A DNA stretch of 32,000 nucleotides from Burkholderiaceae bacterium (GTDB lineage: Bacteria; Pseudomonadota; Gammaproteobacteria; Burkholderiales; Burkholderiaceae_C). This document shows, one piece after another, positions 1 through 32,000 of this stretch (position 1 is the stretch's first letter; each line of letters begins with the position of its first letter). The notes below the pieces were generated by a model that saw only the letters and a program-made list of their open reading frames with translations, did not search any database and was not told the DNA's origin. The translations under genes were made by a program, and so were the position numbers. The stretch covers positions 83,946 through 115,945 of the forward strand of contig JBASFL010000091.1 in the NCBI GenBank assembly GCA_049653005.1, written 5' to 3'.

Positions 1-235
1 TCCAAGGGCGCACGGCATACATGGTGGCCTGGGGGCCGCGCAAAAAGGGCTCGAAACCGGGCAGCGTGTCGGCGTGCGGCAGGTTGGCCGTGTCGGCAGC
101 GGTGTACAGAGGCTTGACGGTGATGCCGTCCGGCGTGACCCAATTCAGGCTGGACAGCGGCTTGTCTTTCAGCGACTTGGCAGCGGCCTTTTCCCAATCG
201 GACAGGGTGGCGGGCTTGAATTCGGAAGACGACAT
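1..235 (-). CDS. Methylmalonyl-CoA mutase (B12-dependent), first 78 codons; the gene runs off the left edge
   Basis: Own translation of the minus strand from the ATG at 235 gives MSSSEFKPATLSDWEKAAAKSLKDKPLSSLNWVTPDGITVKPLYTAADTANLPHADTLPGFEPFLRGPQATMYAVRPW. The KPLYT...LPG.PP/F.RGP.ATMY..PW block is the conserved N-terminus of methylmalonyl-CoA mutases (cf. E. coli ScpA). It is absent from the ORF track because it is open at the window edge. Confidence 0.8.
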   Translation of the reverse strand, partial: MSSSEFKPATLSDWEKAAAKSLKDKPLSSLNWVTPDGITVKPLYTAADTANLPHADTLPGFEPFLRGPQATMYAVRPW

Positions 236-339
236 GGGCAGACCTCGGCAGTGCAACAGGGAATGGGGTGAGACCCCGGCATTTTACGTGATTCATAATT
301 ATTCATTCAAAAATTGCCGAGGTCTTACAATCGCGGCCC

Positions 340-993
340 ATGTCGCCTCCCGCCGTTGCCAACGCCCCCACCCTGTCCACCCGCGCCCTGTATGAAGAGG
401 TGGCCGAGTTGCTGCGCCAGCGCATTTTCAGCCGCGCGCTGGAGCCCGGCAGCTGGATTGACGAGTTGCGGATTGCCGAAGAACTGGGCATCAGCCGCAC
501 ACCGCTGCGCGAAGCGCTGAAGGTGTTGGCCGCCGAAGGGCTGGTGACCATGAAAGTGCGCCGGGGTGCTTACGTGACCGAGGTGTCCGAACAAGACCTG
601 CGCGATGTCTACCACCTGCTGGCCCTGCTGGAGAGCGACGCCGCCGCAGTGGTGGCCACCACCGCCACCGACGCCCAGCTGACCGACCTGCAAGCCCTGC
701 ACCAGGAGCTTGAAAACGCCGTCACCGACCGCGACCGCTTTTTCACCATCAACGAGCGCTTTCACATGCGGCTGCTGGCGTTGGCCAACAACCGCTGGCG
801 CGACCAGATGGTGGGCGATTTGCGCAAGGTCATGAAGCTCAACCGCCACAACTCGCTGTTCAAAAGCGGGCGGCTGCAAGAGTCGTTGGCCGAACACCGG
901 GCCATTGTGGCGGCGCTGGTGGCACGCCAGGCCAGTGAAGCGGCCAAGCGCATGCGCGAGCACTTTGCCAACGGCTTGCAGGCGGCCAACTGA
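340..993 (+). CDS. GntR/FadR-family transcriptional regulator (winged HTH plus FCD-type C-terminal domain)
   Basis: 217-aa ORF. N-terminal LYEEVAELLRQRIFSRALEPGSWIDELRIAEELGISRTPLREALKVLAAEGLV is the canonical GntR wHTH. It is followed by a helical ligand domain. It is divergent from the mutase gene. Confidence 0.85.
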   Translation: MSPPAVANAPTLSTRALYEEVAELLRQRIFSRALEPGSWIDELRIAEELGISRTPLREALKVLAAEGLVTMKVRRGAYVTEVSEQDLRDVYHLLALLESDAAAVVATTATDAQLTDLQALHQELENAVTDRDRFFTINERFHMRLLALANNRWRDQMVGDLRKVMKLNRHNSLFKSGRLQESLAEHRAIVAALVARQASEAAKRMREHFANGLQAAN

Positions 994-1013
994 AAGCAGA
1001 GCTAAAAAGCCAT

Positions 1014-1051
1014 ACCCACCAAGCGCTGGGTGCCTTTTTCATTCATTTTTT
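1014..1051 (+). terminator. Weak hairpin plus T-runs in the convergent gap between the GntR gene and the ExoD-like gene
   Basis: ACCCA(1014-1018)/TGGGT(1027-1031) stem followed by CCTTTTTCATTCATTTTTT. The stem is only 5 bp, so this is tentative. Confidence 0.3.
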
Positions 1052-1073
1052 CACAACGGGCAACGGGCAACGG

Positions 1074-1649
1074 TCAAGGGCCCAGAAAACCGGCAGCCAA
1101 CACGCCCAGCCCCGCCGTGATGCCCAGCGCCACGCCACCGGTGGCCAGCCCGGCCAACACGGCCAACCCGTCGCGAAACACCAGGCCCAGGCCCAGCAGC
1201 ACCAGGGCCACGGCAGGCAAGACATTGCCAAACGGAATGGGCAGAAAAATCAGCACCGCCATCGCGGCCACCCAGGCGGCCATCCAATGCCGGTGCACCG
1301 CATGGGTCAGCCCCGTCAGGCGCTCGCGCGCCAACGTGGCGGCCCTGGCATACACCCAGGCCAGCACATGCAACACCCGCACCGCCGCCTGTGTGGGCAA
1401 ACTCAGCCGGGCCACGCGGGCGGGCAACTGGCAGGTGTGATCGCCCCGCCACATCCACACCGCAGATGCGGCAATCCCCCAGGCCAACACTGTGCCCACC
1501 CCGGGCAACGGCAACAAACAAGGCGCGGCCAGCAGCACCAACAGCGCGCCTTGCGTGGCCTGGCCGTGCAACGCGGCCAAATCGGCCACCGTCACGCTGG
1601 GGTGTGGCAGTTGGGAGGCCGCCTCTTTCAATGCGTCGTGCAACCGCAT
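1074..1649 (-). CDS. ExoD-family (exopolysaccharide synthesis ExoD-like) inner-membrane protein
   Basis: 191 aa. The layout fits my recollection of ExoD (PF06055): a short cytoplasmic head (VTVADLAALHGQATQGALLVLLAAPCLLPLPGVG) followed by several hydrophobic helices. Confidence 0.55.
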   Translation of the reverse strand: MRLHDALKEAASQLPHPSVTVADLAALHGQATQGALLVLLAAPCLLPLPGVGTVLAWGIAASAVWMWRGDHTCQLPARVARLSLPTQAAVRVLHVLAWVYARAATLARERLTGLTHAVHRHWMAAWVAAMAVLIFLPIPFGNVLPAVALVLLGLGLVFRDGLAVLAGLATGGVALGITAGLGVLAAGFLGP

Positions 1650-1673
1650 GGCAGGTGCCTTGGGTTCAGGCGG

Positions 1674-1982
1674 TCAGTCAAAAATGTCGCTCAGCCACGA
1701 CTTTTTGCGCTTGTACGCGCCCGGGTGTCCCCGGTGCGGCTGGAAGTCGGAGTCCTCAAAGTCGGGGCGCCGGTGGTGCTGCTGGGCGGCATAGGCGGGG
1801 GGCTGGGCCGGCGGCGCAACCTGTGCAGGCGCTTGGGCCGCTGCACGGTCCATCAGCTTGTCCAGCTCACCACGGTCCAGCCACACGCCTCGGCATTGGG
1901 GGCAGTAGTCAATTTCCACGCCTTGGCGTTCGGTCATCACCAGGTCCACGCCGGCACAGGTGTGGGTGTTGGGGCATTTCAT
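1674..1982 (-). CDS. TFIIB-type zinc-ribbon domain protein (zf-TFIIB family)
   Basis: MKCPNTHTCAGVDLVMTERQGVEIDYCPQCRGVWLDRGELDKL has the CP..C...CPQC zinc ribbon plus the GVWLD.GEL motif. The start is placed at the ATG at 1982 rather than the ORF-track 2024. It lies 13 nt downstream of the HPF-like gene, so it is probably co-transcribed. Confidence 0.7.
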   Translation of the reverse strand: MKCPNTHTCAGVDLVMTERQGVEIDYCPQCRGVWLDRGELDKLMDRAAAQAPAQVAPPAQPPAYAAQQHHRRPDFEDSDFQPHRGHPGAYKRKKSWLSDIFD

Positions 1983-1995
1983 GGGGGCTCCTGGG

Positions 1996-2343
1996 TCAAA
2001 CGGTTTGCTGGGCAGACACCACACCCGGCTTCTGCGCGGGCTGGGGCTTGCGGCTGTTGACCCGGCGGGTCAACGCATGGGCCGCGCGGGACAGGGCCAT
2101 GTCCAGCGTGGCGCGCCAGTCGCCCCCGCGCGACGACACCACCAGCACCCCGCCACTGGCGGTGCTGAGCTGGATTTGGCATTGCTTGTCCACCCCACCG
2201 CGTGGCCCGTTCAAATCTTTCAGCCGCACCACCGCGCGGCTGACCACGCCAGACAGCCGCTGGGTGGCAAAACGCACACGGGCCTCCACCCATTCGCGGA
2301 TGGCTTGGGCGTCGGGGTGCTGGGTTTGAACGACTACTTCCAT
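1996..2343 (-). CDS. HPF/RaiA-family ribosome-associated protein (short form)
   Basis: MEVVVQTQHPDAQAIREWVEARVRFATQRLSGVVSRAVVRLKDLNGPRGGVDKQCQIQL... resembles the small HPF/RaiA-like proteins of beta-proteobacteria. The ATG at 2343 is preceded by AAAGGAGCAATGCC (good SD). The upstream ATG at 2379 has none. Confidence 0.6.
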   Translation of the reverse strand: MEVVVQTQHPDAQAIREWVEARVRFATQRLSGVVSRAVVRLKDLNGPRGGVDKQCQIQLSTASGGVLVVSSRGGDWRATLDMALSRAAHALTRRVNSRKPQPAQKPGVVSAQQTV

Positions 2344-2455
2344 GGCATTGCTCCTTTGAAAACAAACAAGAACCTGCATGGTGTGCCCACAAACACTTCT
2401 AAAAAATAAACGAAAGCCTGATAATCATTCTGTCTTTGCCGATATTTAAAAACCC

Positions 2456-3358
2456 ATGACCACCTACAACTACAAGCACCTTTACTACTTTTGGGTGGTG
2501 GCCAAAGAAGGCGGCATGTCGCGCGCGGCCGAACGCCTGGGCATGGCGGTGCAAACCATCAGCACCCAGGTGCGCGAGCTGGAGCGCAGCCTGGGCCACC
2601 AACTGCTCAAGCCCCAGGGCCGCAACGTGGTGCTGACCCACGCGGGTGAAGCGGCCTTTGCCCAGGCCGAGCAAATTTTCCAACTGGGCGAAAAGCTGCC
2701 CGATGTGTTGACCGCCGCCACCGCCGCACCCAAGGTGGCGCTGCGGGTGGGCATTTCAGACGGGCTGCCCAAACTGGCCATTCCCCGGCTGCTGGGCCCG
2801 GCCCTGGGGGCCGAGAACCTGCGGCTGGAATGCCACGAAGACGAGTTTGAAGACCTGCTGGCCGACCTGGCTCTGCACCGGCTCGATTTGATTCTGGCCG
2901 ACCGCCCTGCCCCGCCCAACGGCAACGTGCGCGTGTACAGCCACGCGTTGGGCAGCTCACCCTTGCAGTGGTTTGGCCACGCCAAATGGGCCCAGCCGTG
3001 GGCGGCAGCGGCTCTGGCAGACCAACCCGCCCAAGCCTTGGCCACCCTACCCCTGCTGCTGCCCACCACCCACTCGGCCGTGCGCAACCGCCTGAACCAG
3101 TGGATGGACAAGCAGCACATACAACCCAACGTGGTCGGTGAATTTGAAGACAGCGCGCTGCTGGCCACGTTTGCGGCCACGGGCATGGGCCTGTTCCCCG
3201 CGCCCGAGCTGGTGCGCGACGAACTCACCCAGCGGCTGGGCTTTGTGTGGCTGGGCGCTTGCGAGGGCGTGACCGAGCAGTTTTATTTGATTGGCTCTGA
3301 GCGCAAGGTGATGCACCCCTTGGTGAAACAGGTGCTGGAAGCGGGCGTGGTGATTTGA
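2456..3358 (+). CDS. LysR-family transcriptional regulator, NhaR-like subgroup
   Basis: 300 aa. The N-terminus YNYKHLYYFWVVAKEGGMSRAAERLGMAVQTISTQVRELE closely parallels the E. coli NhaR N-terminus (INYNHLYYFW.V.KEG). It is followed by a LysR substrate-binding domain. Confidence 0.85.
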   Translation: MTTYNYKHLYYFWVVAKEGGMSRAAERLGMAVQTISTQVRELERSLGHQLLKPQGRNVVLTHAGEAAFAQAEQIFQLGEKLPDVLTAATAAPKVALRVGISDGLPKLAIPRLLGPALGAENLRLECHEDEFEDLLADLALHRLDLILADRPAPPNGNVRVYSHALGSSPLQWFGHAKWAQPWAAAALADQPAQALATLPLLLPTTHSAVRNRLNQWMDKQHIQPNVVGEFEDSALLATFAATGMGLFPAPELVRDELTQRLGFVWLGACEGVTEQFYLIGSERKVMHPLVKQVLEAGVVI

Positions 3359-3380
3359 GCCTGCCCGCAGGGTGTGTGGC

Positions 3381-4199
3381 TCAATCAGAATCGCCGTCGC
3401 CGCCCAGCACACCGCCCAACAAGCCTCCGGCAGCAAAGCCCCCCAGCACCGAGCCCTCTTCACGTGAGCCGCCCCGCTGTGGCGCGGCCGCAAAAATGCG
3501 CGAGGCCAGGCGCGAAAACGGCAAGCTTTGCAGCCACACGGTACCGGGACCGGTCATTTTGGCCAGGAACAGGCCCTCGCCACCAAACAAAGCCGTTTTG
3601 ATTTTGCCGACGTACTGAATTTCAAAGCCCACGTTGGGCGTGTAGGCCACCACACAGCCGGTGTCCACCATCAGCGTTTGGCCAGCGGCCAATTCGCGCT
3701 TCACCACGGTTCCGCCCGCGTGCACGAAGGCCATGCCCTCGCCTTCCAGCTTTTGCATGATGAAACCCTCGCCGCCGAAAAACCCCACCGAGAGTTTTTG
3801 CTGCAAGGCAATGCCCAGGCTCACCCCACGCGCCGCGCACAGAAACGAGTCTTTCTGACAAATGAGGGTGCCGCCCAACTGTTGCAGGTTCATGGGCAAA
3901 ATTTTGCCCGGGTAAGGCGCGGCAAACGCCACGCGCTGCTTGCCTGAGCCCTGGTTGGTGTACACGGTGGTGAACAGCGACTCACCCGTGACCAGCCGTT
4001 TGCCCGCGCTCAGCAGCTTGCCGAAAAAACCACCGCTTTGCTGCGCGCCGTCGCCAAACACGGTGTCCATGGCAATGCCCGCGTCCATGAACATGAGGCT
4101 GCCGGCCTCGCCGATGGCGGCCTCGCCGGGGTCAAGCTCCACCTCCACAAACTGCATTTCTGCGCCGCGAATGTCGTAGTCGATCACGTCCATGGCCAT
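3381..4199 (-). CDS. TIGR00266 / AIM24 (DUF124) family protein
   Basis: 272 aa. IDYDIRGAEMQFVEVELDPGEAAIGEAGSLMFMD...GFIMQKLEGEGMAFVHAGGTV...VDTGCVVAY is the typical AIM24-family pattern. It has a Gly-rich C-terminal tail. Confidence 0.75.
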   Translation of the reverse strand: MAMDVIDYDIRGAEMQFVEVELDPGEAAIGEAGSLMFMDAGIAMDTVFGDGAQQSGGFFGKLLSAGKRLVTGESLFTTVYTNQGSGKQRVAFAAPYPGKILPMNLQQLGGTLICQKDSFLCAARGVSLGIALQQKLSVGFFGGEGFIMQKLEGEGMAFVHAGGTVVKRELAAGQTLMVDTGCVVAYTPNVGFEIQYVGKIKTALFGGEGLFLAKMTGPGTVWLQSLPFSRLASRIFAAAPQRGGSREEGSVLGGFAAGGLLGGVLGGDGDSD

Positions 4200-4245
4200 G
4201 GTGTTGCTCCGTCAAAGTTCAAAAAATGGAAAACCTGCGCACATC

Positions 4246-5646
4246 CTATTGCAGCAGGGTGAGCTTTTTGCGCACCAGTTGTATGTGGCTGCGCAGGGCA
4301 TACAACTCGTCGGTGTAGGCCAGTGGCACTTGCATGCGGCCGGCTTTGGCCTCCAATGCGTCCAGCTCGGCCAACAAGGCCCCCACCCGCTCTGGCGAGC
4401 CCGCCACGCGAATGCCCGGTGGGGCGGCGCGGTCTTCAATGTCCCGCAGCTCGGCGTACCACCTGAACACGCGCGAGCGGATGCGCAGGGTGTAAATAGG
4501 CGGCACCACACGCGACAGTGGCAGCGCCAGGGCCAATATCAAACCCATGGCCAGCCACATGCGCTCCACCAGGTTGGCCAGCCAAAACGGCAAATGGCGC
4601 TGCCAAAACGGTGCAGCCCCCGCCAGGGCCCGGTTGGCCTCGGCGGCCAGCGGCAATTCGGTGTGGGCCAGGTTCGGAAACTCGCGGGCCTGGGCAAACC
4701 AGCCCGGCTCGCGGTGCAGGGCCACGGCGGTTTGGGCCATGAGTTGCAGCACGGCGGGGTGGGTGTCGGTGTGGGCCAGCAGGCTGGTGGTGGGGGCAAT
4801 CAGGCGCACGGGCGTGCGCGGCAGGTTGCGGGCCAAATCGGCCACACCTTGCGGCAACACCACCGCCTTCAAATAGGGAAAGCGGCGGGCGTAGGCCTGG
4901 CTTTGGGCAAAGTCCATCAGCCGCACACCCGGGGTCAGCAGCAGCATTTGCACCAGCGGCGACTCGGGGGCCGATGCAAACACCAGGGCATCCAACCGGC
5001 CCTCCAGAAAGGCCACCGTGGCGGGGGTTTGGTCCAATGCCGATAGCACAAATTCCTTGTCAGACAAGCGGTTGGCGTCCAAAACACTTGAAAACAAGGT
5101 GGGCACACCACTGCCGGGCGTGCCCACGTTCACCCGCCAGCCTTTGAGCTGCGTCAGGTGGGCCAGTTGCCGCGCACCGGTGTGTTGCTGGGCTGTGCGC
5201 TCGCGGTAGAACAGCCACAGGGGCTCCACAAAAAGGTTGCCCAGCGACACCAGGCTGGCCTGGTCGTCTTCCGTCAGGGGGGCGCTGCCGCCTTGCACAA
5301 AGGCCATGTCCACCTCGCCCGACCTTAGCAACGCCAGGTTGTGCAGCGACCCGTCTGTGGGGCGTAGCACCAGCTCAATGCCCTGCGCGGCCAGCGCGCT
5401 GGCGTAGCGTTCACCGAACGTGGCGTAGGCGCTTTGGGCGGGGCCGGTGGCCAGCACCACACGCTTGGGCGGGTTGGGGTTGAGCCACCAAAACGCCAGC
5501 ACCACCAGGCCCACCACCAGCAACACCAGGGGCCCGGCGGACACCAACAGGTCGCGCAGCGTCCACCAAAAGCCGCGCCAGGCGCGGGCGGCCCAGGCCT
5601 TGCCGGCGTTGACACGCCCCGGCGCAGGGTGCGGCCCGGTGCTCAT
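4246..5646 (-). CDS. TAXI-family (TRAP-associated) solute-binding-like protein with N- and C-terminal membrane anchors
   Basis: The start is chosen at the ATG at 5646 (MSTGPHP...). It overlaps the dusA stop in an ATGA (5643-5646). The ORF-track start at 5787 would lie inside dusA. Architecture: TM helix (LLVSAGPLVLLVVGLVVLAFWWL), then a ~300-aa TAXI-like periplasmic domain (VVLATGPAQSAYATFGERYA...), then a second TM helix (WLAMGLILALALPL) and a helical cytoplasmic tail. Confidence 0.55.
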   Translation of the reverse strand: MSTGPHPAPGRVNAGKAWAARAWRGFWWTLRDLLVSAGPLVLLVVGLVVLAFWWLNPNPPKRVVLATGPAQSAYATFGERYASALAAQGIELVLRPTDGSLHNLALLRSGEVDMAFVQGGSAPLTEDDQASLVSLGNLFVEPLWLFYRERTAQQHTGARQLAHLTQLKGWRVNVGTPGSGVPTLFSSVLDANRLSDKEFVLSALDQTPATVAFLEGRLDALVFASAPESPLVQMLLLTPGVRLMDFAQSQAYARRFPYLKAVVLPQGVADLARNLPRTPVRLIAPTTSLLAHTDTHPAVLQLMAQTAVALHREPGWFAQAREFPNLAHTELPLAAEANRALAGAAPFWQRHLPFWLANLVERMWLAMGLILALALPLSRVVPPIYTLRIRSRVFRWYAELRDIEDRAAPPGIRVAGSPERVGALLAELDALEAKAGRMQVPLAYTDELYALRSHIQLVRKKLTLLQ

Positions 5647-6692
5647 GCCAGGGCGGCGTGGGCCAGCGCCATGACGTCGGCAGGGGGCAGGGTTTTCAGG
5701 CGGTGGTCGCTCCACACCTGGCGCCATTTGCGTGCGCCCGGGGTGCCGTTGCGCAGGCCCAGCATGTGGCGGGCGATGTGCGACCACGGCGTGCCGTGTT
5801 CAGCGGCCTGTCGGGCCATGTAGGCCACCATCGCCTCCTCAACCGCTTCGCGGGTGAGGTCGGGCTGGGCGGCAGGCTCACCCCAAAACCGGTGGTCCCA
5901 GTCCGCCATGCACCAGGGGTTGTGGTAAGCCTCGCGCCCCACCATCACGCCATCGACGTGCTGCAACTGGCCTTCGATTTGCTCAAGCGTGGTGATGCCG
6001 CCGTTGACCACGATGGTGAGCGCCGGAAAGTCGGTTTTCAGGCGGTGGGCCAGTTCGTAGCGCAGCGGGGGCACTTCGCGGTTTTCTTTGGGGCTGAGGC
6101 CTTTGAGCCACGCATTGCGGGCATGCACGGTGAACACCCGGCAACCGGCCTGGGCCACAGTGCCCACAAAGTCGCGCACAAAGTCGTAGCTCTCCACCTT
6201 GTCGATGCCAATGCGGTGCTTCACGGTCACGGGCACGTTCACCACATCGAGCATGGCTTTCACGCCGTCGGCCACCAGCTGGGGCTCGGCCATCAAACAC
6301 GCGCCAAACGCGCCGCGCTGCACGCGTTCGGAAGGGCAGCCGCAATTCAGGTTGATTTCGCCGTAGCCCCATTGCGCACCCAGGCGGGCGGCCTGGGCCA
6401 GGTCGGCGGGCTCGCTGCCGCCCAGTTGCAGGGCCACGGGGTGCTCTTCGGCGTTGAACCGCAGGTGGCGCGGCACGTCACCGTGAATCAACGCGCCGGT
6501 GGTCACCATCTCGGTGTACAGCAAGGTGCGGCGGGTGATGAGGCGGTGGAAGAAACGGCAGTGTTTGTCGGTCCAATCCATCATCGGCGCAACAGACAAA
6601 CGCCAGGGGCTGAAAGCAGCGGTGGGAGGGGTGCGGGGAGTGGCAAGCAAAGGCGCGGGCATGGGTGGAATTATCCCCGCCCGGTCTTCCAT
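5643..6692 (-). CDS. dusA: tRNA dihydrouridine(20/20a) synthase DusA
   Basis: LSVAPMMDWTDKHCRFFHRLITRRTLLYTEMVTTGALIHGD...INLNCGCPS...VTVKHRIGID is the diagnostic DusA sequence. The start could alternatively be the second ATG at 6662. Confidence 0.9.
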   Translation of the reverse strand: MEDRAGIIPPMPAPLLATPRTPPTAAFSPWRLSVAPMMDWTDKHCRFFHRLITRRTLLYTEMVTTGALIHGDVPRHLRFNAEEHPVALQLGGSEPADLAQAARLGAQWGYGEINLNCGCPSERVQRGAFGACLMAEPQLVADGVKAMLDVVNVPVTVKHRIGIDKVESYDFVRDFVGTVAQAGCRVFTVHARNAWLKGLSPKENREVPPLRYELAHRLKTDFPALTIVVNGGITTLEQIEGQLQHVDGVMVGREAYHNPWCMADWDHRFWGEPAAQPDLTREAVEEAMVAYMARQAAEHGTPWSHIARHMLGLRNGTPGARKWRQVWSDHRLKTLPPADVMALAHAALA

Positions 6693-6797
6693 TGCCGGTC
6701 AGGGCCACACACCCAAAACAAAACCCACCCCAGGCAAGCCCGGGGTGGGTTTGAAAACCGGCGCGTGGCGGGCGGCGGGGTGCCGCCCGGCGCGGCA

Positions 6798-7535
6798 TCA
6801 GCTCATGTGCAGGCCGCCGTTCACGGCAAACTCGGCGCCGGTGGTGTAACCACCTTCTTCCGAAGCCAGCCAAGCGATGATGGACGCGATTTCGCTGGGC
6901 TTGCCCAAGCGCTTCACAGGCACGGTGGCCACGATTTTTTCCAGCACGTCGGGGCGGATGGCGTTCACCATGTCGGTGCCCACGTAGCCGGGGCTGACGG
7001 TGTTCACGGTCACGCCTTTGGTGGCCATTTCCTGCGCCAGGGCCATGGAGAAGCCGTGCATACCGGCTTTGGCGGCCGAGTAGTTGGTCTGGCCAGCCTG
7101 GCCTTTGGCACCGTTCACCGACGAAATGTTGATGATGCGGCCCCAGCCCTTTTCCACCATGTCTGCCACCACTTGTTTGGTGACGTTGAACATGGAGGTG
7201 AGGTTGGTGCTGATCACGGCATCCCAGTCTTCCTTGCTCATTTTCAGGAACATGCGGTCTTTGGTGATACCGGCGTTGTTCACCAACACGTCGATCACGC
7301 CGTGTTCGGCCTTGGCTTTTTCAAACGCGGCCACGGTGGACTCCCAATCGCCCACGTTGCCCATGGACGCGTAGAAGGTGTAGCCCAGCGCGGCTTGCTC
7401 GTCGATCCACTTTTGCGCATCGCGTGTGGGGCCGCAACCGGCGATGACCTTGAAGCCTTCTTTGTGCAGGCGCTGGCAAATGGCGGTGCCGATGCCACCC
7501 ATACCGCCGGTGACGTACGCTACTTTTTGGCTCAT
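6798..7535 (-). CDS. phaB: Acetoacetyl-CoA reductase (NADPH-dependent SDR), PHB pathway
   Basis: 245 aa. VAYVTGGMGGIGTAICQRL (Rossmann), NNAGIT, and the SSVNG...YSAAKAG catalytic motif are present. It ends in GGLHMS like Cupriavidus PhaB. It is the last gene of the phaCAB arrangement. Confidence 0.92.
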   Translation of the reverse strand: MSQKVAYVTGGMGGIGTAICQRLHKEGFKVIAGCGPTRDAQKWIDEQAALGYTFYASMGNVGDWESTVAAFEKAKAEHGVIDVLVNNAGITKDRMFLKMSKEDWDAVISTNLTSMFNVTKQVVADMVEKGWGRIINISSVNGAKGQAGQTNYSAAKAGMHGFSMALAQEMATKGVTVNTVSPGYVGTDMVNAIRPDVLEKIVATVPVKRLGKPSEIASIIAWLASEEGGYTTGAEFAVNGGLHMS

Positions 7536-7690
7536 TTTGGTTCCTTGTCTCTCTCTGGGGGTGATGTCCAGGGGGCCTACACGGCTCCCTGGGGTTTAAA
7601 AATACGATAGCTGACTGTCCATACCAGTCAAGCGCCAGAGGCCATTTTTACTTGTAAATCAGCCTCTGCACCTACCAGCACGGGTGTGCC

Positions 7691-8869
7691 TCAGCGCTCC
7701 AGCGCCAGGGCAACGCCCATGCCGCCGCCGATGCACAGCGCGGCCAGGCCCTTCTTGGCATTGCTGCGCTGCATTTCGTGCAGCAGCGTCACCAGAATGC
7801 GGCAGCCGGACGCACCGATGGGGTGGCCAATCGCAATGGCGCCACCGTTCACGTTGACCTTGGCGGGGTCGATGTCCAGGGCCTTGTTCACGGCGCAGGC
7901 TTGGGCGGCGAAGGCTTCGTTCAGCTCGAACAAGTCCACGTCAGAGGCTTTCCAGCCAGCGCGGGCCAGGGCGCGCTGCGAGGCGGACACAGGGCCCATG
8001 CCCATGATCGCGGGGTCGAGGCCGGTGGTGCCGAAGCTGGCGATGCGGGCCAGGGGTGTCAGGCCCAGGGCAGCGGCTTTCTTGGCGGTCATCACCATCA
8101 CGGCGGCGGCACCGTCGTTGATGCCAGAGGCGTTGCCTGCGGTCACGCTGCCAGCTTTGTCGAACGCGGGGCGCAAACCGGCCAGCGCTTCGGCGTTGGT
8201 TTTTTTGTTGATGAATTCGTCGGCGTTGAACACCACAGGGTCGCCCTTGCGCTGGGGAATGACCACATCGGTGATTTCAGCTTTGAATTTGCCCGCTTCT
8301 TGCGCGGCAGAGGCTTTTTGCTGACTGCCCAGTGCCAAGGCGTCTTGCATGTCGCGGGTGATGCCATTGGCCTTGGCCACGTTTTCGGCGGTGATGCCCA
8401 TGTGGTACTGGTTGTAAACATCCCACAGGCCGTCGGTGATCATGGTGTCGATCATTTTCCAATCGCCCATGCGCTGGCCGTCGCGGCTGCCCAGCAGCAC
8501 GTGGGGAGACGCAGACATGTTTTCCTGGCCACCGGCGATGACAATTTCGCTGTCGCCCCAGGCCACGGACTGGGCGGCCAGCATCACGGCCTTGAGGCCA
8601 GAGCCACACACGGCGTTGATGGTGAGCGCTGGGGTTTCTTTGGCCAAACCGGCCTTCATCACGGCCTGGCGTGCGGGGTTTTGGCCCGCGCCAGCGGCCA
8701 GCACCTGGCCCATGATGACTTCACCCACCGCGTCGGCAGGCAGGCCACTGCGCTCAAGCAGGCCCTTGATGACGATGCTGCCCAGGTCGGTGGCAGCGGT
8801 TTTGGCCAGTGAACCACCGAACTTGCCCACGGCGGTGCGGGTGGCTGAAACGATGACGATGTCTTCCAT
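7691..8869 (-). CDS. phaA: Acetyl-CoA C-acetyltransferase (beta-ketothiolase)
   Basis: 392 aa. It has the thiolase signatures VNAVCGSGLKAV (active-site Cys), NVNGGAIAIGHPIGASG and GLAALCIGGGMG. Confidence 0.93.
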   Translation of the reverse strand: MEDIVIVSATRTAVGKFGGSLAKTAATDLGSIVIKGLLERSGLPADAVGEVIMGQVLAAGAGQNPARQAVMKAGLAKETPALTINAVCGSGLKAVMLAAQSVAWGDSEIVIAGGQENMSASPHVLLGSRDGQRMGDWKMIDTMITDGLWDVYNQYHMGITAENVAKANGITRDMQDALALGSQQKASAAQEAGKFKAEITDVVIPQRKGDPVVFNADEFINKKTNAEALAGLRPAFDKAGSVTAGNASGINDGAAAVMVMTAKKAAALGLTPLARIASFGTTGLDPAIMGMGPVSASQRALARAGWKASDVDLFELNEAFAAQACAVNKALDIDPAKVNVNGGAIAIGHPIGASGCRILVTLLHEMQRSNAKKGLAALCIGGGMGVALALER

Positions 8870-8908
8870 GGATGTGTCTCCTGTGCAAAAAAAGGGAATG
8901 AATGGGGG

Positions 8909-10714
8909 TCAGGCCTTGGCCTTGACGTAACTGCCGGGCGCTGCTTCCAGTGCCTTGTATTTGCGGCTGCCGTAGGTTTTGGGGGCAGCAATTTGCTTGC
9001 CACCGTGGCCTTGCAACCAGGTGGACCAGTCGGTCCACCAGCTGCCGGGAAACTCTTTGGCGCTGGCAATCCAGTCGTTTACGTTGGCCGGGAACTGGTT
9101 GGCAGGGCCAATCCAATGGCTGCGTTTGTTTTTGGCGGCGGGGTTGATCACGCCGGCAATGTGGCCCGATGCGCCCATGACAAAACGCTTGGGGCCGCTC
9201 AGGTGCTGGGTGCTGGCGTAGGCACCGCCGGGGGGCACGATGTGGTCTTCGCGCGAGCCGTAGATGTAAACAGGCATGTCCAGGTCGCGCAGGTCGATTT
9301 TTTGGCCACACACCGTGGTGCCGCCGGGTTTGCACAGGCGGTTTTCCAGGTAGGTGTTGCGCAGATACCAGGCGTAGTAGTGACCAGGCAGGTTGGTGCT
9401 GTCGCTGTTCCAGTACAACAGGTCAAACGGTGGGGGGGTTTCGCCCTTCAGGTAGTTGCCCACCACGTAGTTCCACACCAGGTCGTTGGGGCGCAGGAAG
9501 CTGAAGGTGGTGGCCAGGTCGCGCCCGGGCATGAGGCCGCCGTTGGCAAACTGCATTTCACGGAACTTGACGAAGGGTTCGTCAATGAACACGTCCAGAA
9601 TGCCGGTGTCGGTGAAGTCGAGCAGCGTGGTCAGGAAGGTGGCGCTGTGCGCGGGCTTTTCGCCACGGGCTGCCAGCACGGCCAAGCCGCTGGCCAGCAT
9701 GGTGCCGCCCACGCAGAAACCCAGGGTGTTGAGGGTTTCGGCACCCGTGATTTCCTGGGTGACGCTGATGGCTTTGACAATGGCGTGTTCGATGTAGTCG
9801 TCCCAGGTTTTCTGGGCCAACGAATCGTCGGGGTTGCGCCAACTGACCACGAAGGTGCGGTGGCCCTGGGCCACGGCGTAGCGGATCAGCGAGTTCTCGG
9901 GCTGCAGGTCAAGGATGTAAAACTTGTTGATGCAAGGCGGCACCAGCAGGAACGGGCGTTCGTACACCTTGGCGGTGAGGGGCTTGTATTCGATGAGCTG
10001 GAACAGGTCGTTCTCGAACACGACCGCGCCTTCGGTGGTGGCCACGTTTTTGCCCACCTCAAACACGCTTTCGTCCGTCATGGACACGTGGCCCTGCTTC
10101 ATGTCGTGCAGCAGGTTTTGCACGCCTTTGGCAATGCTCTCGCCCTTGGTGTCGATGGCTTTTTTCTGGGCTTCTGCGTTGAAGGCCAGGAAGTTGCTGG
10201 GCGAACTGGCGTCAATCCACTGCTGCACGGCAAAACGCACGCGGGCACGGGTTTTGGCGTCGCCGTCCACCGCATCGGCCAGGGCCATCAGGGTGCGGGC
10301 GTTCACCAGGTACAGCGCGGCTGAAAACGCGGACACGGGGTTGCCAGTCCACGCGTCGTTGGCAAAGCGGCGGTCGCCGGTGGGCTTGGCTTCCATGCCC
10401 TGGTTCCACAACGCTGCCACGTCGCGCAGGTATTGCGTTTGGATTTCCAGCGCTTTGGCAGGGTCAATTTTGGGTGCGGCCTGGCCGGGCGTGGCGAGCA
10501 AATCGGTCAATTGGCCGAAATTGGCTGCACCGGGCATTTGGGGCATGCCGGGCATTTGACCGGCGGGCATGCCAAACGCGCCAAAGGCAGCAAAGGGGTT
10601 GGGCGCACCTGCGGCACCGGGCTGGGCGGTACCGGCCAAGGCCTGTGTCCATCCGTCCAGCATGTTTTTCTGGAACTGCTGTGCAGCCTCCAGCCACTTG
10701 GGGTCAAAATTCAT
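8909..10714 (-). CDS. phaC: Class I poly(3-hydroxyalkanoate) synthase
   Basis: 601 aa from the ATG at 10714 (MNFDPKWLEAAQQF...), preceded by GAGGAGACATCC. It has the lipase-box-like GFCVGG and the conserved YILDL and WN.D.TNLPG motifs. The ORF-track N-terminal extension to 10921 is His/Cys-rich junk. Confidence 0.93.
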   Translation of the reverse strand: MNFDPKWLEAAQQFQKNMLDGWTQALAGTAQPGAAGAPNPFAAFGAFGMPAGQMPGMPQMPGAANFGQLTDLLATPGQAAPKIDPAKALEIQTQYLRDVAALWNQGMEAKPTGDRRFANDAWTGNPVSAFSAALYLVNARTLMALADAVDGDAKTRARVRFAVQQWIDASSPSNFLAFNAEAQKKAIDTKGESIAKGVQNLLHDMKQGHVSMTDESVFEVGKNVATTEGAVVFENDLFQLIEYKPLTAKVYERPFLLVPPCINKFYILDLQPENSLIRYAVAQGHRTFVVSWRNPDDSLAQKTWDDYIEHAIVKAISVTQEITGAETLNTLGFCVGGTMLASGLAVLAARGEKPAHSATFLTTLLDFTDTGILDVFIDEPFVKFREMQFANGGLMPGRDLATTFSFLRPNDLVWNYVVGNYLKGETPPPFDLLYWNSDSTNLPGHYYAWYLRNTYLENRLCKPGGTTVCGQKIDLRDLDMPVYIYGSREDHIVPPGGAYASTQHLSGPKRFVMGASGHIAGVINPAAKNKRSHWIGPANQFPANVNDWIASAKEFPGSWWTDWSTWLQGHGGKQIAAPKTYGSRKYKALEAAPGSYVKAKA

Positions 10715-10855
10715 GGATGTCTCCTCGGTCAGCAACCCTGACGAACAGGGGCAAATGGTTTTGTGATAGCCACATTGAGTGTGGGCGGGGCACCTTCCAG
10801 CACACTGACACTTGGCTGGGCGGCGGGTGTGCCACAAGCAGAAAGAACGACTGAC

Positions 10856-11185
10856 ATGTACCTGGTGGCAATGGGGTGGCTTTATGTGGCCGTGATGATG
10901 TCTTTGGCGGAAGCCATGCATCCCAACGGCACTGCGTTGGGTGCCATGGTAACTTTTTTGCTTTACGGGTTGTTACCCATAGGGTTGGTCCTGTATGTGA
11001 TGGGCACGCCACTGCGCCGCAAAGCCCGGCAAGCGACGGATGCGGCGCTTGAAACAGAGGCACGGGCGGCCGGTGCAGCGGCACTGAAGGCACAAAACGC
11101 CGCATCAATCCAGCCAGATGCAAGCGGCCATGCGCCCGGTGCTGCCGAGCTGGGCGGCGTCGCGGCGGTGCGAAAACCAGACTGA
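10856..11185 (+). CDS. Small two-helix membrane protein (hypothetical)
   Basis: From the ATG at 10856: MYLVAMGWLYVAVMMSLAEAMHPNGTALGAMVTFLLYGLLPIGLVLYVMGTPLRRKARQ... This gives two clear TM helices followed by a basic/Ala-rich tail. The tail overlaps the convergent pgeF 3' end by 81 nt, so its true C-terminus is uncertain. Confidence 0.45.
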   Translation: MYLVAMGWLYVAVMMSLAEAMHPNGTALGAMVTFLLYGLLPIGLVLYVMGTPLRRKARQATDAALETEARAAGAAALKAQNAASIQPDASGHAPGAAELGGVAAVRKPD

Positions 11186-11986
11186 GGGCTGGCCCACGGT
11201 GCACCAGACGGGGCTGCTGTCGTTGCCGTACACACGGTTTATGCCCAACGCGGCCAATTGCAGCCTTGCCAGTGCAGCCAAGTCACAGTGGTGAAACCCT
11301 GGTTTGCCCAAAATAGCCTTGAAACACGCCGCCGTTGCGGCGAAGTGCTGGGCGTTGTCCAGAAAGGCCGTGCGCACGTCTGGGCCCACTTCAAACGCCT
11401 CTGGCCCTATGCACGGCCCCAGCCAAGCCATGGTGCCGGTTGTGGGCGATTGGGCAGGAATGGAATCAATAGCAAACGGTTCAACATTATCAAGCGATAG
11501 AGCACTGAAATGCTTTAAAAATGGTGCCAACATGCCCCCCGTGGCGACATCACCCGCACCGGCCAACCCACGCCAACCCGCGTGCGCAGCGCCCACGGTT
11601 TGGCCCGCAGCGTCACACAGCAGCACGGGCAAGCAGTCGGCCACCATCACGGTGCAAGCCAACCGGGTTTGGCGGGTCACGCAGGCGTCCGCCTGTGTGC
11701 CGTGCGGCGTGTCAGGCGCCAAGGTCACGCAACGGGCCCCGTGTACCTGCTGCAAAAAAACGGGTTGCGCGCCCAACGCAGCGGCCAAGTGCTGGCGGTT
11801 GGCCTGCACGCGGTGGGGCTCGTCACGCACGTGGTCACCGAGGTTGAGGCTGTCGAAGGGTGGCTCGGACGTGCCACCGTGGCGCGTGGTCATCACCGCC
11901 TTCACCCGGGCGGGGGCTGGCCAATCGGGCACCCAGGCCTGGGGCAAGGCGGCAAACGGGGACGGCAACGCGTCAACCCTGTGCAT
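11105..11986 (-). CDS. pgeF: Peptidoglycan editing factor PgeF / YfiH (laccase-domain, DUF152) protein
   Basis: TTRHGGTSEPPFDSLNLGDHVRDEP...ADACVT...VADCLPVLL...AAHAGWRG...CT...FSHRRD...TGRMAACIWL is the canonical YfiH motif set. The start is at the ATG at 11986, or alternatively 12022. Confidence 0.85.
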   Translation of the reverse strand: MHRVDALPSPFAALPQAWVPDWPAPARVKAVMTTRHGGTSEPPFDSLNLGDHVRDEPHRVQANRQHLAAALGAQPVFLQQVHGARCVTLAPDTPHGTQADACVTRQTRLACTVMVADCLPVLLCDAAGQTVGAAHAGWRGLAGAGDVATGGMLAPFLKHFSALSLDNVEPFAIDSIPAQSPTTGTMAWLGPCIGPEAFEVGPDVRTAFLDNAQHFAATAACFKAILGKPGFHHCDLAALARLQLAALGINRVYGNDSSPVWCTVGQPSVWFSHRRDAAQLGSTGRMAACIWLD

Positions 11987-12614
11987 CGGGGCAAGCAGAG
12001 GGCTGTGTTTCGCTGAACGCATCCAGCTTCATGCAGGCATCGAACACGGCTTGCACACGGGCCAGGCCGTCCATCGGCACATTGAAACGCTGGGCATTGA
12101 AAATCTGCGGCACCAGCAGGCAGTCGGCCAGCGTGGGTGCATCACCATGGCAGAACGCACCACCAGGCCCCGTGGACAGCTGTCGCTCAAAGGCTTCCAG
12201 ACCTTGGCGTACCCAGTGGGCGTACCAGCGGGTTTTGTCGGTGTCGCTGACCCCCATGTCATTGACGAGGTACTTCAGCACACGCAGGTTGTTCAGGGGG
12301 TGTATTTCGCACGCGACCGATTGGGCCAATGCCCTCACCCGGGCTCGGCCCAGCGCGTCCGAGGGGAGCAAAGGCGGCTGTGGGTGCACCTCATCCAGGT
12401 ATTCGATGATGGCCATTGACTGGGTCAAGGATTCGCCGCTGTCGAGCACCAGCAAAGGCACCACGGGGTCGGCCACCAAGCCTGCATAAACGGGTTGCAA
12501 CTGTTCACCACGCAGCAGGTTCACGGGTATGTGTTCGTAGGTGAGGCCTTTGTAGGCCAGGGCGATGCGCACGCGGTACGACGCTGACGAGCGAAAGTAG
12601 TTGTAGAGCTTCAT
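11973..12614 (-). CDS. maiA: Maleylacetoacetate (or maleylpyruvate) isomerase, zeta-class GST
   Basis: From the ATG at 12614: MKLYNYFRSSASYRVRIALAYKGLTYEHIPVNLLRGEQ... The SSASYRVRIAL motif is typical of GST-zeta/MaiA. The ORF-track extension to 12674 was rejected. Confidence 0.85.
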   Translation of the reverse strand: MKLYNYFRSSASYRVRIALAYKGLTYEHIPVNLLRGEQLQPVYAGLVADPVVPLLVLDSGESLTQSMAIIEYLDEVHPQPPLLPSDALGRARVRALAQSVACEIHPLNNLRVLKYLVNDMGVSDTDKTRWYAHWVRQGLEAFERQLSTGPGGAFCHGDAPTLADCLLVPQIFNAQRFNVPMDGLARVQAVFDACMKLDAFSETQPSACPDAQG

Positions 12615-12706
12615 GACCGCCAGCATAAACCGCCATGGCACCCATTTCCAGCCGACTGTGGCGTGCCATGGCACACTCTTTTCACAACCACTTTGCAGGA
12701 TGCCCC

Positions 12707-13414
12707 ATGTCTGTTTCTGACGTTTATGTGTTGCCCCCGCCTACCACGGTGTCGTTGCCCGTTGTGGGCACCAAGGCACGCTTCCCGATCCACCGCGTGT
12801 ATTGCGTGGGACGCAATTACGAGGAACACGCAAAGGAGATGGGTTTCACCGGGCGCGAACCCCCGTTTTTTTTCATGAAACCGGCCGATGCCGTGGTACC
12901 GGTGGCCGCAGGCACACAAGCCGTGCTGCCCTACCCCACCCTCACACAGAACCTTCACCATGAAATCGAGCTGGTGGTGGCCATCGGCGTGGGGGGCGCG
13001 GGTATCAAAGCAGAAGACGCGCTGAAGCATGTGTTTGGTTACGCGGTGGGGCTGGACATGACGCGCCGTGACCTGCAAAACGACATGAAGAAGCAAGGCC
13101 GCCCCTGGTGCATAGGCAAGGCGTTTGAGGCTTCCGGCCCCGTGGGAGCCATCACACCTTGCGCAGACGCACCTCTGGTGCACCAGGCCGCCATCCAGCT
13201 GGAGGTGAATGGACAAACGCGCCAGAGCAGCCACATCCACCGCCTGATCTGGAGCGTGGCGGAAACCATCGAACACCTGTCAGCTGCCTGGACCCTGCAA
13301 CCAGGCGATTTGATTTTCACAGGCACACCCGAAGGTGTGGGTGCCGTGGTGCGTGGCGATGTGCTGCGGGGCAGCGTCGAAGGCTTGGAAGCCTTGCACG
13401 TGCAAATGGGCTGA
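12707..13414 (+). CDS. Fumarylacetoacetate hydrolase (FAH) family protein, short bacterial type (fumarylpyruvate/acylpyruvate hydrolase-like)
   Basis: From the ATG at 12707: ...IHRVYCVGRNYEEHAKEMG...PFFFMKPADAVV...LHHEIELVVAIG...GYAVGLDMTRRDLQ...KAFE.SGP...GDLIFTGTPEGVG. This is the FAH-fold metal-binding pattern. It is divergent from maiA. Confidence 0.85.
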   Translation: MSVSDVYVLPPPTTVSLPVVGTKARFPIHRVYCVGRNYEEHAKEMGFTGREPPFFFMKPADAVVPVAAGTQAVLPYPTLTQNLHHEIELVVAIGVGGAGIKAEDALKHVFGYAVGLDMTRRDLQNDMKKQGRPWCIGKAFEASGPVGAITPCADAPLVHQAAIQLEVNGQTRQSSHIHRLIWSVAETIEHLSAAWTLQPGDLIFTGTPEGVGAVVRGDVLRGSVEGLEALHVQMG

Positions 13415-13426
13415 AGCTGGTACGCC

Positions 13427-14008
13427 ATGTCTTCAACCCAAACCCCTCATCACACACACCGCCCTCCCCTTCGGCATTGCCGCGCATGCGGTACAGCCGT
13501 GGTGCACCGCGTGCCAGACGACGGCGACACCCGCACCCGCGCCGTGTGCCCGGCCTGCCACACCATCCATTACGAAAACCCCCTCAATGTGGTGGGCACC
13601 GTGCCGTTTTGGGGGGAAAGTGGCGAAAAGGTGTTGCTGTGCAAACGCAACATCGAACCCCGCAAAGGGTTTTGGACGCTCCCCGCCGGGTTCATGGAAC
13701 TGGGTGAGAGCACAGCGGAAGGTGCGGCCAGGGAAACCGACGAGGAAGCCGGCGCCCACATCCAGCTGCTGGGTTTGTTCACCGTCATGAACGTCACACG
13801 GGTGAGCCAAGTGCACCTGTATTACCGGGCGCGATTGCTGAGCGACACCTTTGCCCCTGGCCACGAAACCATGGAGGCCCGTTTGTTTGAAGAACAAGAC
13901 ATCCCGTGGGATGCACTGGCGTTCAAAACCGTGCGGACCACCCTGGAAGCCTATTTCGATGACCGCCGCAAAGGCAGTTTCGGCATTCACACCATCGACA
14001 TTGCTTGA
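13427..14008 (+). CDS. NUDIX hydrolase with N-terminal zinc ribbon
   Basis: CRACGTAVV...CPACHTIHYENP forms a 4-Cys ribbon. It is followed by the Nudix box GFMELGESTAEGAARETDEEAG. Confidence 0.85.
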   Translation: MSSTQTPHHTHRPPLRHCRACGTAVVHRVPDDGDTRTRAVCPACHTIHYENPLNVVGTVPFWGESGEKVLLCKRNIEPRKGFWTLPAGFMELGESTAEGAARETDEEAGAHIQLLGLFTVMNVTRVSQVHLYYRARLLSDTFAPGHETMEARLFEEQDIPWDALAFKTVRTTLEAYFDDRRKGSFGIHTIDIA

Positions 14009-14077
14009 CCAAGCACACCGGGGGACAAAATCTCCCGGTCGTGAAAACAGATGCAAAGGGGTTGAGAAAAAACAAAA

Positions 14078-14110
14078 GCCCGGACACTTTCGTGTCCGGG
14101 CTTTGAATAA
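14078..14110. terminator. Bidirectional rho-independent terminator; inferred native terminator of tRNA-Pro before island insertion, now also serving the NUDIX gene
   Basis: Perfect 10-bp stem GCCCGGACAC(14078-14087)/GTGTCCGGGC(14092-14101) with loop TTTC. The flanks are AAAAAACAAAA upstream (a U-run in minus sense) and TTTGAATAA downstream. Confidence 0.75.
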
Positions 14111-14162
14111 ATGGTCGGCGTGGCGGGATTCGAACTCGCTACCCCTTGCACCCCATGCAAGT
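14111..14162 (-). repeat. Left att repeat: displaced 3' fragment (about 51 nt) of tRNA-Pro
   Basis: ATGGTCGGCGTGGCGGGATTCGAACTCGCTACCCCTTGCACCCCATGCAAGT is identical at 51/52 positions to 23763-23814 (T at 14140 versus G at 23792). Similarity stops exactly where the 5' part of the tRNA would continue. Confidence 0.9.
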
Positions 14163-14223
14163 TTTGGAGATTCCGGCCAGCGCCAGCCGAATCCAGACCT
14201 CAAGAAATTCTCCATATGAATCA

Positions 14224-14239
14224 TTGACTTATAAGTCAA
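14224..14239. promoter_or_regulatory. Perfect 16-bp palindrome TTGACTTATAAGTCAA between att core and integrase gene
   Basis: The sequence read directly is its own reverse complement. It is preceded by AATCATTGACTTA, which is close to an IHF-like WATCAR-N4-TTR pattern. It is located in the arm region of the reconstructed attP. Confidence 0.4.
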
Positions 14240-14293
14240 CAGGGAGAAACATCGTCCAAAGAACTCCAGCCAGATACACTCAGAGCCAGCCCA

Positions 14294-14323
14294 AGCGGTG
14301 TGGGTAACGGTGTGGGGAAAAAC
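14294..14323. repeat. 30-bp arm-type repeat, copy 1 (contains tandem CGGTGTGGG half-sites); ends 11 nt before the integrase ATG
   Basis: AGCGGTGTGGGTAACGGTGTGGGGAAAAAC is identical (30/30) to 23671-23700, in the same orientation. Confidence 0.8.
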
Positions 14324-14334
14324 TGGAGAGTGGA

Positions 14335-15726
14335 ATGGCACTGATCACGGAACTGGAATTGAAGGCACTCAAAGCGAGTGACCATGGACGCCGCTTGACC
14401 ATGGGCCGCTCGCTTTATGGCGGGGTGAGTGTGGGCTCCAATGGCACCGTGAGCGTGCATGTTTCGTGGCGGTACAAAGTTGGCGGCAAGGTGCGGGAAA
14501 AGCCAATCGGCACCTGGAAGGCAAAGGACGGCATGAGCCTGAAAGCCATATTCGCGGAACGTGAGCGGCTGGCGGTGGCTCTGCGCGACGGCACCGACCC
14601 CGTGGCCCAACGTGAAGCCGAGCGCGAGGCAAAAGCAAAGCAAACAGAGATTGACCGCATCAAAGCCGAGGCTGACCACCAACAGGCCTTGTTGGAGCAG
14701 CAGCAGCGGCTGGAAGTGATCGCGGCACAGCAAGCGCGCCAGACAGTGCGTAACCTGTTTGCCTTGTGGCACCGCCTGGAGCTTGCAAGGCGCGACGATG
14801 GGGGCGCAGAAACCCTGCGCTCTTTCACTGCCGACGTGTTTCCACTGCTAGGTGACATGGCCGCCGAGGATGTGAAGAAGGCCCACATTCGGCAAGTGCT
14901 GGACAGCATCCAAGCCCGCGCCACCCCGGGCAAACCCATGGTGCGCACCCAAAAGAAAACACTGTCAGACCTGCGGCAGATGTTCGCCTTTGCCCTTGAC
15001 CGCGACCTGCTGGAAGCCGACCCCACCGCCAGCGTGAAGAAAAAGGCGTTGGGCAAGGACGTGGAGCGAGAACGGCATTTCAGCGAAGCGGAGCTGATCG
15101 AGTTTTTCCAAAAGCTACCCGCGTCGGGTTTGGCTGAAACCTCACAGCTTGCGTTGCTGATTCAGCTTTCCACGGTGGCCCGCATTGGCGAAGTGCTGGG
15201 CGCGCGCTGGGCTGATGTTGACCTGGAGCGCAGAACATGGCGACTGCCCGACACCAAGAACGGCAAAGACCACACCGTGACCCTGAGCGACTACGCTGCC
15301 CGCCAGTTCGAGCAATTGCACCAAGCCACCGGCCTGACCCCTTGGTGTTTCCCGGCCAGCCGAATAGACGGGCCTGTGTGTGAAAAGACCGTCACCAAAC
15401 AGGTGGCAGACCGCCAGCGCCCTGACGCCAGCCCAATGAGCGGGCGCACCAAGCAAACCACGGCGCTGGTGATCGGTGAAAAGTGGACACCCCACGACCT
15501 GCGGCGCACTGGGGCCACCCACATGGCAAAGCTGGGGGTATTGGATGGCGTGATCGAAAAGTGCCTGAACCACACCGATGAGAACAAGGTGCGGCGCATC
15601 TACAACCGCGAGCAGTACGCACAGCCCATGCGCGATGCGTGGCACCTGCTGGGTGAACGGCTGGCGCTGTTTCAGGCACAAGCCGAGGGCAAGGCCACCA
15701 ACGTGGTGACGCTGCGGGCGGCGTGA
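14335..15726 (+). CDS. Tyrosine integrase, P4-type (N-terminal DUF4102 arm-binding domain plus phage-integrase catalytic domain)
   Basis: 463 aa. The N-terminus is LKALKASDHGRRLTMGRSLYGGVSVGSNGTVSVHVSWRYKVGGKVREKPIGTW (DUF4102 pattern). Catalytic residues are recognisable in ARIGEVLGARWADVDL (Arg), TPHDLRRTGATHM (His-x-x-Arg), CLNH (His) and RRIYNREQY (Tyr). Confidence 0.92.
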   Translation: MALITELELKALKASDHGRRLTMGRSLYGGVSVGSNGTVSVHVSWRYKVGGKVREKPIGTWKAKDGMSLKAIFAERERLAVALRDGTDPVAQREAEREAKAKQTEIDRIKAEADHQQALLEQQQRLEVIAAQQARQTVRNLFALWHRLELARRDDGGAETLRSFTADVFPLLGDMAAEDVKKAHIRQVLDSIQARATPGKPMVRTQKKTLSDLRQMFAFALDRDLLEADPTASVKKKALGKDVERERHFSEAELIEFFQKLPASGLAETSQLALLIQLSTVARIGEVLGARWADVDLERRTWRLPDTKNGKDHTVTLSDYAARQFEQLHQATGLTPWCFPASRIDGPVCEKTVTKQVADRQRPDASPMSGRTKQTTALVIGEKWTPHDLRRTGATHMAKLGVLDGVIEKCLNHTDENKVRRIYNREQYAQPMRDAWHLLGERLALFQAQAEGKATNVVTLRAA

Positions 15727-16255
15727 ACCGATGACGCAACACCGAGACAGACCGTGAAGCTATTGCCGATTTGCCGGGGCGCATTGCGCTGTTTGAGGGG
15801 CTAAGGTGGCCTGACGTACCGTCCACCGTTCAAGACGAGCGCGGCGTGAAAATCCGTCTCAACACTTCAATGAACGCCCCCCAACACACACCACTGCGCG
15901 CACTGGAACAAACCACCAAAGGCTGATGCGGTTTGACCGCCAAAACCTCCACAAAACCGCGCCACAATGCACGCAGCGAAGTCCAGAGGTGTGCCAATGG
16001 ACGAAGCTGAAAAGGCGAGAGCCACCAGACCAGCCCAGCAAGGCTGAAAAGGTAGCTCTCAGGTTTGCACCAGTTACCCAGTGCGTTGCAGTTTGGACGA
16101 CTTGCGACACAAATTAAACCACGACACGATAGGGTGGCCTATCTGTCTTTATGTCCAGCAGTGGCTAAAGGCGTGCAAAAGCGCCTTTAACTCATACGCT
16201 GGCTGTGGCGGGTTCCTGGTGCGTTTGATTGACGACACCACAAAGGAAAAGCCAC

Positions 16256-16465
16256 ATGGCCACACCCTCCCCCACCCTCCCCACCGTCGGGGAATTTCTC
16301 GACAAGCTGCCCACCGTCCTGGCACGTACAGGGTACAGCCGCAGTCGTTGGTACCAAGGCATTCAAACGGGTGAATTCCCCAAGCCCGTCAAGCTGGGTG
16401 CTCGCGCTGTGGCCTGGAAGCGTAGCGAGATCGACCGCCTGATCGAATCCCTGCAAACCGCCTGA
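16256..16465 (+). CDS. AlpA-family helix-turn-helix regulator / excisionase-like protein
   Basis: FLDKLPTVLARTGYSRSRWYQGIQTGEFPKPVKLGARAVAWKRSEIDRLIESL matches the AlpA/Xis (MerR-like wHTH) consensus (..G.SRST.Y....G.FP.PVKLG.RAV.W...E...W). The ATG at 16256 is preceded by AAAGGAAAA. The ORF-track start is at 16229. Confidence 0.85.
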   Translation: MATPSPTLPTVGEFLDKLPTVLARTGYSRSRWYQGIQTGEFPKPVKLGARAVAWKRSEIDRLIESLQTA

Positions 16466-16476
16466 GGTGAACCACC

Positions 16477-16743
16477 ATGGAACACCAACAGCACGGTGCT
16501 ATGCCGGGGACAACTGCGCCCAAAAACTCCCCCATCCTCTACGAACACCCTGATGGTTACACCGTTGGTTACACCGACAACCGCCTGTTCGTCGTTGATG
16601 ACAACGGACTTGAGGTGCGCATACCGATTGGCCCCCGTGGCTTGATCGAGCTGGGCCTGAAGATGATGGCCGTGGGCACAACCACAGAAGCCCTGGCGGC
16701 GCTCAAGCTGGCAGCAGCGCAGAGCGCGGGAGGCACCCACTGA
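16477..16743 (+). CDS. Hypothetical protein (88 aa)
   Basis: It starts 12 nt after the alpA-like stop, and its stop overlaps the next start (TGATG). Its codon usage is like that of its neighbours. No recognisable motif was found. Confidence 0.5.
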   Translation: MEHQQHGAMPGTTAPKNSPILYEHPDGYTVGYTDNRLFVVDDNGLEVRIPIGPRGLIELGLKMMAVGTTTEALAALKLAAAQSAGGTH

Positions 16744-17072
16744 TGGCCCCCCAAAAACAAACCCCCACCAGCGGGCAAACACTGGCAGGGGCAACAGGCT
16801 TTCAACAGTCAAAACCTATTCTATCGCCCGCCTGCAAAGCGCGAACAGCTACGGTTTTCGCCAACGACATGGACACACCAACCGGCCAGCGTGCCGACAA
16901 GGCATTCACCACCCTGGCGGCGCAGCTTGCACTGCAAGGCCACACCCTGACCCGCAGCAACCCCAACGACGGCCCGGTGCGGTACTACGCCAGCCGCTGG
17001 GGCATGGTGCGCCAACTGCCCGACTTGGACGCTGTGGGCGCATTCGCCCGCATGGTGGGAGGTGCCCAATGA
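16743..17072 (+). CDS. Hypothetical protein (109 aa)
   Basis: It is translationally coupled on both sides (TGATG at 16741-16745, ATGA at 17069-17072). No recognisable motif was found. Confidence 0.5.
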   Translation: MAPQKQTPTSGQTLAGATGFQQSKPILSPACKARTATVFANDMDTPTGQRADKAFTTLAAQLALQGHTLTRSNPNDGPVRYYASRWGMVRQLPDLDAVGAFARMVGGAQ

Positions 17073-17530
17073 GCTTCAACCGCGACGCACTGCCAGAACC
17101 CGTGGGCTACTTTGAAGGTGTGGGCCTGACCCTGCGAGGCCCTGGCAAGTGGAAAACCACCCGCTGCGAGTTCCACGGAGGCAGCGATTCAATGCGCGTG
17201 AACACGACAAGCGGGGCATGGGTGTGCATGGCCTGTGGGGCAAAGGGCGGCGACGTGCTGAGCTACGAAATGCAACTGACCGGCGCGGAGTTCGTGGAGG
17301 CGGCAAAGGCCCTGGGAGCGTGGATTGACGATGGCCGCGAACCCGCCAGCACCAAGCCCACCAGCTTGCCACCCAGAGCCGCATTGGGGGCCCTGGCGTT
17401 TGAGGCAACGCTCATTGCTGTTGCCGCTGGAAACGTGGCGCAAGGGCTGGCGCTGGATGCCGCCGACCTGAGCCGCGTCATGGTGGCCGCTGGCCGAATC
17501 CAAGGCATCGCCGGGGAGTACGCCGCATGA
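17069..17530 (+). CDS. CHC2-type zinc-finger protein (DnaG-primase N-terminal zinc-binding domain only)
   Basis: KTTRCEFHGGSDSMRVNTTSGAWVCMACGAKGGDVLSY follows the CxH...CxxC pattern with G.GGD..S, as in the primase zf-CHC2 domain. No TOPRIM or AEP catalytic domain follows within this 153-aa protein. Confidence 0.75.
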   Translation: MSFNRDALPEPVGYFEGVGLTLRGPGKWKTTRCEFHGGSDSMRVNTTSGAWVCMACGAKGGDVLSYEMQLTGAEFVEAAKALGAWIDDGREPASTKPTSLPPRAALGALAFEATLIAVAAGNVAQGLALDAADLSRVMVAAGRIQGIAGEYAA

Positions 17531-19215
17531 TGGACATGACCGAATACCGCGAGCGCATGGCCGCGTTTGATGCCGAGCTGGGCATCGTGGCCCCACCAGC
17601 CGAGACGCGCTCCAAACTGGTTACCAAGCGGGTTTCCACGAACAACGGCCAAAAGTTGCCAGCCGGTTGCCTGCCACCCACTTTCCCCGCCTTGGAGGAT
17701 GACGGCGCGGACGATGACAGCACATGGCCCACTCCGCTACCGCTGCCCGATGGCCTGCCTCCCGTGCAAACCTTCGACCCCGAGCTGTTGCCGCTGGCGT
17801 TGCAAGGCTGGGTGGCGGACATTGCCCACCGGATGCAATGCCCGCCTGACTTTGTGGCCGTGGCCGCTGTCGCCGCCCTGTCTGGCTTGATTGGGGCGCG
17901 TGCTGTCATTGCCCCAAAGCAGTACGACGACTGGCGCGTGGTGCCCAACCTGTGGGGCCTGATCGTGGGCAAACCCGGCGTGATGAAGTCGCCCGCACTG
18001 GGGCAGGCACTGGCCCCCCTTCACCGGCTGGAAGCCAACGAACGCGAGGCGGTGGGCGTGGCGCGTGAAAGCTGGGCGCTCGACCTCAAGGTGGCGGAAA
18101 TGGCCGCCGAGGCGAACGAGAAGCGGGCCAAGGCATTGGCAGCGAAAGACCCTGCCGGTGCGCGTGCATTGCTGGAGTCGGCAGCCGTCCACACACCAGA
18201 GCCCACCGTACGACGGTATGTGGTCAACGACGCCACTGTGGAGAAGCTGGCCGAGCTGCTGACCGTCAACCCATGGGGCTTGCTGGTGTTCCGCGACGAG
18301 CTCCACGGCCTGTTGTCGAGCATGGACAGAGCGGGGCAAGAGGGGTCACGCGGTTTCTACCTGACGGGCTACGACGGCAACCAGGGCCACGCGGTTGACC
18401 GCATCGGGCGCGGTGAATCCTATGTGCCGCGTGTGTGCCTGGCCATGCTGGGTGGGATGCAACCCGGCAAGCTGCAAGCCTATGTCCGTGAGGCCGTGAC
18501 CGGAGGGGCGGGCGACGACGGGCTGCTGCAACGCTTTGGGCTGGCTGTCTGGCCCGACGTGAGAGCGGAATTCCAAAAGGTTGACCAGTGGCCGGACACG
18601 CACGCCAAACAGACCGCATGGGCCGTGTTCGAGCGGCTGGAGACCTTGACCCCAGGCAGTGACGACGAACCCGTGGAGTGGCGCTTCACACCAGAGGCAC
18701 AGGTGTTGTTTTGGGAGTGGGCGCTCCCCTTTGAGACAGAGATTCGCGGCGACGAGCTGCACCCCGCCCTGATCTCCCACCTGAGCAAGTACCGCAAGCT
18801 GGTGCCCGCACTGGCCTTGATCTTTGCACTGGTGGACACCCCCGACAGCGGCGGCGCTGTGGGCGTGCCTGAGCTGATTCGTGCGCTGGCATGGGCCGAA
18901 TACCTACGCACCCATGCCGAGCGCATTTACAGCGCGGCCACGACACCGGAAACCACGGGGGCAGCCACCCTGCTGAAGAAGATTCAAGCGGGCAAGCTGG
19001 CCGATGCAGACGGCGTGCTGCTGGATGCCTTCGCCCCCCGTGATGTGGCCGTGAAGCACTGGGCGGGCTTGTCCACGCCAGATGCAGTGCGCAAAGCGGG
19101 TGATGTGCTGGTGGATTTTGGCTGGCTGGTGAAAAAGATGCGCCCATCGACCAGCGGGCGGGCAAGCGAGCTGTTTCTGGTCAACCCTGCTGCAATGAAA
19201 GGGGTGCCCCAATGA
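17527..19215 (+). CDS. DUF3987 (YfjI-like) domain protein, putative replicative helicase/initiator of the island
   Basis: 562 aa. The layout matches my recollection of DUF3987 proteins that follow primase domains in P4-like/PICI elements. It has a P-loop-like GLIVGKPGVMKSPAL and later LVFRDELHGLL and YLTGYDGN..HAVDRI...VCLAMLGGMQP. There is an ATGA overlap with the upstream gene. Confidence 0.7.
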   Translation: MMDMTEYRERMAAFDAELGIVAPPAETRSKLVTKRVSTNNGQKLPAGCLPPTFPALEDDGADDDSTWPTPLPLPDGLPPVQTFDPELLPLALQGWVADIAHRMQCPPDFVAVAAVAALSGLIGARAVIAPKQYDDWRVVPNLWGLIVGKPGVMKSPALGQALAPLHRLEANEREAVGVARESWALDLKVAEMAAEANEKRAKALAAKDPAGARALLESAAVHTPEPTVRRYVVNDATVEKLAELLTVNPWGLLVFRDELHGLLSSMDRAGQEGSRGFYLTGYDGNQGHAVDRIGRGESYVPRVCLAMLGGMQPGKLQAYVREAVTGGAGDDGLLQRFGLAVWPDVRAEFQKVDQWPDTHAKQTAWAVFERLETLTPGSDDEPVEWRFTPEAQVLFWEWALPFETEIRGDELHPALISHLSKYRKLVPALALIFALVDTPDSGGAVGVPELIRALAWAEYLRTHAERIYSAATTPETTGAATLLKKIQAGKLADADGVLLDAFAPRDVAVKHWAGLSTPDAVRKAGDVLVDFGWLVKKMRPSTSGRASELFLVNPAAMKGVPQ

Positions 19216-19961
19216 GCTACCTCGAACGTCTGAAAAATCTCAAGAGCGCCGGAAGCCACGCTACGAACGCTACAAAAACCCCATTCGTAGCGTTTGTAGC
19301 CCCCCTGCTGGCCCCTTTTGAAAATTCAAAGAGGGACTTGAGGGGGCTTGATGCCCTGGCAGCGAACGATGACGGCCCCCAACTGTCGCAACTGTCGCGG
19401 CCCCAAACATCGGCCAGCAACGACCCGCCACCAGCGCCAGCGCCGGTAGAGCCTCCCGACTGGGCGGCGCTGGACAAGGCGTACATGGCCCACCACCTGA
19501 GCTGCCCCGCCTGCATTGCGGCTGGCAAGGGCTACGGCCTGCGGTGTGGCGCTGGGCGTGCGCTTTGGGGCAGCTACGACGCGGTGGACATGCCGCCACC
19601 CGTGCGGGCGCAACCAGCATCAGCCGCACCCAAGCCGGTGGCGACCGGCAGCCCACCAGTGGCAGAGCCCACCGAACAGGAGGCCGAGCGAACATCCAAG
19701 CGGCTGGCGCTGTTTGCCGCCCGTGGCGTGAAAGGTGACGAAGCGCAAGCCCTGGCCCAACGTCTGCTGATGCGCGACCGTGAGGGCGACCGCCGGGGGG
19801 TGTGCGCTGAATGCCGCCAACTGGGGGGAACCGGGCCGGGGCGCTGGAGATGCGGCGATAACGCCCACCCCAACATCAACGAGCTGGCCGGGGCATGGGT
19901 GGGCGCTGCATTCGTTCACGTTCGCCTGCACCGCTGCAACAGTCTGGAGAAAGCGACATGA
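19212..19961 (+). CDS. Hypothetical Cys-rich protein (249 aa)
   Basis: It is coupled by ATGA overlaps at both ends. It has two Cys clusters, HHLSCPACIAAGKGYGLRCGAG and GVCAECRQLGGTGPGRWRCGDNAH, suggesting zinc binding. The N-terminus is TKTPFVAFVAPLL, followed by a Pro/Ala-rich linker. Confidence 0.55.
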   Translation: MSYLERLKNLKSAGSHATNATKTPFVAFVAPLLAPFENSKRDLRGLDALAANDDGPQLSQLSRPQTSASNDPPPAPAPVEPPDWAALDKAYMAHHLSCPACIAAGKGYGLRCGAGRALWGSYDAVDMPPPVRAQPASAAPKPVATGSPPVAEPTEQEAERTSKRLALFAARGVKGDEAQALAQRLLMRDREGDRRGVCAECRQLGGTGPGRWRCGDNAHPNINELAGAWVGAAFVHVRLHRCNSLEKAT

Positions 19962-20620
19962 CCACCAGAAAAGCCAAGACCCCCGCCACCAAGGCCCGAA
20001 ACCCAGATGCCTTTCGCCTGACTGCCGCAACACCGGAGGAGCAAACCCGCAAAGGGGCGGAGCTGTCCACCAGTGGCGGCGTGAATGCCATGCTGGTGCG
20101 GGCGTACCTGCCCATCGATGGCATTGGAGCGGCAGACATTCACGAAGCCATGGCGAGGCAATCTGAGGGCCTGCAATCCGATGGCGACCGCATCCACCAA
20201 GCCGAGGCCATGCTGTTGAACCAAGCCGCTGCACTTCAGGCCATGTTCATTGATCTGGCCAGCCGGGCCAAACTCCAAAACAACCGGGAGTGGTTACAGA
20301 CCATGACCGGGCTGGCACTTAGGGCGCAGACCAATTGCACGCAAACGCTGAAGACGTTGGGTGAGCTGCGAAACCCCCGACAAGCCGTGTTTGCCAAACA
20401 GGCCAACATCGCCCACGGCCATCAGCAAGTGAACAACGAACAACAGGTAGCGACCAGTCAAGGGAGCCGCACGGGTGCACATGAATGCCCGGCTGAGCAA
20501 AACCAACTATTGGAGCAAGACCATGGCAAATGGCTGGACACCGGAGCGACGGGTACGACAGGCCGCACAGATTCGCACCTGGAAGCCGTGGGCACAGTCC
20601 ACCGGGCCAACAACACCTGA
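19958..20620 (+). CDS. Hypothetical protein (220 aa), helical
   Basis: The start is the ATG at 19958 (ATGA overlap with the upstream stop), giving MTTRKAKTPATKARNPDAF.... The central block is QAEAMLLNQAAALQAMFIDLASRA...GLALRAQTNCTQTLKTLGELRNPRQAVFAKQANIAHGHQQVNN. I recall this pattern from unannotated island and plasmid proteins, but that is unverified. Confidence 0.55.
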   Translation: MTTRKAKTPATKARNPDAFRLTAATPEEQTRKGAELSTSGGVNAMLVRAYLPIDGIGAADIHEAMARQSEGLQSDGDRIHQAEAMLLNQAAALQAMFIDLASRAKLQNNREWLQTMTGLALRAQTNCTQTLKTLGELRNPRQAVFAKQANIAHGHQQVNNEQQVATSQGSRTGAHECPAEQNQLLEQDHGKWLDTGATGTTGRTDSHLEAVGTVHRANNT

Positions 20621-20747
20621 AGGCAAGGCCACCACCAAGCGCAACGCCTTCAAGGGTGGATTCAGGCCACAGCTGCGGGCATTGGCGAAGCGCACGAACG
20701 AGCTGATTCGGGAGATGAAAGCCGTGGGTGACTGGCCGCCAGCCTGA
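20523..20747 (+). CDS. Small basic hypothetical protein (74 aa) overlapping the preceding gene out of frame
   Basis: MANGWTPERRVRQAAQIRTWKPWAQSTGPTTPEGKATTKRNAFKGGFRPQLRALAKRTNELIREM. GGAG lies 8 nt upstream of the ATG at 20523. The W.PE.R.RQA..I..WKPW..STGP.TPEGKA...NA.KGG pattern looks like a conserved small-protein family from memory, but that is unverified. Confidence 0.5.
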   Translation: MANGWTPERRVRQAAQIRTWKPWAQSTGPTTPEGKATTKRNAFKGGFRPQLRALAKRTNELIREMKAVGDWPPA

Positions 20748-21484
20748 TGCGTGTGAAACAGGGGCTGTAACAGCTTTGCGGCATATATGCGATCGGGGGT
20801 GGGTGCTCCCCACGAAATGACCCGCAGCCTGGCGGTCGCCCGCCACCGCCGCACACCCAGCCCCCGCCGCCGCGCAGCCAGCACCTGGCCAGACGGCCAC
20901 CCCCACGCAAGCGCCGCTGCTGTGACCGCACACCAAGGGCAGTGGTCAATGCCGTACTGACCGCCGCAAGCAGGGCGGGCATGACCCATTGGCAGATTGC
21001 AGAAACCCGATTGGCCCGCGTAACGACCAGAGAGCGGTTCACCGTGGCTCAGGAGGTGTGCAGCTACCTGACCGGCCCGCAATTCGCGCAGGCGCTGGCT
21101 GAGGCTGGCTTTGACGACCATCAGGCCTGACGCTCCACGCCACGCACCGGCGGCCAAGGTTACGGGCATGGTTACCAGCTTGGTTTCCAAGAAAACGCCC
21201 CTTCCCAGCATCGAAAAACCCGCTGCCTGTTGGTTTTGACGGCGAGGGCAAGCCGCTTCTCAAGCCTTTGTGAGCCCAACGGTTGGTTGCGATACCCCAG
21301 CGATTGGTTGCAGTCCTGGATAAGCGATACGACACCCAACTGAAAGGCCTGAACCATCTCGTATTTCAAATGTGGGATGGTGCCCACCGGTCTGCACTGG
21401 GCCACGCCATACCCAGCGAAGCGACCAATGCAGGAAATCCTGTAACGGTCATCACGGCTGGCGCTGTTGGCCGAAAATGCCACC

Positions 21485-22118
21485 ATGGAACCATCCACCC
21501 CACCCCTGCCTTGGTCAAGGCTCAACCTGACCACACCCTTGCCGGTGGCAGAGCTGCACAATGACGAGCTGGAGCTGCTGGTGGGAAGCCGGGCCCTGTT
21601 GGCGAGCGGGCAGCCACCTGACGTTCAGGCCCAAGTGAACGAGCGCATCAGGCAAGCGTGGGCAGAGCTGAACCACCGGGGTGTGCACCAGGTGCCCGTG
21701 ACGCACTGGAACTTTGGCAGGGCGAACGAGAAGCCCCTCGACCAGAGCCTGTCCGACGAACACTGGTACAAGCGACCCATGCCCGTGGTGGCCGCAACTC
21801 AGAGCCGGTGGTGGCGGTTGGTGGCGTTTCTCAGGCGGGAATGCCGCTGGTGCAGAAGGTGGACAGCAACGTGAACAAAAAGCCGCTGAAAGAAATGACG
21901 CTGGAGGAGCTGATGGACAGTCTGCCGCTGCCTCCGTGGGACGTGAACGATTCGGACCCGTTGATGCGCAAGGCCGCCCGGTTGTCTTTTTCCATGGAAC
22001 ACGAGGCGACATCAGCCAATTTGATGTTGGACATCCCAACCGAAAAGATACCGGCTGGCTCGGTCGGGGCATCTACGAGACCAGCGACCCTGACATAGCC
22101 AGCCGGTCAAGCCGTTAG
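21485..22118 (+). pseudogene. Decayed gene: coding signal passes through three reading frames and ends in a truncated H-Y-E-type ADP-ribosyltransferase-like (polyvalent-protein ART) fragment
   Basis: Frame 2 (21485-21874) reads MEPSTPPLPW...EHWYKRP. Frame 1 (to 22098) reads ...MPLVQKVDSNVNKKPLKEMTLEELMDSLPLPPWDVNDSDP. Frame 0 (to 22118) reads VDAQGRPVVFFHGTRGDISQFDVGHPNRKDTGWLGRGIYETSDPDIAS followed by a stop. The G.P.V.(Y/F)HGT...F...G.G.Y motif pair matches the His and Tyr motifs of H-Y-E ART folds. The catalytic Glu region is missing. Confidence 0.45.
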
Positions 22119-22574
22119 CCCACACACAGGCCATGCGCAGTCACCCCGCAAGTGCGTGCAGGTGCCACCCGCATGCAGCAGGTGCACGAACCGTGAACGA
22201 CCGTTGACGCTTCGTTGACGAACCCAGAGAGAAGCCACCGGCAACCCAGCCGGAACCCATGGGTTTTCAACCACCTGGCATTCCCAGCTTGACGCGCCCC
22301 CCGCCGCCCGTGGCAGAATCGCGCCAAGCCGAAAGGCCCGGTGCTATCCACACCACAAACAAGCGGTCGCAGCCCCCACCGAGAAGCGGGGTTTTGTCAC
22401 GCCCAAAATTTACGGGGCTGGTATGCCTTGCGCTGCCTGCCCTGAAGGTTATGGGGCTGGGAGCGCATACCCGCGAGGATTGCGGCACAACTTGTTTTGT
22501 GTGGATATACCCAGCTCCACCCGATGCTCTATCCAAGCAGCGAGTGGTTTTCAAGTTCAACAAGGAACTGAACC

Positions 22575-22853
22575 ATGACAGCCGTCACCCTGGCCAGCCG
22601 CCGCGCTGCGCCCATTTCCCCGCAAAAGCGGGTATTCACCCCCACCACCAACCCCACCACCCAGGCCAACGAGCTGCACCTGATTCAGTTGCACGCCCAA
22701 GCCTGCACCAGCCTGCGCGAGGCCCTGCGCCAGTTGCAGGCCCCCACCGCCACTGATGGCACCAACACATGGGCCAAGGCCACCGCGCGCGCCACCCGCG
22801 GCCTGAGTGCCTTGAAGCAGGCGTGCGCACTGTCCAACCGTGTGGAAGGCTGA
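22575..22853 (+). CDS. Hypothetical protein (92 aa), first gene of the terminal cassette
   Basis: The ATG is preceded by CAAGGAACTGAACC. The product is helical (ELHLIQLHAQACTSLREALRQLQ). The next gene starts 3 nt after its stop. Confidence 0.5.
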   Translation: MTAVTLASRRAAPISPQKRVFTPTTNPTTQANELHLIQLHAQACTSLREALRQLQAPTATDGTNTWAKATARATRGLSALKQACALSNRVEG

Positions 22854-22856
22854 GCC

Positions 22857-23174
22857 ATGACACCCATTCCCAGCAACGACCCAATCCTGCCCGTGGTGCA
22901 CTTCACCGAGACGGTGCGCGGCGCTGTGGCCCGTGTGCGCAACGTCGCCCGAGCCGTGGGGCCAGAGCACGCCGATGACCTGTTGATTGCGGAGGCCATG
23001 CTTCACCGACTGGACGGCGTGAGAAACGAGGTGGCCCTGTTTTCAGCCGCTTTGCGTGGGCAACTGTCCAGGGGCGAGATTGGACGGGCCGAAGCCACCG
23101 CAAACGAACTGAGGGATTACCTCGGGCACTGGGACACCCCACACATGCTGACGGTTCGGAGGGCTCAGGCATGA
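22857..23174 (+). CDS. Hypothetical protein (105 aa), second gene of the terminal cassette
   Basis: The ATG is preceded by GGAAGGCTGAGCC. There is an ATGA overlap with the S24 gene (23171-23174). No HTH or other motif is recognisable. Confidence 0.5.
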   Translation: MTPIPSNDPILPVVHFTETVRGAVARVRNVARAVGPEHADDLLIAEAMLHRLDGVRNEVALFSAALRGQLSRGEIGRAEATANELRDYLGHWDTPHMLTVRRAQA

Positions 23175-23536
23175 CCAACGCGCAAGCCAGCACCAGCGGC
23201 ACGACATACGCCCTGATGGTCGAGGGTGACAGCATGGTCAGCACCGCCGGCACACACAGCTTCCCACCCGGTACCGTGCTCATCGTTGACCCGGAGCGGG
23301 CACCCAACGCGGGCGACTTCGTGATTGCCAACGACGTGGTGACGCAGCAGGCGATGTTCAAGCAGTTGACCACCGACGGCTCGCGCTGGTACCTCAGGTC
23401 ACTGAACCCAGCCTATGCGCCCATCGAGATTGACGACCCTGCGCAGCGCGTAATTGGCCGGGTGATTGAGGCACGGCCACCAAGCGTGAACCTTGAGTTC
23501 GACCGTGAACCAACACACACGGTTGCCATGCGATGA
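23171..23536 (+). CDS. Stand-alone S24 peptidase domain protein (LexA / lambda-CI C-terminal-domain-like), no DNA-binding domain
   Basis: 121 aa. YALMVEGDSMVSTAGTHSFPPGTVLIVDPERAPNAGDFVIANDVVTQQAMFKQLTTDGSRWYLRSLNPAYAPIEIDDPAQRVIGRVIEA aligns by eye with the lambda CI C-terminal domain ([88 protein letters not shown]). The Ser (GDSM) and Lys (FKQL) dyad residues are present. Only about 12 residues precede the domain. Confidence 0.8.
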   Translation: MTNAQASTSGTTYALMVEGDSMVSTAGTHSFPPGTVLIVDPERAPNAGDFVIANDVVTQQAMFKQLTTDGSRWYLRSLNPAYAPIEIDDPAQRVIGRVIEARPPSVNLEFDREPTHTVAMR

Positions 23537-23610
23537 CTGACGCGGTTCATTGCCGCTGACCAAGCCACCAGCGCCGCCTGAAAAGTAAGGAGACGGTCAC
23601 CCCCACCAGA

Positions 23611-23638
23611 CCCGGCCACTGTGCCGGGTTTTTGTTTG
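23611..23638 (+). terminator. Rho-independent terminator of the terminal cassette
   Basis: CCCGGC(23611-16)/GCCGGG(23623-28) stem with a 6-nt loop, followed by TTTTTGTTTG. Confidence 0.7.
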
Positions 23639-23670
23639 TGGGTGGGGCTGATCACGGCCAAGCAAACAGC

Positions 23671-23700
23671 AGCGGTGTGGGTAACGGTGTGGGGAAAAAC
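23671..23700. repeat. 30-bp arm-type repeat, copy 2
   Basis: Identical to 14294-14323. It lies 62 nt inside the right att repeat. Confidence 0.8.
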
Positions 23701-23723
23701 AAAGCCGGGAGCCAGAAAGAAGA

Positions 23724-23755
23724 AAGGACTTAGCCCCTTTCGAAGCTAAGTCCTT
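23724..23755 (-). terminator. Island-borne hairpin immediately downstream of the reconstituted tRNA-Pro (minus sense)
   Basis: 11-bp perfect stem AAGGACTTAGC(23724-34)/GCTAAGTCCTT(23745-55). In minus sense it is followed by TCTTCTTTCT, an imperfect U-tract. Confidence 0.5.
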
Positions 23756-23762
23756 GATTCAT

Positions 23763-23814
23763 ATGGTCGGCGTGGCGGGATTCGAACTCGCGACCCCTTG
23801 CACCCCATGCAAGT
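23763..23814 (-). repeat. Right att repeat, embedded in the 3' part of the intact tRNA-Pro gene
   Basis: 51/52 identical to 14111-14162. Confidence 0.9.
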
Positions 23815-23840
23815 GCGCTACCAGGCTGCGCTACACGCCG
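23764..23840 (-). tRNA. tRNA-Pro (anticodon GGG), 77 nt including encoded CCA
   Basis: Folded by hand from the reverse complement: CGGCGTG TA GCGC AGCCTGGTA GCGC A CTTGC ATGGGGT GCAAG GGGTC GCGAG TTCGAAT CCCGC CACGCCG ACCA. The acceptor, D and anticodon stems are perfect. The anticodon loop AU-GGG-GU gives GGG. The T-stem has one A:C mismatch. Confidence 0.9.
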
Positions 23841-23847
23841 ACAAGCC

Positions 23848-24294
23848 TCAAATTATAGCGTCAAATTCTGCTTTTTCTAAACCAACGCTCAGAAGATTGC
23901 GAATCTCAAGCAATTCTTGCCTCACGAGTGCCGAATTCAACAGCGGCACAGGCAAGCCTGAGGCTGACGAGGCACTGTCGGGGGTCACCAAGGCGTCGGG
24001 CACTTGCTCTCCAAGCGAGTCAAGCGCTTTGACGTGAAGTCCCAGCTCTTGCAAGCGGTTACGGGCGCCACTGATCGTGAAACCCTGCTCGTACAACAAC
24101 TCGCGAATACGTCGAATCATCAGCACTTCGTGGTGCTGGTAATAACGGCGATTACCACGGCGCTTCATCGGCCGAAGTTGGCTGAACTCTTGCTCCCAAT
24201 ACCTGAGCACATGGGGCTTGACCCCGCACAGCTCGCCCACCTCACCGATGGTGAAATAGCGCTTGACGGGAATGGCGGGCAACTCTGTTTCCAT
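23848..24294 (-). CDS. MerR-family transcriptional regulator (the conserved partner downstream of ihfA)
   Basis: KRYFTIGEVGELCGVKPHVLRYWEQEFSQLRPMKRRGNRRYYQHHEVLMIRRIRELLYEQGFTISGARNRLQEL is a MerR-type HTH. The start is taken at METELPAIPV (24294). In-frame upstream ATGs at 24339 and 24429 are possible alternatives. Confidence 0.8.
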   Translation of the reverse strand: METELPAIPVKRYFTIGEVGELCGVKPHVLRYWEQEFSQLRPMKRRGNRRYYQHHEVLMIRRIRELLYEQGFTISGARNRLQELGLHVKALDSLGEQVPDALVTPDSASSASGLPVPLLNSALVRQELLEIRNLLSVGLEKAEFDAII

Positions 24295-24434
24295 GGCTCT
24301 CAATGCGTTGGCAACGAGTTTCGAATTTACGCCATGCATCGGACCGGCGCAAACCTCAGCAACGTTGGAAAAAGAAACTGTTGCGGTCCACCCCACCGAC
24401 GTGCCAACTCGTTGGCACACCAAGCGCAAACGGA

Positions 24435-24752
24435 TCAGGCAGACGCTTGCACCTGCTCCTTCAGCTTCGGACTGGCGTGAAAGGTCACGACACGGCGGGC
24501 ATCGATGGAAACAGGCTCACCGGTCCTGGGGTTGCGCCCCGGCCGGGATGCTTTTGTTCTGATGTGGAAATTGCCAAAACCCGAAATTTTCACATCGGCA
24601 CCCTCGACCAAGGCATCCGCGATCAAGTCAAAAAACGCTTCGATCATGTCTTTCGACTCGCGTTTGTTCAACCCGATGTGCTCGAACAGCAAATCGGCCA
24701 AATGGGCCTTGGTCAAGGCCGGGGTTTCCAAACTTTCAATGGAAAATTCCAT
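24435..24752 (-). CDS. ihfA: Integration host factor alpha subunit
   Basis: 105 aa. LTKAHLADLLFE..GLNKRESKDMIEAFFDLIADAL..G..VKISGFGNF..R.K..RPGRNPRTGE is the IHF-alpha/HU fold signature. It sits in the conserved position after pheT. Confidence 0.93.
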   Translation of the reverse strand: MEFSIESLETPALTKAHLADLLFEHIGLNKRESKDMIEAFFDLIADALVEGADVKISGFGNFHIRTKASRPGRNPRTGEPVSIDARRVVTFHASPKLKEQVQASA

Positions 24753-24767
24753 GGCAGGTCCGATCCA

Positions 24768-27182
24768 TCAGGCGCGCTGCCGCGCACCCAGCACATCACC
24801 CATGCGCTGGACCACGGCACCCACCGCCGATTCAATTTCTTGCTCGGTCAACACGGCATCGTCTCGTTTCAACACCAAACGGATGGCCAGACTTTTTTCA
24901 GCGACGTGCGTGCCCGCTTGCGTTTTGGGTCGGTACACGTCAAACAACGTGGCTCCACGAAGCAGGGGCTGAATGGGGGTTGCGTCGATACACGCCATCA
25001 ACTGGGCGTGGGTCACCGAATCGGCCACCCACATGGAAATGTCACGCTCCACCGCCTGGATTTTGCTGAACGGCTCGAACGCAGGCACCACCCGCGCCAA
25101 CACCGCATCCAGCTCCAACTCAAAAAGCACAGGGGCCGATGCAAAACCCCAGGATTGGCTCCATTTGGGGTGCAACTCACCCAAGTAACCCACAACAGCC
25201 CCAGCCAAGCTGACGCTGGCGCAACGGCCTGGGTGAAAAGCGGGGTGATCTGCCACCGCAAACACAGGGGTGGCCGGGGCCAGCAACTGCTGCACATGTC
25301 CTTTGATGTCAAAAAAATCAAAGCCCGGCTTTTTGCCTTCCCAAGTCACACCGTCTTTGACACCCACCGCAAGACCGGCCACCCGCATGGGTTGATGAAA
25401 ACCCTTGACTGTCGTGTCCGAATCTTGAACCGATGCATCGCGGTGAAAAACGCGCCCAAGCTCAAATGCACAGACCCTGTCTGCTTTGCGGTCAAGGTTG
25501 AATTTGGCAACGTTCAGCAGAGAGCCCAGCAACGTCGAACGCATGACGCTCATTTGACTGGCGATGGGGTTGAGCAATTCAATCGGCGCCGTATTGCCCG
25601 CCAGTTGGGTTTCCCACGCCCGCTCAACGAAACTGAAATTGATGGTTTCTTGGTAACCCAATGCCGCCAACAAGCGGCGCACGGCATACGGTCCACGGGT
25701 GTTTTCCGCATCCAGCTTGGCTGTGATGGGGGCACAAGGCGGTGTTGCAGGGAGGTTGTCGTACCCCACCACGCGCGCGACTTCTTCGATGAGGTCTTCC
25801 TCAATCTGAATGTCAAAGCGGTAGGAAGGCGGGGCAATCGTCAACAGGCCCGGCGCTTCGGTCACCTGAAGCCCCAAACCCGCCAAGGCATCGGCGCATT
25901 GAGACTGCGTCAGTGGCATACCAATCACCTTGATCGCTCGATCAACACGCAGGGTGACAGGCTTCTGCACCGGCATGTTGGGCTGCACATCGGTCACGGG
26001 CCCCACCGAGCCGCCACAGATGTCCAAAATCAAACGCGTGATGTGCTCGATATGCTCAACAGTGCCACTCGGATCCACACCGCGCTCAAAACGGTGCCCT
26101 GCATCGGTGGAAAAGTTGTAACGCCGGGAACGACCTGCGACGGCTTTGGGCCACCAGAAGGCAGCTTCCACATAGATATTGTGTGTGGCGTCAGACACCG
26201 CCGTGGCATCTCCGCCCATGATGCCAGCCAATGACTCCACTTGGGCCTCATCAGCAATCACCCCTACTTGGGCGTCCAACTCGACGGTGGTGCCATTGAG
26301 CAACTTGAGCTGCTCACCGGCTTTTGCCCATCGCACCGACAGGGCGCCGCGAATGCGATCGAAATCAAAAATATGGGTGGGACGACCCAACTCGAACATC
26401 ACGTAGTTGGAGATGTCAACCAACACACTCACGCTGCGTTGACCGCAACGCTCAAGCCGATCAACCATCCACTTGGGGGTTGTGACTTGGCTGTTGATGC
26501 CGCGAATGATGCGGCCAGAAAACCGCCCGCACAAATCGGGCGCATCCACGACAACAGGCAGTGTGTCTTGATGCGTGGGCTCAATTTGCGGGAACTCCAG
26601 CGTTTTCAACGGTGACCCGGTGAGTGCAGCCAATTCCCGTGCGACGCCGTACACACTCAAGCAATGTGCCAAGTTAGGGGTCAGTTTGAGGGTAAAAAGT
26701 GTGTCGTCCAGACCCAAATGATCTCGGATTGAAAGCCCGACGGATGCATCTGGGGCCAATTCAAGCAGCCCGTCCTGATCGCTCCTGACACCCAACTCGT
26801 TGGCAGAGCACAGCATGCCCTGGCTCTCCACGCCCCTCAGTTTGCCGAGCTTGATTTGAAAGGGCTTGCCGTCTGTACCTGGCGGCAGCTGAGCGCCCAC
26901 CAGGGCGCAAGGAACACGGATACCCACCCTGGCATTGGGAGCTCCGCACACGATGGTCAGCGGGGTTGATTCACCCGTGTTAACCGAACAAACCCGCAGG
27001 CGATCGGCATTGGGATGTGGGGCCACTTCCAAGATTTCTGCAACCACCACACCACTGAAAGGCGGGGCAACAGGCTCCATGGACTCGACTTCCAAACCAG
27101 CCATGGTCAGCGTATCGGCCAGTTGCAAAGTTGACAGTGGTGGGTTGCAAAACTCGCGCAACCAAGATTCAGGAAATTGCAT
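24768..27182 (-). CDS. pheT: Phenylalanine--tRNA ligase beta subunit
   Basis: 804 aa. MQFPESWLREFCNP..., a tRNA-binding OB domain, then B3/4, B5 and the anticodon-binding-like C-terminus. It follows pheS. Confidence 0.95.
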   Translation of the reverse strand: MQFPESWLREFCNPPLSTLQLADTLTMAGLEVESMEPVAPPFSGVVVAEILEVAPHPNADRLRVCSVNTGESTPLTIVCGAPNARVGIRVPCALVGAQLPPGTDGKPFQIKLGKLRGVESQGMLCSANELGVRSDQDGLLELAPDASVGLSIRDHLGLDDTLFTLKLTPNLAHCLSVYGVARELAALTGSPLKTLEFPQIEPTHQDTLPVVVDAPDLCGRFSGRIIRGINSQVTTPKWMVDRLERCGQRSVSVLVDISNYVMFELGRPTHIFDFDRIRGALSVRWAKAGEQLKLLNGTTVELDAQVGVIADEAQVESLAGIMGGDATAVSDATHNIYVEAAFWWPKAVAGRSRRYNFSTDAGHRFERGVDPSGTVEHIEHITRLILDICGGSVGPVTDVQPNMPVQKPVTLRVDRAIKVIGMPLTQSQCADALAGLGLQVTEAPGLLTIAPPSYRFDIQIEEDLIEEVARVVGYDNLPATPPCAPITAKLDAENTRGPYAVRRLLAALGYQETINFSFVERAWETQLAGNTAPIELLNPIASQMSVMRSTLLGSLLNVAKFNLDRKADRVCAFELGRVFHRDASVQDSDTTVKGFHQPMRVAGLAVGVKDGVTWEGKKPGFDFFDIKGHVQQLLAPATPVFAVADHPAFHPGRCASVSLAGAVVGYLGELHPKWSQSWGFASAPVLFELELDAVLARVVPAFEPFSKIQAVERDISMWVADSVTHAQLMACIDATPIQPLLRGATLFDVYRPKTQAGTHVAEKSLAIRLVLKRDDAVLTEQEIESAVGAVVQRMGDVLGARQRA

Positions 27183-27201
27183 GGTGTGTCAAGCGTGGTT
27201 G

Positions 27202-28254
27202 TTATTGGAATTGGCTCAGAAATCGCATGTCCCCATCGAAGAACAACCGCAAATCGTTGACGCAGTACCTGAGCATGGTGAGTCGATCTGGCCCCATGCC
27301 AAACGCAAAACCTATGTATTTTTCAGGATCCAGGCCCATGTTTCTCACCACGTTGGGGTGCACCTGACCCGAACCGGCAACTTCCAACCAACGCCCGGCC
27401 AACGGACCGTTTTGGAACTGAATATCCACCTCTGCACTGGGTTCAGTAAAGGGGAAAAAACTGGGACGGAAACGCAACACCAAATCCGCGCTTTCAAAGA
27501 AAGTGCGGCAAAAGTCCGTGAACACGACCTTCAGATCTTTGAAGCTGACCGCTTCACCGATCCAAAGACCTTCGCATTGGTGAAACATGGGCGAATGCGT
27601 GGCATCGCTGTCAACACGGTAGGTTCGGCCCGGCGCAATCACTCGAATTTCAGGCATACCCATGCCAGCATCCAAACTGGTGCGAAAACGCTTGACGTGT
27701 TGCACCGCGTGCCGAATTTGCATCGGACTGGTGTGGGTGCGGAGAAGCAATGGCGCCTGTGGTGTCCCACCTTGCACATAAAACGTGTCGTGCATGGACC
27801 GGGCTGGGTGGTCCTCGGGCGTGTTCAGCGCTGTGAAATTGAACCAATCAGTCTCAATTTCTGGCCCCTGCGCCACTTCAAATCCCATCGATTTGAAAAT
27901 GCCCTCAATCCGCTCCAGGGTCAACGACACAGGGTGCAAGCCACCCCCAGGCTGACAGCGGCCAGGCAAAGTAACGTCCAACGCCTCAGCCTTCAGCTGG
28001 GCATCCAACTCTGCATCGGCCAATGCCTGACGTCGATGCCCCAAGGCGGCTTCAATAGCCTGCTTGGCTTGGTTGATTGCCGCACCCCGGGACTTTTTCT
28101 CTTCAACTGAAAGGGCCGCCAAACCCTTCATCAGCTCCGTGATTTTTCCAGCCTTACCCAAAAAAAGGGCTTTTGCGTTTTCCAAATCAGCGGGAGTTCC
28201 CGCCTCCCCGAATTGCGCTTGCGCGGCAACCACCAATGCGTCCAGCTCGTTCAT
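27202..28254 (-). CDS. pheS: Phenylalanine--tRNA ligase alpha subunit
   Basis: 350 aa from the ATG at 28254 ([15 protein letters not shown]...). It has the class II motifs [27 protein letters not shown] and GSGQVHPNV...GFAFGMG.DR. The ORF-track extension to 28335 was rejected. Confidence 0.93.
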
Positions 28255-28356
28255 AGGATCTCTGTCAATGAAAAAGGGCCAGCGCTTGTTAAGCCCCAGC
28301 CCTTGTTTCAGGTGTATGGCCTGCGGTTTTGACAACCGCAGAGTTGCAAACCGCTG

Positions 28357-28719
28357 TCAGGCAGCGGCGAGTTTGGCCTTGACCTGTTCAACAATGCTCG
28401 CAAATGCAGCTTTGTCGTGCACAGCCAAATCAGCCAGCACCTTGCGGTCGATTTCAATCGCAGCCTTTTTCAAGCCGTTGGCAAACTGGCTGTAGGTCAG
28501 GCCAAGTTCACGAGCACCGGCGTTGATACGCGCGATCCACAGCTGACGGAACACGCGCTTGCGGTTGCGCCGGTCACGGTAAGCATACTGACCTGCTTTC
28601 ATCACCGCCTGTTTGGCGATGCGGAAAACATTACCGCGGCGACCGCGGAAACCTTTGGCAAGGGCGAGAACTTTTTTGTGGCGGGCGCGAGCCGTTACAC
28701 CACGTTTGACGCGAGGCAT
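28357..28719 (-). CDS. rplT: 50S ribosomal protein L20
   Basis: [65 protein letters not shown] is unmistakable L20. Confidence 0.97.
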
Positions 28720-28743
28720 GAATTACTCCTTGTTCGTCGTTGA

Positions 28744-28947
28744 TCAAATACCCATGCCGGGCAACATTTGCGCCATGTGACCCATATTGGTCTCATGCAC
28801 TGCAACTGCACCGCGCAAATGGCGTTTGTTTTTGGTGGTTTTCTTGGTCAAAATGTGGCGCTTGAAAGCTTGACCACGTTTGACGGTGCCACCAGGACGA
28901 ACGCGGAAGCGTTTCTTCGCACCGCTCTTGGTCTTCATTTTGGGCAT
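28744..28947 (-). CDS. rpmI: 50S ribosomal protein L35
   Basis: From the ATG at 28947 (preceded by GAAGGAGCATTCA): [46 protein letters not shown]..., 67 aa. Confidence 0.95.
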
Positions 28948-29100
28948 TGAATGCTCCTTCTGGTTTGTGCTCGTGAGGCGCTGCGAACCTGACGCAGACT
29001 TGTTGGCCCCGAGCCACTTTTTTTGTGGGAAAACCCACAATGCCGAAGGCTCTCGCCATCGGCACCCACGCAACAAGTGACCGACCTGTTGCGAAGTTTG
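28948..29100 (-). promoter_or_regulatory. Highly structured infC-rpmI spacer; candidate L20-responsive rpmI-rplT leader
   Basis: In minus sense there are four near-perfect hairpins within 153 nt. They are CGCAACA-N11-UGUUGCG; UGCCGA-U-GGC-GAGA-GCC-U-UCGGCA; UGUGGG-UUUU-CCCACA followed by A7; and CUGCG-UCAGGUU-CGCAG. The SD follows at GAAGGAG. L20 autoregulation through the rpmI leader is established in E. coli. Whether this structure is the operator is inference. Confidence 0.4.
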
Positions 29101-29703
29101 TCAGCCAGCAGCAACCGGCGTTGAAACACCGTCTGCTGGCTTGGCGACCACACCTGGCTTTTTTCTGCCCGGAGCGATCATCATGATCATTTGCCGTCCC
29201 TCCAGCTTGGGGAACTGCTCCACCACAATCAAGTCCGCCAACTCATCGCGGATGCGCTGCAACAAGGCCAGCCCGATCTCTTGGTGAGTGATTTCACGCC
29301 CACGAAAGCGGAGTGTGATTTTGCACTTATCACCATCGCCGAGAAACCGGCGGATGTTACGCATCTTGATGTTGTAGTCGCCGTCGTCGGTGCCGGGGCG
29401 AAACTTGACTTCTTTGATTTCGATAACCGTCTGCTTGGCCTTGGCCTCTGCCGCCTTTTTCTGCTCTTGGTATTTGAACTTGCCGTAGTCCATCAACCGG
29501 CAAACCGGTGGATTCGCCGCAGCGGCAATCTCAACCAAGTCAACATCCAACTCGCCAGCCATTCGCAGCGCGTCATTGATATTGACAATTCCCAAGGGCT
29601 CGTTTTCAGGGCCAGACAGGCGCACTTCAGGCGCCATGATTTCGCGGTTCAGCCTGTGCTGGCGCTCTTCACGCTGGCGACGGTCTCGAAAGTTGGTAGC
29701 GAT
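29101..29703 (-). CDS. infC: Translation initiation factor IF-3, with a non-AUG (AUC) start
   Basis: The ORF-track ATG (29637) gives [18 protein letters not shown].... The in-frame upstream sequence [22 protein letters not shown] matches the usual IF-3 N-terminus (I/M-A-T...HR.N.EI.APEVRL). The ATC at 29703 is preceded by AAAAGAG. infC genes classically use AUU/AUC/AUA for autoregulation. Confidence 0.85.
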
Positions 29704-29760
29704 GGTAGGTACTCTTTTTGATTCTTACTGGTGCAACTCGACCGCACAAACTGCCCTACA

Positions 29761-31668
29761 TCAGACCTTGGTCTGAATGTCGTTTTGAACCAGCTTGATA
29801 AAGTCCCCGATGGGCATAACACCCAGGTCTTTGTTGCCGCGCGCACGAACGGAAACCGTTCCTGCAGCCTTTTCCTTGTCGCCAGCAACAAGGATGTACG
29901 GCGTTTTTCGCATTGAATGCTCCCGTATTTTATACGTTATTTTCTCGTTACGCAGATCAACCGAAGCCCTAAACCCTTGATTTTGCAGCGTATTCACCAC
30001 ATCACGGACATAATCCGCCTGAGCGTCGGTGATATTGAGCACATCGACTTGCACTGGCGCCAGCCACACGGGCAGCGCGCCCGCATGCTGTTCAATCAAA
30101 ATACCGATGAAGCGCTCCAAGCTCCCCACAATGGCACGGTGGAGCATGATGGGTCGGTGTCGGGCGCCATCCTCACCCACAAATTCAGCGTCCAGTCGCT
30201 CTGGCAGATTGGGATCCACTTGTATGGTGCCGCACTGCCAAGGCCGCCCCAGCGCATCCTTGAGCGTGTATTCGATTTTCGGGCCGTAAAAAGCACCCTC
30301 CCCTGGCAAATACTCGAAAGCGCAGCCTGATGCACGCAGCCCATCGGCCAGGGCGTTTTCCGCGCGATCCCAGCTTTCATCCGTGCCGATGCGTTTTTCA
30401 GGGCGGGTAGACAGCTTGTAAATGATGTCGGTGAACCCGAAGTCTTTGTAGACCTTCTGCAACAAGGTGGTGAACGCCACCACCTCGGCCTGTATCTGGT
30501 CTTCGGTGCAAAAAATATGGCCGTCGTCTTGGGTAAAGGCACGGACACGCATGATCCCGTGCAAACCACCCGATGGCTCGTTGCGGTGACATTGACCAAA
30601 CTCACCAAACCTGATGGGCAGGTCACGGTAGCTTTTGATACCTTGCTTGAAGATGATGATGTGGCCAGGGCAATTCATCGGCTTCAGCGCGTAATCCCGC
30701 TTTTCCGACTCTGTGACGAACATGTTTTCGCGGTACTTGTCCCAGTGGCCGGTTTTCTCCCAGAGGCCTTGATCCAGAATTTGAGGCCCTTTGACCTCTT
30801 GATACCCGTTGTCACGGTAGACGCGGCGCATGTACTGCTCCACCTCTTGCCACAGCGTCCAACCTTTCGGGTGCCAGAACACAGTCCCAGGAGAGTGTTC
30901 ATCGATGTGGAACAGGTCCAACTCACGCCCCAACTTTCGGTGGTCACGCTTCTCCGCCTCTTCCAGCATGGTCAAGTGCTGCTGGAGTTCGTCTTTGCTG
31001 GCCCATGCAGTACCGTAAATGCGCTGCAACATTTCGTTGCGGTGGTCACCGCGCCAATAAGCACCCGCAACCTTCATCAGCTTGAAGTGCTTGAGCTTGC
31101 CCGTGCTGGGGACGTGGGGACCACGGCACAGGTCTTCGAATACACCCTCCCGGTAAAGACTCACGTCTTCATTGCTGGGAATGCTGGCAATGATCTCGGC
31201 CTTGTAGTGCTCACCCAGGCCCTTGAAATGAGCAACCGCTTCATCGCGCGGCAACACCCGACGCACAACGGGTTCATCTTTGCCGGCCAACTCGACCATG
31301 CGTTTTTCAATGGCGACCAAATCTTCAGGGGTAAAAGGCCGTTTGTAGGAAAAATCGTAGAAAAAACCGTGCTCGATGACGGGGCCAATGGTCACCTGCG
31401 CATCAGGAAACAACTCCTTGACGGCGTAAGCAAGCAGGTGCGCGGTGGAGTGTCGAATCATCTCCAGGCCATCAGCATCTTTGCCCGTCACGATGGCAAG
31501 GGCGGCATCACCCTGAATAACAAAAGATGCGTCAACCAGCTTGCCGTCTACTTTGCCGCCCAACGCAGCCTTTGCCAGACCTGCGCCAATGGAGGCAGCC
31601 ACTTCGGCGACCGAAACCGGGCCGGGAAATTGGCGCTGAGAGCCATCAGGGAGCGTGATATTCAACAA
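29761..31668 (-). CDS. thrS: Threonine--tRNA ligase, probable UUG start
   Basis: (M)[27 protein letters not shown] aligns residue for residue with the E. coli [14 protein letters not shown] start. The TTG at 31668 lies 6 nt after GGAG. The ORF-track ATG at 31716 would add [16 protein letters not shown], which is not ThrS-like. It has a TGS domain, an editing domain, class II motifs and an anticodon-binding domain. Confidence 0.93.
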
Positions 31669-31678
31669 GTCGATCTCC

Positions 31679-31707
31679 AGAAAACAGAAACGCGGCTCTG
31701 GGCCGCG
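31679..31707 (-). promoter_or_regulatory. Terminator-like hairpin abutting the thrS Shine-Dalgarno (possible attenuator/leader element)
   Basis: In minus sense: CGCGGC-CCAGA-GCCGCG (31707-31691), followed directly by UUUCUGUUUUCUGGAG, whose 3' end is the SD. Confidence 0.35.
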
Positions 31708-31884
31708 CTGAAACAAAACAAAACAAGCAGGCGCGAACTGGTGAAGCCCTCAACGGACTGTGAAAAACCCCCAAGCCGTTCGCGGTGTCATAACCAAAGT
31801 GCCTTTCTTGCTCTTCTTGCGTGAAACAGCCTGTATTTTCCCACAAAGCCCCAACACCCCAGAAACGCCCTCCGCACAGCGTTC

Positions 31885-31918
31885 GCAAAAAAGGCCACCT
31901 GTTTGACGAGGTGGCCTT
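31885..31918 (-). terminator. Rho-independent terminator of the gene upstream of thrS (that gene ends near 31966 and lies mostly outside the window)
   Basis: AAGGCCACC(31891-99)/GGTGGCCTT(31910-18), a 9-bp stem. In minus sense it is followed by TTTTTTG (31890-31884). Confidence 0.7.
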
Positions 31919-32000
31919 TGACTGGGTAGACCACAGCGCCCTCACGGGCACGCAGGCCTGCCAGCTCAGTGGAACTGCTCTTCTTCAGTGGAACCGGTCA

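Follow-up and report, generated by a model that had tools for sequence, protein, structure and literature searches.

A free-standing lambda-CI-type S24 core in the cargo operon of a PICI-like island, a candidate anti-repressor behind a structured leader

The island and its small-gene operon

The window, by which we mean the whole 32,000-nucleotide stretch analysed here, contains a 9.6-kb island that is flanked by att repeats, sits at a tRNA-Pro gene, and carries an integrase, AlpA and a CHC2/DUF3987 primase module. The tRNA-Pro(GGG) gene lies on the minus strand at 23764–23840 (ARAGORN; Rfam tRNA, 58 bits), and its 3′ half (23763–23814) forms the right att repeat. The left repeat, a 52-nt copy of this 3′ half at 14111–14162, marks the distal island boundary; the two 52-nt copies are in direct orientation, 98% identical and 9.65 kb apart. 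A perfect direct repeat of 30 nt, AGCGGTGTGGGTAACGGTGTGGGGAAAAAC (repeat family D4), is found on the plus strand at 14294–14323 and again at 23671–23700. The two copies, both within the island, would come to stand on either side of the att core once the circle is excised, and we regard them as candidate integrase arm sites.

The tyrosine integrase gene (14335–15726, plus strand) matches Pfam Phage_integrase (E = 2e-23), Phage_int_M and Arm-DNA-bind_3, as well as phrog_1 (E = 2e-51). On the same strand lie the gene for a small AlpA-family regulator (16229–16465; Pfam Phage_AlpA, E = 2.8e-14) and a replication module with PHROG primase/helicase matches (17069–19215), made up of a CHC2 zinc-finger primase-like protein (17069–17530; Pfam Zn_ribbon_DnaG, E = 1.7e-7) and a DUF3987 helicase-like protein (17527–19215; Pfam DUF3987, E = 1.2e-88). 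The paper on the P. aeruginosa AlpA antiterminator gave no evidence that this protein is related to the Pfam AlpA family. Among the scanned island ORFs, several of which have no assignment, no structural or lysis family was matched in Pfam or PHROG. The features that define a PICI-like element, an integrase, AlpA and a primase/replication module within an att-flanked element of about 10 kb, are all present, and the island, known here from its genes, looks like a PICI-type satellite. The left flank holds housekeeping genes (NUDIX, FAA hydrolase, GST, a laccase-type Cu-oxidase_4, PhaC, thiolase, short-chain dehydrogenase and Dus). On the right lie genes for MerR, an IHF/HU-family protein and pheT; synteny with L001, another locus carrying the S24 gene described below, suggests that the remaining ORFs are pheS and thrS. 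A second island or prophage within the window was rejected on these flanks, and no CI-type repressor is encoded in the 32 kb.

The operon consists of three small plus-strand genes, of which the last stands at the tRNA-Pro-proximal end of the island. ORF92 (22575–22853, 92 aa) is the first gene and is followed by ORF105 (22857–23174, 105 aa) and by the gene for a 121-aa S24 protein (23171–23536), the latter two sharing an ATGA start/stop overlap at 23171–23174. An intrinsic-terminator-like hairpin at 23608–23631 (plus strand) closes the operon downstream of S24, and both this hairpin and the entire 3′ UTR are nearly identical in L001, where their conservation exceeds that of the coding region. 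An earlier note on this DNA had described the three ORFs, the ATGA coupling and a single terminator below all three genes, and had assigned them to the att-proximal cargo position; each of these observations holds, the coordinates exactly so. ORF92 has 38 homologues, which share the N-terminus MTxVTLASRRAAP and the motif ELHLIQLHAQAC, and its GC3 is 0.84. Its AF2 model shows a disordered N-terminus and a helical hairpin of two long helices (mean pLDDT 60). ORF105 is a rare small helical protein with only two homologues (94% and 80% identity), a dN/dS of 0.27–0.34, and an AF2 model that forms a three-helix bundle (pLDDT 72). A Foldseek search of both models against the PDB and BFVD gave no match at E < 0.3.

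Upstream of ORF92 lies a conserved, structured non-coding element of about 185 nt, a leader or small RNA (22328–22512, plus strand). All ORF92 homologues examined have it directly 5′ (nhmmer, E between 1e-50 and 1e-83). Judged by covariation, the leader is strongly supported as a structure: RNAalifold and pair counts over seven sequences yield 59 pairs, of which 23 show compensatory changes, and 95.4% of cells are paired versus 33–46% when the partners are slid, with 0 of 500 shuffles reaching the observed values. Inside the leader is a terminator-like hairpin (22372–22392) followed by a U-run (22392–22395), and since the operon sits behind this conserved structure, its expression is probably conditional. 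None of the 4227 covariance models in Rfam matched the leader, with nothing at E ≤ 1 in 21800–23800 and only the tRNA above the gathering threshold in the whole window, and the leader motif did not turn up when IMG/VR was scanned for it. An S49 protease and a capsid gene occur in sister elements that also have ORF92 and the leader, and these elements are thus taken to be satellite-type.

The earlier note had treated the three genes as one system and had proposed co-occurrence across genomes as a check. When this was run, the ORF92-ORF105-S24 triad proved to be confined to the window and L007; the latter has the ORF92 tail, ORF105 and S24. In L001–L003, S24 is preceded by a different gene of 107 aa; in L037, an ORF105 homologue lies amid unrelated genes without S24; and in five elements with ORF92 (L008, L009, L031, L032 and L036) other small genes come next, with S24 and ORF105 each found in none of the five. 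The ORF92 family thus heads a variable operon of small genes in which S24 usually does not come after. The operon is also mosaic, with gene junctions that share GGRGGCTGAGCCATGAC and neighbouring genes that are swapped between elements. The single-system claim is not upheld, as the three genes assort independently among elements and, to judge by these gene contexts, are not a real co-inherited unit. PADLOC-DB gave no match at E ≤ 0.01 for the three cassette proteins and four neighbours, and a known anti-phage defence system was rejected on this ground.

The S24 protein, its relatives and its ancestry

The 121-aa product matches PF00717 (Peptidase_S24) with E = 1.5e-18 and 67 bits against a cut-off of 23.3, and with this curated threshold passed and a Ser-Lys dyad present it belongs to the peptidase S24 (LexA/CI/UmuD) superfamily. 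Its residues 7–99 align to profile positions 30–116 of 116, while positions ~1–29, which include the cleavage-site strand, are missing. The catalytic residues, Ser21 in GDSM and Lys64 in FKQL, align with the lambda CI motifs, and in the rest of the catalytic core every position that is invariant in full-length relatives is also kept. The best PDB matches are the lambda CI C-terminal domain (CTD) entries 1KCA and 1F39 (E~1e-13), with residues 9–104 aligned to residues 2–96 of the CTD chains. PHROG returns phrog_4 (repressor, E = 2.6e-23) and, as the best match, phrog_8558 (E = 6e-25), in which residues 7–103 correspond to profile positions 15–109 of 114. The length of the phrog_8558 profile indicates that short S24-only proteins already exist as a phage protein family; this family is unannotated, and its members may be orthologues of the window protein or independent truncations. 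At its C-terminus the window protein carries a 13-aa extension, where full-length relatives end in ...GKL instead.

No HTH is present, as only 6–8 residues precede the domain match and no HTH Pfam model is matched, and the protein also lacks a linker, an Ala-Gly/Cys-Gly scissile bond and the VPxISxVxAG motif of its full-length relatives. Position 23171 is the first start codon past an in-frame stop, and the in-frame translation upstream is unrelated and stop-terminated, with no remnant of an HTH or of VPxISxVxAG found in it. A frameshifted full-length repressor gene and a fusion of ORF105 with S24 were both rejected: this frame is unrelated, a slippery site is absent, and L001 has another upstream gene with a 3-nt spacer. 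The gene has its own Shine-Dalgarno (SD) sequence, GGAGGG, 8 nt upstream, which is kept in L001. The earlier note's description of an S24-only domain with an intact dyad and with no HTH, linker or cleavage site is therefore correct, while its comparison to a post-cleavage C-terminal fragment is not, since the protein is ~25 residues shorter and corresponds to the 132–236 core of lambda CI. By these matches, it is the catalytic/oligomerisation core of a lambda-CI-type repressor and nothing else.

The closest known structure is thus the lambda CI CTD (132–236; 1F39, 1KCA), which has boundaries within a few residues of those of the window protein and the same Ser-Lys dyad. The lambda CI 132–236 fragment is able to fold, dimerise and mediate cooperativity by itself. 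It is a laboratory construct or cleavage product, however, whereas the window core is encoded as a gene in its own right, with an SD and a start codon, bears the 13-aa C-terminal tail, and is carried by a satellite-like island and not a phage. A full-text literature search found no description of a free-standing CI C-terminal-domain gene in a satellite.

Nearly all of the best 150 cluster representatives, among 1.84 billion, in our homologue survey of the core are HTH-S24 repressors of 213–275 aa, the top one 70% identical over the core. Full-length CI/C2-type prophage repressors (phrog_4; e.g. P0015, P0006 and P0007) are 58–70% identical across the whole core, a clear sign of common ancestry, and have the N-terminal HTH, linker and VPxISxVxAG strand, none of which the window core has. 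P0006 occupies a classical lambdoid immunity position, divergent from a cro-sized gene and with NinG, terminase and a P22-type portal close by, and P0007 lies in a lambdoid prophage with ERF, SSB, YqaJ and integrase as neighbours. The comparison supports derivation of the core from lambda-CI-type repressors of lambdoid prophages, and not from UmuD or LexA, and it is this descent that makes a decoy for a helper repressor a reasonable idea. Three proteins of 124–136 aa (P0003, P0004 and P0005) were considered as 'pre-cleaved' relatives starting just past Ala-Gly. They were rejected as truncated calls of full-length repressors, because in L004 the reading frame runs on to the contig edge and VPLISSIQAGE lies upstream; P0003, 72% identical to the window protein, is such a contig-truncated repressor with a QAG cleavage motif.

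The headless form is represented by at least nine natural variants from different metagenomes and independent samples, with sequences 87–98% identical. Ser21 and Lys64 are invariant in all nine, and the frame, start codon and C-terminal extension are intact throughout. The dN/dS of 0.26–0.37 in three pairwise comparisons supports purifying selection on the gene. Together with its own SD and the 13-aa extension, the variants and their dN/dS indicate that the headless form is not a fresh deletion. The lineage is narrow on the databases searched: in GTDB species-representative genomes the clade had no headless copy, and the S24 proteins that did turn up were all distant alphaproteobacterial ones (31–41% identity), and a JGI metagenome scan added nothing beyond the loci already known. 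According to the earlier note, its reading would fail if the upstream ORFs were not conserved with S24, or if homologues were uniformly full-length and this copy the product of a 5′ deletion. The first is what we find. As to the second, homologues outside one tight clade are almost all full-length, but within that clade a recent loss does not account for the gene.

Two observations bear on catalysis. Lambda CI and 11 of 14 aligned relatives have Thr two positions N-terminal to the catalytic Lys, where all headless copies have Met or Val; one full-length relative also has Val. In addition, two short S24 proteins that by sequence appear to be independent headless forms have lost the dyad (P0148, Lys to Arg; P0159, Ser to Thr), which shows, as far as sequence can, that some free S24 cores at least do without catalysis. 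A search of IMG/VR for the genomic context of the short S24 proteins P0067 and P0148 found nothing useful.

Possible roles of the free core

We tentatively favour a model in which the S24 core is a domain mimic that acts against a helper phage CI by subunit poisoning, and we infer its binding partner, direction of effect and regulation as follows. The C-terminal domain of a lambdoid-phage CI would have been captured as a free-standing cargo gene of a PICI-like satellite. Without a DNA-binding domain or a cleavable strand, the core would keep the dimerisation/tetramerisation part of CI and could pair with the C-terminal domain of a related full-length helper CI, from either a resident or an incoming phage. 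This pairing would titrate CI away from DNA-binding-competent homodimers and cooperative oligomers, and derepression or lytic development of the helper would be favoured, as satellite spread requires. The P4 epsilon protein is a satellite protein that inactivates the immunity repressor of its helper, P2 C, by binding. The proposed outcome would be alike, reached via domain mimicry; the analogy is functional only, since epsilon has no sequence or fold relation to the window core and is not a repressor-domain mimic.

In favour of poisoning, the protein matches end to end a part of lambda CI (132–236) that crystallised as an autonomous domain, with two chains in 1F39 and eight in 1KCA, which we take to be the CTD dimer and the octamer, respectively. 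That the SD is conserved across two different upstream genes argues for a maintained headless form. The model would depend on regulated expression, as constitutive expression should be incompatible with a resident helper prophage. The nearest full-length repressor found is 70–72% identical and may be too divergent for CTD-CTD pairing; to our knowledge, the lambda, P22 and 434 repressors do not cross-dimerise. A pure binding decoy would not need the retained Ser-Lys dyad, which says little either way at 87–98% identity. A broader proposal, possible though on balance doubtful, is that a satellite-captured helper CI core, expressed from a terminator-gated structured leader, acts in trans as an anti-repressor, whether by poisoning the full-length repressor, by cleaving it or by targeting it for degradation, with the leader, independently, a new RNA class.

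An unlikely competitor is that the gene is a recombination relic, a repressor fragment picked up via illegitimate or junction-mediated recombination that is now a passenger or has an unrelated minor function. Such an origin is consistent with the narrow lineage, with the essentially full-length state of homologues outside one tight clade (best 150 representatives), with a 3′ UTR better conserved than the coding region, and with the mosaic operon, its GGRGGCTGAGCCATGAC junctions and its swapped neighbour genes. The dN/dS values in all three comparisons argue against it, as do the frame, start codon, dyad and extension kept in nine of nine variants, the SD kept in two upstream contexts, and a deleted 5′ part that left no trace.

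It is rather improbable that the core is instead a trans-acting repressor protease. Its active site is presumably unoccupied, as its own cleavage strand is absent. The cleavage-site strand of a full-length helper CI could enter this site, whether in a heterodimer or from solution, and be cut with no need for RecA, giving SOS-independent induction. The invariant Ser21 and Lys64 in their GDSM and FKQL contexts and the otherwise conserved core count in its favour. Intermolecular cleavage by C-terminal fragments of LexA and lambda CI was reportedly described by Kim and Little in 1993, and UmuD is cleaved intermolecularly within its dimer. However, in vitro trans-cleavage is slow at neutral pH, the replacement of Thr by Met or Val before the catalytic Lys may mean relaxed catalytic constraint, and P0148 and P0159 have lost the dyad altogether.

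Improbable, too, is a modulator of RecA-dependent cleavage, in which the core binds the RecA filament or the repressor and alters the rate of CI/LexA cleavage. It would then tune or block prophage SOS induction, as a Hex-like stabiliser or through heterologous exclusion, and not induce. Among the PDB matches is 8GMU, a lambda cI chain of 136 residues that is presumably the cI C-terminal fragment bound to RecA. RecA* preferentially binds the docked conformation of the cleavage-site strand, yet that strand is absent from the core, and similarity to LexA is weak (E about 1e-3), which also makes direct pairing with host LexA unlikely. A functional analogue is Hex of phage 434, an accessory protein specific to CI-type repressors, whose effect is to block the cleavage that RecA stimulates in the repressors of 434 and P22, and which also excludes P22 (PMC3564112). 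The phage carries the hex gene itself, downstream of its cI, and Hex is not reported to be an S24 protein, so that the analogy is functional only. Hex moreover stabilises lysogeny, whereas subunit poisoning, the reading we favour, predicts destabilisation.

A dedicated three-protein system of ORF92, ORF105 and S24, serving as an anti-phage defence or SOS-sensing module, is very unlikely: the triad does recur in L007 with tight gene coupling and a shared terminator, but the independent assortment of its genes largely refutes it, PADLOC matches are zero, and neither ORF92 nor ORF105, both small helical proteins of a generic kind, has a fold match. Least credible is a pre-processed subunit for translesion synthesis like UmuD′ or phage P1 HumD, a UmuD′ homologue encoded already truncated; these too belong to S24 and function with no DNA-binding domain, and the core has weak profile matches to phrog_811 (E = 1.7e-8) and NCBIfam PRK10276 (E = 4.5e-9), but the latter scores 36.4 bits against a cut-off of 110, lambda CI is the best PDB match with no UmuD chain among those listed at E ≤ 0.01, and the protein is shorter, lacks the N-terminal arm of UmuD′ and is phylogenetically CI-type. 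As the earlier note had observed, no umuC partner is nearby, with no umuC or other Y-family polymerase among the window ORFs of at least 400 aa.

Implications for satellite biology

Satellites must sense or trigger the lytic cycle of their helper. In the solutions known so far (P4 epsilon, the SaPI Stl/antirepressor pairs, AlpA activation in Gram-negative PICIs), the proteins used are unrelated. If the proposal is correct, the window would hold the first natural case of helper derepression through repressor-domain mimicry, a simpler route that uses the helper repressor's own interaction domain and whose specificity, set by similarity of the C-terminal domains, could be read straight from sequence. 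Two ideas so far demonstrated only in vitro or with engineered fragments, subunit poisoning by C-terminal pieces of CI and intermolecular cleavage by S24 cores, would also find a natural test in this gene.

Together, the leader and the exchange of small genes through shared junctions delineate a cargo slot in a Burkholderiales satellite group that is as yet unstudied. Independently of mimicry, the ~185-nt leader would represent a new class of RNA and a marker for a cargo-shuffling operon in PICI and cf-PICI-like elements of Burkholderiales. Should mimicry fail, the S24 gene would still be a clean example of domain-level capture under selection.

A stand-alone CI-type S24 core in a satellite-type island

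The cassette comprises three forward-strand ORFs, namely ORF92 (22575–22853, 92 aa), ORF105 (22857–23174, 105 aa) and the S24 gene (23171–23536, 121 aa), the last two of which overlap in ATGA. Their third-position GC values (0.84, 0.74 and 0.77, respectively) are high, as real genes should show in 60–65% GC sequence. The 121-aa protein matches Pfam Peptidase_S24 (E = 1.5e-18), with residues 7–99 corresponding to profile positions 30–116 of 116, and retains the catalytic dyad as Ser21 in GDSM and Lys64 in FKQL. An in-frame stop lies upstream of the gene, the first start codon past it is at 23171, and the in-frame translation upstream of 23171 contains no HTH or cleavage strand. The ORF positions, the Pfam match and this translation confirm the earlier note's description of three ORFs and an S24 core that has its dyad and lacks an HTH.

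A search of all PDB sequences places two constructs of the lambda CI C-terminal domain, 1KCA and 1F39, at the top (E ~ 1e-13), with residues 2–96 of the 1F39 chain aligning with query residues 9–104; LexA chains reach only E ~ 1e-3, and the hits listed at E ≤ 0.01 include no UmuD chain. The NCBIfam UmuD subfamily model gives 36 bits against a cut-off of 110, and the LexA model 24 bits. Together these matches show the protein to be a natural equivalent of lambda CI 132–236, an autonomous domain that dimerises and mediates cooperativity. The best-scoring PHROG is phrog_8558 (E = 6e-25), a 114-position profile of unannotated function; phrog_4 (transcriptional repressors) matches at E = 2.6e-23, and UmuD-like and CI-like PHROG families match more weakly. 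Full-length relatives have ~25 further residues, from the scissile Ala-Gly (motif VPxISxVxAG) to the start point of the window protein, which is therefore shorter than the RecA-generated C-terminal fragment. The likeness to a post-cleavage fragment that had been proposed is thus slightly off, as the protein consists of nothing but the core and lacks the cleavage-site strand.

The gene resides in a 9.6-kb island bounded by copies of a 52-nt direct repeat, the 3' half of tRNA-Pro(GGG), at 14111–14162 and 23763–23814 (98% identity). The left flank is housekeeping (NUDIX, FAA hydrolase, GST and PhaC genes); to the right of the island lie pheT and genes for MerR and an IHF/HU-family protein. Within the island are a tyrosine integrase (14335–15726), an AlpA-family protein (16229–16465), a CHC2 zinc-finger primase-like protein with a DUF3987 protein (17069–19215), several unannotated genes and then the cassette; no structural or lysis families were detected in it. 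Its gene content gives the island the layout of a PICI-type satellite, with helper dependence putative. A perfect 30-nt direct repeat, AGCGGTGTGGGTAACGGTGTGGGGAAAAAC, which holds GGTGTGGG twice, lies just inside both island ends (14294–14323 and 23671–23700); its two copies would flank the att core in the excised circle, as integrase arm-type sites do.

A sister island, L001, occupies the same chromosomal site and has the 121-aa gene, its 3' UTR and its terminator in common with the window island, while its primase differs (Toprim/AAA_25) and HigBA is added. The 3' UTR and terminator after S24 (window 23537–23640, L001 10367–10470) are almost 100% identical, compared with ~90% for the S24 coding region, and the genes upstream of S24 are unrelated. 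One possibility is that this UTR contains attP-arm or IHF sites, another that it gives rise to a 3'-derived RNA. Both islands also encode a protein of ~221–225 aa (window 19955–20620, L001 8576–9253) and, overlapping or adjacent to it, one of 69–90 aa with the motif IRTWKPW..STGP.T.EGK (window 20475–20747, L001 9132–9341). As neither has a Pfam or PHROG match, these are conserved satellite genes without an assigned role.

Ancestry and maintenance of the headless form

Exhaustive scanning of 1.84 billion cluster representatives with HMMER yielded 2370 relatives of the 121-aa protein. Almost all of the best 150 are 213–275 aa long and match at their C-terminus; for the top relative, P0015 (224 aa), the scan gives 70% identity and BLASTP 69% over 100 aligned residues. 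Short entries among these 150 are few and mostly artefacts. One candidate short S24 protein, P0003 (72% identity), starts at a contig edge with an upstream frame reading VPLISSIQAGE, and was rejected as a truncated call of a full-length repressor. Another relative, P0163 (154 aa), fuses the N-terminus of an IS3-type transposase OrfA to an S24 core and is probably an IS-truncated repressor. In a phage that also has NinG, a terminase and a P22-type portal, the P0006 gene and a cro-sized gene are divergently oriented, and P0007 lies within a prophage carrying ERF, SSB, YqaJ and an integrase. A tblastn search of 50,697 phage records matched 504, and nearly all annotated hits among the 30 rows listed are cI, c2 or LexA-family repressors. 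The full-length repressor relatives, together with the prophage contexts, identify a lambdoid-prophage immunity repressor as the ancestor of the window S24 gene.

The headless form is not a fresh accident. Eight sequences, from NCBI, JGI, ENA and Logan samples, make up its 90%-identity cluster, and P0002, at 87% identity, represents a second one. Of the aligned variants covering those positions, 9/9 retain the start, both dyad residues (Ser21 and Lys64) and a C-terminal extension of 13 aa (NLEFDREPxHTVAMR), whereas full-length relatives lack the extension and end in ...GKL. Estimates of dN/dS (Nei-Gojobori) for the three DNA pairs available are 0.32, 0.37 and 0.26, and the Shine-Dalgarno GGAGGG, 8 nt upstream of the start, is kept even behind a different upstream gene. 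Two positions ahead of the catalytic Lys, lambda CI and 11 of 14 aligned relatives have Thr but all headless copies have Met or Val, a change that may bear on catalysis. Three other short S24 proteins look from their sequences like independent headless forms: P0067, which has an intact dyad, and P0148 and P0159, in which the dyad is lost through replacement of the catalytic Lys by Arg and of the Ser by Thr, respectively.

Variable cargo behind a structured leader

ORF92 has 38 homologues; its N-terminus (MTxVTLASRRAAP) is conserved, and it forms a helical hairpin. In five other elements, several of which also have AlpA and primase, it opens a series of closely spaced small genes whose make-up varies by element, and the S24 gene is absent from the series in all five. 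Only two homologues of ORF105 were found; the S24 gene is next in locus L007, and unrelated 120-aa and 99-aa genes are the neighbours in L037. The gene before S24 in L001–L003 encodes 107 aa, with only the first ~15 residues in common with ORF92. PADLOC gave no match for any of the proteins. Given these independent contexts, the S24 core is one interchangeable cargo in a variable slot and not the third subunit of a system. The earlier note's interpretation therefore survives in part: the reading as a headless CI core in the cargo slot of a satellite holds, and that as a three-gene system does not.

Small-gene junctions repeat the motif GGRGGCTGAGCCATGAC and most of the genes begin Met-Thr, which suggests that cargo is shuffled by recombination at gene junctions. 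The near-identical junction motif GG(A/G)GGCTGAGCC-ATGAC, in which a Shine-Dalgarno, the upstream gene's stop codon and the start follow in turn, occurs in the window at 22840–22860 and 23150–23175 and at gene junctions in L001, L007, L008, L009, L031 and L036, and could be a recombination hotspot that explains the shuffling. In L009 (5706–7988), L031 (7905–9014) and L036 (3581–5845), an S49 prohead-protease-like and/or HK97/Mu-gpT-like capsid gene lies by AlpA and primase; these loci, which share ORF92 and its leader, resemble capsid-forming PICIs, unlike the window island, which has no S49 protease or capsid gene.

The leader is a structured non-coding element of ~185 nt (22328–22512, forward strand) directly upstream of ORF92, found in the window and likewise at all homologous loci (nhmmer E 1e-50 to 1e-83), with copies at L001 ~9395–9680, L009 ~650–940, L008/L031 ~205–445, L036 ~740–1028 and L032 ~4865–5152. 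The RNAalifold fold of seven distinct sequences has 59 pairs in eight helices, among them a GNRA hairpin (22328–22337), a long-range stem of ~25 pairs (22340–22371 with 22485–22512) and an intrinsic-terminator-like hairpin with a U-run (22372–22395). Compensatory double changes occur at 23 pairs, 95.4% of cells are paired compared with 33–46% when partners are slid by 1–3 columns, and 0/500 shuffled controls reach the observed values on any measure; these lend the predicted structure strong support. Rfam returns nothing at the leader. A -10-like hexamer (CAGAAT, CATAAT or TACATT) is found ~8 nt before its conserved 5' end, and the ORF calls that span it, at window 22259–22756 and, as 120-aa products, in L034 and L035, are unlikely to be genuine. 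The cassette thus sits behind a conserved structured leader or small RNA, and read-through of its terminator would gate cargo expression. This upstream element is an independent lead worth following.

Proposed function of the S24 core

The analysis supports a satellite-type island that keeps, under selection, the free interaction/protease domain of a lambdoid-phage CI repressor. Ranked first, though only tentatively, is the proposal that the core poisons subunits of a related helper CI, because the part retained is exactly the part that makes CI–CI contacts. Poisoning would leave fewer DNA-binding-competent dimers and abolish cooperativity, favouring the helper lytic growth that satellites need; P4 epsilon achieves the same outcome for its satellite by other means. 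However, the nearest full-length repressor found is only 70–72% identical. It is less likely that the gene is a passenger relic. Somewhat less probable again is that the unoccupied active site cleaves CI in trans, independently of RecA, a model close to poisoning and not exclusive of it, for which the retained dyad argues and against which the Thr-to-Met/Val change counts. The core might instead modulate RecA-dependent cleavage as phage 434 Hex does (PMC3564112), a slightly weaker candidate still. The three-protein system is very improbable, and a UmuD'/HumD-like role, for a protein this far below the UmuD cut-off, is scarcely credible.

Poisoning of a helper CI remains our preferred reading. 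An unannotated PHROG family already contains short phage proteins that are S24 only; what is new here is the unusual form of the S24/CI domain, stand-alone and satellite-borne, and its interest would become high if helper derepression by mimicry were shown.
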